The position numbers were made by a program, and so were the translations under genes. Of a stretch of 64,000 nt of DNA, positions 1 through 64,000 are shown piece by piece. Below the pieces are notes generated by a model, which did not search any database, was not told the origin of the DNA, and worked only from the letters and a program-made list of their open reading frames with translations. The stretch is taken from the NCBI GenBank assembly GCA_965223505.1, contig CBDCWP010000042.1, positions 64,001-128,000 of the forward strand, written 5' to 3'. How positions within the stretch are numbered: the first letter of the stretch is position 1; the number at the start of each line of letters is the position of its first letter. This stretch comes from Planctomycetota bacterium (GTDB lineage Bacteria > Planctomycetota > PLA2 > JAEUHO01).

Positions 1-1
1 C

Positions 2-1267
2 GACGGCCTGGGCCTGCTCGAGATCCTGCCGATGGGCGCCGTCTTCTGCGTCATCTGCCTCCTGTATCTCGTGTTCGTCGGCCCGAAACTGCTCCCGGAG
101 CGCAAGGCCTACGCGACCGCCATCACGCCCGGCGGCACGCGTCAATTCCTCACCGAGGTCGTCATCGAGCCGGGCTCGCGCCTCGTCGGCAAGACCCTCG
201 CCGAGCTCGGCGACCTGACCAAACGCATGCGACTCCTCGAGCTGGTCCGTGGCGAGGAAACCCACTGGCCCCCCTTCCACAAGAAGCCCCTGCAGGAAAA
301 CGACCTGCTCCTGGTGAAGGGCAGTCCCGACGAGATCGTCAATCTGCTGCAACAGCCCGGCGTCGCGGGCCCGCAGGACCACAGCACGGGCGAACGCGTC
401 ACCGGCGTCGACATGGCGCTGGCCGAGGTGATGGTCCCACCCGGCTCGAAGCTGGAAGACGCCACCGTCGGCGAAGCCGGCTTGCGCGACACCTACGGAG
501 TCGTCGTGATCGCGGTGCTGCGCAAGGGCGAACACCTGCGCAAGAACCTGTCTTCGGTCCTGCTGCGCGTGGGCGACATCCTGCTCGTCCAAGGCGGTGT
601 GAAGGCGATCGACCGACTCGCGCACCAGGAGGGCAACCTCATCTTGCTCGGCGGCAGCGTGCCCGAGGCGCCGCAGCGGGCGAAGGCGCCGCTCGCCATG
701 CTGGTCGGCGCATCCGCGCTGGTCGCGTCGGCGCTGAATCTCGTGCCGCTCTCCATGGCCGTGCTGCTCGCCGCCGTCTGCCTCGTCGTCGGCGGTTGTC
801 TGAACAGCACCCAGGCGTACCGCTCGATCAACCTGCGCATCATCGTCGTGCTCGGCTGCATGCTGGGCCTGGGCACGGCGGTCCAGAAGACGGGCCTGGC
901 GACCGACGTCGCGCACGGCCTCGTGGTCCTGGGCGGCGACTTCGGCGCGATCGGCGTCCTGGCGATGATCTACCTGGCGACGCTGATCGTGACGGAGCTC
1001 GTCACCAACGTCGCGACGGCCGGCATCATGATCCCGATCGCCCTTTCGACGGCGAAGGAGCTGCACGTCTCGCCGACGCCGTTCGTCTTCGCGATCGCCT
1101 TGGCGGCGTCGTGTTCGTTCCTCACGCCGGTCGGATACCAGACGAACCTGCTCGTCTACGGCCCGGGCGGCTACCGCCTCCAGGACTATCTCCGTCTGGG
1201 ATCTCCGCTCTCGCTGCTGCTCTGGGTCACCGCGATTCTGCTGCTTCCGGTGGTGTTCCCGTTCTGA
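2..1267 (+). CDS. SLC13/CitT-like permease with TrkA-C (RCK_C) domains, 5'-truncated by window edge
   Basis: Two TrkA-C-like repeats (EVVIEPGSRLVGKTL, EVMVPPGSKLEDATV); C-terminal TM block with SFLTPVGYQTNLLVYGPGGY; frame open to position 2. Confidence 0.9.
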   Translation, partial: DGLGLLEILPMGAVFCVICLLYLVFVGPKLLPERKAYATAITPGGTRQFLTEVVIEPGSRLVGKTLAELGDLTKRMRLLELVRGEETHWPPFHKKPLQENDLLLVKGSPDEIVNLLQQPGVAGPQDHSTGERVTGVDMALAEVMVPPGSKLEDATVGEAGLRDTYGVVVIAVLRKGEHLRKNLSSVLLRVGDILLVQGGVKAIDRLAHQEGNLILLGGSVPEAPQRAKAPLAMLVGASALVASALNLVPLSMAVLLAAVCLVVGGCLNSTQAYRSINLRIIVVLGCMLGLGTAVQKTGLATDVAHGLVVLGGDFGAIGVLAMIYLATLIVTELVTNVATAGIMIPIALSTAKELHVSPTPFVFAIALAASCSFLTPVGYQTNLLVYGPGGYRLQDYLRLGSPLSLLLWVTAILLLPVVFPF

Positions 1268-2303
1268 ACACCAGCGGCACGTCGCGGGTCGCTCTGCGCG
1301 CCTGCGCGACGTGGGCCACGATCACGAGGAACGCGACGCCGCACGTCGCCGCGAGTCCAAGCCGGTTCGAAACCAAGATCACGGCGACGGCCGTCAGCGA
1401 CAGCAGGCCGTAGCGAAGCGCGACGGCAACGTGCGAGGCGCCGGCCTTCGTCAATCGTTGGTGGAGGTGGTTGTTGTGCGCCTGCGTCAACGACACGCCG
1501 TTGCGGAGCTTGTCCCACAGGCCGCCGGCGACGTCGCCGACGCAGATCAACAGCGGCGCACTGGCCAGCGCCCACGGCAACGAGGCCGGTTGCACGCTTC
1601 CGCCCTGGTACCGCAGCGCGAGCGTCGCGGCGAGAAAACCCAGTACGTGCGTCGCAGCGTCGCCCGGGAACACCCGCGCCGGGCTGACGTTCCAGAACGC
1701 CATGCCGGTGAGCGCGGCCGCGGTGACCGCATAGAGCCCTCCGCTCGACGGCCCCGTGCCGCCCCCCGCGCCGACGCCCAACAGCACGACGCAAACGCTC
1801 GCGGTGATCAGATCGATCCCGTCCATGAAGTTGATCAACGTCACGACGGCGAAGATCCACAGCCACGTCATGAAGGGCGTCGCCTCCACGCCGAAGTCCA
1901 ACGCGCCGAACGGACCGATCGCGTCACCGGACCATTCGAGACCCAGGAAGACCGGTATCGCCGCCACCACCGCCTGTGCGCCGAACTTGGCGCGAGTTCG
2001 CAGGAGGCCTCGATCATCCAAGAGGCCGATGAAGAAGAACAACATGCAGGGGACGAGGTAGGCGTCCCACGGCACGCAATCCGGTTCCAAGCCCGCCCCG
2101 GCGCCCCGCGCCACGAACGCTCCGGCCAGCAAGCCGACCAACAGCCCTATGCCCCCGACGCGCGGCACGGGTTGGTCATGGCTCTTGCGAGCATCGGGTT
2201 CGTCGACGAGCCCCCAACGACCGGCATACCTGACTGCGATCCCCGTCGCGCCCCACGCGCAGATCAGCGCGCATCCCATGGCTAGCGCGATCGTGGCCGG
2301 CAT
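1227..2303 (-). CDS. MraY/WecA (GT4) family undecaprenyl-phosphate sugar-1-phosphate transferase
   Basis: DEPDARKSH..PVPRVGG, GLLDD, NFMDGID, FPGDAA motifs; ATG at 2303 with GGAGG RBS; upstream part of the 660-aa ORF is antisense to wzm. Confidence 0.9.
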   Translation of the reverse strand: MPATIALAMGCALICAWGATGIAVRYAGRWGLVDEPDARKSHDQPVPRVGGIGLLVGLLAGAFVARGAGAGLEPDCVPWDAYLVPCMLFFFIGLLDDRGLLRTRAKFGAQAVVAAIPVFLGLEWSGDAIGPFGALDFGVEATPFMTWLWIFAVVTLINFMDGIDLITASVCVVLLGVGAGGGTGPSSGGLYAVTAAALTGMAFWNVSPARVFPGDAATHVLGFLAATLALRYQGGSVQPASLPWALASAPLLICVGDVAGGLWDKLRNGVSLTQAHNNHLHQRLTKAGASHVAVALRYGLLSLTAVAVILVSNRLGLAATCGVAFLVIVAHVAQARRATRDVPLVFRTGTPPEAAESR

Positions 2304-2399
2304 CGAACCTCCTCGTGTTGTTCTACCTGCATGGAAGGTCGCTCCGTCCGTATCCTTCCCCGGAAAGGCACGTGGCGCGGACGGCGTCCAGGACGGTGC

Positions 2400-3230
2400 A
2401 TGACCCGATCGACGGCACAGAGCTACGTGGTGGTGGGCGGACGGCCGGACGCCGGACGCCTGCGCACGTTGTGGCGGTACCGCGGACTGGTCCTGAGCTT
2501 CACGCTGCGGGAGCTGCAAGTCCGCTACCGGCAGGCCGTGCTCGGGTTCGCTTGGGCGATCCTGCAACCGGCGGCCTTGACGCTGGTCAGCACGCTGATC
2601 TTCGTACACGTGCTGAGGCTCGACACGGGAGCGACGCCGTATCACCTCGTCGCGTTCACCGCGCTCGTGCCGTGGGCCTTCTTCCAGACCGCGGTCATGG
2701 GCGCCGTACCGGTGCTCGTCAACAACGCGAACCTCGTGCGCAAGATCTGGTTTCCCCGGGAGGCGCTGCCGCTGGCCACGGTCTTCGCCGTGCTCACCGA
2801 TCTCGGCGCCGGACTCGGCGTGTGGATCGTTCTCCTGCTCTGCCACGGTGTCTCGCTCGGGGCGCCCTTGCTCTGGGTGCCGGTGCTGCTGCTGATCCTC
2901 CTCGTGTTCACCGCGGCGTGCGCGCTGCTCGGCGCCGCCGTCAACGTGCGGTTCCGCGACGTGAAGCATGCGCTCCCGTTGTTGTTGCAGCTCTTGTTCC
3001 TCGCGACGCCGATCGTCTACCCGCTCGCGACCGTCCCGGCTGCCTGGCAGGCGATGTTCGAGCTCAACCCGCTGGTCGCCGTCGTCGAAGGACTGCGCGA
3101 CGTCGGTCTCGACGGCGCGCATCCCGACCCGGCTCGCACGATGATCGGCGCGGGCGTCGCGCTCGTCTGCCTCGTCGCCGCCTACGTCATCTACACGCGC
3201 GTCGACCAACGCTTCGCGGACGTCGTGTGA
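2400..3230 (+). CDS. wzm: ABC-2 type polysaccharide export permease
   Basis: RELQVRYRQAVLGFAWAILQP, KIWFPRE, RFRDV, TPIVYP, RFADVV. Confidence 0.92.
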   Translation: MTRSTAQSYVVVGGRPDAGRLRTLWRYRGLVLSFTLRELQVRYRQAVLGFAWAILQPAALTLVSTLIFVHVLRLDTGATPYHLVAFTALVPWAFFQTAVMGAVPVLVNNANLVRKIWFPREALPLATVFAVLTDLGAGLGVWIVLLLCHGVSLGAPLLWVPVLLLILLVFTAACALLGAAVNVRFRDVKHALPLLLQLLFLATPIVYPLATVPAAWQAMFELNPLVAVVEGLRDVGLDGAHPDPARTMIGAGVALVCLVAAYVIYTRVDQRFADVV

Positions 3231-3979
3231 TGGGCGCCGTCGACGTCAAGGACTGCAGCAAGTCGTACAGGCGCGGCATCGCGGCGTACGGCACCTTTCG
3301 GGACACCCTCGCTCGCATCGCCGGGGCATCGAAACGAAACGGCACGGTCGTCCGCGCACTCGACGACGTGACGGTCGCCGTCGAGCCCGGCGAGATGCTC
3401 GGCATCGTCGGCGACAACGGCGCCGGCAAGAGCACGCTGCTCAAGGTCATCGCCCGAATCACGCCGCCCGATCAGGGTCGCGTGGAAGTGCGAGGCCGGC
3501 TCTCCGCGTTGATCGAGGTCGGCGCGGGGTTTCATCCGGAGCTGACCGCGGCGGAAAACGTGATGCTGCACGGCTCCATTCTCGGTCTCTCGCGCAGCAC
3601 GCTCCGTGCGGCGATGCGCGAGATCGCCGCGTTCGCCGGGCTCGAGGACGGCATGGACACGCCCGTGAAGTTCTTCAGCACGGGCATGTACGCGCGACTG
3701 GGCTTTGCCGTCGCGGTCCACGCGCAACCGGGCGTCCTGCTGGTGGACGAGGTGCTCTCCGTCGGCGACGTGTCGTTTCGCGAAAAGTGCTACGAGCGCA
3801 TCGGCGAGCTGAAGCGGGGCGGCACCGCGATCCTCTTCGTGAGCCACGATCTGCCTGCGGTGTCGTCGCTCACGGACCGGGCCCTGTGGCTGGATCGCGG
3901 CCGGATCGTCGAGCAGGGCGCGGCCGAGCGCGTCGTCGCGGCCTATGCCGCAGGGCGGAAGGGCGTCGAACCGGCCTGA
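3230..3979 (+). CDS. wzt: Polysaccharide ABC transporter ATP-binding subunit (no C-terminal carbohydrate-binding domain)
   Basis: Walker A GDNGAGKST, GAGFHPELT, FSTGMYARLGFAVA, LLVDEVLSVGD; TGATG coupling to wzm. Confidence 0.92.
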   Translation: MGAVDVKDCSKSYRRGIAAYGTFRDTLARIAGASKRNGTVVRALDDVTVAVEPGEMLGIVGDNGAGKSTLLKVIARITPPDQGRVEVRGRLSALIEVGAGFHPELTAAENVMLHGSILGLSRSTLRAAMREIAAFAGLEDGMDTPVKFFSTGMYARLGFAVAVHAQPGVLLVDEVLSVGDVSFREKCYERIGELKRGGTAILFVSHDLPAVSSLTDRALWLDRGRIVEQGAAERVVAAYAAGRKGVEPA

Positions 3980-4073
3980 AACCGGCGCACCCGGACGGGG
4001 TATAAGAGAGCAAGCGGCGTCCCGGGGGTTCGTCTCGGGGACGGTACGGGCACGCCGGCGCGGAGGATCTCGG

Positions 4074-5291
4074 ATGGACGAGCTGCTCGAAGGGCCGTTG
4101 GCCGTCGCCCACCTGCTTCGGCGCGCCGGATTCGGGCCCGATCCCGCGACCTGGGCATCGCTCTCCAAGCTCGAGTACGAAGACGTCGTCGACAAGCTCA
4201 TCGCGGGTCTCGACACGCCCGTCGCGGCGGATCCCGACGGCTTCGACGCCTACGTGCCGGGCGCGATCGGGCAGCTCTGGCTCGAGCGCATGCTCGGCGG
4301 GCGCGGCGTCCTCGCCGAGAAGCTCGCGCTGTTCTGGCACGGCCACTTCGCCACGTCGCAGACGAAGATCAAGGACCCGCAGCTGATGTGGACGCAGTAC
4401 AAGCTGTTCCGCGAGAAGGGTGCCGGTCCGTTCGACGAGCTCGTGCTGGGTGTCGCGAAGGACGTCGCGATGATTCGCTGGCTCGACGGCAACGCGAACC
4501 GCAAGGGTCACGCCAACGAGAACTGGGCGCGCGAGCTGCAAGAGCTCTTCACCCTCGGCATCGGCAACTACACCGAAGAGGACATTCGCGAGATCGCCCG
4601 CGCGTTCACGGGTTGGGGGAGCCGGCACCACGACTTCGTGTTCCGCGCGCAATTCCACGACGACGGGCCCAAGACGTTCCACGGCAAGACCGGCAACTTC
4701 GACGGCGACGACGTCGTCGAGATCATCACCGAGCTGCCGGCGTGCGCGACGTTCATCTGCCGCAAGCTGCTCGTGTTCTTCTCCCATCCCGAGCCGACCG
4801 ATCACGAGGTCGAAGCGCTGGCGAAGGTGATGCGCGAACAGAAGAGCACCAAGGCGGTGCTGCGGGCGATGTTCCTCTCGCCGTCGTTCCGCTCGACGGC
4901 GAACTACCGCGTGCTCGTGCGCAGTCCGGTCGAGTTCTGCATCGGCGGCCTGCTCGCCGCCGGCGTGAAGAGCGTGCCGCCGTGGATCCACGGCGGGCTC
5001 GACCGCATGGGCCAGATTCCGTTCCACCCGCCGTCGGTCAAGGGCTGGACGTCGGGCACCGGGTGGCTGAGCAGCGGCGCTGTGGTCGAGCGCCTCCGCA
5101 TCGCCGACCGGATCGCCGGTTTCACGACGAAGGGGCTGTCCGAAGCCGAGGTCGAAGCCGCCGCGAAGCGCGTCATCGACACCGCCTTCCAGGGCGACGT
5201 CCCCCCCAAGTTGCAGGCCGCGCTTCAGAGCGCGACCGGCAAGGACCGCATCGCCACGGCGCTCGGAAGCCCCGAGTTCCAGTTGTCCTGA
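4074..5291 (+). CDS. DUF1800 family protein
   Basis: HLLRRAGFG, LFWHGHFATS, NENWARELQELFTLG, PPSVKGW, SPEFQL. Confidence 0.9.
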   Translation: MDELLEGPLAVAHLLRRAGFGPDPATWASLSKLEYEDVVDKLIAGLDTPVAADPDGFDAYVPGAIGQLWLERMLGGRGVLAEKLALFWHGHFATSQTKIKDPQLMWTQYKLFREKGAGPFDELVLGVAKDVAMIRWLDGNANRKGHANENWARELQELFTLGIGNYTEEDIREIARAFTGWGSRHHDFVFRAQFHDDGPKTFHGKTGNFDGDDVVEIITELPACATFICRKLLVFFSHPEPTDHEVEALAKVMREQKSTKAVLRAMFLSPSFRSTANYRVLVRSPVEFCIGGLLAAGVKSVPPWIHGGLDRMGQIPFHPPSVKGWTSGTGWLSSGAVVERLRIADRIAGFTTKGLSEAEVEAAAKRVIDTAFQGDVPPKLQAALQSATGKDRIATALGSPEFQLS

Positions 5292-5348
5292 GGTCCGCAG
5301 GAGGCCTCCCCATAGAATTCCCCGCGTAGCCGCGGAAAGGAGTGTTCG

Positions 5349-6512
5349 ATGTTTCTGGATCGCCGCGAATTCATGGCCGCCGTCGCAGCGGGTGGGTCCG
5401 TGCTGGCCCTCCCCCGCCTCGGCTTCGCCGACGAGGCAGGGAAGTCGACGACGGGCAAGACCATCGTGCTGTTGCACCTCAACGGCGGCAACGACGGCCT
5501 GAACACCGTCATCCCCTACAAGGATTCGAACTACCGCCGCCTGCGGCCCGCGCTTGCGATCGACCGCGGCCAGGTGCGCAAGATCTCCGACGACCTCGGC
5601 CTGCACCCGGCCCTACAGGGTCTCGAGACGCAGTTCAAGAAGGACCGGCTCGCCATCGTCAACGGCGTCGGCTATCCGAACCACAACTACAGCCACTTCC
5701 GGTCGACGGAGATCTGGTTCACCGCCGAGCCCGACAAGACGCCGACCTACGGTTGGATGGGCCGCGCCCTCGACACGCGCCCGTCCGAGAAGCCGCTGCG
5801 TGCGGTGGCCCTGCAGAAGGAGCAGCCGCTCAGCCTCGCTTCGGGATCGCCGGGCGTCGTCACGATGACGGACTTCTCCAAGTTCCGCGTGCCGAGCAAT
5901 CTGCAAGGCGTCGCGAAGCTGTACGGCGACTACGCGGCAATGGACGGCGCGCGCAAGGACGTCGGTGACGCCGGCGCCGAGGCGATTCGCGTCGCGAAAC
6001 GGATCGCACGCCTGAAGCCGGCCGGAGGTCCGTTCTACGGACGCATCGGCCAAGACGTTCGGAAGGTCATCGCCCTGCTGCAGGCGGACCTCGGCATCGA
6101 GTGCATTCAGTTCTCGATGGGAGGCTACGACACGCACGCCAACCAGTCGGGCTCGCACAACCAGCTGCTCGCACAGCTCGGCAACAACCTGAACGCGTAC
6201 CAGGATGAGCTCGAGCGGCTCGGCCTGGCGGATCGCGTGGTCACGGTCGTCTTCAGCGAGTTCGGCCGCCGCGTGACCGAGAATCTCTCGGGCGGCACCG
6301 ACCACGGGTCGGCCGGTCCGGTCTTCGTGCTCGGCAAGGGCATCAACGCGGGGTTCCACGGCGCGTATCCGTCGCTGGAGGACCTCGACCGCGAGAACTT
6401 CAAGTACACGACCGACTTCCGCCGCATCTACGCGGCGTTGTTGCAAAACGCGTTCGACCAGGATCCCAAGCCCGTCGTCGGGTCCTTCGAACCTCTGGAG
6501 CTGTTCGCATGA
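5349..6512 (+). CDS. DUF1501 family protein with Tat signal
   Basis: DRREF Tat motif; GGNDGLNTVIP, SHFRS, GGYDTHANQ, SEFGRR, GTDHG. Confidence 0.92.
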   Translation: MFLDRREFMAAVAAGGSVLALPRLGFADEAGKSTTGKTIVLLHLNGGNDGLNTVIPYKDSNYRRLRPALAIDRGQVRKISDDLGLHPALQGLETQFKKDRLAIVNGVGYPNHNYSHFRSTEIWFTAEPDKTPTYGWMGRALDTRPSEKPLRAVALQKEQPLSLASGSPGVVTMTDFSKFRVPSNLQGVAKLYGDYAAMDGARKDVGDAGAEAIRVAKRIARLKPAGGPFYGRIGQDVRKVIALLQADLGIECIQFSMGGYDTHANQSGSHNQLLAQLGNNLNAYQDELERLGLADRVVTVVFSEFGRRVTENLSGGTDHGSAGPVFVLGKGINAGFHGAYPSLEDLDRENFKYTTDFRRIYAALLQNAFDQDPKPVVGSFEPLELFA

Positions 6513-7873
6513 TGCGCACGCACGTCTTCCGTCTGTGTCTCCCGGTTCTCCTTTGCGCGCTCGCGGCGGCAGGCCCCGCGTTCGCGGACGGCGACGCGGC
6601 GCCCGAGCCCAAGGCCGCCCCGGCGGTGAGCTTCGATCCGAAGAACTTCGAGCTTCTGCCGTTGAATGACATCGAGCGCGCGAAGCTCAATCGCGAGCAT
6701 CCGACGATCGTTCAGCGCCTGCAGTATCTCGGCAAGCGCTCCGCGAAGCTCGACAAGCAGTACCAGGACCGCAAGAACAAGCGCGACGACGGATCCAAGA
6801 AGCTCTTGAAGGAGCGCGATCGCGTGCGCGCGCAGGTCGGCAAGCTGATGGCCACGGCGCTGGAGACCCTGGAGCCGTACGGCGTGAATACCCACGTGCT
6901 CGAGCTCATCGAGCAGGCGCCGCAAGGACCCGCGCGCGTCGAGCGCTATGCGCAGCGACTCGTGTTGGCCCTACCGTCGCTCGACGACGTGCAACGCGAG
7001 ATGTTCGAGGAGATCGTCGCTCAGGTCGACGGCGCGTACCTCGCGCTGCAAGCAGAGCGCAATCGACTGGATCTGGCGCTCAAACAGTCCGGCCTCGACC
7101 GCGGTCAGATCAACGCGCTCGTGCGGACGACGGACCAGCAGCGCCGCGTGATCGAGAAGCGCTTCTGGCGCCTGGTGGACTACTGCCTCACGACCGAGCA
7201 GCGCGTGGCCCTCAAGGATCTGCTGCCGACGCGCTACGCCCGCGTCGAGAACGGCATCGAGCACATGTACGGCCTGCCCGGGCTTTCCCCGTCGCAAGGC
7301 ACACGGTTGCGCGCCCTCGTGACGGAGGTGCAGGCCGAGAACGCGCCGGACCAGGCGCTCGTTCGCGCACACGGCGCGGCGTTGAACAAGCGCGACCTCT
7401 CCAAGGAGGAGCGCGCAACGCTCAACCGAGAGCGCGGTGAAGCCTACCGCCGCATGCAAACGCTCAACATCTTCCTGAATGACTCCGTTCGCGAGGTTCT
7501 CACCGAGGAGCAGTACCTCGCCTACAAGGCGATCCCTCCGCGCGTTTCCACCAACGATCGCCGCGAGGCGTTGAACCGCATGCTCCAGGGCATGCCGATC
7601 AGCGCCGCGCAACGCGACGACATCCGCAAGCTGCAGCGCGAGTTCAGCCAGGAGCGCAGGGAGATCAACCAGCGCATGAACGAGATCCGCCGCAAGGGCG
7701 CGGACTACGGACCGGACTCGCCGCAGCAGGGCATGATGCAGATGATGATGGCGGGCGCGCAGGCCGAGTCGCAGGCCGCGATGCGGCGGCTCATCGGGCG
7801 GGTCTTCCTCGACGTCTTCACCCCCGACCAGGTCAGCGGTTGGGTGCTCGGGCTGTACGGCCGGAGGAAGTAG
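6509..7873 (+). CDS. Exported helical protein with repeated LTxxQ (Spy/CpxP-like) motifs
   Basis: Sec signal ending AFA-D; CLTTEQR, VLTEEQY, VFTPDQV; overlaps the DUF1501 stop. Confidence 0.7.
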   Translation: MMRTHVFRLCLPVLLCALAAAGPAFADGDAAPEPKAAPAVSFDPKNFELLPLNDIERAKLNREHPTIVQRLQYLGKRSAKLDKQYQDRKNKRDDGSKKLLKERDRVRAQVGKLMATALETLEPYGVNTHVLELIEQAPQGPARVERYAQRLVLALPSLDDVQREMFEEIVAQVDGAYLALQAERNRLDLALKQSGLDRGQINALVRTTDQQRRVIEKRFWRLVDYCLTTEQRVALKDLLPTRYARVENGIEHMYGLPGLSPSQGTRLRALVTEVQAENAPDQALVRAHGAALNKRDLSKEERATLNRERGEAYRRMQTLNIFLNDSVREVLTEEQYLAYKAIPPRVSTNDRREALNRMLQGMPISAAQRDDIRKLQREFSQERREINQRMNEIRRKGADYGPDSPQQGMMQMMMAGAQAESQAAMRRLIGRVFLDVFTPDQVSGWVLGLYGRRK

Positions 7874-7901
7874 ACCGTTGCGCCCGTGGTAAGAAGCGGG
7901 C

Positions 7902-8909
7902 GTGACGAAGACCGCGCTACGCCGACGTTTCGTGATCGTCGGCGCCGGACTGGCCGGCGCCGCGACGGCGTATCACCTGCGCACGCGCGGCGTGCGCGAC
8001 ATGGTGATCCTCGAGCGCGAGCCCGCCGCGGGCGTCCACTCGTCCGGGCGCAATGCGGCCATCGTGCGCGAATCGATGGAGAAGCCTGCGCTTCAGGCGT
8101 TGGCGTCGGAGAGCGCCGCCGTACTGCGCTCGGGCGTGCTGGCCGACTTTCGTGCGTGCGGCGGTCTGCTGCTGGACGGGCGCGGCGACGACGCAAGCGC
8201 GCACGTACCCGTCGCGGTCGGAACGGGCCGCCATGTGGCCACGGACGGCGTCGTCGACGTGGCCGCGCTGCTGTCCGCGTACCTCGCCGAGGCCGACGTT
8301 CGGTACGGATGCGCACTCGAGCGCTTCGACACCGGCGACCACGGGGGCGTCACGCTGATCACGTCCGACGGCGAGCTACGCGCCGACGTTCTCGTGAACG
8401 CAGCGGGCGCGTGGGCGGGCGACGTCGGGCGCATCGACGTCCAGCCGACGAACCGCCACCTGCACGTGAGCGAGCCCGACCCGGGCGTCGAGCCGACGTG
8501 GCCTTACATCTGGGACTTGGAGCACGAGTACTACCTGCGCCCCGAGTCGGGCGGATGGTTGCTGTGCGCGTGCGACGAGACGCCGGCGGCGCCGGGGGAC
8601 TATGCGTTCGACGACGCGGCCGTCGAGATCCTCGCAGCGAAGCTCGAGGCGCATCAGCCTGGACTTCGCAGCCTGCGCATTGCGAGCAGCTGGGTCGGGC
8701 AGCGCACCTTCGGACCGGACCGATTGCCGATCGTCGGGTTCGACGTGAAGCGACCGGGGCTCTACCACGTCGCCGGCCTGGGCGGCCACGGCGTGACGTT
8801 GTCGTGGTCGGTCGGGCGGCACGCGGCGCGCGAGCTGTTGGGCGAGGCCGAGGCGCACCCGGTGCTGTCGCCGAGCGCCAACGCGCCGTCGTTCGCGGGG
8901 GATCCGTAG
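7902..8909 (+). CDS. FAD-dependent oxidoreductase, DAO/DadA family
   Basis: IVGAGLAG, SSGRNAA, VNAAGAWA, DRLPIVG, GLGGHG. Confidence 0.88.
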   Translation: MTKTALRRRFVIVGAGLAGAATAYHLRTRGVRDMVILEREPAAGVHSSGRNAAIVRESMEKPALQALASESAAVLRSGVLADFRACGGLLLDGRGDDASAHVPVAVGTGRHVATDGVVDVAALLSAYLAEADVRYGCALERFDTGDHGGVTLITSDGELRADVLVNAAGAWAGDVGRIDVQPTNRHLHVSEPDPGVEPTWPYIWDLEHEYYLRPESGGWLLCACDETPAAPGDYAFDDAAVEILAAKLEAHQPGLRSLRIASSWVGQRTFGPDRLPIVGFDVKRPGLYHVAGLGGHGVTLSWSVGRHAARELLGEAEAHPVLSPSANAPSFAGDP

Positions 8910-8959
8910 GGGCGACCCTCGTGGTCGCCCAACTGGGCAGCCACAAGGGCTGCCCCTAC
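8906..8959. repeat. Inverted doublet of GTAG-type REP palindromes
   Basis: GTAG-GGGCGACC-CTCGT-GGTCGCCC, AACT, then GGGCAGCC-ACAAG-GGCTGCCC-CTAC; identical units recur at 22089-22259. Confidence 0.9.
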
Positions 8960-8960
8960 A

Positions 8961-9997
8961 TCTCAGTGCTGAGCACGTTGTTTACACCGCAGCCTGAAGC
9001 CGCTCGAAGGGGGTCTTGCCTCCAAGGCTAGCGTGAGGCTTGCGTCGGTTGTAGTGCTCGAGCCAAGGCCCGAGGGCCTTGGCTCGAGCGCGGCTGCTGC
9101 GGTAGGGCTTCACGTGGGCCCACTTGCGCAGCGTCGTTTGGATGAACCGCTCGGCCTTGCCATTCGTCTGGGGCCGATACGGCCGTGTGCGTACGTGGCG
9201 AGCTCCCAGCTCCTTGAGCGCGGCCTGGAAGGCGAAGCCGCGGTACGACGCGGCGTTGTCCGTCATGACGCGCTCCACGCGCACGCCGTGAACGTGTAGC
9301 CAGTGCGCAACTCGCTGTAGGAAACCCACCGCCGACTCCGCGCGCTCGTTGGGCAAGATCTCTGCGTATGCCAGGCGCGTGTGATCGTCCACGCAAACGT
9401 GCAGGTACTCCCAGCCCAGGCCTCGGTTGCGGCAACGCGGATCCGGGTCCACACGCCTGCCCGGATGCTTGAAGCGCCCCAGTTTCTTCACGTCCAGGTG
9501 GATCAGCTCGCCCGGACGCTCGCGCTCATAGCGCACCACAGGCTCCTTGGGCTCCAGTGCGCTCAGCCGCCCTAGTCCCAGCCGCCGCAAGATGCCACCC
9601 ACGGTGGAAAGCGCCATCCGCAGCCGCGTTGCGATCGCCCAGCCGATCAGCTTCCTGCGGCGTAGCTGCTCGATTCGCCGTACCAATCGCGCCGGCGTTC
9701 GGTTCCACACTCGACTCGGCGCCGAACTGCGATCCGACAGACCCCCTTCGCCCTCTGCCTCGTAGCGCCCAAGCCACTTGTAGGCCGTGCCTCGGCTGAT
9801 TCCCATCGCCTCGGCAGCGTCCGAAACGCGCCATCCTTCCTCCAAAACCCGCTGCACAAGCAGCAGTCGAGTTCGCGGCGTCGTTCGAGCGTTAGAGTGC
9901 AGGTTCATCCTGGGAGCCTCCCGGTGACTTGGGTTGGGTTTCGCAACCCCCAAGTTCCGGGATTCCCGGGATGTCTACAACCTGCTCAGCAATGACA
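8961..9997 (-). mobile_element. IS481-family insertion sequence, 1037 bp
   Basis: Imperfect 26-bp terminal IRs (21/26 match); 6-bp direct repeat CCTACA at 8955-8960 and 9998-10003; single transposase. Confidence 0.93.
8982..9908 (-). CDS. IS481-family DDE transposase
   Basis: MNLHSNARTTP start, HTH, IHLDVKKLG, VDDHTR, VMTDN, PQTNGKAERF. Confidence 0.95.
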   Translation of the reverse strand: MNLHSNARTTPRTRLLLVQRVLEEGWRVSDAAEAMGISRGTAYKWLGRYEAEGEGGLSDRSSAPSRVWNRTPARLVRRIEQLRRRKLIGWAIATRLRMALSTVGGILRRLGLGRLSALEPKEPVVRYERERPGELIHLDVKKLGRFKHPGRRVDPDPRCRNRGLGWEYLHVCVDDHTRLAYAEILPNERAESAVGFLQRVAHWLHVHGVRVERVMTDNAASYRGFAFQAALKELGARHVRTRPYRPQTNGKAERFIQTTLRKWAHVKPYRSSRARAKALGPWLEHYNRRKPHASLGGKTPFERLQAAV

Positions 9998-10003
9998 CCT
10001 ACA

Positions 10004-10065
10004 GGTCGCCCAATTGGGCAGCCACAAGACGAAGTCCCTGAGCCTGTCGAAGGAGGCCCCCCTAC
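10004..10065. repeat. Degenerate REP doublet interrupted by a GTCCCTGAGCCTGTCGAAGG segment
   Basis: GGTCGCCC-AATT-GGGCAGCCACAAG matches the 8906 doublet; ends GGCCCCCCTAC. Confidence 0.75.
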
Positions 10066-11960
10066 CGCAGCTCCTGCCGCAGCTGCGTCACACGTTGCTT
10101 CACGTACTTCGCCAGTGGATCCAACGCCACGTAGCGCTCGTACGCCGCCAACGCACCCCGCTTGTCGCCCGACACGTCGCGCGCAGCGCCCAGTCGGAAC
10201 CAGCGCATCTCCTGGTCCGGCGCCGCCGCGACGTCCTCCTCCAGCGCCTCGATCGTCGCCGCGAGCAACGGCCGGTTCTTGCCGAGCCGGGTCCAGTCCG
10301 TCGTCGCCGCCCGCGCGGCCGCGGCCCGCACGCCCGCAGACGGATCCTTCAGCGCGCGCAGGAGCGCTTCGTCAACGGCCTTGCCCGACAGCGCCGCCAG
10401 GGACTCCACCGCCGAACGCCGCACCAGACTGTCGTCATCCCGGGTCAGAACCAGCAACGCGAGCGGATGCTCCTTCGCGTAACGCTCCAGAAGCCGCGCG
10501 GCGGACGCCCGCACGACGCGCGGGTTGCTCTTGCGCCGCGCCGTTTCCACCAGTCCGCGTCCGGCCCCCTTCTCGCCGGCCCGCGCTGCCGCGAGCGCCT
10601 GCTGCCAGGCGTGCGGTCTGGCTTCGGGCCACCACTCCGCGTACGCGCTGCGCAGCTGCTCGGGACCGAGCTTGGGACCGTCATCGGGCGCCCAGAGCGA
10701 ATGCGTGTGGCACCACGTGCAGGCGTCCTGCGCCATGCGGTCGCTCTTCTGATCCAGGAACGGAATGCTGATGGAGTGGTCCGCGACGACGCCGTGCCCG
10801 CGCTCGATCGTCAGGAACGGCATGTGGCACGAAACGCAACGCGCGCCGTCGCCCGCGAGATCGTGATGCGTGTGCGCCTTGCCCATGCGCTTGATCGCCT
10901 CGTGGCACTCCGTGCACATCTCGTCGTTGTCGGGCGAGGTGCGCAGCTGCGAGCGCTCCGCGCTGCCGTGCGGATCGTGACAGGTGATGCACGTCTGCTC
11001 TCCCATCGCGACGCAGCGGCTGGTCGAGAACGGCAGGCCGTCGTAGACCAGCTCCAGCGGTCTTCCGAACGCGTCGATGCGCTCGGGGTCGATCAACAGC
11101 GTCGGGGTCACGAATTCGAAGATGTCGTCCCCGATGGCGAAGTTCGGATCGTCGACCTCGGCCTCCATGTGGCACTGCAGGCAGACACTGACCGCGCGGT
11201 CGCGGGCCAGCTGGTGGTAGAGCGGCATCGGATCGCCGCCCTCGTGCGTCTCGTGGTAGCGGACGTGGCCGGCGCCCGGCCCGTGACAGGACTCGCAGTC
11301 GATGCCGAGCCGGCGATGTTCGGACCGCGAGCCGATCTGGCCGGGCTGCGGCTCGAGCAAGCGCCTGCCGCTGACGTGGCACCGTGCGCACTTCGCGTCC
11401 CATGCGCGCACGGGCCCGGTCCAGAACGACGCCTCGCCCGGCTTCACCACGGGCGGCACGTCCCAGCCGTTCTCGGGCGCGCCGAACAGCAGGTGCGTGT
11501 AGTCGAACCACTGTTGCGTGGGCTCCTCGAGCATGCCGGGCAGCACCTGGGTGCGTCCGTCCGGCAACGTCGCGATGTACATGCGAACGCGCATGCGCCC
11601 GACGACGTGCGAGAGGTGGTACTGCGTCGGTGTCCCGTCCGGCCCGAGCGTCTCGACGAAGAACTTGCCGTCCTTCTTCGAGAAGGTGCTCTTCCCGGGC
11701 GGATGCTCGGCGGTCTCGCCCGCCAACACGGCGGCCGGCATGTTGTCTTCGGACGCGACCTCGACGGTGTTGGCGTGACTGGAGCCCGACCAGAGATCGT
11801 GCGCCGCCTCGTGACAGCGTTTGCAGGTGTCGGCGCCGACGTAGGCGTCGCGGGACGGCACCTTGTCCGGCGCATCCTCGTCCTCTGCGAACACGCGCGA
11901 CGCCCCGAGCCAAAGGCCCGCACAGAGAAGGACGAGGAGGGTGCGACGCAACGCGGTCAT
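10062..11960 (-). CDS. Exported multiheme (8 CxxCH) c-type cytochrome with C-terminal HEAT/TPR repeats
   Basis: CKRCH, CARCH, CESCH, CLQCH, CITCH, CTECH, CVSCH, CTWCH; signal peptide; DDSLVRRSA and DPSAGVRAAA HEAT motifs. Confidence 0.9.
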   Translation of the reverse strand: MTALRRTLLVLLCAGLWLGASRVFAEDEDAPDKVPSRDAYVGADTCKRCHEAAHDLWSGSSHANTVEVASEDNMPAAVLAGETAEHPPGKSTFSKKDGKFFVETLGPDGTPTQYHLSHVVGRMRVRMYIATLPDGRTQVLPGMLEEPTQQWFDYTHLLFGAPENGWDVPPVVKPGEASFWTGPVRAWDAKCARCHVSGRRLLEPQPGQIGSRSEHRRLGIDCESCHGPGAGHVRYHETHEGGDPMPLYHQLARDRAVSVCLQCHMEAEVDDPNFAIGDDIFEFVTPTLLIDPERIDAFGRPLELVYDGLPFSTSRCVAMGEQTCITCHDPHGSAERSQLRTSPDNDEMCTECHEAIKRMGKAHTHHDLAGDGARCVSCHMPFLTIERGHGVVADHSISIPFLDQKSDRMAQDACTWCHTHSLWAPDDGPKLGPEQLRSAYAEWWPEARPHAWQQALAAARAGEKGAGRGLVETARRKSNPRVVRASAARLLERYAKEHPLALLVLTRDDDSLVRRSAVESLAALSGKAVDEALLRALKDPSAGVRAAAARAATTDWTRLGKNRPLLAATIEALEEDVAAAPDQEMRWFRLGAARDVSGDKRGALAAYERYVALDPLAKYVKQRVTQLRQELR

Positions 11961-12018
11961 GGGCGCTGCAGCATACTCGGTTCGCGCGCGCCGAGGCACG
12001 GCAGTCCCACGACGAACG

Positions 12019-12723
12019 TCATCGATGCAAGACGCCGTACTTCCAAATGCACCACAGCGCCTTCAGGCCGTCGCGCCAGCCGATCTTCTTCCCCTCCGCG
12101 TACGTACGCCCTTGGTAGGAGATCGGTACCTCGTAAATTCTCGCACCGGCGCGCGCCAGCTTGGACGTGAGCTCGGGCTCGAAGCCGAAGCGATCCTGTG
12201 TGAGGTGCAACGACTGGAAGAGCTCCCGACGGACGGCCTTGTAGCAGGTCTCCATGTCCGTCAGGTTCAGGTCCGTCGCGAAGTTGCTGAGCACCGTCAG
12301 GAAGCCGTTCCCGAGCCGGTGCCAGTAGTACAGCACGCGCGCACCGCCCCCGAGGAAGCGGCTGCCGAACACGGCGTCCGCCTGTCCGTTGAGGATCGGC
12401 GCGAGCAGACGCGGATACTCGGCCGGGTCGTACTCGAGGTCGGCATCCTGGATGACGACGATCCGCCCGCGCGCGTACTGGAGCCCGGTGCGCACGGCCG
12501 CGCCCTTGCCGCGGTTCTTGTCGTGGAAGTGAACCTGGAGGTCGTCCGCCTCGAGCGAGGGCAGGTGCTCCCGGGTCCCGTCGGTGGAGAAGTCGTCGAC
12601 GAGGATGAGCTCCTTCTCGACCGGTGATGCGCGCACGCGACGAACCAGCTCGTCGATCGTGGCCGCCTCGTTGAACACGGGGATCACGACGCTCAGCACG
12701 GGGGGGTCGGTTCGTTCGGTCAT
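12019..12723 (-). CDS. Glycosyltransferase family 2 (DPM1-like)
   Basis: [42 protein letters not shown]. Confidence 0.93.
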
Positions 12724-12729
12724 GTTCGT

Positions 12730-14184
12730 TCAGTCGTTGGACTGCATGCGCAGCACGAGATATCTCCCGACGCGTGTCACGAGCTCCTGCCGAAAGATGC
12801 CCGCGCCCTCCAAAGTCGCGATCTCGCTGATCTTACTCGCCTCTCCTTTGCGTGGCGCGGCCGCGACGAGGGCAAACGGCTTTCCGGCCGGGTACTGGCC
12901 CGCCGGAAAGGTGAAGAGACGCCGCAGGTCGTCTGCGGTTCGTTCGGAAGGGTAGCGGCGAAGCGTCCAGACTCGCGCGCTTGGAATCACGTCCGCCATC
13001 GAGCACTGCAGCGCCGGCTCGTCGTGATGAACGTCGAGGACGATCCAGGCCGAGTCCCCGACGGCGGCGCGCGCGGTCGTCATGACGTCGCGCGACCAGC
13101 GCAGGTGCGTGTTGCGGTCGGCGTCGAGACCGAAAAGGCGCGACCCTTCGGGCACGAACGCGAGGACGACGAACACGACTGCGACGGCCCGCGGCATGAG
13201 ACGCAGCCACTCCCACCGAAGGCGACGTACGCCGGTCAGCCCCGCCGCCAGGAGCAGCGGAACGAGGGCGATGCCCGATGCCCGTCCCGGCTCCCAGTCG
13301 AAGTGAAGCCACCCGGCCGCCGCCAACAGGGCGACATGCAGGCCGCCCCCCACGATCCACGCCCGCGTCAAACCCTGTTCGTCGCCGCGCCAGCGCCGCG
13401 ACGCTCCGCTCGGAATCGCCGGCGTGAAAACGTACGCGGCCGCCATGAGCAGCCAAAGGACCGTTGCCATGCCCCACTGCGCGGCGCTCTCGCCGTGAAG
13501 GAGCAGCGCGCGGAAGGCGAGGATGTGCAGCACGGCGCCGATGGCGGCCAAGGCCCACCCCACGCGCCGTCGCGGCTCGTGCAGCAGGAAGAAGAGGAAC
13601 AGCAGCGGCGCGTACGGCGCGACGCCCGCGTGCACGTACGGCAGGACCCAGCTCAGAACGGCGCCGCCCCTTCGCGCGACGGCGCCGTGTGCGAGCAACC
13701 ACAGCACGAGCAGGAGCCACACGACGCCCACGCCCGCCGTTCCCGGCGCGGCGCCGCCGACGTGCCACAGCACCGCCGGATGGAGCGCGGTGAGCAGGCC
13801 GGTCCAGCGTGCGGTCGCGGCGTGCGCGCCGACGCGGAAGAGCACGGCCATCGTCAGGAGCCCGATGAGGATGCCGCAGATCGCGTCGATCCAACGCAGG
13901 GCGCCGGTCGGCGACGCGCCCATCTCGATCGCGATCGCCACGAGCACCGGTACGACGGGGCGATCTGCCGACGGGACGCCGCCCTGCTCCGACGCGAGAC
14001 GGTCGCCGAGCGAAGCCACGCGCGCCGCGGCGCCGTCGACGGGCAGATCGACGGACATCGTTCGCGCGAGGAACCCGATCGCGACGATGACGGCGACCGT
14101 GGCCCAGGTCAGACCGCGGCTCGGCAGCCGCACGCGCAGAAGGAAGTCCTTCTCGCTCTCCTCGCTGTCGCGGCGTTCGTTCAC
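12730..14184 (-). CDS. Multi-pass membrane protein, possibly a divergent GT-C/PMT-like transferase
   Basis: About 10 hydrophobic segments, LLTALHP motif; lies within glycosylation operon. Confidence 0.55.
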   Translation of the reverse strand: MNERRDSEESEKDFLLRVRLPSRGLTWATVAVIVAIGFLARTMSVDLPVDGAAARVASLGDRLASEQGGVPSADRPVVPVLVAIAIEMGASPTGALRWIDAICGILIGLLTMAVLFRVGAHAATARWTGLLTALHPAVLWHVGGAAPGTAGVGVVWLLLVLWLLAHGAVARRGGAVLSWVLPYVHAGVAPYAPLLFLFFLLHEPRRRVGWALAAIGAVLHILAFRALLLHGESAAQWGMATVLWLLMAAAYVFTPAIPSGASRRWRGDEQGLTRAWIVGGGLHVALLAAAGWLHFDWEPGRASGIALVPLLLAAGLTGVRRLRWEWLRLMPRAVAVVFVVLAFVPEGSRLFGLDADRNTHLRWSRDVMTTARAAVGDSAWIVLDVHHDEPALQCSMADVIPSARVWTLRRYPSERTADDLRRLFTFPAGQYPAGKPFALVAAAPRKGEASKISEIATLEGAGIFRQELVTRVGRYLVLRMQSND

Positions 14185-14205
14185 AACCGAAGAATCGGTG
14201 CGTCG

Positions 14206-15177
14206 CTACGTGTACTTCTTCGGAACCTTCACGCCCTTGCCGAGATTCTTGCGGTACCACAGCAGACACTTCGCGAGGCCCTCGGCCAGACTCACGCGCG
14301 GCCGGTACCCGAGCACCTCCTGCGCCTTGATGGTCTCCGCGAGGCTGTGCCGCACGTCGGCGGGACGCGCGTCCTCGAAGTCGGGCGTGATTTCCTCGTC
14401 GAGCAACGTGCTCAGGTACGTGAGAAGGCCGACGACGCTCATGCGGCTGCCGGATGCGATGTTGAAGACCTCGCCCTCGGCTTTCGGCGCCGTGCACGCG
14501 AGTCGAAACGCCTCGACGACGTCGCTCACGTGGACGAAGTCACGCGACTGCTTGCCGTCGCCGTACACCTTCGGGTTCTGTCCCTTGAGCGCGGCCGCAC
14601 AGAAGCGCGCGATGACGCCGCCGTAAGGTCCTTCGTGACTCTGGCGCGGGCCGTAGACGTTGAAGAGCCGCAGGCACACCGTCTCCAGCCGGTACGTCAT
14701 GTAGAAGACGCGTGACAGCTCCTCGCCCATGAGCGCCGCGGCGCCGTACGGGCTGTACGGAGCGGCGAGCATGGTCTCTTCCTTCGGCAGCACGGGGCTC
14801 TCCCCGTAGACGGCGCAGGACGAGGCGTAGATGAAGCGCTTGACCTTGAGATCGCGGGCCGCGCTGAGCGCGTTGAGCGTGCCGCGAAACGACACGTCCA
14901 GCGTCGGCTCCGGGTTCTTGACCGACAGTTCCACGCTGGGGAGCGCCGCCAGGTGCAGCACGAAGTCGCACCCGCGCATCGCCTTGCGCAGCGCCTTCTC
15001 GTCGCGGACGTCGCCCTCGACGAGGCGTACCTCGGTCTGCTTGTAGTCCTGAACGTTCTTCTTCGACCCCGACGAAAGGTCGTCGTAGACGACGACTTTG
15101 TCCCCGCTGGCCACCAACCCCTCGACAAGGTTGCTGCCGACGAAGCCGGCGCCACCGGTCACGAGGTACTTCGCCAT
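14206..15177 (-). CDS. NAD-dependent sugar epimerase/dehydratase (extended SDR)
   Basis: LVTGGAGFVGS, YASSCAVYG, SPYGAAA, RLFNVYGPRQ, GKQSRDFVHV. Confidence 0.92.
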   Translation of the reverse strand: MAKYLVTGGAGFVGSNLVEGLVASGDKVVVYDDLSSGSKKNVQDYKQTEVRLVEGDVRDEKALRKAMRGCDFVLHLAALPSVELSVKNPEPTLDVSFRGTLNALSAARDLKVKRFIYASSCAVYGESPVLPKEETMLAAPYSPYGAAALMGEELSRVFYMTYRLETVCLRLFNVYGPRQSHEGPYGGVIARFCAAALKGQNPKVYGDGKQSRDFVHVSDVVEAFRLACTAPKAEGEVFNIASGSRMSVVGLLTYLSTLLDEEITPDFEDARPADVRHSLAETIKAQEVLGYRPRVSLAEGLAKCLLWYRKNLGKGVKVPKKYT

Positions 15178-15325
15178 GGGTGCTCCCGAACGTGAGGAAA
15201 TGCGGCGTCCCGCAGGGGCCCTCCGGCCGCGTTTGGGCCGCGGAAGGCAAATGGGTGCCGCAAGGTAGTCGGCAGGGCCCCTTTCGAACAAGCAATTGCC
15301 CGATCCGAAACGCGCTGTCGGGGCC

Positions 15326-16468
15326 CTACAGCAAGCCCCGCACCTCGTCCCAAACCGCAGAACGGCGCGGCTCGTGCGCGCCGTGGGCAATTCCGCCGAG
15401 CCAGTCCCGGACGATCCGCTCGGCGGCGTGCCCGTCCCACGCGCGGGGCCGCCGCCGCAGGCGCAGCGGCTGATCGAGGGCCCGGCGAACGGTGGCGGCC
15501 AGCTTGCGCGGATCGTTGCCGGCGAGGCGATTGCCTCCATGGCTCAAGGTGAGCCGGTGCTCGGTGCGGTCGCGCGCCGTGACGCAGGGCACCCCGAGCA
15601 GCGCCGCCTCGACCTGAAGACCGCCCGAGTCGGTCACCACCGCAGCGGCGTTCGCGACGGTCGCCAGGAAGGTCAGGTACGGAGCGGGTGCGGTCCGCAG
15701 CAGCCCGGACGCGCTCGCGCCGGCGCGCGGCAGCTGCTTGGCGGTGCGCGGATGCACCGGAAACACGACCGGGATGCGCCGCGAGACCGTTTCGAGGGCG
15801 CGCACGTAGGCGGCGAGCCGTCGGGGATCGTCGACGTTGGCTTGGCGGTGGAGCGTCGCGACCACGTATCCGCCCAGGCCGAACCGACGTTCCGCCTGCA
15901 CGCGCATGGCGGCGAGCGCCGGCCGCACGGCGTGCAGCGCGTCCGCCATCACGTTGCCGGGCTTGCGGATCCTGCGCAGCGCGATGCCCTCGCGACGGCA
16001 GTTTGGCTCCGCCTGGGGCTCGCTCAGATGCAGACGGTCGCTCAGCGCGTCGACGAGCACGCGATTGCGCTCCTCGGGCATCGACCGGTCCCGCGCGCGC
16101 AGTCCCGCCTCCACGTGCGCGAGCGGCGCGCGCAGCCGCCGCGCGGCCAGCGCCCCGGCGACCGTCGTGTCGACGTCGCCCACCACGACGACCAGGCCGG
16201 GCTTCAGTTCCGCCAGGGTCGTCGTCAATCGATCGGTCAACGTGGCGATACGGCGTGGCCCCGGTGCAGGCGATCGAAGCGTGGCGACCGGCGGCGGCAG
16301 CGCGAGGTCGTCCGTCATGTTCGCGCTCATCGCGCGCGCGGTGTGTTGGCCGCTGTGGATCCACTTCAACGCGCGCCCACGGGCACGAGAGGCACGGACG
16401 AGCGGCGCGAGCTTGACGAAGTTGGGTCGCGCCCCGCAGACGGCGATCCACGGGCCGCGGCGCGTCAA
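15326..16468 (-). CDS. wecB: UDP-N-acetylglucosamine 2-epimerase (non-hydrolysing)
   Basis: GARPNFVK, HSGQH, HVEAGLR, MPEERNR, TDSGGLQVEA. Confidence 0.92.
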   Translation of the reverse strand: MTRRGPWIAVCGARPNFVKLAPLVRASRARGRALKWIHSGQHTARAMSANMTDDLALPPPVATLRSPAPGPRRIATLTDRLTTTLAELKPGLVVVVGDVDTTVAGALAARRLRAPLAHVEAGLRARDRSMPEERNRVLVDALSDRLHLSEPQAEPNCRREGIALRRIRKPGNVMADALHAVRPALAAMRVQAERRFGLGGYVVATLHRQANVDDPRRLAAYVRALETVSRRIPVVFPVHPRTAKQLPRAGASASGLLRTAPAPYLTFLATVANAAAVVTDSGGLQVEAALLGVPCVTARDRTEHRLTLSHGGNRLAGNDPRKLAATVRRALDQPLRLRRRPRAWDGHAAERIVRDWLGGIAHGAHEPRRSAVWDEVRGLL

Positions 16469-17412
16469 GGCTGCGCGCTCGCCGCTGCGCCGCTACGGAA
16501 CCATTCGACCGTGCGCTCGAGCCCCTCGCGCAACGACGTTCGCGGCGCCCACCCGAGCGCGCGCAGGCGCGTCAGGTCGGGCTCCCGCCGCTTCGGGTCG
16601 TCGGGGTTCGGATCTGCGTAGGTGACGTGCGAACTGGTGCCGCACACGTCGATGAGCGTGTGCGCGAAGTCCAGAATGGTCATCTCGCCCTCGCCGCCGA
16701 CGTTGTAGGGCATGTGGTCGCCGTGATCGAGCACCGCCAGCACGCCCCGGACCGTGTCGTCCACGTAGCTGAACGTACGTGTCTGCGAGCCGTCGCCGTG
16801 GACGGGCAGCGGCTCCCCGCGCTCGACCGCGTCGACGAATGCCGGAATCACCCGACCGTCGTTCAGTCGCATGCGCGGTCCGTACGTGTTGAAGAGCCGC
16901 ACGATCTTGGTCTGGACGCCGTGGATCTTGCGATACGCCATCGTCATCGCCTCGGCGAAGCGCTTCGACTCGTCGTAGCAGCTGCGCTCGCCGATCGGGT
17001 TGACCCTGCCCCAGTACGACTCGGGCTGCGGGGTGACCTCCGGATCCCCGTAGACCTCGCTCGTGCTCGCCAGCATGTAGATCGCGCCGTTCGCCCGCGC
17101 CAGCTCCAGACTGTTCACGGTGCCGGCCGACCCGACCAGCAGCGTCTCGATCGGATACTTGAAGTAGTCCACGGGCGACGCGGGGCTCGCAAAGTGGAGC
17201 ACGGCGTCCACCGGCCCCTCGACATCGAGGCCCTCGGAGACGTCCTGTTCGACGAGATGAAAGTCGCCGCGATCGATCAGGTGCGCGACGTTGCGGTGGT
17301 GCCCGGTGATGAAGTTGTCGACGGCGGTCACCCGGTCGCCGCGGGCCAGCAGCGCATCGATCAGGTGCGATCCGACGAATCCAGCCCCGCCGGTGACTAC
17401 GACATGCGTCAC
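16465..17412 (-). CDS. UDP-glucuronate decarboxylase family SDR
   Basis: VTGGAGFVGSHL, FASPASPVDY, STSEVYGDP, RSCYDESKR; GTG start at 17412 with GAGGAG RBS. Confidence 0.92.
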   Translation of the reverse strand: MTHVVVTGGAGFVGSHLIDALLARGDRVTAVDNFITGHHRNVAHLIDRGDFHLVEQDVSEGLDVEGPVDAVLHFASPASPVDYFKYPIETLLVGSAGTVNSLELARANGAIYMLASTSEVYGDPEVTPQPESYWGRVNPIGERSCYDESKRFAEAMTMAYRKIHGVQTKIVRLFNTYGPRMRLNDGRVIPAFVDAVERGEPLPVHGDGSQTRTFSYVDDTVRGVLAVLDHGDHMPYNVGGEGEMTILDFAHTLIDVCGTSSHVTYADPNPDDPKRREPDLTRLRALGWAPRTSLREGLERTVEWFRSGAAASAQP

Positions 17413-17422
17413 GCGCCCCTCC

Positions 17423-18763
<1,341 letters not shown>

Positions 18764-18771
18764 GAGGCGAC

Positions 18772-19242
18772 TCAGGCAACCTTGACGCGGAACAGCGGTT
18801 GGTCGAACTCGACCGGCTCCCCGTCTTCGACCAGGATCTCGACGATCTCACCGTCCATCTCGGCCTTGATCTCGTTGTTGACCTTCATCGCCTCCACGAT
18901 GCAGACGATGGTCTCGCCGTTGACGTGCTCGCCGATGTTGGTGTACGGGTCGGCGTCGGGGCTGGGCCGACGGTAGAACGTGCCGACCATCGGAGAGACG
19001 ATCTCGCGTGTGCCCGCCGGCGGCCCGGCCGGCTCCGCCGGTTCCGGTACGCTCGGGGCATCGGCCGGGGCCGGGGCCGGGTGCACGGCATGCGGCAACG
19101 CGTATTGCGGCGGCGCGGCCGGGGCGACGCCCCCACCGTCCTTGCGCAGGGTCACGCGCTTGCCCTCTTCTTCGATCTCGAGCTCGAGGAGATCGTTGTC
19201 GTTCATCAGCTGAACGAGCTTCTTGAGCTCTCGAAAGTCCAT
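18772..19242 (-). CDS. accB: Biotin carboxyl carrier protein
   Basis: SPMVGTFYR, EAMK biotinylation motif, Pro/Ala linker. Confidence 0.97.
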   Translation of the reverse strand: MDFRELKKLVQLMNDNDLLELEIEEEGKRVTLRKDGGGVAPAAPPQYALPHAVHPAPAPADAPSVPEPAEPAGPPAGTREIVSPMVGTFYRRPSPDADPYTNIGEHVNGETIVCIVEAMKVNNEIKAEMDGEIVEILVEDGEPVEFDQPLFRVKVA

Positions 19243-19407
19243 CTAGGCTCCCGGTGACGTGCCCGCCTCACGCGCGACCCATGATTGTGCGCGTCCTGCC
19301 TGGCGAGCGCAACTCCTGCCGCGTAGGTCCAGCGCGCCGCGCGTGGACACGACGCGTTTCGTAAGGCTATGTCGGGCCAGATCTTACGTGGAACGAGCCG
19401 CGGCGCT

Positions 19408-20424
19408 TCACGTCGTCGCGGCGCGCTGCGTTCGAAAGACGTGTTCGGCGATCTCCACCGCGTTCAGCGCCGCCCCCTTGCGGAGTTGGTCGCCGGTCAG
19501 CCACAGGTCGATGGCCCGCTCGTGTCCCGGGTCGCGGCGCACCCGCCCCACCAGGACGGCGTCGCGGTCCGAGGCATCACGGGGCGTGGGGAACGCCATC
19601 GATGCCGGATCGTCCACGACCTCCACCCCCGGCGCCCTCGCCAGGATCTCGCGAACCTCGTCCGGCGAGACCGGACGCTCGAACTCGATGTTCACGGCCT
19701 CGCTGTGCGCCCGCCGCACCGGAACGCGGACGCACGTGCAGCTCACGGCGAGATCGGGACGTTCCAGGATCCGGCGCGTCTCGCGCACCATCTTCCACTC
19801 CTCCGTCGTGAGGCCGCCCTCGGCGAAGGCCTGCACGAACGGGATCGCGTTGGCGTGAATCGGGACCGGGTACGCCTCCGTCACGAGCGGCTCGCCGCTT
19901 CGATCCGCTTCGATCTGCTCTTCCAGCTCGCGAAGCCCGGCGGCGCCCGAACCGGAGACCGCCTGGTAGGTCGAGACGACGACGCGCTTCACGGGCACGG
20001 CCCGTTCGAGCGGTCCGAGCACCATCACCATGATGATCGTCGAGCAGTTCGGATTCGCAATGATGCCCTTGTGCCGCATCGCGGCATCGCCGTTCACCTG
20101 CGGCACCACCAACGGAACGTCGGGATCCATTCGAAACGCGGACGAGTTGTCGATGACGAGCGCGCCTTCGCTCGCCGCGCGGCGCGCCTGGTCCTTTTGG
20201 GACGACCCGGCCGAGAAGAACGCGACGTCGACGCCGTCAAAGCTCGCGGTGGCCAGGTCCTCGACGACGATCGACGCGCCGTCGAAGTCGATCGTCTTGC
20301 CGGCGGATCGCGCGGAGGCCATCAGGCGCAGCGACGTCATCGGGAACGCGCGTTCCTTCAGGATGCGTAGGAACTCCTGCCCGACGACCCCGGTGGCTCC
20401 GGCAACGGCGACGTGAAACGACAT
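19408..20424 (-). CDS. asd: Aspartate-semialdehyde dehydrogenase
   Basis: GATGVVG, DNSSAFRM, IIANPNCSTI, STYQAVSGSG, LRKGAALNAV. Confidence 0.97.
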   Translation of the reverse strand: MSFHVAVAGATGVVGQEFLRILKERAFPMTSLRLMASARSAGKTIDFDGASIVVEDLATASFDGVDVAFFSAGSSQKDQARRAASEGALVIDNSSAFRMDPDVPLVVPQVNGDAAMRHKGIIANPNCSTIIMVMVLGPLERAVPVKRVVVSTYQAVSGSGAAGLRELEEQIEADRSGEPLVTEAYPVPIHANAIPFVQAFAEGGLTTEEWKMVRETRRILERPDLAVSCTCVRVPVRRAHSEAVNIEFERPVSPDEVREILARAPGVEVVDDPASMAFPTPRDASDRDAVLVGRVRRDPGHERAIDLWLTGDQLRKGAALNAVEIAEHVFRTQRAATT

Positions 20425-20435
20425 GACTCTACACC

Positions 20436-20936
20436 TCAGCTGTCTTCGTTGGGTGCAACCGCGTCACGTTGCCAGTGACCGGACTTGCCGCCCACCTTTT
20501 CCACGAGCCGAATCGACGCGATGGACGCGGAACGGTCCACGCCCTTGACCATGTCGTACAGCGCAAGCGCCGCGACCGCGGCAGCCGTGAGCGCTTCCAT
20601 CTCGACGCCGGTTCGGTCGATGGCGCGCACCTCGGTACGAATCTCGACGCGATCGCTCGCCGGCGTCAGGTCCACGCGCACGTCCTGGATCCGAAGCGGG
20701 TGGCAGAGCGGAATCAGGTCGGCGGTCTTCTTCGCGCCCTGGATGCCGGCGATGCGGGCCACGGCGAGCGCGTCCCCCTTGGTCAGCGTTCCCCCGTCGA
20801 CGGCTGCGACGGTCTCGGGCCGCATGTGCACCGCGGCCTTCGCCACGGCGCGCCTGGCCGTCTCCGGTTTCGCGGAGACGTCGACCATGGACGCGCGGCC
20901 TTCGTCGTCGAGATGGGTCAGCTTGGGCTCGGACAT
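20436..20936 (-). CDS. moaC: Cyclic pyranopterin monophosphate synthase
   Basis: LTHLD, MVDVSAK, LIPLCHP, TGVEMEALT, YDMVK, GGKSG; alternative start at 20945. Confidence 0.97.
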   Translation of the reverse strand: MSEPKLTHLDDEGRASMVDVSAKPETARRAVAKAAVHMRPETVAAVDGGTLTKGDALAVARIAGIQGAKKTADLIPLCHPLRIQDVRVDLTPASDRVEIRTEVRAIDRTGVEMEALTAAAVAALALYDMVKGVDRSASIASIRLVEKVGGKSGHWQRDAVAPNEDS

Positions 20937-21006
20937 CGGGCCCATGGTACCGCCGCGGCCTCGCCGCCGCCGCTAACGCGCGCCCGTGGCAGGCGTCTGT
21001 CTGGTC

Positions 21007-22092
21007 ATGCTGCGACCGCTCATCACCCTGGGTCTGGTTTTGTCGTGCGCCCCGGCGGCCTGGAGCAAGGCCTCCCATCCGGCCTTCGATCTCGGCGCGT
21101 GCACCCACCGCGCGACGCACGTCTTCGCTGCGAACAGCAATGCGAGGGGCGACCGGTTACGGGTCGTCGAGAGCTGGCAGGGTGACCTGGCGCCGGGTGA
21201 CGAGCTCGAGCTGACGGAGCTTCGCCCGCTGGAAGCGGCGCGCGGCAAGCGGGTCATCGCCTTCCTCGTGCGCGAGGGCGGCGTCTGGCGCCACGCGTCG
21301 GAGGGCTTCTACAAGGTGCCCGCGACGACGCCTGGACTCGTACGGACGAGCGTCGTCTGGATCGACGGCGGCGTGGTCAAGGGCCTGCAGTCGGGCGAGC
21401 GCGGCTCCGTCGTAGGCGTGGTTGCTCACTACGACGCGCGCACGAAGACGTTCACGCCGTACACGGAAGCGACGCTTCGCCGGGAATGGACGCGGCTACG
21501 GGGCTGGCGAACACGCTTCGAGCGGGCGAAGGCGCTCGCCGACCCGTCGAAGCGCGGGGAAGCGCTGTGCGAGCTCGTCACCACCTCGCCGTTGTCGCGC
21601 TACTGGTACGCCTCGTACCCCCTGATTCGCGATTGCGGCGAGGCCGCGTGGCCGCACGTGCAGACGGCGCTGGACACCCTCTTGAAAGACGGGCACCGCG
21701 GTTGGGGCTGGAAGTTCGTCGAGATCGTCGAGTCCGCCGCGCCGCCGGAGGCCAAGGACCGGCTTGCCGCGTTCCTTCACGACCGGCTGCGTGCGGAGCT
21801 TGCGTACTGGAAGAGGAGCGCGGCCAAGCTCGAGGCGCTACCCGACGGCGCGCTCTACGGCATCCAGCGGGCGTGGCGCGACGGCGAGACGCAGGGGGCG
21901 GTTGACGTCGAGATCGCCGTGCGTTACTTCGCGACGTTCCACCTCGTCGAAGCGCTGCGACGCACGGACGCATCGCGTGGGAAGGCGACGTTCGGCGCAC
22001 TCGAAGCGTTCTGGATGCGGCACCAGGACCTCCACAAGGGCTACGTCGACGAGGTCCGTGTGCTCGACGCGATCCGCCGTGCGTCGGTGTAG
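21007..22092 (+). CDS. Exported hypothetical protein
   Basis: Signal-peptide-like N-terminus, host-like codon usage; stop lies in the GTAG of the following REP. Confidence 0.7.
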   Translation: MLRPLITLGLVLSCAPAAWSKASHPAFDLGACTHRATHVFAANSNARGDRLRVVESWQGDLAPGDELELTELRPLEAARGKRVIAFLVREGGVWRHASEGFYKVPATTPGLVRTSVVWIDGGVVKGLQSGERGSVVGVVAHYDARTKTFTPYTEATLRREWTRLRGWRTRFERAKALADPSKRGEALCELVTTSPLSRYWYASYPLIRDCGEAAWPHVQTALDTLLKDGHRGWGWKFVEIVESAAPPEAKDRLAAFLHDRLRAELAYWKRSAAKLEALPDGALYGIQRAWRDGETQGAVDVEIAVRYFATFHLVEALRRTDASRGKATFGALEAFWMRHQDLHKGYVDEVRVLDAIRRASV

Positions 22093-22259
22093 GGGCGACC
22101 CTCGTGGTCGCCCAACCGTTCGTCGATCAGGTCCCGACACATCAACGGTCCGGGAGCGGGAGCGGGATGGATGTAGGGGCGACCCTCGTGGTCGCCCAAT
22201 CATTCGTCGATCAGGTCCCGACACACGCACGGTTGGGCAGCCACAAGGGCTGCCCCTAC
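22089..22259. repeat. REP cluster (BIME-like): two direct GTAG REPs and one inverted REP
   Basis: GTAGGGGCGACCCTCGTGGTCGCCC at 22089 and 22173, each followed by TTCGTCGATCAGGTCCCGACACA; GGGCAGCCACAAGGGCTGCCCCTAC at 22235. Confidence 0.92.
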
Positions 22260-25069
22260 TACCTCCGCACGTACTTGCCGCCGTTGGCTGCGGCCAGGCG
22301 CTCGAGCAGATCCGAGTCTCGGCCGATCGAGACGCAGTGGATCGCGATCCGCCGTGACTGGTTCAAGCGGCGCACGCCACGCAGGATGTCCGGGGTCGTC
22401 ACGAACTTCCCCGATCCCGGCGCGCCGTCGGACAGGACGAAGATCGTGTCGACGTCGTCCATGAGCAGCGCGAGCTCGACACCGTCGTAGAGATTCGTTC
22501 CGCCCGTCGGCTTCATGTCCAGCAGGTGCTTCTTCAAGATCCCACGGTTGCGGGACGACAGCTTCTGCAGCTTGTCCTTCCACGGGTGGATCGTGGTGTG
22601 GAACATCACCACGTTCACGCGCGCGCGGTCGTTGAGCTTGCCGATGGCGCCGAGCACCTCCCGGACGGCGACGTCGAGCTGATTGAGCCGCTCCTTCTCC
22701 TCGTCGTCGAGAGACGCCGCCGGCGAGCTCATCGAGCCGGACTGGTCGATGACGAACACGACGCGCTCCGTCTTCACCGGAATGCCGTAGAAGCCCGCAC
22801 CCGTGCCGCCGACGTCCGAGTCCACCCGCTCGGGAATCTCGACCGGCACCTCGAACGTCGCCTGGTTCTTGTTCCACCAGTCGCGCCAGATGCGCGGATT
22901 GTCGTACAGCGGCTGCCCGGTCAACCGGAACAGCGCGTCCGCGATCGCGTCGCGAATCCGCGGCACGTCTTCGTTCTCGAGCCGGTCGATGAGCGGCTCG
23001 ATGCCCGACTTGCAACGCAACGCCTCGATCGCTTGGATCGCCGCTAGGCGGACCTGCCACTCGTCGTGACGGAGACTCGGCGCGACCTTCTTGCACAGCT
23101 GTGTCTGGCCCGACGCCCGGGCGGCATCGAGCGCCAGGATGCGATCGATACGCCGCTTGGACGTGAGCAGCTTGAGCAAGAACGCGCGCGCCTTGTCGTC
23201 GCCCATGCCCACCCGTGCGAGCGCGCGAATGGCGGCCTGACGCGGGGCGTCCTTGACGGGATCCTTGCTCGCCTTCTTCTTCGCGAATTTCAGCAGCAGA
23301 GGGACCGCCGCCGGGTCGTCGTGATCGCCCAGGGCTTCGAGCTGCGCCGCGCGCGCGTCCGGGTCCTTTTCCTTCTTCGCGCGCTTGAGCAACGCCTTGG
23401 TCACGTCCCGGTGCGGGATCCCGGCCAGCACCTCCGCCGCGACGGCCCGCAACGCCGGCGACTTGGCGTCGACGGCCTTCACGATCGCGGCGACGCTCTT
23501 CGGCGCGCGAATGAACCGAAGCGCGTCCAGCGCGTTCGACCGGATCTCCTCGTCGAGCCCCTCGCGCTCCAACATGGCCAGCAGCGCTTCCACGCTCTTG
23601 GGATCGCCCTGCATGCCGAGAATCGTGACCACCTCCCGGGCCTCGAATCGCGTGAGCTCGGGATCCTCGGCGAGCCCGATCGCGACGTCGCGCGTCAAGG
23701 GGTGCCGCAGGTCGTGCAGGTCCTCCAGGACCTCCAGGCGCAACCGGCGGTCGTTTGAACGCGCGGCTTCCAGCATGAGCTCCATCGGCGGGCCGCCCTT
23801 CAGGTACCGCAGGCCGTATCCGTAGAGCGCTTCGCGAACGTCCTTGCGCGACTTGTACGCGTCGAGAATCGCCTTGCGGGACCCGTCGGTGCGCATCCCG
23901 GCGAGGTACATCGCGGCTGAGCGAACGGCCGTCGCCTCGCCCTTCGCCACGATCTTCTCGTAGACCCTCGCGCGATCCGGGTGCCCCATGCCTTGGAGCG
24001 CGTAGACGGCGGCGTTCTGGATGTTCGCGTCGCTCTGGCCGGCATAGCCCATGACGGCGCTGCCGCCGATCTTCAGGTAGCAGGCGTAACCCATGGCCTG
24101 GATCGCCTGCTGCCGGATGTACTTCTCGGCGTCCGCGTCCGCGATCCTCTTCAGCACACGAAACGCGTCGTCCGTGCCCACGCGGCCGATCTCCCGCACG
24201 GTGTCGTAGCGGTCCACGAACGACTTCGACGTCTTCTTCTCCTTCTCGAAGAGCTGCTTGAGCTCGGCCAGCGACTTGTCGGGTGGCGACGTCTTGCGAC
24301 CGCTCGACATGACGCCCCTGTTTTGCCACTTGCGCGGCTTCGCGTCGGGCACGGCCGCGGCTCGAACGAAGGTGAGCGTGCGACCCGAAGCGTCGGTTCG
24401 TTTCGCGATCCAGCCCTCGTCGCCGACGCGGAACGCGACATCGGGCTTGACCTGCTCGTCGTCGGCGCCGTACGTGTCGAACGTGCCGTTGCCGTTCAGG
24501 TCGACGAAGACCGTGTCGCGCGCGTGGTCGAAGCGAAGATCCGAGGTGTTGTCGCACAGCGCGACGAGGCGCAGACGGCCGCCCAGCACGGCACGACCGC
24601 GACGGTGCACGTTCGGACGCACCATCAGGGAGTCGATCGCGAGTTTCGGCCTGTACGTGAAGTGCAGCGAGACGGGCGTCGGCCGCTCGTCCCCCTCATA
24701 CGAGATCAAGACGGTCTGATCGCGTTCGTACTCGTTGCCCTCCTTGCGCATCCAGACGCGCTTCTCGTCGCGGAGCTGTCCGTCCATGTTGTGATCGACC
24801 CACAGCCGCGGCCCCTCCGGGCGCGCGTCCATGGCGATCAACAGCCCCCTGGTGCCGGCCATGACGATGCGGCTGTAGCGCGGCGTGCGAACGGCCGGAA
24901 GCGCGGCCAGGCCCTTGGGCGGGTCCGGTTTCAGCGGGACGCGGTTGGCGCCCAGCGAATCGATGCGGCCCGGCTCGAACGCCAGGTGCGCGACGATCGT
25001 CTCCACATCCTCGCCGTCGGCGCGCGCGGGCAGCGCGACGACGAGGCACGACAGGGCGAGGAGCAGCAT
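22259..25069 (-). CDS. Exported HEAT-repeat protein with C-terminal VWA domain
   Basis: Signal MLLLALSCLVVALPARA; many HEAT motifs; MIDAS residues DQSGS, GGTN, LSDG; ORF extension to 26410 is antisense shadow. Confidence 0.85.
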   Translation of the reverse strand: MLLLALSCLVVALPARADGEDVETIVAHLAFEPGRIDSLGANRVPLKPDPPKGLAALPAVRTPRYSRIVMAGTRGLLIAMDARPEGPRLWVDHNMDGQLRDEKRVWMRKEGNEYERDQTVLISYEGDERPTPVSLHFTYRPKLAIDSLMVRPNVHRRGRAVLGGRLRLVALCDNTSDLRFDHARDTVFVDLNGNGTFDTYGADDEQVKPDVAFRVGDEGWIAKRTDASGRTLTFVRAAAVPDAKPRKWQNRGVMSSGRKTSPPDKSLAELKQLFEKEKKTSKSFVDRYDTVREIGRVGTDDAFRVLKRIADADAEKYIRQQAIQAMGYACYLKIGGSAVMGYAGQSDANIQNAAVYALQGMGHPDRARVYEKIVAKGEATAVRSAAMYLAGMRTDGSRKAILDAYKSRKDVREALYGYGLRYLKGGPPMELMLEAARSNDRRLRLEVLEDLHDLRHPLTRDVAIGLAEDPELTRFEAREVVTILGMQGDPKSVEALLAMLEREGLDEEIRSNALDALRFIRAPKSVAAIVKAVDAKSPALRAVAAEVLAGIPHRDVTKALLKRAKKEKDPDARAAQLEALGDHDDPAAVPLLLKFAKKKASKDPVKDAPRQAAIRALARVGMGDDKARAFLLKLLTSKRRIDRILALDAARASGQTQLCKKVAPSLRHDEWQVRLAAIQAIEALRCKSGIEPLIDRLENEDVPRIRDAIADALFRLTGQPLYDNPRIWRDWWNKNQATFEVPVEIPERVDSDVGGTGAGFYGIPVKTERVVFVIDQSGSMSSPAASLDDEEKERLNQLDVAVREVLGAIGKLNDRARVNVVMFHTTIHPWKDKLQKLSSRNRGILKKHLLDMKPTGGTNLYDGVELALLMDDVDTIFVLSDGAPGSGKFVTTPDILRGVRRLNQSRRIAIHCVSIGRDSDLLERLAAANGGKYVRR

Positions 25070-25168
25070 CTGCTTCAAGGGCCCGGATTCTAGCCGTCGG
25101 AGCGCCGCGGCGCTGCACACGGGTCCCGTCGGACGGGTGGCGGAGAATCCGGAGCACCCGGAGGCTCC

Positions 25169-26866
25169 GTGCTCGCAACGCTGCTCTTTGAACCCGAGCC
25201 TCTCCTGGTCCTGGCGTTGGTCCTCGTCGTCGGCGTCGCCTCGGGCGCGATCGCGCGGCGTCTGGGCCTGCCCTCCGTCACGGGACAGATCCTCGCCGGC
25301 ATCTGCCTCGGCCCGATCTTCCACGTGTTCGAGCACGCGACGATCACGGGCTTCGCCCCCGTCATCGACTTCGCCCTGGGCCTCATGGCGGTCGCGGTCG
25401 GCAGCCACCTCCAGATCGCCCGGCTCAAGTCGGCGGCGCGCCGGCTCTCGCTGCTCATCCTGGCGGAGGCCCTTCTGACGCCGGCATTGGTGTTCGGGGG
25501 CGTCATGATCGTCGGCGGTGTGGAGTGGGATGCCGGATTGATCCTGGCGACGATCGCCGTCTCGACGGCGCCGGCCACGATCCTGGCGATCGTGAAAGAG
25601 ACGCGCTCGAAGGGGGTCTTCGTCAAGACGCTCGTCGCGGCGGTCGCGCTGAACAACATCGTGTGCATCGCGCTTTTCGAGTTTGCGCACACCGCGGCGC
25701 TGCAAGCCGTCGGCGGAACGAACGGCGTCTCGACCTGGGCGCTCTTGCTGGCGCCGCTCGAACAGCTTCTCTTCGCGGTCGTCCTGGGCAGCGGCGTCGC
25801 GATCCTGCTCGTCGTCGCGACGCGCCACGTGGTGCGCACCGATCAGATGACGACGCTCTCGTTCATCACCATCCTGCTGACGGCGGGACTCGCCGCGCAG
25901 CTGGGCGTCTCGTCGCTCTTGGCCTGTCTCGTCTTGGGCGTCGTCCTCGCCAACCTCACGCCGGACAAGGAAGAGATCGGTCACAGCGTCTTCGAGAGCT
26001 TCGAGACGGCGATCTTCGCGATCTTCTTCACGTTGGCCGGCATGGAGCTGAACTTCGACTACGCGCTGGAGGCCGGCGTGCTGGCGCTGGTCGTCGTCAG
26101 CATGCGCGGCGCCGGCAAGCTGCTGGCCGGACGATTCGCCATGGGCTTGGCCGACACGACCGACCGGGTGCGCAAGAACCTCGGGCTTGCGCTCCTTCCG
26201 CAGGCGGGCCTGGCGGTGGGCCTGATGCTGCTCGTCACGGAAGACACGCGCTTCCCGGAGGAGATGCGCGCGGTCATCCTCGCGACGGTGCTCACGGTCG
26301 TGACGATCAACGAGATCATCGGACCGGTCTGCACGCGCATCGCGCTCGCGCGCTCGGGCGACATCGGCCGCGACCGATCGCGCCTCATCGACTTCATCCA
26401 CGAAGAGCACATCGTGACGGACCTGGAGGCCGAAAGCGTCGAGGAGGCGCTCGAGAAGCTCACGGATGTGCTCGTGCGGACGAACGATCTGCAGGCGAAC
26501 CGCGACGCCATTCTCGCCTCGGCGCTCGAGCGGGAGTCACGCGGCTCGACGTGCCTCGGCGACGGCCTTGCGGTTCCGCATGCCGATCTCGAGGAAGGCG
26601 ACGAGATCGTGGGCGCGGTCGGCATCAGCAGCGAAGGACTTCACTTCGAAACGCCCGACGGCGCGCCTGTGCACTGCATGGTGCTGATCGCGACGCCGCC
26701 GTCCCAGCGCGACCACCGGCTGGAGGTCATCACGGCGTTTTCGCGCGCGATCTTCAGCGACCGCGGCATCGAGCAACAGCTCTACCACGCCCGGACGCCG
26801 GCGCACGCGTACGAGCTCCTTCATCACGAGGAGTCGGAGGACTTCAACCACTTCCTCGAAGACTGA
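25169..26866 (+). CDS. Cation:proton antiporter fused to a PTS EIIA (Fru/Ntr-type) domain
   Basis: LPSVTGQILAGICLGP, STAPAT, FFTLAG, LLPQAGLAVGL; C-terminal RESRGST..GLAVPHA. Confidence 0.9.
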   Translation: MLATLLFEPEPLLVLALVLVVGVASGAIARRLGLPSVTGQILAGICLGPIFHVFEHATITGFAPVIDFALGLMAVAVGSHLQIARLKSAARRLSLLILAEALLTPALVFGGVMIVGGVEWDAGLILATIAVSTAPATILAIVKETRSKGVFVKTLVAAVALNNIVCIALFEFAHTAALQAVGGTNGVSTWALLLAPLEQLLFAVVLGSGVAILLVVATRHVVRTDQMTTLSFITILLTAGLAAQLGVSSLLACLVLGVVLANLTPDKEEIGHSVFESFETAIFAIFFTLAGMELNFDYALEAGVLALVVVSMRGAGKLLAGRFAMGLADTTDRVRKNLGLALLPQAGLAVGLMLLVTEDTRFPEEMRAVILATVLTVVTINEIIGPVCTRIALARSGDIGRDRSRLIDFIHEEHIVTDLEAESVEEALEKLTDVLVRTNDLQANRDAILASALERESRGSTCLGDGLAVPHADLEEGDEIVGAVGISSEGLHFETPDGAPVHCMVLIATPPSQRDHRLEVITAFSRAIFSDRGIEQQLYHARTPAHAYELLHHEESEDFNHFLED

Positions 26867-26875
26867 TCTCGCGCG

Positions 26876-29800
26876 CTAGCGGAAGTACCAGGGCTGACAG
26901 AGGCCGGTTTGCTCACATGCGTAGCCGAGGCGCTGGATCAACGTCAGGGCCTTGTCGCGGATCGGATGCGAGACGATGCCGCTTTCGCACGTGCCGTAGG
27001 TCGACCAGGGACCACCGCAATCGGTACCTGTCAGGTTGGGATACGGCATCGGAACCGGCGACGGCGCCGCCGGGGTCACGCACGCACCGAGGCTCGTCGT
27101 CAGTCCCTGACCGATCGCCTGGTTGAGCAACGACTGTGACAACGCGTTGTCGTGCATCACATATGCGTCGATCGGCGTGGATGCGCCGGCGTACGGGCTG
27201 TCGTAGGCGTGGGTGGCGTACGAAGGGGTACTCCCTGGGCGGTGCGTCGGATCCACCACCAACGGTGCCATCTCGAACGGACTCATGTGTGCGTTCGTCA
27301 CGAACGCGTCGGACGACGTCGACGTGCCGCGCGTGGCGTTCATCAGGTTGCTGCCCGCGTCGTGCCGGGTCCCGCGGCCGACGTACAGGGCGGCCCCGAC
27401 ACTGCCTCCGATCTTGAGCTTGCCGTCCTCGTACCCGATGACCGAGTGGTTCAAAGGCCTTTCGCCCGCGAATGACTCGACCGTCGTCGACGCTTCGTCG
27501 CGGAGCTGGAGCTCGAATTCGAGGCGATTGTCGTGGCACGCGTAGAAGATGCCTTCCTCTTCCATGAGCCGGTTCACGAAGTTCAGGTCGCTCTCGTTGT
27601 ACCGCGCGTTGTAGACCCGGCCCGTGATCACCGGCCGATCGGGATCGCCTTCCACGAACATCGTCGCCAGCACCTCGCTCTCGCGCAGGATCAACCCCAG
27701 CCCCGCGCCCTGCGCGCCGTTCCCGGAGCCGGAGACGGCGTACGAGCTGACGCGCGCCTTCTCGAGCTTGATGGTGTAGCGCCCCATCGGATCGGCGGCG
27801 TTGATGGGGTCGTTGCCCGCGAAGGCGAGCGGGTTGCCGTCGGATGCGGCGTCGCCGTACTTCCCCAGGGGATCGCGACAGGCGAACTCCGCGTCTCGGG
27901 GGTCGCGGTACCGGGCGCGGTGGTGGTAGAGCGCGGTGAACGTGTCCCAGCGCCGGCCGTGCTGCAGGAACGGGTTTTCCAGCGGGCTGCCGGCGGTTGC
28001 GGCGAGCGTCGTCGCGTCGTGCACGGAGGGGAAGTCGAGCACGCCGTAGGCGTTGAACTCCACCGGCGCGCCTTGCTCGTTCACGAGGTGCGTGACGTTG
28101 CCCGACGGTCCGCGCAGATGGAAGAAGTAGGCGTCCGGCGTGATGTCCCTGCCGGAGTCGGCGAACATCGCGTGGATCGAGTCGGTGCCCTCGCCGTAGA
28201 CGAATTCCCGCGTCAAGGTCTCCGGCAACGCGGCGGTCGAGACGCGCTCCTCGACGACGTGTTCGCCGTCGTACACGTAGTGCTCCGTGCGCAGGCCCTT
28301 GCCGCCGCCGCTGAACTCCTTGGACACGCGCCGTCCGAGCGCGTCGTAGGTGTTGACGCCGACAACCGCGTTGGGGTTGACCGCGAGCCGAACGGCGCGT
28401 AGACGGCCGAACCCGTCCCACTGCAGCAAACGCACGGGGTCCTCCGAGCGCATGCCGCAGCCCGTGCCGCCGCCGTCAGCCTGATACGGCGCATCGGCGA
28501 TCGCGTGCAGCGGCGTGCGATTGATCGCCCGGTTGGTGGTCCCGCCCGCGCCCAAGTCCTCGAAGACATTCTTGATCGCCTGCGCGCCGTCATACGTGAC
28601 GTCGACGTTTCGTTGCGCGGCGCCGCCGAGGCTCGTGGTCTCCATCGCGTCTTCGGTCGTGAGCCGGCCACGCGAGTCGTAGCTCCAGGCGAACGCCCGC
28701 GACATCTGCGGACCTCCGGGTGTGACATAGGCGTACGCCGCCGTGGTCATCTGGTCCGTGCGATTGCGCGCCGAGATCTGTACGCCGCCGACGCCGGCGC
28801 CCGGCTGATCGATGTGCGCCACGCTCGCGATCAACAGCTTGCCGTCGAACGTCGCGGTCGTTCGGCTGCGTTGCGTCCCGCCGATGAGCCTCTCGACGCG
28901 CAGCACCTGCGCCGTCCCCAGTCGTCGCAGCAGGATCTCGAGACGGTTCGGGGTCGCGGCGGGTTCGACGATGCCGGTCAGCTGATTGTGATCGTCGTAC
29001 TCGTACCGCAGCACGCGTCCCTCGGGGAAGTGCAGCGTGCTGCGCCGATCCGCGTCGTAGCTCGTTCCGGTCGCGACGCCGTTTTGCACCTCCTCGACGC
29101 GGCGGGAGAGCGAGTCGTACAGGAAGCGCACCGTCGCGTCGTCGCCCGCGTCGCCGGGCTCGTTGTTGTCCGTGCAGACGATCTTGCGGGAGAGCCCGTC
29201 GTAGTCGTAGGTGAGCTCCGTCGAGCCGACGTAGAGCGGCAGCGTCCCGCCGGCGATGGTCCGCGTCGGGTCGGGCGCGACGGTGTGACTGCGCAGCCGG
29301 TCGAGAGCGTCGTACGTGAACGTGTGGACGGTGCCGTTTTCGTCCGTCGACGACGTGACGCGGTGGTCGCGGTCGAACGTCCAGGTGCACACGCCGCCGT
29401 CGGGGTTCGTGCGCGAAACGCGCCGGTCGATCGCGTCGTAGGCGTACTGCGTCGTGTTGCCGGCGTCGTCTGTGCGCTCGGCGACGCGCCCGTTGGGATC
29501 CCACTCGCTCAGGAGCCGAATCAGACCGTCGTTGTTGTGGCTGTTCGTAGTGTCGAGCGCGTTGGCGCCCTCGCCGCCGACGCGTAGCTCGCGCGTGACG
29601 AGCCACGGGCGATCCACCCCGTCGTAGTCCACGAACAGACCGTTGCCGTGGCCGTTGATCGGTCCCGGAAACAGCGCGAGCGGGTCGCTGATCAGCACCC
29701 CGCGCGCGTCGTACTGCGCGGTCAGGTTCCCGCGGCTGTCGTACTCGAAGCGCGTGGTCTGTCCCTTCGGATCCGTGACGCGGGTGACGCGGTTCAGGAC

Positions 29801-32800
29801 GTCGTAGACGTAGTGCGTCGTGAGCGTCACCGGCGCGACGATCGACATCTCGCTCACGTGCACGGCTTCGGTGCGAACGACGTTGTCGTTCGGATCGTAG
29901 AGAAACCGTGTCTCGGTCGGCGTGGGCCCGGCGGGATCCACGATCGGCAAGCGCCGTGTGATCAGTCGGTCGGCGCCGTCGTAGACCTGCGCGTAGGTCG
30001 CGTCCCGGTCCTCGTGACGAAACGTCATGCGCCCGTTCGCGTCGTACTCCAGGATCGTGTTGATCTTGCCGTCGCCGGGGACCAGCGGCCCTTCCGTGAC
30101 CGTTGCACCGCTCGAGGGCGTCACGCCGGTCGCCAGGAACAGATCGCGATCGATGCGGAAGAGTCGGCTGTGCTCGTCGTACAGGAAGTCGCTCCCCGCA
30201 AGCAGAGTGTGGGCGCCGCCGCCCACGGCCGGACCGCGCGCCTCGTAGCGCACGCGGTTCCCCACCGGGTCGTACGCGCAAGTCTCGACGTTGCCTTCGC
30301 GGTCGGTGACGGCGATGCGCCGGTCGAAGCCGTCGTAGTCGTAGCGCGTGACGTCGCCGCCCTCCGCGTCGATGACCTGGACCCGGTTGCGGTTGTCGTC
30401 GTACAGGAAGGTTGCCGTCGAAGCATCGTTGCCTTGCCCGCCGAGCGTTCGGGCGTCGCACAGGTCGCGCGCGTCGTAGCGGAACAGACGGCGGTTCTCG
30501 CTCTGTTGGCCGGAGGTGGACGCGGGGGTGGCCACCTCGACGACGTTCTGGCTCGCGTCGTAGACGTACCGCGTCTCGAGTGCGGTCGGCTGCGCCGACG
30601 CGGGCACGGCCGGATCGCGCCGCGCATCGTGGGTCGCGGCGATGCGATCGTCGAGGATGTCGTACGCAAAGACGTGCGTGAAGACCGCGAGCCCGGGCAC
30701 GACCCCACTCTGGTGCGTGGTTCGGTCGGTCTTCTGATTCTCGACCTCGACACGGACCACGTTGTCGTTGGCGTCGTAGATGACGTCGCGCCGGTAGCCG
30801 TGCGACTGACCTGCGTCCACGACCGGCGCCTCGACGCGCACGATCTGATCGAGGGCGTTGTAGATCGTGATGAACTCGCTGCCGCGAGCGTCGTCGAATC
30901 GAATCTCGTTCCCTCGGCGGTCGCGCGTGAACGTGTGCGTTAGCGCCAGCGCCGGGCCCGGGTCCTGTCGGCGCGGTCCGATCGACGCGTCTTCGACGAC
31001 CTGCCGCAGGTATCCGCCGGTCGTGCCGTTGCGGCCCGGCGTGACGTCCTGGCCGTCGCCGTCGGGGTCGTTCTCGGGGAAGTAGGCAAACGTGTCCTGG
31101 TTGCCGCGCGGGTCCTCGAGCAACGTCAGCTGACCCAGGTCGTTCCAGACACAAAGCACCACGATGCCCTGCAGGTTGTCACCCTCGGTCGCCGCCTGCT
31201 CGGACGTGATGTCCAGGTGCACCGTCGGCGTGTCGACGCGTACGGGATTGCCCATCGACTGGTCGATACGACCGTCGAAGTTCAGGTCGCCCTGGTTGAG
31301 CAGGCCGGGCGGGATCGTGATGCCGAACTGGGCGGCCTGCGGCGGCGCGACCGTGTTCTCCATCCAGTCGTAGTGGTAGGTCGTGGTGTACCGCGCGGCC
31401 GACTGCGGTCCCCCGTTCTGGGGTAGATACGTGGCGTCGTTACCGCGCGGGTCCGTGACGGTGCGCACGAGGTTGTAGAGCGGCTCGTACGTGTAGGTCG
31501 TTCGCAGCTGCAGCTGATCGCCGCCGCGCCCGTCCGGGACGCAGGTGCGCGAGAGGAGGTTGCCGTGCCGGCAGCGGTCGGGGCTCGTGCTGTCGTACAC
31601 GAAGTCGACGCGGTTCCCGAGGGGCGTGGTGATGCGCGTCGGCAACCCGTCGCCGTTGTAGGTCACGTCGGTCGTGAAGCCGCCGCCGGACGGGGACTCG
31701 ACGGCGCGCAGACAGTGGCCGTCGCCGTCGTGGAAGTACTGGGTGGTGTTGCCGTTGCGGTCCACGACGGTCGTCATGGACGTCGATCCGGGCGGGCCGG
31801 CGACGGCGCCGAAGTCGTAGGTGTACGACAACGCGCCGCCCGCGGGCTGACCGGACGCGTTCGTCCCGCCGATCGTCTGCGAGACGACGCGGTCGAACCC
31901 GAACCCCGCGGCGCCGTACGTCACCTGGCGCGCCGGCGTGAGACTGGCATTCGCGACCTCGTTGGGTCGGATGACGCGCAGGAGGTTGCCGTTGAGACGG
32001 GGATCGCCGAATCCCGACGAGTAGGCGTACCGCTCGATCTTTCCGTTGGGGAAGTCGTTGCCCGTCGGTGTGCCGTTCACGGGCGGCGTTGTCACGGCCA
32101 CGAGATTGCCCGCCGCGTCGTAGTCGTAGGCGACGACGCGCCCGGTGAAGTCGGTCATCGAACGCAGCCGTCCCTGCCCGTCGTAGACGAAGTCGACGCG
32201 GCGGCCGAGCTCGTCGGTAATCGAGGTCGGAAGGGCGCCGGTGTAGCTCCATTGCGTTCGGTTGCCGGCACGGTCGTCGCGATGCTGGACGCGTCCCTGG
32301 AGATCGAACCGGTGCACCGTGCCGTGGGGCGAGCGCAACGACCATCCCAGCACGTCCTTCACGAGGGTCTCGAAGCAGCCGGTGACCGGCCCATACGATC
32401 CGCCGCCGATGTCCGGGAAGACGTCGAACCGCCCGGTCCCCCAGTGCACCTCGACGTCGCCGTTCAGCCGTTCGACGAGGCGCACGAAGAGGCTCGCGTC
32501 CCATCCGCGCCCCAGCGGACCGTTCGCGTCCGACTGGCTGCGGTACACGCGCACGAACCGCCAATCCGCACGCCGACAACGGATGCGCATGTCGACGCGT
32601 CGAAGTACGAGCTCGCCGCTGTGCAGCAACACGCGGCCGACTGCGTCCGACGCATCGATGCCGAAGCTCGGACTGCGCGGAGGCTGGATCACGAACGGCC
32701 CGGTCGGCAGGATCAACGTGGTGCCGCCGCCACCGCCGCAACCCAACGACAACGAGAGCAGGGTCAGCGCGCCCATCCATCGGAGGCACTTCGGGTCGGC

Positions 32801-32809
32801 GTTGCGCAT
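26876..32809 (-). CDS. Rhs/YD-repeat protein with lipoprotein-like signal, DUF6531-like N-terminal region and mosaic C-terminal extension
   Basis: LSLG-C lipobox; GPLGRGW; dozens of YDxxGN/YDxxDR repeats; core end RYRDP..F..RDPLG..N..AFAGNDPINAADPMG. Confidence 0.93.
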   Translation of the reverse strand: MRNADPKCLRWMGALTLLSLSLGCGGGGGTTLILPTGPFVIQPPRSPSFGIDASDAVGRVLLHSGELVLRRVDMRIRCRRADWRFVRVYRSQSDANGPLGRGWDASLFVRLVERLNGDVEVHWGTGRFDVFPDIGGGSYGPVTGCFETLVKDVLGWSLRSPHGTVHRFDLQGRVQHRDDRAGNRTQWSYTGALPTSITDELGRRVDFVYDGQGRLRSMTDFTGRVVAYDYDAAGNLVAVTTPPVNGTPTGNDFPNGKIERYAYSSGFGDPRLNGNLLRVIRPNEVANASLTPARQVTYGAAGFGFDRVVSQTIGGTNASGQPAGGALSYTYDFGAVAGPPGSTSMTTVVDRNGNTTQYFHDGDGHCLRAVESPSGGGFTTDVTYNGDGLPTRITTPLGNRVDFVYDSTSPDRCRHGNLLSRTCVPDGRGGDQLQLRTTYTYEPLYNLVRTVTDPRGNDATYLPQNGGPQSAARYTTTYHYDWMENTVAPPQAAQFGITIPPGLLNQGDLNFDGRIDQSMGNPVRVDTPTVHLDITSEQAATEGDNLQGIVVLCVWNDLGQLTLLEDPRGNQDTFAYFPENDPDGDGQDVTPGRNGTTGGYLRQVVEDASIGPRRQDPGPALALTHTFTRDRRGNEIRFDDARGSEFITIYNALDQIVRVEAPVVDAGQSHGYRRDVIYDANDNVVRVEVENQKTDRTTHQSGVVPGLAVFTHVFAYDILDDRIAATHDARRDPAVPASAQPTALETRYVYDASQNVVEVATPASTSGQQSENRRLFRYDARDLCDARTLGGQGNDASTATFLYDDNRNRVQVIDAEGGDVTRYDYDGFDRRIAVTDREGNVETCAYDPVGNRVRYEARGPAVGGGAHTLLAGSDFLYDEHSRLFRIDRDLFLATGVTPSSGATVTEGPLVPGDGKINTILEYDANGRMTFRHEDRDATYAQVYDGADRLITRRLPIVDPAGPTPTETRFLYDPNDNVVRTEAVHVSEMSIVAPVTLTTHYVYDVLNRVTRVTDPKGQTTRFEYDSRGNLTAQYDARGVLISDPLALFPGPINGHGNGLFVDYDGVDRPWLVTRELRVGGEGANALDTTNSHNNDGLIRLLSEWDPNGRVAERTDDAGNTTQYAYDAIDRRVSRTNPDGGVCTWTFDRDHRVTSSTDENGTVHTFTYDALDRLRSHTVAPDPTRTIAGGTLPLYVGSTELTYDYDGLSRKIVCTDNNEPGDAGDDATVRFLYDSLSRRVEEVQNGVATGTSYDADRRSTLHFPEGRVLRYEYDDHNQLTGIVEPAATPNRLEILLRRLGTAQVLRVERLIGGTQRSRTTATFDGKLLIASVAHIDQPGAGVGGVQISARNRTDQMTTAAYAYVTPGGPQMSRAFAWSYDSRGRLTTEDAMETTSLGGAAQRNVDVTYDGAQAIKNVFEDLGAGGTTNRAINRTPLHAIADAPYQADGGGTGCGMRSEDPVRLLQWDGFGRLRAVRLAVNPNAVVGVNTYDALGRRVSKEFSGGGKGLRTEHYVYDGEHVVEERVSTAALPETLTREFVYGEGTDSIHAMFADSGRDITPDAYFFHLRGPSGNVTHLVNEQGAPVEFNAYGVLDFPSVHDATTLAATAGSPLENPFLQHGRRWDTFTALYHHRARYRDPRDAEFACRDPLGKYGDAASDGNPLAFAGNDPINAADPMGRYTIKLEKARVSSYAVSGSGNGAQGAGLGLILRESEVLATMFVEGDPDRPVITGRVYNARYNESDLNFVNRLMEEEGIFYACHDNRLEFELQLRDEASTTVESFAGERPLNHSVIGYEDGKLKIGGSVGAALYVGRGTRHDAGSNLMNATRGTSTSSDAFVTNAHMSPFEMAPLVVDPTHRPGSTPSYATHAYDSPYAGASTPIDAYVMHDNALSQSLLNQAIGQGLTTSLGACVTPAAPSPVPMPYPNLTGTDCGGPWSTYGTCESGIVSHPIRDKALTLIQRLGYACEQTGLCQPWYFR

Positions 32810-32881
32810 CGGGCCGCCTTTCCGCATTCGTCCGAATGCCGGCAACAAGTATAGGAATTCGCCGTTTGCGGCGGCAATGCG

Positions 32882-34402
32882 CTAGCTTCGAAGGCTGAGG
32901 GCTTCGAGCACGTGGGCGGTACCTACGCGGTCCTCGGCGCACAGATCCGCGATCGTTCGCGCCACCTTGAGACAGCGATGCACACCGCGCGCGCTCAGGC
33001 CCAGCCGTCGGGCGCTCGAGATGAGCTGGCGCTGCGCGGTGTCGTCCGCGCCGACGCCGTCGGGTAGACGCGACGCGGCGATTCGGGCGTTCCAGGGTTC
33101 ACTCGAGCCGAGCTGTTTGGCGCGGCGCGCCTGCGCCTTGCGCGCCCGCTGCATCGCACGCGGCTCGAACGGCGTGCTCGCCCGCTCCTTCACGAGCACT
33201 TCCGGGTCGACCGGCGCCACGTCGACCCGTAGATCGAATCGATCCCGAAGCGGGCCCGAAATGCGCTGCTGATAGCGCAGGCGTGCGCTGCGCGCACAGG
33301 TACAGCGTCCCTCGACGCCGAACCATCCGCACGGGCAGGGATTGGTCGCCGCGATCAGCAGGATGCGCGCCGGGAAGCGTGCGCGTCCGGCGGCGCGTCC
33401 GATGACGATCGTTCCGTCTTCGAGGGGTTGCCGCAGCGCTTCCAACGAGACGCGGTTGAACTCGGCCAGCTCGTCGAGGAACAGCACGCCGTGATGCGCG
33501 AGGCTGACCTCGCCCGGTCGCGGGTGTGTTCCGCCCCCCACCAACCCCGCCGTGCTGGTCGTGTGATGCGGTGCGCGGAACGGGCGGCGCGTCACGAGGC
33601 CCCCTTCGAGCAGCCCCGCAATGCTGTGAATGCGACTGACGTCGACGGCTTCGTCTTTCGTGAGCGGCGGCAACACGCCGGCGAGGTGTCGTGCCAGCAG
33701 CGTCTTGCCCGAGCCGGGCGGACCGGTGAGCAGCAGGTTGTGTCCGCCGGCGGCGGCGATCCACGCCGCGCGCAATGCCGCCGGCTGTCCGCGCACCGGT
33801 GGTTCGCGATCACCTTCCCACGGCGCGGGTTGCCATGCGCGTGCGGGCTCGGGCTCCAGTGGTTCCTTCTCGGTCAGGTGACCGACGGCGGCGCGCAGCG
33901 AGTCGACGCCGACGACCGTCAACCCGTCGACCGCCGCGGCTTGCGACGCGTTGCTCGATGGCACCAGGGCGCGACGCACGCCGGCGGCGCGGGCAGCCTC
34001 GGCGGCGGCGAGCACGCCGCGCACGGGTCGGACGTTGCCGTCGAGCGTGAGCTCGCCCAGACACAGGCACTTGGCCAGCGCGTTGCGTTCGGCGCCGAGG
34101 ATGCCTTGGACGTCGAGCAGACCCAGCGCGATGGGCAGATCGAGTGCGGCGCCTTCCTTGCGCGCGGCGGCGGGCGCGAGGTTGACGGTGACGGGCCGAA
34201 ACGGCCAGGGCCAGTGGCCGTGGTGGATGGCGCTGCGGATGCGTTCGCGGCCTTCGCGCAGCGCGCTGTCGGGCAGCCCGACGATGCGAAACGAACCTGC
34301 ATCGCCCCCTTCCTGCTCACCGGCAACGGAGACCTGGACGTCGACGACTTGCGCCGACGCACCGACGACGGCCGCGCCGGCCACCCGGGTGAAGATGCGC
34401 AT
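32882..34402 (-). CDS. comM: YifB/ComM family Mg-chelatase-like AAA+ ATPase
   Basis: IVGLPD, VNLAPA, GGHNLLLTGPPGSGKT, RPFRAPHHT, PGEVSLAHHGVLFLDE, NPCPCG. Confidence 0.95.
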   Translation of the reverse strand: MRIFTRVAGAAVVGASAQVVDVQVSVAGEQEGGDAGSFRIVGLPDSALREGRERIRSAIHHGHWPWPFRPVTVNLAPAAARKEGAALDLPIALGLLDVQGILGAERNALAKCLCLGELTLDGNVRPVRGVLAAAEAARAAGVRRALVPSSNASQAAAVDGLTVVGVDSLRAAVGHLTEKEPLEPEPARAWQPAPWEGDREPPVRGQPAALRAAWIAAAGGHNLLLTGPPGSGKTLLARHLAGVLPPLTKDEAVDVSRIHSIAGLLEGGLVTRRPFRAPHHTTSTAGLVGGGTHPRPGEVSLAHHGVLFLDELAEFNRVSLEALRQPLEDGTIVIGRAAGRARFPARILLIAATNPCPCGWFGVEGRCTCARSARLRYQQRISGPLRDRFDLRVDVAPVDPEVLVKERASTPFEPRAMQRARKAQARRAKQLGSSEPWNARIAASRLPDGVGADDTAQRQLISSARRLGLSARGVHRCLKVARTIADLCAEDRVGTAHVLEALSLRS

Positions 34403-34527
34403 GCGCCATCAACGCGCAACGGAGCGTCGGGGTTACGCTTCGCCGGAAGTCGAATATCCGACAGAAAAACCGGGCTTCGTATATTTCCGAACCCCGCCGG
34501 TGGTCGCCGTGCACTCTGGCGGTGTCG

Positions 34528-35049
34528 ATGCGGAACGGATCCCGTACGCCCACGAACCTGAAGGCCTTGGAAGCCCTGGTGCGCACGCATCAGGAGCGTC
34601 TGTGGCTGTACCTGCGCTACCTCGGATGTGACGCTGCGACCGCCGAGGACGTGGTGCAGGACACGTTTCTCGAGGTGTGGCGGCGGCCCTTCGAGGAACG
34701 ATCCCCCGCTTCGACCCGGGCGTACCTGCGACGTGTCGCCAAGAACCGATTCCTGATGGCGGTTCGCAGGGGCCGCGCCGTGGTGGCGTTCGATGCCCTC
34801 GACGAGGCCGACGCGCTCTGGGCGACGCAACAGGAAGAAGACGACGGGAGCCGGTACAGCGAGGCGCTGCGCCACTGCCTAGAACGGCTCTCGGACCGCG
34901 CACGCCAGGCCATCGATCACTTCTATGGCGGCAACGCGTCACGCCGACACGTCGCAGAGCTCCTCGGGCTGAGCGTAGACGGCGTGAAGACACTCCTGCG
35001 TAGAGCGCGAAACGCGCTCAAGACCTGCATAGAGAGGCAGCCTCAGTGA
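34528..35049 (+). CDS. ECF RNA polymerase sigma factor
   Basis: AEDVVQDTFLEVW region 2; HVAELLGLSVDGVKTLLRRAR region 4. Confidence 0.93.
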   Translation: MRNGSRTPTNLKALEALVRTHQERLWLYLRYLGCDAATAEDVVQDTFLEVWRRPFEERSPASTRAYLRRVAKNRFLMAVRRGRAVVAFDALDEADALWATQQEEDDGSRYSEALRHCLERLSDRARQAIDHFYGGNASRRHVAELLGLSVDGVKTLLRRARNALKTCIERQPQ

Positions 35050-36086
35050 GATCGGATCCCCAGCTGCGAATGCTCGAGATCATGCTTCGAGCCACGTTGG
35101 GTCGCGAGTCGGCGCCCGACGTGTCGGCACGCGTCGTCGGTGAGGCATTGACCTGGCGACGAAAACGGTTCGCGCTGCGCGCCGCCGCGGCCTGCCTCCT
35201 CCTCGGCATCGGCCTGATCGTGTGGCGCGGCACGGATCCGGCACAGGCCCCGCAGCCGGAGCCCCCGGATGGCGAAGCGCCGCGGGGCCCGGCCGTGGCG
35301 CTGCTCGTTCAGCGCATGCGAGTCAGCGAGGCGGACGTCGATCTCAGCCTGCCGGACGCCTATGAGCGAATCCTCGACGGCAAGCGCGCCGCCACGGCGC
35401 TACGCGCGGCGCTGTGGCAGGGCACGGTCACCTGGGACGATCTCCGACCGCATCTTGTGGACCTGCCGACCTCGGACGCCCGCTCGGACGTTCGCCGGCG
35501 CATGCTGGACCTGCTGGCCCTGGACCGCGCGCCGGCCTCGCGGGATCTCGTGCTGGGGGCGCTTCGCAGTGATCCCCGGGCCCTGTCCATCGACGGCATG
35601 CTCGCTCTGGCGGACGAGGATGGGGAGCCCTATGTTGCGTCGCTCGTCACGAAGCAGCTCGAGGGCGCTCGACACATGGGCCAGATTCTGCCTGCCGCCT
35701 GGCACGGTCTGCGCCGCCTGGAGCCGGGCACGGAGATCCTCCGGTGGGTCGTCTCCGAGGTGCGGTTCAGCAGCGGCATGCCCCATCTCTACTACGCCGC
35801 CGCAGCCGCGCTTCGACATCGCGATCCGAACGCCTGGCGTGCGCTGCTGGACGACGTGGAAACGCTCGTCGAGCAATACCTCGACGCGCTCGAAAGACAG
35901 CCGGAGCTCCTCGAGGCCGCAGCGGCCCTCGTGCTTCGCGCTCAGTACTTCGAGCGCCACCACCGGCGGGGTCGGCCTGCGGCCCTGTCCTGGCTACCAG
36001 AACGCTTGACGGCGTTCGCGAACCAGGAAGGGGCGGCCCTGACGACACCGGCGTCCATCCGCGCCGCGCTCGCCGCTCTTCGGTGA
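35046..36086 (+). CDS. Putative single-pass anti-sigma factor
   Basis: GTGA overlap with sigma gene; short N-terminus, TM AAAACLLLGIGLIVW, Pro linker, helical extracytoplasmic domain. Confidence 0.65.
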   Translation: MRSDPQLRMLEIMLRATLGRESAPDVSARVVGEALTWRRKRFALRAAAACLLLGIGLIVWRGTDPAQAPQPEPPDGEAPRGPAVALLVQRMRVSEADVDLSLPDAYERILDGKRAATALRAALWQGTVTWDDLRPHLVDLPTSDARSDVRRRMLDLLALDRAPASRDLVLGALRSDPRALSIDGMLALADEDGEPYVASLVTKQLEGARHMGQILPAAWHGLRRLEPGTEILRWVVSEVRFSSGMPHLYYAAAAALRHRDPNAWRALLDDVETLVEQYLDALERQPELLEAAAALVLRAQYFERHHRRGRPAALSWLPERLTAFANQEGAALTTPASIRAALAALR

Positions 36087-36164
36087 ATCTGAGATCGATG
36101 AACCCTCCGATCGCGCAAATCGCACTTGCACGACGCACGTCCCTCGTGATCCACGGAGTCATCG

Positions 36165-37127
36165 ATGAACCATCTGTCCATCCATCTCAGGTCCGCCACG
36201 TTCGTCCTGTCGGCGCTGTTGTTCTCCCCGCCTCTATGGGCGGACGAAGCACCGGAACGGGGAGAGGCTCCGCGAGCCTCGGACGCGACGCGCGAGGGCA
36301 AGCGACTGGCGGAACACCTGCACGAGCTCACCCAGGAGACCGGCACCGAACCCGCGGAAGGCATGTCGGAGGCGCAGATCATGAAGATGATCCTGACCCG
36401 AAAACAAGCCGAGCGGGCGCCTGAGAGTGTGCTCGAAGTCCTCGCAGAGCACGACCGGCTCTGGCCGAGCGCGCGCGACGCGCTGTGGCGCGCCTTCGAC
36501 CGCACGACCGACGCAGCGCTGAAGCGTCGCGCGCTTCGTGTCCTCGTGCGGGACGCGGATGCGGCATCGAAGCGGCGCGTCGCCGCCGAGTTGGCTGCGC
36601 GTCCGGGTCTGTTCACGACGCGAGCGCTCTTGGTGCTCGCCGAGTCGGGGAGCCGACCGGCCCGCACCCATCTGATCGAGAACGTGCGCGACGCCGACCC
36701 GGCCAAGATCATGGGCGGCGCAACCACCAAGGAAAACCTCACGCTCGTGCTGGCCGGCCTGCACCTCGCGCAGCACGACGACGACAGCGGTCGGAAGGCC
36801 CTGCAGTGGGGACGGCGGGCCACGGCGCCCGGCGCCTATCCATGGGACCTGGCGTCAGCGTACGGGCTCACGCTCCTCGGCGACGAAGCCGCGTACCGCA
36901 ACGCACGCGACGGCTGCGTTCGGGTCGTCGCCCGGCTGCTCGACGACGGCAACACCAAGGACGCGGCTCGCGTGGCCCTGCACGTCCTGTTCTTCGACCG
37001 GGGCGTGGACGGCAAGGCGTCGATCGTTCCAACGACCATCACTCGCGACGCGGAGGCCTACGTGGAGGCAAGCGGCATCGACTTGAGCTCGGCGCCGGCA
37101 ATCCGCGCCGCGCTCGCGTCGAAGTGA
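36165..37127 (+). CDS. Exported hypothetical protein, apparent paralog of the anti-sigma extracytoplasmic domain
   Basis: Signal peptide ending LWA-D; colinear motif similarity to the preceding ORF. Confidence 0.7.
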   Translation: MNHLSIHLRSATFVLSALLFSPPLWADEAPERGEAPRASDATREGKRLAEHLHELTQETGTEPAEGMSEAQIMKMILTRKQAERAPESVLEVLAEHDRLWPSARDALWRAFDRTTDAALKRRALRVLVRDADAASKRRVAAELAARPGLFTTRALLVLAESGSRPARTHLIENVRDADPAKIMGGATTKENLTLVLAGLHLAQHDDDSGRKALQWGRRATAPGAYPWDLASAYGLTLLGDEAAYRNARDGCVRVVARLLDDGNTKDAARVALHVLFFDRGVDGKASIVPTTITRDAEAYVEASGIDLSSAPAIRAALASK

Positions 37128-37146
37128 GGATCCGACCCGGATCCTC
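37126..37146. terminator. Hairpin between convergent genes (possible terminator)
   Basis: GAGGATCCG-ACC-CGGATCCTC perfect 9-bp stem; no U-tract. Confidence 0.35.
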
Positions 37147-37188
37147 GCCGCGGCGTCGGCCGATCTGAATCGATCGAGCGCCACGCTG

Positions 37189-40100
37189 CTACGGCAGACC
37201 CCACAGCACCCATGCGGCCCAGTAGTACGGGTGCTTCCACTTGGCCTGGCCACGGACGTGCGCCTGCGCCCCGCGCAAGGCCTCGGCGGCACTGACGCCC
37301 GCGCCCGTGTTCCACAGCTCGTAGAACTTCAGCATGAACGCCTGCGTCGCCGCGTCATCGACGTCCCACAGCGAGCACACGACGCGGGATGCGCCCGCGT
37401 ACATGAAGGCGCGCGTCAGACCGACGATCCCCTCGCTCGCGACCAGCTGCCCCGTGCCGGTCGCACACGCCGAGAGAACCACGAGGTCGGCGGGAATGCG
37501 CATGCGCAGGACTTCGAGACACGTGAGGAAGCCGTCTTCTCCATCGGCGGCCGAAAGCGCCAACGCCGAGATCGCCGGACGCTCGGGATCGACGATGCCG
37601 TGGCACGCCAAATGGACCGCACGCCAATACCCTTCGCCCGCCAGCGCCTTGCGCAGCGCGGCCTCGTTCGCGTCCGCACCCAGGAGCGCGACGCTTCCGA
37701 TCTGCGTGGCCTCCTTGCGCGTCGCGGGGAGCGGCGCGAGCCTGCGCCCGCGTGCGTAGACCTCGCGCGCCTTGTCGGAGACGGAACCGTAGTCCGGATC
37801 CCCCACGGCGAGCACCTTGGTCGCGTCGACCGGTTGCTGCACATCGCGCTGCCAGACATACGCGCTGCCCGACGGCGTGAGCACGACGGGGAGCTCGAAC
37901 AGCGCGCCGAACGGGACGTACCCGAGCGGCCCGTCCGGCGAGACGAGCACCAATTGGGTCGCCGCGTCGAGCTTCAGCGGCGCGACCAACCGTGCCGCGA
38001 GCTTCGCGATCCGCGCCGCGGCATCCTCGGTGCGATCGTCGAATCGCGCGAGCGCACACAGCTCGACGATCGGCATCGCCGCGCCGAGCGATACGACGCG
38101 CACCTCGTCGCGCGTCAGCACGAACGCGACGACCTCGTCGAGGCAGAACCCGTAGAGCACGAGGACATGACCCGGCGCGAGCCGGCCCTGGATCTCCTCG
38201 ACGGGCGCCGCGCGCGGGTAGAAGACGCCCGCCTCGCGTTTCGCCTCGCGCTGGATGCGCTCGGTCACCGTCCGTAGCACCGCGACGGTTCGATCGAGCG
38301 TCTCCGCGGCACTCCGGGTCGCGCGCAGGTTGCCCGTCTCGAGCGCCGCGACGTAGCTCGCGCGCGCGGCCGCGTGCTCGGCGTGGGCCTTCGATTCCAG
38401 CTGGCGCAGCTCGGCGGGCAGATCGGTCCAGCGCATCGACTGTCGCCCGCCGAGCGCTTCGAGCAACGCGCCGGCGCGGCCGTCTTCGATGAACGTCAAG
38501 GCCTCCGCCGTTCGCTCGAGCTGCACCGCCGCGAGCGCCCCCACGGCATAAACGTCGCTGTGCTGGGCGCGCGCGGTCGCGCCCAGCGAGCCACCGAGCC
38601 CCTCCAATCCGGAAAAGACGTCCTGCAGCTCGCGTGAGGCTTCACGCGCGCGCTCGAGCGCCCGTTGCGGCTCGCCCTGTTCGAGCCAGTGCAGCCCGAC
38701 GTCGCTCAGCAGCCTGACGAGGAGCGGTGTCGCGCGCAGCCAACGCGCGTCACGGATCGCCTTCTCGAGGTCTTCGATGCCGGCGGCGTCACCCGACTTC
38801 AAACGCAGGACACCCACGTTGCCGCGCGCGCTCGCAATGGCCGCGCGGCCGCCGATCGACTCGTACATGGCCAGCGCGCGCCGTGCCGTCGTCAATGCCC
38901 GCTCGGTGTCCCCGAGGAACTCGTACATCACCGCGATGTTGCCGAGTGTGGTCGCAGCACCCGCGACGTCGCCGATGCCCTCACGGGTGGTTCGCGCTCG
39001 CTCGTAGAACGTGAGCGCCTCTTCGTGATCGCCGAGCTCGTGATGCAGGTTGCCCATGTTGCTCAGCGCGACAGCCGCCCCCTGGCGGTCGCCCATCTCG
39101 GATTGCAGCGCGTACGCCTGCTCGAAGAGGGCCAGGGCCCGCACGCGGTCGCCGGTCTTGGCGTAGACGTTTCCGAGATTCACGAGCACGGCCGCCATGC
39201 CCTGCCGGTCGCGGGTCGCCTTGCGAAGCTCGAGCGAACGCTCGTAGCTGCGCAGGGCCTCCGGATACTCGCCGAGCGCGTCGTGCGACATGCCGACATG
39301 CCCGAGCGCGAACGCCTGCCCCCGCCGATCGTCGATTCGAGAATAGAGCGCGAGGGCACGGCGCGCGTGCGCCAGCGCCTTGGGATAGTCGCCGCGCCGG
39401 TAGTGCACGACCCCGATGTTGGCCAGAATCGTCGCCTCGCCGGCGACGTTGCCCGACGTCTGCGCAAGCTGCAGGCCGCGACGTAGATGTTCGAGCGCCG
39501 CTTCGTACTCGCCGAGGAAGCGGAGGATGCTCCCGATCTGCCCGAGCGTGATCGCCGCGTCCGCCGCGTTGCCCCGCGCTTCCTGTTGGGCGAGCGCGCG
39601 CTTGGCGTAGTCCAGTGCTTCGGCGTAGTTGCCCGTCGACTCGTGGATGCCTGCGATACGGGCGGTCATCCGCGTGACCCCGCGTCCGTCCCCGAGCTCG
39701 GTACGAATTGCCAGGGACACGTTGGCCATCTCGAGCGCGCGGGCGTGCTCACCGAGCAGATAGTGAACGAGGGAGATGTTCTCGTAGAGGACACCGAGGC
39801 TGTGCCGGTTCCCGGAGGACTCGGCCAGCGCAAGCGCCCGGACGTAGGCGTCCTGCGCGTCCGCAAACGCGCCGAGCTCGCTCTTGAAGTTGCCGAGCGC
39901 GACGAGCGCGACGATCAGCTCGCGTGGGTCCCCGATCGCCTCGCGGATCGCCACGACGCGAGTCAGTGCCGAGCCCGCCCCTTGCACGTCGCCCCGGTGC
40001 AGCTTGATGCGACTCGACGCCGTCAGCAGCGCCGCAGTCTCGCGTCGCCACCCGATGCGTTCCGCCGCGTCGCGCGCAGCCTCGAGCGCCTGCTCCGCCT

Positions 40101-40563
40101 TCGCGAGCTGATTGGCGTGCAGCAGCGCGATGCTCCGACAGGTCATGAGCCGAATGCCGGCCACCGACGGTGCGGTCAGGTCGACGGAATCCGTGAGCGC
40201 CAGCACCTCCGCGGAGGCGCCTGCGTCCCGGGCCTTCTCGACGGTCTGTAGCAGCTTGCGCTCGGCGCCGTCGTGCGCCGCGCCACGTCGCGCCGCGACG
40301 TACCCTTCGAGCTCGTCGGCGACGGACGTTTCTCGCCCGAAAAGGACCGCCGCGTCGTGCTCCCCGCGGGCACACAGCTCGTCCGCAACGAGCCACGGGT
40401 CGGGCACCGCGGCGCTGCCGAGCGCGCGCAGGGACGCCGTGTCCTTTGCTCGAGTGGCCGCGAGGACGCGGTCTGCCGCCTGCGCCGGGGTTGCGGACGG
40501 TTCCTTCGCCCACGCGGATGCGCCGGCGAGCACACAGAGGAGCATGACGAGTGCCGAGCGCAT
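37189..40563 (-). CDS. TPR-repeat protein with C-terminal CHAT (caspase-like) peptidase domain and signal peptide
   Basis: About 12 TPR units; VSPDGPLGYVPF, VHLACHG, LSACATG, SLWDVDD, HPYYWAAW. Confidence 0.93.
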   Translation of the reverse strand: MRSALVMLLCVLAGASAWAKEPSATPAQAADRVLAATRAKDTASLRALGSAAVPDPWLVADELCARGEHDAAVLFGRETSVADELEGYVAARRGAAHDGAERKLLQTVEKARDAGASAEVLALTDSVDLTAPSVAGIRLMTCRSIALLHANQLAKAEQALEAARDAAERIGWRRETAALLTASSRIKLHRGDVQGAGSALTRVVAIREAIGDPRELIVALVALGNFKSELGAFADAQDAYVRALALAESSGNRHSLGVLYENISLVHYLLGEHARALEMANVSLAIRTELGDGRGVTRMTARIAGIHESTGNYAEALDYAKRALAQQEARGNAADAAITLGQIGSILRFLGEYEAALEHLRRGLQLAQTSGNVAGEATILANIGVVHYRRGDYPKALAHARRALALYSRIDDRRGQAFALGHVGMSHDALGEYPEALRSYERSLELRKATRDRQGMAAVLVNLGNVYAKTGDRVRALALFEQAYALQSEMGDRQGAAVALSNMGNLHHELGDHEEALTFYERARTTREGIGDVAGAATTLGNIAVMYEFLGDTERALTTARRALAMYESIGGRAAIASARGNVGVLRLKSGDAAGIEDLEKAIRDARWLRATPLLVRLLSDVGLHWLEQGEPQRALERAREASRELQDVFSGLEGLGGSLGATARAQHSDVYAVGALAAVQLERTAEALTFIEDGRAGALLEALGGRQSMRWTDLPAELRQLESKAHAEHAAARASYVAALETGNLRATRSAAETLDRTVAVLRTVTERIQREAKREAGVFYPRAAPVEEIQGRLAPGHVLVLYGFCLDEVVAFVLTRDEVRVVSLGAAMPIVELCALARFDDRTEDAAARIAKLAARLVAPLKLDAATQLVLVSPDGPLGYVPFGALFELPVVLTPSGSAYVWQRDVQQPVDATKVLAVGDPDYGSVSDKAREVYARGRRLAPLPATRKEATQIGSVALLGADANEAALRKALAGEGYWRAVHLACHGIVDPERPAISALALSAADGEDGFLTCLEVLRMRIPADLVVLSACATGTGQLVASEGIVGLTRAFMYAGASRVVCSLWDVDDAATQAFMLKFYELWNTGAGVSAAEALRGAQAHVRGQAKWKHPYYWAAWVLWGLP

Positions 40564-40658
40564 GAGCCCGCAGGGTAGCCCGGGCGTCGGTGGCCCGGCA
40601 AACGTCCTGCGCGCGGCGCCGTCGGCCGCCACGTGAGGTGGTCCGACGGCTCGTCATC

Positions 40659-40697
40659 AATATCGATATTCTCTATTTGATTTGAACGACGAATCGA
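40659..40697 (+). promoter_or_regulatory. Putative LysR (NhaR) operator upstream of the nhaA unit
   Basis: AAT-ATCGA-TATTC-TCTAT-N16-ATCGA; AT-rich; same architecture at 45406-45444. Confidence 0.6.
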
Positions 40698-40768
40698 TGG
40701 AGCACTTCGCCACACGTCACGTCCAATGATCGAGCGCCGAGCGAGGCGCTACCTTGGAGGTTGCTCCC

Positions 40769-41134
40769 ATGTCTTTCCCCTCCCTCGCCCTACGCAACAC
40801 GACCGCGCGCAAGACGGCGCCGACGTCCGCCCCGGCCGGCCACGCGCCGGCTGGGGTCGGGGCGCGTGCGCGGCCGCCGAGCGACGAACGTTCGAAGCTC
40901 GTGACGGTCCCCTATGTCGCCAAGGTGGTCGATCCCTGGTTCCCCTTCCAGCGCCGCCTGCGCGAAGTGGCCCGCGGTGCGGGCGTGCGCGACCACCGGA
41001 TCACGAAGGACGAACGGACATTCTTCCGTTCGGGCGACGTGCACTTCGAGCTCGAGGCCGAGCCTGCCGACCAGAAGGTCTTCGATCGCCTGTGGCAGCA
41101 AATGCTGGAAGGAGTCTGGGGCAACGCCATCTAG
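40769..41134 (+). CDS. Small hypothetical protein preceding nhaA
   Basis: GGAGG RBS at 40756-40760; host-like codon usage; 21 bp before nhaA. Confidence 0.7.
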   Translation: MSFPSLALRNTTARKTAPTSAPAGHAPAGVGARARPPSDERSKLVTVPYVAKVVDPWFPFQRRLREVARGAGVRDHRITKDERTFFRSGDVHFELEAEPADQKVFDRLWQQMLEGVWGNAI

Positions 41135-41155
41135 GCGGGCCCGGAGAACGACGTC

Positions 41156-42559
41156 ATGCAATCCCTACCCGTCACGCCCGCGCTGCCGCGGACCCCGGCC
41201 GCGAAGCTCGGTGGCTTCGTCCGTCACTTCCTGCATCTGGAGTCCGCCACCGGACTCGTGCTGCTCGGCTGTACCGCCGTCGCCCTCGGGCTCGCGAACT
41301 CGCCTTGGGGCGCTTCGGTCGCTGCGTTCTGGGCGCAGCCGCTCACGATCACGCTCGGTCCGATCGAGCTCACGTATCCGATCTGGTATTGGATCAACGA
41401 CGGCTTGATGGCCCTGTTCTTCTTCGTGATCGGCCTGGAGATCAAACGCGAGCTCGTCACCGGCGAGCTGTCGAACCCGCGCTCGGTGATCCTGCCGCTG
41501 TGTGCCGCCGTCGGCGGCGCCGCGGTTCCCGCGCTCGTCTTCTTGGCGGTGAACGGCATGGGCGCCGACGCTCGCGCATGGGCGGTCCCGACGGCGACGG
41601 ACATCGCGTTCGTCGTGGGCTGTCTGGCGCTTCTGGGTTCCCGGGTGCCTCCCGGGCTCAAGATCTTCCTGCTCTCCCTCGCCATCTTCGACGACCTGTT
41701 CGCCGTCATGGTCATCGCGGTCTTCTACTCGGGCTCGATCGGGATCGACTGGCTCGTCGCTGCCGTGGCGACATTGGCGCTGGTCGTGGCGTTCCAGCGT
41801 CTGGGCGTGCGCTCCGTCGCCATCTACGCGTTCGCCGGCGTCGCCGCCTGGCTCTTCACGCTCAAGTCCGGCGTTCATCCCACCATCGCAGGCGTCGCGC
41901 TCGGTCTGTTGACCCCCGCGCGTCCGTGGCTCTCGTCCAAGCACCTGCGCGACGCGGCCGTTTCCGTACGCGAACAGATCGATCGCGGGAGCCGCGAGGG
42001 CAAGCGCGACGCCCTGCTGAAGCTGCGGTCCGTCGCGCGCGAGAACATCGCCCCCACCGAGCGGCTGGAGGCGGCAATGCACCCCTGGGTGGCGTTCGGC
42101 GTCATGCCGGTCTTCGCGTTCGCGAACGCCGGCGTCGTCATCGATCCTGCCCTGCTCGGCAGCTCGCTCGCGGTCGCCGTCGCGCTCGGTCTGTTCGCCG
42201 GCAAGATCGTCGGCGTGACGGCCGGCGCGTGGATCGCCGTTCGCTTGCGCCTCGGCGTGCTGCCGGCGGGTGTGGGTTGGCCGGCGCTTGCCGCCGCCTC
42301 GGCGTTGGCCGGCATCGGCTTCACGATGTCGATGTTCATCGCGTCGCTCGCGCTCAGCGGGCAGGCCCTGAACGCGGTCAAGTCCGGTGTGCTGCTGGGC
42401 TCCCTGGTAAGCGGCGTCGTGGGCCTCGTGGCGCTGCGCCTGCTGCTGCCCGACAGGGACGTCGCGGAGCCCGCTCTGCCGGAATCGCCGTCAAAGACCC
42501 GTCGATCACCGACGCCTGCGCAGCCGACCCGAGCGCGCGAGCCTTCGCTCGTCAGCTAG
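41156..42559 (+). CDS. nhaA: Na+/H+ antiporter NhaA
   Basis: WINDGLMALFFFVIGLEIKRE, PTATDIAF, LAIFDDL, SGVHPTIAGV, GIGFTMSMFI. Confidence 0.96.
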   Translation: MQSLPVTPALPRTPAAKLGGFVRHFLHLESATGLVLLGCTAVALGLANSPWGASVAAFWAQPLTITLGPIELTYPIWYWINDGLMALFFFVIGLEIKRELVTGELSNPRSVILPLCAAVGGAAVPALVFLAVNGMGADARAWAVPTATDIAFVVGCLALLGSRVPPGLKIFLLSLAIFDDLFAVMVIAVFYSGSIGIDWLVAAVATLALVVAFQRLGVRSVAIYAFAGVAAWLFTLKSGVHPTIAGVALGLLTPARPWLSSKHLRDAAVSVREQIDRGSREGKRDALLKLRSVARENIAPTERLEAAMHPWVAFGVMPVFAFANAGVVIDPALLGSSLAVAVALGLFAGKIVGVTAGAWIAVRLRLGVLPAGVGWPALAAASALAGIGFTMSMFIASLALSGQALNAVKSGVLLGSLVSGVVGLVALRLLLPDRDVAEPALPESPSKTRRSPTPAQPTRAREPSLVS

Positions 42560-44274
42560 GTAGGCCACTCGCTCGACTCGACGAGTCTGGCTAGGATCGC
42601 GCCCGGAAGACGATCGGCCATCGAGTCCTCGTCCGAAAGCACGAGGTCCACGCCGGCGTCGAGCAGCGCCTTCTTGGACTGCACGAGCGGCGCTCGCGCG
42701 GCGGTCCACACGGCAGGGTTCATGCGGCGCGCGCTCGACACGCCGACGCGGGCCGCCTGGACGTCCGGCATCGTCACGATGAGGGCGAGCGCCTTCTCGA
42801 TGCCGGCTGCGCTCAAGACCGTCGACGTGCGCACGTCACCGAGCACCGCGAAGCGTCCCTGCGATCGAAGCTCGGTGATGGTGGCGGGATTGAGCTCGAT
42901 GACCGCCGTCGGCAACCCGGCCGCCTCCATCGCCTCCACCACCGCGCGCCCGACGGGGCCGTAGCCGGCGACGATCACTCGCGCGGGCACGGCGTCCTCG
43001 TCGGTCTGGCCGAAGGGCCGCGCGAGCCGCGTGCGTCCCGCGAACGGCGCCAGCGGAGCTGCGTGCATGTGCGGCGCGATGCGGCGGGCGAGCGCACCTA
43101 GCGCCGGCATGAGCAACAAGCCGACGACGACGACGACGATCAGGATGCCGTGCATGCGCGCATCCAGCACGCCCTTCACCTGCGCCTGCTCCAGCAGGAC
43201 CAGACTGAACTCGCCCCCGTGCGCGAGACACGCACCGACGATCAGCGCGGTGCTCGCGTGCGCGCCGCCGCTCCAACAAGCGATGCCGATCGCGATCAGC
43301 TTCACGACGACCAGCGCGGCGACCGCGACGAGCACCCACGGCCAGACGTCGAGCGCGACCGCTGGATCGACGTTCATGCCCAGCGTCGTGAAGAACACCG
43401 CCAGGAACAGATCGCGCACCGGAACGACCTTGCCGCTCAGCTCCTGCTGGAACGGCGTGTCCGCGAGGATGAACCCCGCAAGGAACGCTCCGAGCTCCAA
43501 GCTGAATCCCAGCCCTTCGCAAGCGCCCGCCGCGCCGAGCGCGAAGGCCATGCCGGCGAGGAAGAGCGCCTCGGTGCCGCCTACACGCAGCGACTCGCGA
43601 AGCAGCTTCGGCAGCAGCAGTCGTCCGACCAGCACGAGCGCGACGACGCCGCCGAGACGCAGGACGATGTCGCCGACGTCGTCGAACGCCCCCGGCCCGT
43701 CTTCGACGGCCTCGACGCCGGCCCAGCGCCCCAGCATGGGCACCAGCGCCAGCATGCCGATCACGGCGAGGTCCTGGATGACCAGGATCGCGAGCGCGAG
43801 CCGGCCTGCGGGGAGCGTGAGCTCCCGACGGCTGGTGAAGTACTTCAGCACGACGGCGGTCGATGACAGGCAGAACGCCATCGCGATGACGAGCGCCTCG
43901 GCGGCAGAGCTCGTGAACTGCGCGGCCACCGGCCACAGCAGCGCCGTGCACGCGACGCACGCGCCGACACCGGCCAGGATCAACCGCGTCGCGCCGGGCC
44001 GCAGCGCGTCGAGATGAAGCTCGAGCCCCACGCCGAAGAGGAGCACGACGATCGCGAGGTGGGCGATGACGCCCAGGGCATCCGGAGCGGGCACCCATTC
44101 GAGCGCGTGCGGCCCGATGAACGCGCCCGTGAGGATCAGCGCCGCGATCGCCGACACGCCGAGGCGCGCGAGGACGAGCACGGCGAAGGCCGCGGCGCCG
44201 AGAACGAGGATGAGGTCGAGAACGACACCCGTCTCGGTTCCGGCGCCGAGTACGAGGCTCGAGGCGGCGTTCAT
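42556..44274 (-). CDS. CPA2 (Kef-type) cation:proton antiporter with TrkA-N domain
   Basis: LLFGVGLE, LSSTAVV, LVIQDL, LGAFLAG, GGEFSLV, VAGYGPVG. Confidence 0.92.
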   Translation of the reverse strand: MNAASSLVLGAGTETGVVLDLILVLGAAAFAVLVLARLGVSAIAALILTGAFIGPHALEWVPAPDALGVIAHLAIVVLLFGVGLELHLDALRPGATRLILAGVGACVACTALLWPVAAQFTSSAAEALVIAMAFCLSSTAVVLKYFTSRRELTLPAGRLALAILVIQDLAVIGMLALVPMLGRWAGVEAVEDGPGAFDDVGDIVLRLGGVVALVLVGRLLLPKLLRESLRVGGTEALFLAGMAFALGAAGACEGLGFSLELGAFLAGFILADTPFQQELSGKVVPVRDLFLAVFFTTLGMNVDPAVALDVWPWVLVAVAALVVVKLIAIGIACWSGGAHASTALIVGACLAHGGEFSLVLLEQAQVKGVLDARMHGILIVVVVVGLLLMPALGALARRIAPHMHAAPLAPFAGRTRLARPFGQTDEDAVPARVIVAGYGPVGRAVVEAMEAAGLPTAVIELNPATITELRSQGRFAVLGDVRTSTVLSAAGIEKALALIVTMPDVQAARVGVSSARRMNPAVWTAARAPLVQSKKALLDAGVDLVLSDEDSMADRLPGAILARLVESSEWPT

Positions 44275-44502
44275 GGCAGGGGCGTCCGAGGGGCCTGGCG
44301 CCACAGTGTGGCGCATCGACCATCCAGGGCCCGTCTGAAAACTCCCCGTTACGCGGCCGGAGCACCGGACACGACACTTGGAAGCTCTACAAGACGATCG
44401 CCCGAGGCCGCAGACCCTCGCATGCCGCGGGCGATGCCAAGCTGTCGAGGAGGCTGGATCGGGGAGCGGGGCCGCTTGCGGTCGCGATGCCCGGACAGGC
44501 TC

Positions 44503-45399
44503 CTAGGCGAAGAGCTTCTCCCGGGCGCCCCGGACGATGGCCGTGAGCGCCGCGTGATGAACCCGGCGCTGGAGGGTGATCACGTAGATACGCTCGCGCG
44601 CCTCCTCGATGCGTCCCACGACGTGCGCGCCGCACTGCCGTCGCACGTCCGCCTCCACGACGGTCGGCAGCGCGAAGAGCCCGAGCCCGTCCGCGGCGAA
44701 CGCCTTGAGCAACGCCATGTCCTCGAACTCGGCGCAGGTGTCCGGATGGATGCCTGCCGCGGCGAACCAGCGGTCGAGCTCTCGTCGCATGGCCGTGTTC
44801 GGCGTCGGCAGCAGGAAGGGCGCGCCGTCCAGGCTCCGCGGAAAACCCCTTCGGTACCGCGGCGCGTCCTTGACGGGTGCGAACACCGTCAGGGCGCTCT
44901 CTCCCAGCAGATGGTTGAACGCGTTGATCTGCTGCCCATCAACGGGCGTATCGGCCACGACCGCGTCCAGTTCCTGCCGCGCAAGCCGCGCGAGCAGCTC
45001 GGGCGGCTTGCCCTCGTAGCAGGCGACGCGCGGACGCTCTTTCATCTTGAGCGCCGGCTGGATGACGTGGTGCACGACCGACTTCGGGACGACGTCGGCG
45101 ATGCCGAGCCGGAGCCGCTGCACCACGGGGATGCGGTCCCCGCGCAGCGACCCCTCGAGCTCCGCGCCGAGGCGGAAGATCTCGTCGGCATAGCGATACA
45201 CGGCGCGGCCGGTCGAGGTCAGGGAGATGCCGGACCGGCTGCGGTTCAGCAGGCGCTTGCCGACGACCGTCTCCAGCGTCTTCAGATGGGCGGAAACCGT
45301 CGGCTGGGAGACGTGGAGCGCGCGGCCGGCGGCGGAGACGCTGCCCTCGCGCACGGTGGCCCAGAAGCAGCGCAGGTGCGTGTAGTTGATCCAGCTCAT
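44503..45399 (-). CDS. nhaR: LysR-family regulator, NhaR-like
   Basis: WINYTHLRCFW, SQPTVSAHL, YADEIF, GIADVVPKS, NHLLGES, EFEDMALLKAF. Confidence 0.9.
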   Translation of the reverse strand: MSWINYTHLRCFWATVREGSVSAAGRALHVSQPTVSAHLKTLETVVGKRLLNRSRSGISLTSTGRAVYRYADEIFRLGAELEGSLRGDRIPVVQRLRLGIADVVPKSVVHHVIQPALKMKERPRVACYEGKPPELLARLARQELDAVVADTPVDGQQINAFNHLLGESALTVFAPVKDAPRYRRGFPRSLDGAPFLLPTPNTAMRRELDRWFAAAGIHPDTCAEFEDMALLKAFAADGLGLFALPTVVEADVRRQCGAHVVGRIEEARERIYVITLQRRVHHAALTAIVRGAREKLFA

Positions 45400-45405
45400 G
45401 CGCCA

Positions 45406-45444
45406 AATATAGAACATTTCTATGTATTTCAGAAACAGGATCGA
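45406..45444 (+). promoter_or_regulatory. Putative LysR (NhaR) operator in the divergent region upstream of nhaR
   Basis: AAT-ATAGA-ACATT-TCTAT-N16-ATCGA with ATAGA/TCTAT dyad. Confidence 0.65.
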
Positions 45445-45506
45445 GCGACATCGATCGGCATTCGCACGTCCAATGTGTGACCGCAACGCACTGAAAGGAG
45501 TCCCCG

Positions 45507-45689
45507 ATGGTCTCGATCGTTTCGTCCGTCGTCGTCCGGCAGATGGCCCGCCGCCGCATCGAGGAGCTCGAGCGCCTGCGTCGCGAAGAGCGCTCCAAGA
45601 CGAGCGACACGCGCCGGGCCGGAGGCCGCGTCCGCTCCTCCGCGCGCCACGATCGCGCCCGATCCCGCGGCGGACCGCGCGTCCGCTAG
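45507..45689 (+). CDS. Small basic protein (60 aa) divergent from nhaR
   Basis: AAAGGAG RBS at 45494-45500; fills an otherwise empty gap. Confidence 0.55.
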   Translation: MVSIVSSVVVRQMARRRIEELERLRREERSKTSDTRRAGGRVRSSARHDRARSRGGPRVR

Positions 45690-47221
45690 CCGCGCTCGCC
45701 CGGCTCGCCCGGCTCGCCCGGGCCAGGCAACGTACGTTTCGTTCGGGCGCGGAAGAAGTCTCGAATCGTCTTGACGCGCCGCCGGATCAACAGCGGGAGC
45801 TTCACGACGGCGGACACCGACCCCAGCTGCAGCGCGGCGATCCGCTCGCCGACGCGACGCAGGTCGCGGTCCATCGGCATCCAGAACATGTCGGGCTTCG
45901 AGGACCCGTCGATCAACGTCGTACGTGGCCGCAGGAACGTCGCCAACGCGTACTCGCTGTTGCTCACGCCGGTGCCCGTCGCCTTCGTGCCGGCCCACGG
46001 CAACGCGACGATCGCGCCCGTGATCGCGTGGTTGTTCACACAAGCAACACCGCAGTCCAAACGGCTCGCGACGCGGCGTCCCGCCGCGAGGTTTCGTGTC
46101 CAAACAGATCCGCCCAGCCCGTACGCGCTGTCATTCGCCAATCGCAGCGCCTCGTCGACGTCCCGCACGCGCGTGACGCAGACGATCGGCCCGAACGACT
46201 CGTCACGCATCGCCGTCATCTCGGAGGTGCACGCGTCGATGACCGTGGGTTGATACCCGAGCCCTTCTCCGGTGGGACCGCCGCCCACCACGACACGCGC
46301 GCCCCTGGCGCGTGCGTCGTCGACGTGACGCGTCACGATCGCGAGCTGTTGTTCGTTGGCCAGGGGAGAGACGTCGGCCTCGTCACCGGTCGTCTCGAGC
46401 CGCGCCCACGCGTCGCCGAGTCGCTTCACGAATTCGTCGGCGACGGTGTCTTCGACGTACACCCGCTCGATCGCGCCGCAGTTTTGACCGCCGTTGTGGA
46501 GCGCCCAATAGGTGATGCCTGCGACGGTGCGGTCGAGATCGCAGTCCGCGAGCACGATGGCCGCGTCCTTTCCACCCAGCTCGACCGTACAGGGAATGAG
46601 CTTGCGCCCGCACGCGGACGCCACTTCGCGCCCGCCCGCCGTCGAGCCGGTGAACGTGACCGCATCCACGTCCGACGCGACCAGCGCCTTGCCTGCCTCA
46701 TCGCCACCCACGACCAGTCCCAGCAGACCCTCCGGCAGCTCGTGTCGCAGTCGTTCGACGAACCAGCGGCCTGTGCGCGCTCCGTGCTCCGACGGCTTGA
46801 GCACCACGCCGTTCCCTGCGAGCAGCGCGGGGAACACGTAGCGAAAGAGGATCCCGAGCGGGTAGTTCCATGGGGTGATACACGCCACGACACCGCGCGG
46901 AACGAGGTCGATCGAAGCGCGCTTGCGCGGAAAGGCGAACGGGTTGAGACGGACGCGACGGCGCCGGTGGACGCGCCGGAAGATCGACGCCCACTGGCGA
47001 AGCTGATCGAGCGGGCCCGCTGCCTCCGTCATCAGCGTTTCGGTCGGGAGCTTCCCGATGTCGTCGTGCACGTGGCGAAGCGCGTCTTCGCGCTCGACGA
47101 GCATCTGCCTCGCGGCGCGCTTGAGTCGTCGTGTGCGCTCGCGTAGTGAAATCGCCGCCCATTCGGGCTGTGCCGCGCGCGCCGCCTCGACGACGGAGCG
47201 AATTTCATCGGATGTGCTCAT
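45686..47221 (-). CDS. Aldehyde dehydrogenase family protein
   Basis: ITPWNYP, LKPSE, FTGS, VELGGKD, GQNCG, ESFGP, ANDSAYGL. Confidence 0.95.
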   Translation of the reverse strand: MSTSDEIRSVVEAARAAQPEWAAISLRERTRRLKRAARQMLVEREDALRHVHDDIGKLPTETLMTEAAGPLDQLRQWASIFRRVHRRRRVRLNPFAFPRKRASIDLVPRGVVACITPWNYPLGILFRYVFPALLAGNGVVLKPSEHGARTGRWFVERLRHELPEGLLGLVVGGDEAGKALVASDVDAVTFTGSTAGGREVASACGRKLIPCTVELGGKDAAIVLADCDLDRTVAGITYWALHNGGQNCGAIERVYVEDTVADEFVKRLGDAWARLETTGDEADVSPLANEQQLAIVTRHVDDARARGARVVVGGGPTGEGLGYQPTVIDACTSEMTAMRDESFGPIVCVTRVRDVDEALRLANDSAYGLGGSVWTRNLAAGRRVASRLDCGVACVNNHAITGAIVALPWAGTKATGTGVSNSEYALATFLRPRTTLIDGSSKPDMFWMPMDRDLRRVGERIAALQLGSVSAVVKLPLLIRRRVKTIRDFFRARTKRTLPGPGEPGEPGERG

Positions 47222-47304
47222 CGGTGCCGTTGATAGTCGGGTCGGCGCGAAGAGGGAAGTCCCGAAACACGTCCTGACGCGGGATTCTCGGTCCGAATCG
47301 GGTA

Positions 47305-47868
47305 TTGTCACGCGGGTCGGGGGGGCCTCGCTTGCTGGAACGTCTACGCGTCTTGTCGGGCTGCCTGTTGGTCGCCGCCCTGGCACCCGTTTGGCTGCTG
47401 CTCCTGCCGTTCGGGCTGCTCTGGCACCGCATCCGCATTCGCATGCGACGTGACGAGGGCTTCGTGTTCGTCACCCCCGGCATCGAGCGGACCCTTCGCG
47501 CCTACGCCGAAGCGTGGATCTCGACGTCGCCGCCCGCCGGCGGGTGGCGCCGCCTCACCGAGCAGACCGACCGCTTCTTCGCGCTGGCCCACGCGCGCTC
47601 CTCCCTCGTTCCCGTCGCGCTGTTCACGCTGATGGAGTGGGCGCCGGTTCTCACGCTGCGACTGCCGTTCTCGAGACTCTCCCTCCGCGCGCGTCGGGCG
47701 GTCATCGACCGCCACTATCTGCAACGCGGATTGCTCTCGCCGCTCACGTGGACGCGGCAGATCTCCCGCCTCGGATACCACTCGACGCAGGAACAAGCAC
47801 GGCGCGGCGGGTTCGTTCCCGTCGCGAATCGATCATCGGGGTCGCTGGCCGGGGGCGTTCGCCGATGA
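47305..47868 (+). CDS. Hypothetical protein, possible GMC-dehydrogenase accessory subunit
   Basis: ATGA overlap with GMC gene; PFSRLSLRARRAVI..LGYHS pattern; start uncertain. Confidence 0.55.
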   Translation: MSRGSGGPRLLERLRVLSGCLLVAALAPVWLLLLPFGLLWHRIRIRMRRDEGFVFVTPGIERTLRAYAEAWISTSPPAGGWRRLTEQTDRFFALAHARSSLVPVALFTLMEWAPVLTLRLPFSRLSLRARRAVIDRHYLQRGLLSPLTWTRQISRLGYHSTQEQARRGGFVPVANRSSGSLAGGVRR

Positions 47869-49394
47869 CGCGCGACGTTCACACGGACTTCGCCGTTGTC
47901 GGATCCGGAGCCGGGGGCGCAGTGACCGCCTACGCCCTCGCCCGGGCGCACGAGCGCGTGACCGTCGTGGAACGGGGTCGCTTCGTGCCGGCCCACGAAA
48001 TGCCGGAGAGCGAGCTCGAGGCCCTCGGGTCGCTCTACAAGGACGGCGGCGCGCAGCTCAACCGCTCGCGCACGATCGCCCTGCTTCAAGGGACCTGTGT
48101 CGGCGGCTCGACGGTGCTGGCCAACATGGTCTGCTTCCGATTGCCGGAGGACGTTCGCCGCGACTACGCGAACGCAGGCTTCGACCTGCGGCCCGACGCG
48201 CTCGCACAGAGCTACGATCGTGTCGAGTCGGTGCTCAACGTGCACGAGACGAAGGAGAGCCGGCTCAACGCGGCTTCGGGCAAGCTCGAGGACGGCATGC
48301 GCGCTTGCGGCCTGCGCCCCCGCCGCTTCCGTCACGCGACCCTGGGGTGCAACGGATGCGGCTACTGCAACGTCGGATGCCGCTTCGGCGCCAAGATGGA
48401 CGCGGCGCGCACGTGGATTCCGATGGCGCGGCGGCACGGCGCCGAGATCCTCCCGCGCATGGAAGCGGTGCGGCTCCTGACGCGCAACGGCGCCGTGTCG
48501 GGACTGCTCTGCCGGGACCTCGAACGCGACGAACCGGTGCTGATTCGCGCCAAGCGATACGTGCTCTCGGGCGGCGCGATCAACACGCCGGAGCTGCTGC
48601 TCAGGTCGGGCATCCTGTCCGACCGCGTCGGGCGCCGCATGTCGGTGAACATCGGCGCCATGATGGTCGCGGACTACCCGGAACCGCTGGACGCGTTCGA
48701 CGGCGTCCAGATGGGCGTCTATCACCGGCGCGACGGCTACACCATCGAGCAGGATCACAATCCCTACCTCTCGTTCTGCCTGACGCAGCCGCCGTGGCTC
48801 GATCGCGAGAGCGCCGACGCGCCGACGCTCTACCGGCATCTGACCACGGCCGGCGTGTTGGTGCCTACGGCGGCCTCGGGCCGAGTGTCGATGCACCCGC
48901 TCAACGCGTTGCTTCCGAGGGCGCTGCGCCGGGCCCGGGTCGACATCGAGCTCGACGAAGATGCGCGTCGCGCCATGGTCCGCGGCTACAAACAGCTCGC
49001 GAAGGTGTTCCTCGCGTCGGGAGCGCGGCGGGTCCTCGCCCCGACCAACCGGAAGGTGGAGATGCGCAGCCCCGACGACACGCACCTGCTCGACGACGCG
49101 CTCGCGGACCGCCGCAATTTCGCCGGCCTGGGGTCGTCCCACCCGTTCGGCGGTACGCCGATCGGCGACGACGACCGACTCGACGTCGTGCGACCGGACT
49201 TCTCGGTGCGCGGCGTCGCGAACCTGTTCGTCATGGACGCGAGTCTCTTCCCGCAGAGCACCGTCGTGAACCCCGTGCTGACGGTGATGGCCGTGGCCGA
49301 CTACGCGGCGCGATCGCTCGGCGACGTCACCCAGCCGGTGATGATCGAGGAAGGCCCGGCGCACGACGCACGGATGCTGAACGCAGTGTCGTAG
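47865..49394 (+). CDS. GMC family oxidoreductase
   Basis: VVGSGAGG, CVGGSTVLAN, CNGCGYCNVGC, GGAINTPELLLRSG, DASLFP..VNPVLT. Confidence 0.93.
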   Translation: MTRDVHTDFAVVGSGAGGAVTAYALARAHERVTVVERGRFVPAHEMPESELEALGSLYKDGGAQLNRSRTIALLQGTCVGGSTVLANMVCFRLPEDVRRDYANAGFDLRPDALAQSYDRVESVLNVHETKESRLNAASGKLEDGMRACGLRPRRFRHATLGCNGCGYCNVGCRFGAKMDAARTWIPMARRHGAEILPRMEAVRLLTRNGAVSGLLCRDLERDEPVLIRAKRYVLSGGAINTPELLLRSGILSDRVGRRMSVNIGAMMVADYPEPLDAFDGVQMGVYHRRDGYTIEQDHNPYLSFCLTQPPWLDRESADAPTLYRHLTTAGVLVPTAASGRVSMHPLNALLPRALRRARVDIELDEDARRAMVRGYKQLAKVFLASGARRVLAPTNRKVEMRSPDDTHLLDDALADRRNFAGLGSSHPFGGTPIGDDDRLDVVRPDFSVRGVANLFVMDASLFPQSTVVNPVLTVMAVADYAARSLGDVTQPVMIEEGPAHDARMLNAVS

Positions 49395-49439
49395 CGACGA
49401 CCTGCGGCGCGAAGGGACGGCGGATCCGGTCGCGAAGGG

Positions 49440-49910
49440 CTACTCGGTCGCGCTCTCGCCGAGGTGCGCGTACTTCGGATGGTGGCTCGCGAGCCAACGG
49501 AAGACGCCGCGCATGAACCACCTGTGCAGGATGACGTCAGTCAAGTACGGAATGACCGCCGAGACGATCACCGAACCCACAAAGGCCGTCACGACGTCGG
49601 CGCCGGCGCCGAGGCCCTTCGTCTGCGCGCGAACGACGTACTCGTTCAAGCACACGAACGCCGCACCGGCCAACGCGCCGAGCACGAACGCGGTGACGGA
49701 ACGAGTGAGGTGGAAGCTGGTGTAGCCGAGCGCCGCACTGTAGAGCAGGCCGACCTTCGCGATGAACCACCAGAAGCCGACGAACTCGTTGACGCCGACG
49801 AGAACGAGGCCGCCCTCGATCACGAGGCCGAGGAGCGCGGCGATGATCATCCAGGGCGCATCACTGAGCTGGATCATCGCCCGGCGACGAAACCAAGAAC
49901 TGTCGCCCAT
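49440..49910 (-). CDS. Small membrane protein (about 4 TM)
   Basis: Hydrophobic segments; AGAAGGAG RBS upstream. Confidence 0.7.
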   Translation of the reverse strand: MGDSSWFRRRAMIQLSDAPWMIIAALLGLVIEGGLVLVGVNEFVGFWWFIAKVGLLYSAALGYTSFHLTRSVTAFVLGALAGAAFVCLNEYVVRAQTKGLGAGADVVTAFVGSVIVSAVIPYLTDVILHRWFMRGVFRWLASHHPKYAHLGESATE

Positions 49911-49976
49911 CCAGCAACGCCTCCTTCTATGCTCCCAAGGCTAGCAGTTCGAAGACGCAGCGAGAAGTGCGGCCCC

Positions 49977-50690
49977 GTGAATGAAGCCTCCGTGAACGTC
50001 GATCGGGAGTCGGTGCTGCTTGCCGGCGCGACGGGGCTCGTGGGTGGGCACTGTCTGTCGTACCTCGAGACGGACCCGCGGGTCGATCGCGTTCACGTCG
50101 TCGTCCGTCGACCCCTCGCGCGGCCGACCGCACCTCATGTCGACGTTCACGTCATCGACTTCGCGAACGTCGATGTTTGCCGGGCCTGGCTGCGCACCGT
50201 CGACCGGGTCATCGTTTGCCTCGGAACGACCAAGAAGGAAGCCGGAAGTCGCGAAGCGTTCGAAGCCGTGGAATTCGACCTCGTGGTCGCGCTCGCGAAG
50301 CTGGCGGAGGACGAGGGCGTCGCGCGGTTCGTGGTCATCAGCTCGGCCGGCGCCTCACCGCGATCGTGGTTCCTGTATCTGAGGACGAAAGGGCGCATGG
50401 AAGCCGCGATCGAAGCGCTCGCCTTCGAGACCCTCGTCTTCCTGCGTCCCGCGTCCCTTATGGGCAAGCGCGAGAGGCCGCGCCGGCTCGAGTCCGTCGT
50501 CGCCTGCGTGGCGAAGGTCGTCGGCCCGCTGCTCGTCGGCCCCCTGCGCCGGGTACGCCCGATCGACGCGCAGGATGTCGCCCGCGTGGCGGCCGTGGCG
50601 GGTCGTGACGCGTCCGGTGTGGTCGTGCTCGAATCCCACGCGATTCGAACGCGTGCCCGAGCGGCGCGCGACGCGACGGATCGAGGCTAG
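49977..50690 (+). CDS. NAD(P)-binding atypical SDR (YraR/TIP30-like)
   Basis: LLAGATGLVG, CLGTTKKEAGS, YLRTKGRME, RPASLMG; start approximate. Confidence 0.88.
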   Translation: MNEASVNVDRESVLLAGATGLVGGHCLSYLETDPRVDRVHVVVRRPLARPTAPHVDVHVIDFANVDVCRAWLRTVDRVIVCLGTTKKEAGSREAFEAVEFDLVVALAKLAEDEGVARFVVISSAGASPRSWFLYLRTKGRMEAAIEALAFETLVFLRPASLMGKRERPRRLESVVACVAKVVGPLLVGPLRRVRPIDAQDVARVAAVAGRDASGVVVLESHAIRTRARAARDATDRG

Positions 50691-51616
50691 CCGAAGCCGA
50701 TCGCGGAGATCAGCGCGCCGCTGAACGGGGCGAAGATCGGCGCCAGGACGAACGCCTTCGGCGCGATCAAGCCGACCTGCAACGTGTCCCCCATCGCTTC
50801 CCGGTCCGCGGCCCATGCCGACCAGTCGGCGTTCGCCGGGTCTGCGGGCAACGGCCGGTAACTGTCGATGAAGGCGCCGGCGACCTGATTGAAGCGAACG
50901 TGGACGGGCAAGTACACGATCGCCAGGAGCACGCTGTAGTACGCGCCGTAGGCGAGCAGGAACTCGATCGTGAACGCGTCGGCGGTCCATTCCGTGCCCT
51001 CGAAGACGTCCGGAAACGCCTTGTAGGCGGAGATCTGGGCGAAGCGGCGCGCGCCGGTCGCCAGGATCGCCGTGCCGATCTCCACGCCCAGCACGCCGAG
51101 GAAGAAATTCATCTGCCGGCGCATGTGCATGAGCTCTTTGATGTACGCCGTTCCGATGAGCTTGCTTTCGCGCTCGTGCTCGAGGCGTCCGATGATGAGC
51201 CACAGGCCGACCAGCGCGAAGATACCCACCGACACGCCGGCGGTCGTCAGGAACGCCAGCTTCAGCGCGTGATGCGACAGCGGCCCCGCCGGCTCCAGGA
51301 GGATCGAGGGGAGCAGCGCCGCGACGAGCAGGAGCGCCAGCAGCCCCCACAGCTTGGACGGGATGGTGCGCTCGCCCTTGACCGCCTTGATGTGCTGGAA
51401 GACCGGCATGAGCAGGATCAACCAAAGGGCAAGGAGCACGCCGTCGGCGATGGCCCACAGATAGAACCCGGGCGCCCGAACGACCGCCTTGCTCATGGCG
51501 TCGGCGTTCGGATCGATCAGGACGTCGGCCACGAGGACCGCGACCCCGGCTGCGAACCCCACGACGGCGAGGGTCACGGTCAATCCCAGGTTGGAGAGTC
51601 CTCTGCGCTCGCTCAT
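50687..51616 (-). CDS. Multi-pass membrane hypothetical protein
   Basis: About 7 hydrophobic segments; GGGGGAG RBS; host-like codon usage. Confidence 0.75.
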   Translation of the reverse strand: MSERRGLSNLGLTVTLAVVGFAAGVAVLVADVLIDPNADAMSKAVVRAPGFYLWAIADGVLLALWLILLMPVFQHIKAVKGERTIPSKLWGLLALLLVAALLPSILLEPAGPLSHHALKLAFLTTAGVSVGIFALVGLWLIIGRLEHERESKLIGTAYIKELMHMRRQMNFFLGVLGVEIGTAILATGARRFAQISAYKAFPDVFEGTEWTADAFTIEFLLAYGAYYSVLLAIVYLPVHVRFNQVAGAFIDSYRPLPADPANADWSAWAADREAMGDTLQVGLIAPKAFVLAPIFAPFSGALISAIGFG

Positions 51617-51876
51617 CTCCCCCCATCCAATCGCAACACACCGCCTGTCGTCCGACGGCGCCGGTATTCAATCCGTCGCCGCCGGTCCGCGCAAGGGTCG
51701 ACGTCGCGCGACAGCCCGGAGCGCCCCCGCCGTGGTCCAGCGGCCCGCGGGCGGGACGGTCCCGGGGCAAACGTAAGGGCTTTGCACAAGGCGCGTGGAA
51801 GGTTTCATCCTGCACGCCGGAACCACTGCTACGATTTCGGAGCAAACCTCCATTTCTTCCGCTCCAAGGGCCTAGC

Positions 51877-54342
51877 ATGCCTCGACGTCACCTCTACGCG
51901 CCCAGCCTCATCGTCCTGGGCATCCTGCTCGTTCTTCCGTTCAGCAACGCCAACCAACCGGCTTGGGCCGACGACCTCGACGAGGCGACGGCGTCGCGCA
52001 CGGTACGAACCCTGCTCGAGTCCGATCCGGGCATCGATCTTCGCAAGATCTGGAAGCTCTCCGAGTCGCTGTCGTCGGGCGGCCGCCCGGCCATCAGCCC
52101 GTTGCGAAAGGAGGCCAAGGCCGCCAACCCGCAGCAGCGCCTCGCCATCGCTCGCGCCCTCGTTCTGCTCGAGGACTACACGAAGGGACTCGAAGAGCTG
52201 AAGGGCCTCGTCCAGTCGGAACCGGCGGCCATCGAGCTGAAGCTGGCCGCGCTCACGATCATCGGCGAAGAGGGCGAGCTCGAGGAAGCGGAGTGGCTCG
52301 AAGACAAGATCGACACCACGCTCGAACCGCGCGTGAAGCTCGGCATGGCCAAGGCGCTGTGGACGCTGAACAAGTCGAACAAGGGCAAGGGCAAGGAAGT
52401 CCTGCTCCTGTTCCTCAACAGCACGGACCCCGACCTTCGAGCCGAAGGCGCCCTCGCTCTCGGTGAGATCGGCGTGGCGGAAGCCAAGCCGGTCCTCGAC
52501 GAGCTGCGCCGCGAACCGACGCCCCAGGGCCGTCTCGCGCACCTGTTGCTCGACATCATGCGCCGCGACGAGGTCGACGAGCAGCGCCTGCGCACACCGC
52601 CGCCGGTCGCGCCGGCCAATCCGAAGCCCGCGAGCGGCGCCAGCCCGTGGAAGACGCTCGACGAGGTGCATCGGCTCCTGAAGCGCTACTACCTGCACGA
52701 CGACCGACTCGATCCGAAGAAGCTCTCCGACGCGGCGGCGGCGGGGTTCACCGAGGCGCTCGATCCGTACACGCTCTACATGTCGCCGAGCACGAACGCG
52801 AAGCTCATGGAGAGCCTCGACCCGTCGTACGGCGGCGTCGGCGCCTACGTCTTCAACGACGTCGACAACGGTTCCCACTTCACGATCAGCCGCCCCATCT
52901 TCGGCGGTCCCGTCTATCGCGCCGACCTGCGAGCCGACGATATCGTCACGGCGATCGACGGTCAGTCCACGGAGGGCTTGTCGGTCGAAGAGTGCGTGCG
53001 CCGCTTGAAGGGCCCGCCCGGAACGAAGGTCGTCGTCTCGATCTTGCGGCGTGGCTGGCTCAAGGCGCGCGAGTTCGAGCTCACGCGCGCGCGCATCACC
53101 ATCCCGACGACCGCCTACGACGTGCTCCCCGGCAAGATCGGCTTCCTGCAGATTCTGCACTTCTCCGAGGAGACCAGCCGCGAGGTCGGCGAGATTCTCG
53201 ACAAGTTCGAGAAGACCGGCGTCGAAGGACTCGTGATCGACCTGCGCTACAACGGCGGCGGGTTCCTCAAGAGCGCCGTCGAGATCGCGAGCAACTTCGT
53301 GCCGCGCGGCAAGATCATCGTCAGCGAGCGCGGCCGGCCGGGCGTGTACGACGGCGAGGTGCACCGCTCGCTCGGCTCCGGCACACACCGTCGCCAGGTG
53401 CCGATCACCGTGCTCATCAACCAGGGCACGGCCAGCGCCGCGGAGATTCTGGCCGGCGCGCTGCGCGATCACGACGTCGCGCGCCTCGTCGGGAGCATGA
53501 CCTACGGCAAGGGGTCCGCACAGATCCACCTTCCGCTCAAGTCGCGCCCCGGCGAGACGTTCACGGACGAGAAGCGCACGTCGTCGTCGCCGCGTGCGGG
53601 CGACACGTTCGACGACCTGAACGGCAACCGCCGCTGGGACGAGGGTGAGCCCTTCACCTCGACGCCGCGGCGGAACGGCCGCTACGACCCGCCCGAGAAG
53701 TTCGTCGACAAGAACGGCAACGGCGTCTACGACCGCGGCGAGTCCTTCACCGACGCGAACAAGAACGGCAAGTGGGACGACGGCGAGGACTACGAGGACG
53801 CCAACGGGAACGGTCGGTGGGATCCCGGCGGTGCGCTCAAGCTGACCATCGCCGCCTACTACACACCCGAGGGGTTCAACCCGCGCCGCGAGGTGAAGGT
53901 CGTCGACGGCAAGGTGAAGGTCGTCGGCGGGATCGAGCCCCACCTGGAGGCCAAGCCCAACGGCCTCGACTTCTGGGAGGTGCAGGCGCAGCGCAAGCTC
54001 GAGAGCACCGGCCGGGTCAAGGAGTACGTTCGCCAACTCTTCGAGAGCGATCTCGAGCTGATGCGGCGGCTCTCGCGCTCGGACCGTCGGGACCCCTCGG
54101 TCTACCCGGGGTTCGACGCGTTCTACGACGGCTTGGACACCAAGCTCGACAAGGAGCCCGTTCGTTGGCTCGTTCGGTGGAATGCGCGCCGCGCGCTCGG
54201 CGACCGACTGGGCCGCGAGCTCGTTGGCGACATCATCGACGACCCGGCCTTGCAGGTCGCACTCAAGGACCTGTTCCGAACGCTCGGCAAGGACCTGAGC
54301 AAGAACCAAGACCTGAAGTTCCTGGCCGTCGAGACCAAATAG
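51877..54342 (+). CDS. S41 (CtpA-like) carboxy-terminal protease with N-terminal HEAT repeats, PDZ and acidic repeat insert
   Basis: LDPYT, GGVG, DLRYNGGG, TASAAEI, TYGKGSAQ, LKLTIAAYYTP, GIEP. Confidence 0.93.
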   Translation: MPRRHLYAPSLIVLGILLVLPFSNANQPAWADDLDEATASRTVRTLLESDPGIDLRKIWKLSESLSSGGRPAISPLRKEAKAANPQQRLAIARALVLLEDYTKGLEELKGLVQSEPAAIELKLAALTIIGEEGELEEAEWLEDKIDTTLEPRVKLGMAKALWTLNKSNKGKGKEVLLLFLNSTDPDLRAEGALALGEIGVAEAKPVLDELRREPTPQGRLAHLLLDIMRRDEVDEQRLRTPPPVAPANPKPASGASPWKTLDEVHRLLKRYYLHDDRLDPKKLSDAAAAGFTEALDPYTLYMSPSTNAKLMESLDPSYGGVGAYVFNDVDNGSHFTISRPIFGGPVYRADLRADDIVTAIDGQSTEGLSVEECVRRLKGPPGTKVVVSILRRGWLKAREFELTRARITIPTTAYDVLPGKIGFLQILHFSEETSREVGEILDKFEKTGVEGLVIDLRYNGGGFLKSAVEIASNFVPRGKIIVSERGRPGVYDGEVHRSLGSGTHRRQVPITVLINQGTASAAEILAGALRDHDVARLVGSMTYGKGSAQIHLPLKSRPGETFTDEKRTSSSPRAGDTFDDLNGNRRWDEGEPFTSTPRRNGRYDPPEKFVDKNGNGVYDRGESFTDANKNGKWDDGEDYEDANGNGRWDPGGALKLTIAAYYTPEGFNPRREVKVVDGKVKVVGGIEPHLEAKPNGLDFWEVQAQRKLESTGRVKEYVRQLFESDLELMRRLSRSDRRDPSVYPGFDAFYDGLDTKLDKEPVRWLVRWNARRALGDRLGRELVGDIIDDPALQVALKDLFRTLGKDLSKNQDLKFLAVETK
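53551..53829 (+). repeat. In-frame ~15-aa repeats ExFxDxNGNGxWDxG
   Basis: DTFDDLNGNRRWDEG, EKFVDKNGNGVYDRG, ESFTDANKNGKWDDG, EDYEDANGNGRWDPG. Confidence 0.85.
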
Positions 54343-54346
54343 CTCG

Positions 54347-55156
54347 ATGGGCGTCGCCCAACCCGAGGGTTTCGCCCTCACCGGCAGCTCGCTCCCGCTG
54401 CTGCAATGCAAGCGCGTGAACGGCGTGGAGGGTCTGCGCCACGGCATCACGACACGCGCGGGCGGCAGCAGCTCGGGGCCGTACGCCTCGCTGAACCTCT
54501 CGCCCGCGACGGATGACAAGCCGGAGGTGGTCGAGGCCAACCGCCAGTTCGTGGCCAAGGAACTCGGCTTCGAGATCCTCAAGACGCCGACCCAGGTCCA
54601 CGGAAATACGGTGCAGCACGTTCGCTCGATGCTCGATCGGATCGGCGAGGTGGATGCGCTGATCACCGATGCGAAGGGCGTTCTTCTCGGCGTCCTGGGC
54701 GCGGACTGTCCCGGGGTGTTGCTCGTGGACGAGCGCAATCACGCGCTCGGGCTGGCGCACTGCGGTTGGCGCGGCGTGGCGGCGCGCATCGTTGCGCAAA
54801 CCGTGCAGGCAATGCGCGCGACGTTCAAGTCGAACCCGACCGACTTGATTGCGATGATCGGTCCGGCGATCAGCCGCCCGCACTACCAGGTGTCCGGCGA
54901 GGTTGGCGACGCGCTGAGTCACTCGGTCGCACCGCTCGTCCCGAGCTCACGGGCGATCAAGATCACCGGCGACGGCCGAACGTGGGCCGACATCGGAGCG
55001 CTCATTCGCATGCAGCTCGAACAGTGTGGACTGCTGGACAAGTCCATCGTCCGCTACCGCGGATGCACGTTTCACCAGCAGGACATGTTCTTCAGCCACC
55101 GCCGCGACGAAGGCGTCACGGGTCGCAACGCGGTCGTTGCCGGCTGGGCGGAGTAG
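54347..55156 (+). CDS. pgeF: YfiH/PgeF family protein
   Basis: SLNL, QVHG, DALIT, ADC, AHCGWRG, IGPAIS, FFSHRR. Confidence 0.9.
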   Translation: MGVAQPEGFALTGSSLPLLQCKRVNGVEGLRHGITTRAGGSSSGPYASLNLSPATDDKPEVVEANRQFVAKELGFEILKTPTQVHGNTVQHVRSMLDRIGEVDALITDAKGVLLGVLGADCPGVLLVDERNHALGLAHCGWRGVAARIVAQTVQAMRATFKSNPTDLIAMIGPAISRPHYQVSGEVGDALSHSVAPLVPSSRAIKITGDGRTWADIGALIRMQLEQCGLLDKSIVRYRGCTFHQQDMFFSHRRDEGVTGRNAVVAGWAE

Positions 55157-55180
55157 TTCGCGCGGGATCGGACCGGCGCG

Positions 55181-55576
55181 CTACTCGGCGCGGTCGATCT
55201 CGACCTCTTGCAGCTCTTCGGAGAACGCGCCGTCGAACGCCTCGCCGAACGAGAACAGGCCGTGGAAGTCTTCGCGCCGGTCATCGGCGGTCTTCTGCAA
55301 GAGATCCGCGTTGATCAGATTGAACACGATCTCGCCGAAGTCGGCCGTCGTCGTGACACCCCACTGCGCGAGGACCGAACGCGCGAGGAACCCGAAGTTC
55401 TCGAGCGCCAGCAAGCGAACGCCTTCCATGATCTCGGCGCCGCTGACGTGACGACGACCGGCGCCGCGACGCTTCAACGTGAAGTCGAGCGCTTCGAACA
55501 CGAAGTGATACGCCTCCGCACCAAATCGTTGGTCATTGGCGACGATGTCGAGGATGGCTCTGTCCTTGTCGATCAT
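55181..55576 (-). CDS. Minf_1886-family protein (PVC signature-type)
   Basis: AYHFVFEAL, HVSGAEI, FGFLARSVLAQWGV..TADFGEIVFNLI, DRREDF. Confidence 0.85.
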   Translation of the reverse strand: MIDKDRAILDIVANDQRFGAEAYHFVFEALDFTLKRRGAGRRHVSGAEIMEGVRLLALENFGFLARSVLAQWGVTTTADFGEIVFNLINADLLQKTADDRREDFHGLFSFGEAFDGAFSEELQEVEIDRAE

Positions 55577-55791
55577 TCGATCCCGTCTCACCTCAGCGGG
55601 GAGGAAAACCCTACAAAGGAAGGCTGATCCGGGGCAGCAAAATGTTCCCGCGGAAGGCCGTCCCTTTGCCAACCGTTCGCTCACCTATCGACAACCGAAC
55701 GCTCGAGCCGAAGCCCTTCGTCGAAACGGAATTCACCGCCCGACGACGGCGATCGAGACAGACAGCATGCAAACGGTCGGAGGGTTCGACG

Positions 55792-56742
55792 CTAGGAATC
55801 GCGGCTCGTGGCTGCATTCGTCCGCAGCCGTGACAGGACCTCGAGCAGCACGACCTGAGGCGTCACGTTCGTATGAACGGCCTTCCGAAGCCGCTCGAGA
55901 ACATCGAGCAGCGCCAGCGCGTCCTCGGCCCCGAGCGTGGGAAAGAAGTCACTGTCGCGCCCGGCCGCTACGTCGCGGGCACCGACACTGAGCACATAGA
56001 GGACGTCGACGAGCAGCCGGCGGACGACCTGACGCTTGGACGCCGTGTCCGCGTCGGGCTCCGCGTCGGCCGCGGCGGTCAGCGCTTTGAGCGCGCGGTC
56101 GGACGCGTCGGCGCAGCCCGCGTCGACGTCCGTACCGCTCACGGCGAGATCACGCGCAATCTCCTCGAGCTCGGCCCGCGCAAGGACACGGGCGCGCCGC
56201 AGTGATCCGCCAGCGTAATGCGACAGATCGCTTGCGCGACCCTCTTCGATGCCGTCTTCACGCAGGCGGTTCCGAAGCTCGCTCTCCGGCAACGGAGGAA
56301 GGCGCACGCGGCAAACACGACTCAGGACGGTTGCCGGAAGTCGTTCGGGCTGCGTCGAGAGCAGGAAGAAGAGGGATCCCGGCGGCGGCTCTTCCAACGT
56401 CTTCAAGTAACGCGCGATCCCTTCGGGTTCCATCGCGTCCGCCGGATCGATGATGAACACCTGGCGCTCGCCTTCGAGCGGCTTCGTATGCGCGCGCTCG
56501 AGCACCTCGGTGATCTTGGCGACCGAGATCACCGTCGCCTTGTCGCGCTCGACCCAGGTGACGTCGGGGTGGTTGCCCTGCATGACGCGTTCGAACGTCT
56601 CGTTGCCCGCCGGCGCCGGCGGCGACGCGCCGAAGATGGACGCGGCGAACACGAGCGCCAGGTCCCGCAGGCCCGACGCGTCGGTGCCTTCGAACAGGTA
56701 GCTCGTTCCGAGCTTGTCGTTTCCGAGCGTACGAAAGAGCAA
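55792..56742 (-). CDS. holB: DNA polymerase III delta-prime subunit (start uncertain)
   Basis: SYLFEG, NHPDV, LKTLEEPP, LPATVLSRV; directly downstream of tmk. Confidence 0.85.
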   Translation of the reverse strand: MLFRTLGNDKLGTSYLFEGTDASGLRDLALVFAASIFGASPPAPAGNETFERVMQGNHPDVTWVERDKATVISVAKITEVLERAHTKPLEGERQVFIIDPADAMEPEGIARYLKTLEEPPPGSLFFLLSTQPERLPATVLSRVCRVRLPPLPESELRNRLREDGIEEGRASDLSHYAGGSLRRARVLARAELEEIARDLAVSGTDVDAGCADASDRALKALTAAADAEPDADTASKRQVVRRLLVDVLYVLSVGARDVAAGRDSDFFPTLGAEDALALLDVLERLRKAVHTNVTPQVVLLEVLSRLRTNAATSRDS

Positions 56743-56797
56743 CGCGCCCGGCGGACCGAACGCGTGCAGCGCATGTGCGCCTTCGACGGTGTCGGGA

Positions 56798-57424
56798 CTA
56801 GAAGAGGTCAGCGACGGCCTCCCAGACTCGGTCCCCGACGGTGTCGATCGAGCCGACGGCGGACACGGTGCGCAGTCTCTCCGGATCGGCGTCGAAGATC
56901 TCGCGGAAGGCGATCGCGACCCCCTCGCGATATGTCGAACCGCGCGATTCGATGCGGTCGAGCGGTCGCCGGATGCGTTCGCCGGTCTCGTCCGACGGCA
57001 TGTCGAGGAGCACGGCGCGGTTCGGCTCGGTGCCGGCCGTCGCCCAGGCCGACGTCTCGCGCACCATGTCGGCGGGGGCTCCGGTCAGGTCCCCCTGCGG
57101 CGTCGTTTGATACGCCTGCGTCGCATAGTGCCAGCGCTCGCAGACCACGACGTGTCCCGACGCGAGGGCGGGCCGGATGACGCTCGACACCAGATGAGCG
57201 CGTGCGGCCTGGTAGAGGAAGACCTCGGCGCGCGGGTCCATGCCGCCGGTCCTGGCGTCGAGCAGGACGTCCCGGATGCGCTCCCCCACCTCGGTGCCGC
57301 CGGGCTCGCGGGTGTGGACCACCGTCCGTCCGAAGCCCTCGATGCGAGCCGCGAGCCGGTTCGCCTGTGTGGTCTTGCCACAGCCGTCGAGGCCTTCGAG
57401 AACGATGAAGATGCCGGCAGTCAT
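56798..57424 (-). CDS. tmk: Thymidylate kinase
   Basis: FIVLEGLDGCGKTTQ, TREPGGT, IRPAL, DRIESRG. Confidence 0.96.
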   Translation of the reverse strand: MTAGIFIVLEGLDGCGKTTQANRLAARIEGFGRTVVHTREPGGTEVGERIRDVLLDARTGGMDPRAEVFLYQAARAHLVSSVIRPALASGHVVVCERWHYATQAYQTTPQGDLTGAPADMVRETSAWATAGTEPNRAVLLDMPSDETGERIRRPLDRIESRGSTYREGVAIAFREIFDADPERLRTVSAVGSIDTVGDRVWEAVADLF

Positions 57425-57585
57425 TGGCCCCGCAGGATAGGCGCGCGACAGGACATGGCCCTATCGGCAACCACGAGGGCGGCGTGCTGGGGCGACGGCG
57501 CCGCAAAGTGGCGGAGGAGGCCGCGTGGTCTGCCACGCAACGACGACGGCGCAAAGCGCCGCCGAGCATCCAGCGCGCCGTCTAC

Positions 57586-58914
57586 CTAGATGCGAGCCAG
57601 GAGACCGTCGATGGTCTGCTCGATCCCCGCGTCCGTCTGACGCAGGGCCCGGACCTCGCGGATCGCTCGGCTCACGCTGCTGTGGCTGCGCAGCCCGAAC
57701 GCCTTGCCGAGCTGTACCAACGGCATCGCACACGCGCGATAGACCAGGTACATCGCGATTCGCCGTGGCAGTGCCGCGCTGCGTACCTTCGTCGGCCGGT
57801 CGAGCAGCCGCCGTTGGATGCCGTAGTGATTCGCGACGAGATCCTTGGCGCGCCGGATGACCTCCTCCGACGCCGTCGCCGTCACACCGGGCGCCAGCTC
57901 GTCGAGCCAGCTCGGGTCGAGCGGCTGACCGACCTCCGCGGACGCGGCCGCCCAGCGATCGAGCAGCTGCACCGCGCCGCGCACCGACGCCGTTCGCGTC
58001 AACAACGCGTCGCTGACGTCGTTCGGAAGCTCGACGTCGAACTGCCGTGCCCGCGCGGCGACGATCTGCTCGAGGTCCGCCCGGTCCGGGACCTGCAGTC
58101 GAAGCACGACCCCGCCCAGCAGCCGCGAACGAAGCTTCGACGAGATGCCTTCGAGCTCGCGCGGATGCCGGCGTCCGGCCATGACCAGCCGCGTCGTGCT
58201 GCCGAGACACTCGTCCTGGATGCGAACGAGCTCGCTCTGCGTGGCCTGCCGGCCTTCGAGATCGTCCAGACCGTCGAGCACGATCAGGTCGCGCGTGGAG
58301 AGGTCGAGACGGAATGCGCGAAGCGCCGCCACGTCACGCGCGCGTAGCGCCGTCACGTAGCGTTGGGTGAACTCGCGCATCGTCAGGTAGATGCAGGAGC
58401 CGGGCGAGCGCCTTGCGGCCGCGTTGCGCAACCCCTTGAGCAGATGGGTCTTGCCCGAGCCGCACTCTCCGAACAGGTAGAGCGACGGCGGGTCTTCGGC
58501 GCCGGTGCCCTGCAGCAGCCTCTTGAAGAGCATCACGGGGAAGCGGCCGCTCGGCTTCGTGACGAACGCATCGAGGCTCGCCTCGGGCACGCGTCGATCG
58601 AGCAGGTCACGCCAGGCCTCGGGACGGTCGGGCAGGCGGTCGCGCAGCGCACGCTTCTCGTCTTGCGCCGCGGACACGCGCAGATCGATGTGCGTTCCCT
58701 CGCCGAGCACGCGGTCGCACGCCTCGCGCAGGAGGTCGCCGTAGGTGAACTGCAACCACGTGCGATGCACCTCGGTCGGCACCGCGAGCGTCAACGTGTC
58801 TTCGGAAACGTCGGCGACGGCGGCATCGCGGAACCAGAGACGGAAGCGGTTGCGCCCGACAGCGCGCACCAGCTCTTCGCGCAGCTCGTCCTGGATCTCT
58901 CGGTACAGCGTCAC
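57586..58914 (-). CDS. Divergent DnaA-family protein (domains I, III, IV)
   Basis: FRLWF..LTLAVP..W domain I; LYLFGECGSGKTHLL; LRSRLLGG; RRIAMYL..LGKAFGLRSHSSV. Confidence 0.85.
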   Translation of the reverse strand: MTLYREIQDELREELVRAVGRNRFRLWFRDAAVADVSEDTLTLAVPTEVHRTWLQFTYGDLLREACDRVLGEGTHIDLRVSAAQDEKRALRDRLPDRPEAWRDLLDRRVPEASLDAFVTKPSGRFPVMLFKRLLQGTGAEDPPSLYLFGECGSGKTHLLKGLRNAAARRSPGSCIYLTMREFTQRYVTALRARDVAALRAFRLDLSTRDLIVLDGLDDLEGRQATQSELVRIQDECLGSTTRLVMAGRRHPRELEGISSKLRSRLLGGVVLRLQVPDRADLEQIVAARARQFDVELPNDVSDALLTRTASVRGAVQLLDRWAAASAEVGQPLDPSWLDELAPGVTATASEEVIRRAKDLVANHYGIQRRLLDRPTKVRSAALPRRIAMYLVYRACAMPLVQLGKAFGLRSHSSVSRAIREVRALRQTDAGIEQTIDGLLARI

Positions 58915-61900
58915 CGTCCCGCGTCCGCCTCCATCGCCCTTTGCTTCAGCATCAGACCACCAGCGTGCGTGGGGTCAAGTCGAAGAATCGCAAACGCCTG
59001 CTCGAGGGCGTCTTCCGCCCGGTCCAGGTCGAGCAACATGTTGCCCAGCTTGAGCCGGTCGTCGATGACGCCGGCCTCGATCTGCTGCTCTTCCTTGAGC
59101 AGACGACCGAGCTCCACCTGGACCGTGCGCTCGCGCAGCGCCTCTTCGAGACGGCCCAGCTCGAGCAGCGCCTCGGCGTAGTCGCGGTGCAGCTCCATGT
59201 CCGGCATCTCGCCACGCTTGACGTTCGCGCCGAACGGCGTGACGTCCACCATCTCTTCACAGACGCGTACGATCGCCTCGGTGTCCTTGTTGCGCTTGTA
59301 CCAGGCCTTCAGCTCCTTGCGCACGCCGTAGTCCTCGGCCGCGATCTTCGCGTAGGCCTCGAGCTCCTCCATCGCCTTCTTCAGGTCGCCGCCGCCGCGA
59401 TACAGGCGAGCGAGCTGCAGGTACGGGTTGTCCTTCGCGACGTAGCGCGGGAAGCATGTCTTCGCGGCCTCGAGATGCTTGATCGCGACCTCGGAGTCGC
59501 CGCCCTGGGTCAGGGCCCGCTCGGCGAGGAAGAGCCGCGCACGCAGATCGTCGTGCCCGTCGTCGATGACCTTGCTGTAGTGGCGCTCCGCGAGATCCGC
59601 GCGGCGGTTCTTCTGCGCGATCGCGCCGAGCAGGAGGCGCACCTCGGGGTGGTCCTCGTCGAGCTTCACGGCCTTCTCGAGCGCGCCGCCGGCGTCGATC
59701 TCGTTGTTGCGCTGAAAGTGGCCCCAGGCGAGTCGCACGTGAGCTTCGATGTCGTTGGGGTTGCGCTTCACGCGCACCTCGAACGCCTCCATGCTCTCCT
59801 TGTCCCAGATGGGCACCATCTTGTAGCCGCCGACGATCGACCCCACGTACGCGTGGAACATCTCGTCGTACTTGTCGAGGTCGAGGTTCAGGACTTCCTT
59901 GAAGACGTCCTTCGTCGACTTGTCTTCGGCAAACTTGCGCAGCATCTGCGGGATGACCTCGAAGCCCCGCTCCTGCTGCAAGTGCTCCGAGATCAAGCCG
60001 CCCTGGAAGTAGGCGAACAGGATGTCGGGCCCGCGGAAGGCGCTGTTGATCTCGGACATCTTGAGCAACCGACCGTTGTGCCAGCGGTCGTAGAGCTGCT
60101 TCTCCATCTCGCGGCCCCAGCGCTCGCGCCGGGACTTCTCCTCGTAGACCGACAGGCCCTCGGTGAGCCAGCGCGGCACCTGCCCCTTGCTGAGCTGCAG
60201 CGTCATGACGTGCGCGAATTCGTGCCACGCCGTGCGCGACCAGGAGAACTGCCCGACCGGCACCGCGGTAGGACCGAGGAGCGTGATCACGCGGCCGAAG
60301 CAGACGCCGAGCGCCGGCAACCCGGCGGTGCCGACGCTGCGCACGGAGAAGTCGTCCTGGCGGTCGAACGAGTCCGCGTAGGTCGGCGAGACGGGGGTGA
60401 ACCCGTACTTCTTGCTGAGCGTGTCGTACGCCTCTTCGAGCAACGGAAGGAGATACGGCTCCATCACCCGCGCCTCGGAGATCGGCATGCGGACGATGAA
60501 GTTCTCGGACTTCAGCGTCTTGAAGCTCGGCAGCGCCTCCGTGAGCACCTCGATCCAGTTGTCCCGGCGCACGTCCTTGTACTTCTTCGACGCGACGCGG
60601 CCCTTGCGGAACACCTCGAGCGCTTCGTCGGTCTCGCCGAGGTTCATCAGGCTCTCGCCCAGGACCGTGTACGCGTCCCGGTCGTTCGCGTCGACGGCGA
60701 TGGCCTTCTCGGCGAGCTGTTTCGCGAGGTCGTAGCGGCGCTTGCGCTCCCCCACCAGCTCGGCGCAGATGCGGTACAGCTCTCCGTAGCTCGGGTCGTA
60801 CGCGAGCAGCTCACGCTCCAGGGCCGCGAAGCCCGCCGTGTCGCCGCGGATGTACAGCAGCGCCGCCTTGACCGCGCGCGCTTCCTTGTGCGTCGGGTTG
60901 ATCTTCAGCGCCTGGTCGAGCGCCTTGCGCGCCGCCACGTAGTCGCCGTTCGAGGTGTTGATGGCCGCCGTGAGCGCCAACGCGGGGACGTGGTTGGGGT
61001 TCGTGACGAGCGCGCGCTTGAGCCCCTCTAGCGCCTTCGACTGCTGATAGAAGACGAGATCGGTGCGCGCGATGCCGACACGCGCGTCGGCGAACTCGGA
61101 GTTGGCCTTCAAGATCTCCGTGTAGTGCTTGCGCGCGCGGCTCTGTCCCTTCGGGCCGCGGTCCGAGCGGTACACCTCGGCCAGCTGGTACTTGACGTCG
61201 AAGTCGTCCGGATCCTGCTTGAGGTACTTTCCGAGCAGCCGCACCGCGGGGTTGAGCATGTCGTCCGACGCGTTCGGCGAGAGCCACGTCGCGCGAATGG
61301 CGGCATGCGCGACGTACGGCAGCGCGGTGTCGTCGGACTCCACCTCTTCGCCGCCGCGAATCATCTTGTTGTATTGCGCGACGACCTTGTCGTACTCGGC
61401 CAGCGCTTCCTTGCGGCGCCCGCGCTCTTCGAGCGTCTGGGCTAGGACGCAGCGCGCGACCATGTTCGAGGGATTGGTCTCGAGCGCGGCGCGGGCGGCG
61501 GTCCCGGCCACTTGATGCTCGCCCGTCGTGAGCAACAGCGAGAAGCGCAGCGCCTCGAGCCGGCGGTCGTCGGGGTGCTTCCCGGTCGCCTCCGTCACCG
61601 ACTTGAGCGCGTCTTCGTAGGCGCCGGTGCGTTCCTGCACGCGTCCAATGAGGTAGGGCGCAAGCGCGTTGTCGGGGTCGTAGCGCTTCAAGCGCTTCAT
61701 CCGCGCCAGCACCTCTTCGTGGTTGCCGGTGCGGAAGGCCTTGAGCCCCTTCTCGGTGTGGCGCTCGATGGCCTCGAGCCGTTCTTCCTCCTCCTCGGTG
61801 AGCGGCGTCTCGTCCGCCAGTGCAGGCGGCAGCGCCGCGAGCCAGAGCAGGGCGCCGAAGAGCAAGGCCAGGGGCAGGAAGCGCCGGCGGGGCGCCTCGG

Positions 61901-61919
61901 AAGTCTCGATTCGCGTCAT
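58911..61919 (-). CDS. Exported TPR-repeat protein with central HExxH (peptidase MA-like) domain
   Basis: Signal peptide; many TPRs; AWHEFAHV..VPRWLTEGLSVYEE. Confidence 0.88.
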   Translation of the reverse strand: MTRIETSEAPRRRFLPLALLFGALLWLAALPPALADETPLTEEEEERLEAIERHTEKGLKAFRTGNHEEVLARMKRLKRYDPDNALAPYLIGRVQERTGAYEDALKSVTEATGKHPDDRRLEALRFSLLLTTGEHQVAGTAARAALETNPSNMVARCVLAQTLEERGRRKEALAEYDKVVAQYNKMIRGGEEVESDDTALPYVAHAAIRATWLSPNASDDMLNPAVRLLGKYLKQDPDDFDVKYQLAEVYRSDRGPKGQSRARKHYTEILKANSEFADARVGIARTDLVFYQQSKALEGLKRALVTNPNHVPALALTAAINTSNGDYVAARKALDQALKINPTHKEARAVKAALLYIRGDTAGFAALERELLAYDPSYGELYRICAELVGERKRRYDLAKQLAEKAIAVDANDRDAYTVLGESLMNLGETDEALEVFRKGRVASKKYKDVRRDNWIEVLTEALPSFKTLKSENFIVRMPISEARVMEPYLLPLLEEAYDTLSKKYGFTPVSPTYADSFDRQDDFSVRSVGTAGLPALGVCFGRVITLLGPTAVPVGQFSWSRTAWHEFAHVMTLQLSKGQVPRWLTEGLSVYEEKSRRERWGREMEKQLYDRWHNGRLLKMSEINSAFRGPDILFAYFQGGLISEHLQQERGFEVIPQMLRKFAEDKSTKDVFKEVLNLDLDKYDEMFHAYVGSIVGGYKMVPIWDKESMEAFEVRVKRNPNDIEAHVRLAWGHFQRNNEIDAGGALEKAVKLDEDHPEVRLLLGAIAQKNRRADLAERHYSKVIDDGHDDLRARLFLAERALTQGGDSEVAIKHLEAAKTCFPRYVAKDNPYLQLARLYRGGGDLKKAMEELEAYAKIAAEDYGVRKELKAWYKRNKDTEAIVRVCEEMVDVTPFGANVKRGEMPDMELHRDYAEALLELGRLEEALRERTVQVELGRLLKEEQQIEAGVIDDRLKLGNMLLDLDRAEDALEQAFAILRLDPTHAGGLMLKQRAMEADAGR

Positions 61920-62065
61920 GGGGAACGGGCCTCGGGGAGGTTGAGGTCGGGGACCCCCGATTCTACCCCTCGGTCGTACGTCCGTTGCGGCGCGGCTAGG
62001 GGCCGGCCGGCCGGAATTGCGGCTGAGGGCGCACGACGCCGACGTTTGTATGCTCCGGAGGATCG

Positions 62066-63547
62066 ATGCACGCCCTTCGTCCCGCTCTCCCCGTGCTACT
62101 CGCCGTGCTCCTCGTCTGCGCCGGCGGGTCGATCGCGGACGCCGACGACGTCCCGGTCACCCCCGAGACGATCGACGAGGCGATCGCCAACGCCGTCGGA
62201 TACCTGCTCGAGGAGCAGAAGCCGAACGGCACCTGGGGCAACGGCGACAAGGCGCTCGGCCACACCGCGCTGGCGGTCTTCGCGCTGCTGCACGCGGGGG
62301 TGAACGAGGCGCAGCGCACGCCGGAGGCCAAGCGGCTTCGGCGCGCGTTCAAGTTCCTCGACCGCAACGGACCCGGACGCGAAGGCAAACGCGACGTGGA
62401 CCCGGGTACGTACACCACGTCGTTGCTCTTGCTCGTGCTGCGCGACCGCGGTCGCGAGGCCGACCGAACGCGCATGCAGCGGCTGGTAGACCTGTTGTGC
62501 CGCACGCAGGCGAAGAACGGTCAGTGGTGGTACTACGGCCGACCGGCCAAGACGGGCAAGACCGGACCCGACACGGGCGACAACAGCAACACGCAGTTCG
62601 CCGTGCTGGCGCTGGGCGCCGCGGTCGGTGAGGGGCTGAACGTATCGAAGGCGACGCTAGAACGCGCCGCGAAGTGGTGGCACGGCTCGCTCGGCAAGGA
62701 CGGCGGGTACGGGTACGCGTCGGGCGGCGGCAAGTCCGCCAGCTCCGCGTCGATGACGGCGGCGGGCATCGCTTGCCTCGCCGTTCTCGAAGCGGCGCTG
62801 CCGGTGTCGGAGCCCGCTACGCCCAATCCGACGAAGGCGCCGCCGGGCCTCGCCGAAGCGTTGGAATGGTTGGAGAAGCACTACTCCGTCACGAAGAACC
62901 ACGGACCGGCCAAAGGCCAGGCCGGTCAGCGCCAGAAGCGCTCCGGCCGCGGCTGGCTGCACTACTACCTGTGGACGCTGGAGCGCGCGATGGTGCTTTG
63001 GGGCGCGGACCGCGTCGGCGAGCACGATTGGTATCGCGAAGGCGCCGCGCAGCTGCTGAAGACGCAGAAGAAGGACGGCTCGTGGCGCGGCGAGGCGCCC
63101 GTGTTCGCGACGAGCTTCGGGTTGCTGTTTCTCACGCGCGCCGCGGATCCGCCGCGCGCGTTCACGCCGAAGAAGAAGCCGTTCAAGGCGCCGGTCACGG
63201 GCCCGACCGAGGAAGACGAAGAGCAACCTGACGAGAAGGACGAGCGCGTGCCGCCGGGGACGGTGCAGGACTGGCTGGCGCTGGACCTACCCGTCGGTGA
63301 GCTGGCGTCGTGGTGCCGCAAGAAGGGGCCGTCGGCGTTGCGCGGACTCGTCGTTGCGCTCGGCGATCCGGACAAGACCAAGCGCCGCCGCGCTTGGGAG
63401 GCGCTGAGCGCGCTGTTGCCGAAGGTACGCTTGGCGCGTGCGGATCGCCATCCGTTGGCGCGGGGCCGGCTGGCTCTTTGGATTCGCAAGCACGAAGACG
63501 TCTTGAAGCTGGATGCGAAGGGCCGGTTCGTTCCGGAAGAGGAGTAG
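62066..63547 (+). CDS. Exported prenyltransferase/squalene-oxidase-repeat (QW motif) protein
   Basis: QKPNGTW, QAKNGQWWY, DNSNTQFAVLAL, YYLWTLERA, QKKDGSW. Confidence 0.82.
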   Translation: MHALRPALPVLLAVLLVCAGGSIADADDVPVTPETIDEAIANAVGYLLEEQKPNGTWGNGDKALGHTALAVFALLHAGVNEAQRTPEAKRLRRAFKFLDRNGPGREGKRDVDPGTYTTSLLLLVLRDRGREADRTRMQRLVDLLCRTQAKNGQWWYYGRPAKTGKTGPDTGDNSNTQFAVLALGAAVGEGLNVSKATLERAAKWWHGSLGKDGGYGYASGGGKSASSASMTAAGIACLAVLEAALPVSEPATPNPTKAPPGLAEALEWLEKHYSVTKNHGPAKGQAGQRQKRSGRGWLHYYLWTLERAMVLWGADRVGEHDWYREGAAQLLKTQKKDGSWRGEAPVFATSFGLLFLTRAADPPRAFTPKKKPFKAPVTGPTEEDEEQPDEKDERVPPGTVQDWLALDLPVGELASWCRKKGPSALRGLVVALGDPDKTKRRRAWEALSALLPKVRLARADRHPLARGRLALWIRKHEDVLKLDAKGRFVPEEE

Positions 63548-63625
63548 CGCCTTGCATTGGATCGCCGGCGTTGCCGTGACCGTGCTCGTCGTGCTGGGGC
63601 TGCTCTTGAATCCGTTCGTCGAGGG

Positions 63626-64000
63626 TCACCGCAATCGCATGTGCGCCACGAACTCGTTGGATCGACTCTCGACGGACGCATGCGCGGGCTCGAGTGACTC
63701 GATCACGAACCGCGGATCGAAGACCTCCCGCACCTGCGCGGGCGTGACGTCGAACGGCGGACCGCCGTCCGCGCCGTGGTTCCAGAACAGACCGTAGTAC
63801 GCGCCGGCCGGCTTCAGGACCCCGGCAACGGCCTCCACGTACGCGCTCCGGCGCGCGGGATCGATCGCGCAGTAGCACGTCTGCTCCCACACGGCGTCGA
63901 ACCGGCCCGACAGATCGTCGGGTAGATCGAAGAGGTCGTGCTGACGCACCGCGAGCGCGACGCCGGCCTGCTCGGCGCGCTCGATCGCACCTGCAACGGC
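63626..64000 (-). CDS. Thiopurine S-methyltransferase (TPMT)-like SAM methyltransferase, 5'-truncated
   Basis: DLFDL, FDAVWEQTCYCAIDP, GGPPF; frame open to window end. Confidence 0.85.
   Translation of the reverse strand, partial: AVAGAIERAEQAGVALAVRQHDLFDLPDDLSGRFDAVWEQTCYCAIDPARRSAYVEAVAGVLKPAGAYYGLFWNHGADGGPPFDVTPAQVREVFDPRFVIESLEPAHASVESRSNEFVAHMRLR

Follow-up and report, generated by a model that had tools for sequence, protein, structure and literature searches.

An Rhs gene of a Planctomycetota bacterium whose C-terminal extension is an in-frame mosaic of short pieces from secretion-needle and other proteins

The window analysed is a stretch of 64,000 nucleotides from a contig of a Planctomycetota bacterium. 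It contains a long Rhs/YD-repeat gene on the minus strand, which lies between two ordinary genes:

25169..26866, plus strand: Na+/H+ exchanger with a C-terminal PTS EIIA-2 domain, convergent with the Rhs gene
26876..32848, minus strand: Rhs/YD-repeat gene, 1990 aa
26876-26878, minus strand: stop codon of the Rhs gene, end of the extension
27782..27793, minus strand: DPMG, the end of the Rhs-associated core and expected autoproteolysis site (aa 1686-1689)
32882..34402, minus strand: ComM/YifB-type Mg-chelatase-like ATPase, upstream neighbour on the same strand

The gene is a genuine member of the Rhs polymorphic-toxin type. In the Pfam scan of its product, DUF6531 is located at aa 75-140, followed by the YD repeats and then by the Rhs-associated core. 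The repeat shell was recognised by RHS_repeat PF05593 (E 2.8e-62, 9 stretches) and by TIGR01643 (E 3.2e-61), and the core by TIGR03696, which scored 35.1 bits against a cut-off of 32.5 over aa 1623-1689 and ended at DPMG. The residue after the glycine is R, compared with L in DPxG(L). By analogy with the Rhs family, DPMG is a putative autoproteolysis site. The N-terminus, read by eye from the sequence, is hydrophobic and signal-like and continues into Cys-Gly-rich residues; the Pfam scan revealed no N-terminal PAAR domain.

DPMG is followed by 301 residues in one frame. The GC3 of this extension is 0.87, compared with 0.90 in the core, and it never falls below 0.75 in 40-codon windows, which shows one real coding frame with the host codon signature. 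The GC3 profile also ruled out a frameshifted relic as the origin of the extension. The coordinates and frame given by an earlier sequence-only reading (DPMG at 27782-27793 and 301 stop-free residues after it) were reproduced, and the four strings that it quoted are all present in the extension.

No immunity gene follows the Rhs gene. The next gene downstream, encoding the exchanger, is convergent and leaves only 10 nt between the two stops, so there is no room for one, and the only minus-strand ORF downstream has an antisense-type codon composition.

The layout of the extension, numbered (ext) from the residue after DPMG, is:

27713..27778, minus strand: weak Hcp-like block, YTIKLEKARVSSYAVSGSGNGA (ext 2-23; columns 99-120 of a 34-sequence Hcp profile)
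27602..27709, minus strand: end of the VgrG OB-fold (gp5-like) domain, core FVEGDPDRPVITGRVYNA (ext ~25-60)
27467..27601, minus strand: mid block of the VgrG gp27-like hub, YNESDLNFVNRLMEEEGIFY and ~25 more residues (ext 61-105)
27368..27445, minus strand: motif of an unnamed family, here family X, SVIGYEDGKLKIGGSVGAALYVGRGT (ext 113-138; 38.5 bits)
27122..27367, minus strand: Ser/Thr/Pro/Ala/His-rich stretch without matches, its frame backed by GC3 (ext 139-220)
27020..27121, minus strand: N-terminal motif of Tox-PAAR-like (DUF4150), CVTPAAPSPVPMPYPN (ext 221-254; 26.4 bits, profile 9-43 of 127)
26879..27019, minus strand: tail without matches, with four cysteines (ext 255-301)

Four recognised pieces abut over ext 2-138, all in sense orientation and in frame, and about 130 residues of the extension have no match at all. 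Ten of the 18 sliding 45-aa windows matched no Pfam family at E <= 10. In place of a single coherent C-terminal toxin fold, the searches gave matches to parts of domains only, from three or four families, and AF2 without an alignment gave a pLDDT of 31 on the extension, a weak indication because it comes from a single sequence. The profile scans, the sliding windows and the single-sequence AF2 model support the mosaic proposed in the sequence-only reading: the cargo is assembled in frame from sub-domain pieces that belong to different families and meet at abrupt boundaries, and no single domain or confident fold explains it. The piece size of 15-25 aa given in that reading was too small, as the pieces measure 22-45 aa. 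Its needle-only theme holds strongly for VgrG, moderately for the PAAR-like piece and weakly for the Hcp-like one, and fails for a fifth piece at ext 113-138, which that reading had missed; since this piece comes from a family without T6SS context, the theme is not purely that of an injection machine.

The evidence for the two distant parts of VgrG is strong. Phage_GPD of Pfam scored 34.8 bits against a cut-off of 30.1, over only 28 residues (profile 117-144 of 305). TIGR03361 reached 54.3 bits in two stretches against a cut-off of 186, and only its positions 435-458 and 153-194 were covered. When a 305-aa query that included DPMG was aligned with solved VgrG1 chains, query residues 37-65 corresponded to VgrG 426-454 and residues 61-91 to VgrG 143-173, so the two pieces stand in inverted order. 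A local VgrG profile scored 33.0 bits at ext 35-59 and 40.0 bits at ext 61-102, with one residue between them, and detected these two stretches only, even at E <= 100. The 150 best database matches comprised 301 matched stretches, 140 of them in the OB-fold piece with a median start at ext 25; one of these matches extends weakly past the motifs (ext 54-233 against VgrG 143-306). The OB-fold piece shares 16 of 18 residues with a VgrG from the same order, and the hub block was aligned by hhalign at 97.7% over 49 columns. A complete VgrG/TssI spike, with the hub followed by the gp5 OB-fold and the beta-helix, is not present in the extension.

Among 29 unbiased VgrGs (671 alignment columns), the hub block is the most conserved 24-aa window and the OB-fold piece the second. 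Alignment A1 has 17 invariant VgrG columns within the two pieces, of which the extension keeps 14, a count biased by the choice of the A1 sequences for their likeness to the extension. At the junction, 'RVYNARY' suits the VgrG consensus on either side, namely G-x-VYNA where the OB block ends and R-x-Y-x-x-x-Y-x-E-S/T-D leading into the hub, a possible microhomology. A complex prediction of residues 1-480 of alignment A1 with ext 1-140, made without controls, returned a score of 0.00, which carries no weight in either direction on the question of binding.

The Hcp segment named in the sequence-only reading has weak support: a profile built from 34 Hcp sequences of the phylum matched it weakly, and neither the whole-protein scan nor the 45-aa windows gave a Pfam match or a full T6SS_HCP domain. 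The best match to the profile is exactly ext 2-23, at 3.3 bits and E 0.0023 for a single target; when the first 45 residues were shuffled 1000 times, 730 of the shuffles were scored and the real score was never reached. The block is not one of the highly conserved ones within Hcp (rank 93 of 142 windows), and a rule of 'conserved blocks only', true for the VgrG pieces, was therefore dropped for this one. Assignment of the block to the VgrG OB-fold piece was also rejected: of the stretches in the 150 best VgrG matches, a single one extends back as far as ext 11-15, and ext 1-15 therefore does not belong to VgrG.

The DUF4150/PAAR-like segment was borne out at moderate strength. Tox-PAAR-like of Pfam matched two 45-aa windows with E = 0.0013 and 0.0015 (profile 10-27 of 108), under the cut-off, with a score of 19.2 bits against 31. 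The match lies near the C-terminus of the protein and does not represent the full N-terminal domain of ~108 residues. Metagenomic proteins that consist of a full Tox-PAAR-like domain contain the exact string PVPMPYPN.

Family X consists of unnamed proteins of ~550-650 aa, and its motif is also found in a PEP-CTERM-type protein of the same phylum. The piece in the extension matches the motif exactly over 18 residues; the DNA is ~83% identical and the differences are mostly synonymous. Conservation of the motif within the family was judged from 5 sequences retrieved by way of that motif, and is biased to that extent. Identification of family X as a T6SS effector by context was rejected, because both loci examined have housekeeping neighbours.

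Searches of the genome (~92.5% complete) found no Hcp (PF05638), no VipB (PF05943) and no other VgrG, the sole PF05954 match being the fragment in the Rhs extension itself. On this reading of the gene content no T6SS was found, and its absence is not proven because of the completeness of the genome. T6SS exists in the wider group, with Hcp in 69 of 301 genomes of the phylum and in 2 of 40 genomes of the order. No donor was observed: tblastn and short blastn against the genome gave chance-level matches only.

A full-length relative of the extension was absent from 1.84 billion representatives (1461 matches at E <= 0.001, none at <= 1e-10), as well as from a 5.8-billion set, 40 relatives, the genomes of the species and 400 genomes of the phylum. 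The Rhs protein itself was not among the matches from either of the two large sets or from the search with the Rhs core. The Rhs core shares no more than 32% identity with its nearest recorded counterpart, which indicates a poorly sampled lineage; given that even the core has no relative above this identity, the lack of relatives is a weak argument.

Rhs/YD-repeat polymorphic toxins, which include T6SS-linked effectors and Sec-exported WapA-type proteins, have in common with this protein DUF6531, the YD shell, a core ending in DPxG and a variable C-terminal cargo. The general scheme of polymorphic toxins, Rhs proteins included, is a constant delivery shell with one swappable toxin domain and its immunity gene. 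Here, in contrast, the swappable part is a string of secretion-needle sub-domain pieces, drawn from several families and not forming one toxin domain, and the downstream immunity gene, the T6SS and the N-terminal PAAR were not found. The specialised ('evolved') Hcp, VgrG and PAAR effectors likewise have needle and effector sequence in one polypeptide, although in these, according to the available portion of PMC3482391, a complete needle protein is N-terminal and the toxin C-terminal. In the extension, needle pieces of 22-45 aa stand in disturbed order where the cargo would be, and as a whole domain not one of them passes the cut-off of its family. Microhomology-mediated template switching produces short templated pieces from several loci, non-colinear and joined directly, and is not known to favour sense orientation, kept frame or conserved blocks. 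The extension resembles such rearrangements in its short, non-colinear and directly joined pieces, and differs in that they are sense, in frame and include conserved blocks, and in that no donor loci are found in the genome. Scars of rhs rearrangement are out-of-frame remnants downstream of the gene, whereas here every piece lies inside the ORF in the same frame and orientation, with coding GC3. Displaced 'orphan' rhs tips and scars would share with the extension recombination at the rhs 3' end, a known site of recombination and tip replacement (PMC3482391, available portion).

The best explanation, to which we give not quite an even chance, is that the extension is a one-off patchwork tip derived by illegitimate recombination from a T6SS-linked rhs locus. 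The patchwork may have been put together in several steps of illegitimate recombination or template switching, in an ancestor or donor where rhs adjoined an hcp-vgrG-PAAR locus, as T6SS-linked rhs genes usually do. The gene would then have remained, or arrived, in a lineage without detected T6SS. The protein would be exported by the general pathway, with the shell enclosing an unfolded cargo that self-cleavage at DPMG would free, and no piece would be able to rebuild a needle part. The likeliest nature of the cargo is a degenerate or neutral tip that arose once; at most it would be a generic peptide toxin. As a product of recombination only, the extension would be an unusually clean record of short templated pieces stitched in frame at the rhs 3' end.

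A neutral patchwork does not predict some features of the extension: that all the pieces are sense and in frame, with four of them abutting over ext 2-138; that the pieces taken from VgrG coincide exactly with the two windows in which that family is most conserved; and that the family X piece keeps 18 identical residues despite mostly synonymous DNA differences. These features would fit selection on the peptides. It also counts against the proposed origin that no donor was observed.

Such selection is part of an alternative that we judge unlikely, in which the extension is a functional array of mimics whose conserved needle peptides compete for contacts in a rival, poison the assembly of its T6SS or of phage tails, or trigger tail-protein sensors. 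It would account for the choice of the top two VgrG blocks over 671 alignment columns, for the in-frame, sense and abutting arrangement and for the retained invariant VgrG columns, with the bias of A1 noted above. A producer without T6SS would need no immunity gene, in keeping with the lack of both here. On the other hand, the extension is a singleton without conserved relatives, the match to Hcp is weak and does not fall in a conserved block, one piece comes from a family without T6SS context at the two loci examined, and ~130 residues match nothing; moreover, a Sec-exported Rhs protein has no established delivery route into the cytoplasm of a rival. The more specific proposal, that a selected array of the Hcp-like, both top VgrG and PAAR-like pieces acts as a broad-spectrum dominant-negative poison of T6SS and phage tails, or as bait for tail-protein sensors, in a producer that has no detectable T6SS and needs no immunity gene, seems distinctly unlikely. 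If true, it would be the first effector to hit the injection machine of a rival through mimicry; no effector of this kind was described in the full-text literature searches or in the available portion of PMC3482391.

It is very unlikely that the 301 residues fold as a unit, as a single new toxin domain in which the needle-like motifs are re-used elements of a descendant of a spike protein. The uninterrupted frame with its coding signature would suit such a domain, as would the VgrG alignments that run weakly beyond the motifs. Against it stand the inverted order of the VgrG pieces, one residue apart, the restriction of the local VgrG profile to two stretches, the piece of an unrelated family in the middle, the low single-sequence pLDDT and the missing immunity gene.

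We consider it highly improbable that the stretch is an assembly or binning artefact, a chimera of reads from several organisms. The depth is low (~5x) and all the runs come from one study, in which the best holder of the stretch may be the source sample itself. Nevertheless, an independently built contig of 10,850 nt from run X1 runs through 26300-28600 with 0 differences; the core/extension and VgrG/VgrG junctions are contained in contigs of run X2; coverage in X3 has gaps; and a second sample contains parts of the stretch, also with 0 differences. The sequence is thus found without differences in three runs, representing two samples of the one study. At 66-135 nt the pieces fall below the typical length of short sequencing reads, which makes it probable that single reads would cross the junctions. 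The frame and GC3 are continuous, and ordinary genes of the same contig lie on both flanks.

A standing fragment-capture or memory system that repeatedly takes up short foreign pieces of injection-machine genes, as the sequence-only reading suggested, is scarcely credible, for the mosaic itself speaks in its favour while the genome holds no donors, the two samples do not vary, the needle families occur in none of the Rhs tips from 11 relatives' genomes and are listed (PF05954, PF04717, PF13665, PF05638) for not one of the 71 Rhs relatives from the database, the junctions bear neither repeats nor any other sign of capture, and no recombinase or reverse transcriptase is encoded among the neighbouring ORFs scanned with Pfam. 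The junctions between pieces carry no structured repeats, only short chance-like ones. One repeat, 27335-27359 against 27797-27821 (80% over 25 nt), was considered as an old internal core end and rejected, since it was no better than the other 13 families; owing to this repeat, ext 142-149, 'AGSNLMNA', looks like the core end 'AGNDPINA'.

The Rhs gene of this GC-rich window (GC 0.65–0.73) carries a real in-frame cargo, which is a mosaic of sub-domain pieces. The gene and its neighbourhood present the following features:

26876..32848, minus strand: Rhs/YD-repeat ORF, 1990 residues
aa 75–140, minus strand: DUF6531 in the Rhs protein
aa 1623–1689, minus strand: Rhs-associated core domain (35.1 bits, cut-off 32.5)
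nt 27782–27793, minus strand: DPMG, the end of the Rhs core
25169–26866, plus strand: Na+/H+ exchanger with PTS EIIA-2 domain, convergent downstream neighbour of the Rhs gene
upstream of the Rhs gene: ComM/YifB-type ATPase

Profile searches of the Rhs protein returned RHS repeats (E 2.8e-62) as well as YD repeats (E 3.2e-61). Judged by its sequence, the N-terminus is hydrophobic and signal-like, with a Cys and a run of Gly behind it. DPMG closes the core, as the sequence-only reading had stated, and 301 residues separate this motif from the stop codon; they are numbered ext 1–301, residue i starting at nt 27781−3(i−1). The exchanger gene is convergent, its stop is 10 nt away from the Rhs stop, and the small minus-strand ORF in that region has an antisense-type codon composition, so that no immunity gene is found among the neighbouring ORFs at the usual place 3′ of the Rhs gene. 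A long ORF with HEAT repeats and VWA (22259–26410, minus strand) overlaps the exchanger gene by ~1.2 kb; its first ~400 codons are probably non-coding, since in the overlap both Pfam and codon composition speak for the plus-strand gene. A protein of 1147 aa with TPR and a CHAT protease domain is encoded some 4 kb away from the Rhs gene (37189–40632, minus strand).

The extension carries the coding signature of the genome in the Rhs frame, with a GC3 of 0.87 against 0.90 in the Rhs core and of at least 0.75 throughout in 40-codon windows. A frameshifted remnant is ruled out, because GC3 stays high in this frame. Contigs built independently from three public runs, which represent two samples of a single study, showed 0 differences in the stretch and so support its continuity; this check is not fully independent, since coverage was only about 5x and the run that covers the stretch best may come from the source sample itself. 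In one run a single contig of 10,850 nt covered 26300–28600 whole, and in a second run contigs covered 26300–27631 and 27647–28414, taking in the core/extension junction and the junction between both VgrG pieces. Parts of the stretch, the PAAR-like motif among them, were present in the second sample. An assembly chimera is very unlikely, the pieces being 66–135 nt long and all in frame.

The mosaic claimed from the sequence was upheld by two-stretch VgrG matches, a PAAR-like piece, a weak Hcp-like piece and a piece of an unnamed family, here family X. The recognised pieces abut over ext 2–138, leaving hardly any residue unassigned, and every one of them is in frame and in sense orientation. 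Database, Pfam-window, metagenome and 400-phylum-genome searches gave no matches for ext 139–220 and 255–301, and 10 of the 18 sliding windows of the extension had no Pfam family. A 25-nt direct repeat (80%; 27335–27359 and 27797–27821), by which ext 142–149 resembles the core end 'AGNDPINA', is not stronger than chance repeats elsewhere in the region.

The VgrG pieces are the best supported. Phage_GPD exceeded its Pfam cut-off (34.8 vs 30.1 bits) on 28 residues only of the Rhs protein, TIGR03361 scored 54.3 bits in two stretches, and solved VgrG1 chains aligned at two stretches in inverted order. With a local VgrG profile made from 30 of the best database hits, ext 35–59 matched positions 435–458 (33.0 bits) and ext 61–102 positions 153–194 (40.0 bits); one residue separates them, and no third stretch appeared even at E <= 100. 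The second piece reached 97.7% over 49 columns in hhalign. In the exhaustive search, the top 150 hits gave 140 matched stretches in the first piece, with a median start at ext 25 and ends at 59–61, and 144 in the second, where the median start is 55 and the median end 98. The overlap 'RVYNARY' is compatible with the VgrG block on either side of it and may be the trace of a junction formed through microhomology. In 29 VgrGs of the phylum, fetched with TIGR03361 and thus chosen independently of the extension, the top two conserved non-overlapping 24-residue windows of 671 columns were the hub block VQYRETDFDFVSRLLEEEGIYYFF and the OB block GQEVLVTFLEGDPDRPIVTGSVYN, which are the cores of the two pieces.

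The PAAR-like family matched two 45-aa windows in Pfam (E = 0.0013 and 0.0015; profile 10–27 of 108), and ext 221–254 scored 26.4 bits against a local profile built from Tox-PAAR-like proteins of metagenomes. Hcp gave no Pfam match in the extension. A profile of 34 Hcp sequences of the phylum, fetched by PF05638, matched best at ext 2–23, with the consensus residue at 11 of 22 positions and a score reached by 0 of 1000 shuffles; the Hcp-like piece is weakly supported, and its block ranks 93 of 142 windows in conservation, breaking the most-conserved-block rule seen for VgrG.

A fifth piece, ext 113–138, is new to this analysis. It matches a motif of family X, whose members have about 550–650 residues (38.5 bits with a local profile), and an unbroken run of 18 residues is shared without mismatch by metagenome locus L108 and proteins P0152–P0154; the DNA is about 83% identical, with mostly synonymous differences. 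The family (L108, L109, P0152–P0154, L175) presents a near-invariant 'GYEDGKLKIGGS(V/I)GAALGVG' motif, behind which comes a DxNxDG motif resembling a calcium site, and is not covered by any Pfam family. A PEP-CTERM-type beta-helical protein of the same phylum also contains a version of the motif. At the two family X loci examined the neighbours are housekeeping genes, with no T6SS genes beside them.

Searches for a full-length relative of the extension gave none among 1.84 billion representatives (1461 matches at E <= 0.001, 0 at <= 1e-10; the best 150 of these cover one or both VgrG-like stretches), among Rhs-sized proteins of a 5.8-billion set, or in 400 phylum genomes. The species-genome collection gave 80 kept loci, VgrG region only, and metagenome contigs nine loci, PAAR-like and family X motifs only. 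The 40 relatives lacked it as well, 21 of 41 genomes matching by the Rhs core only, plus one VgrG motif match. This absence is weaker evidence than it looks, because even the nearest recorded Rhs core shares only 32% identity, so the lineage is barely sampled. The Rhs tips at 11 relatives' loci all differ, one being an Aspzincin peptidase and one Tle1-like, and 0 of 11 match a T6SS needle family; PF05954, PF04717, PF13665 and PF05638 are listed for 0 of 71 database Rhs relatives.

In the genome (5.15 Mb, 44 contigs, 92.5% complete), Hcp and VipB gave no match, there is no PAAR-like domain, and VgrG is present only as the extension fragment. A search for donors of any segment of the extension, at the DNA and the protein level, found none there. 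The wider group does have T6SS: Hcp occurs in 2 of 40 genomes at the level of the order and in 69 of 301 at that of the phylum, and VgrG in 26 of 151 phylum genomes.

Recombination, illegitimate or by template switching, would have copied the pieces out of the surroundings of a T6SS-linked rhs gene and out of one further gene, and the cargo would be carried and released as other Rhs cargo. A one-off patchwork without needle-related function is a reading we hold tentatively, at a little less than an even chance. A selected mimic array is unlikely: it would account for why conserved blocks were chosen, why the frame was kept and why an immunity gene is missing, but a single genome stands behind it. 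Smaller odds are given to a coherent new domain, an ongoing capture system or an artefact. Literature listings, the opening parts of abstracts and passages of PMC3482391 yielded no description of needle fragments at the cargo position of an Rhs protein; in those passages, VgrG and PAAR modules form the N-terminal part of toxins, whereas here needle pieces lie in the cargo position.

A second Rhs-like protein of the same genome, an open frame of about 2009 aa (contig C5, locus L110:77-1576, minus strand), has a complete C-terminal Secretin domain (PF00263, E 1.7e-23, profile 1–168 of 169) replacing the toxin tip; a clear DPxG motif was not seen before it. The Rhs core end matched 23, 20 and 10 times in three genomes of the same family (G009, G020 and G014, respectively), many of these matches lying in short, closely spaced open frames, a pattern that resembles displaced rhs tips set in arrays.
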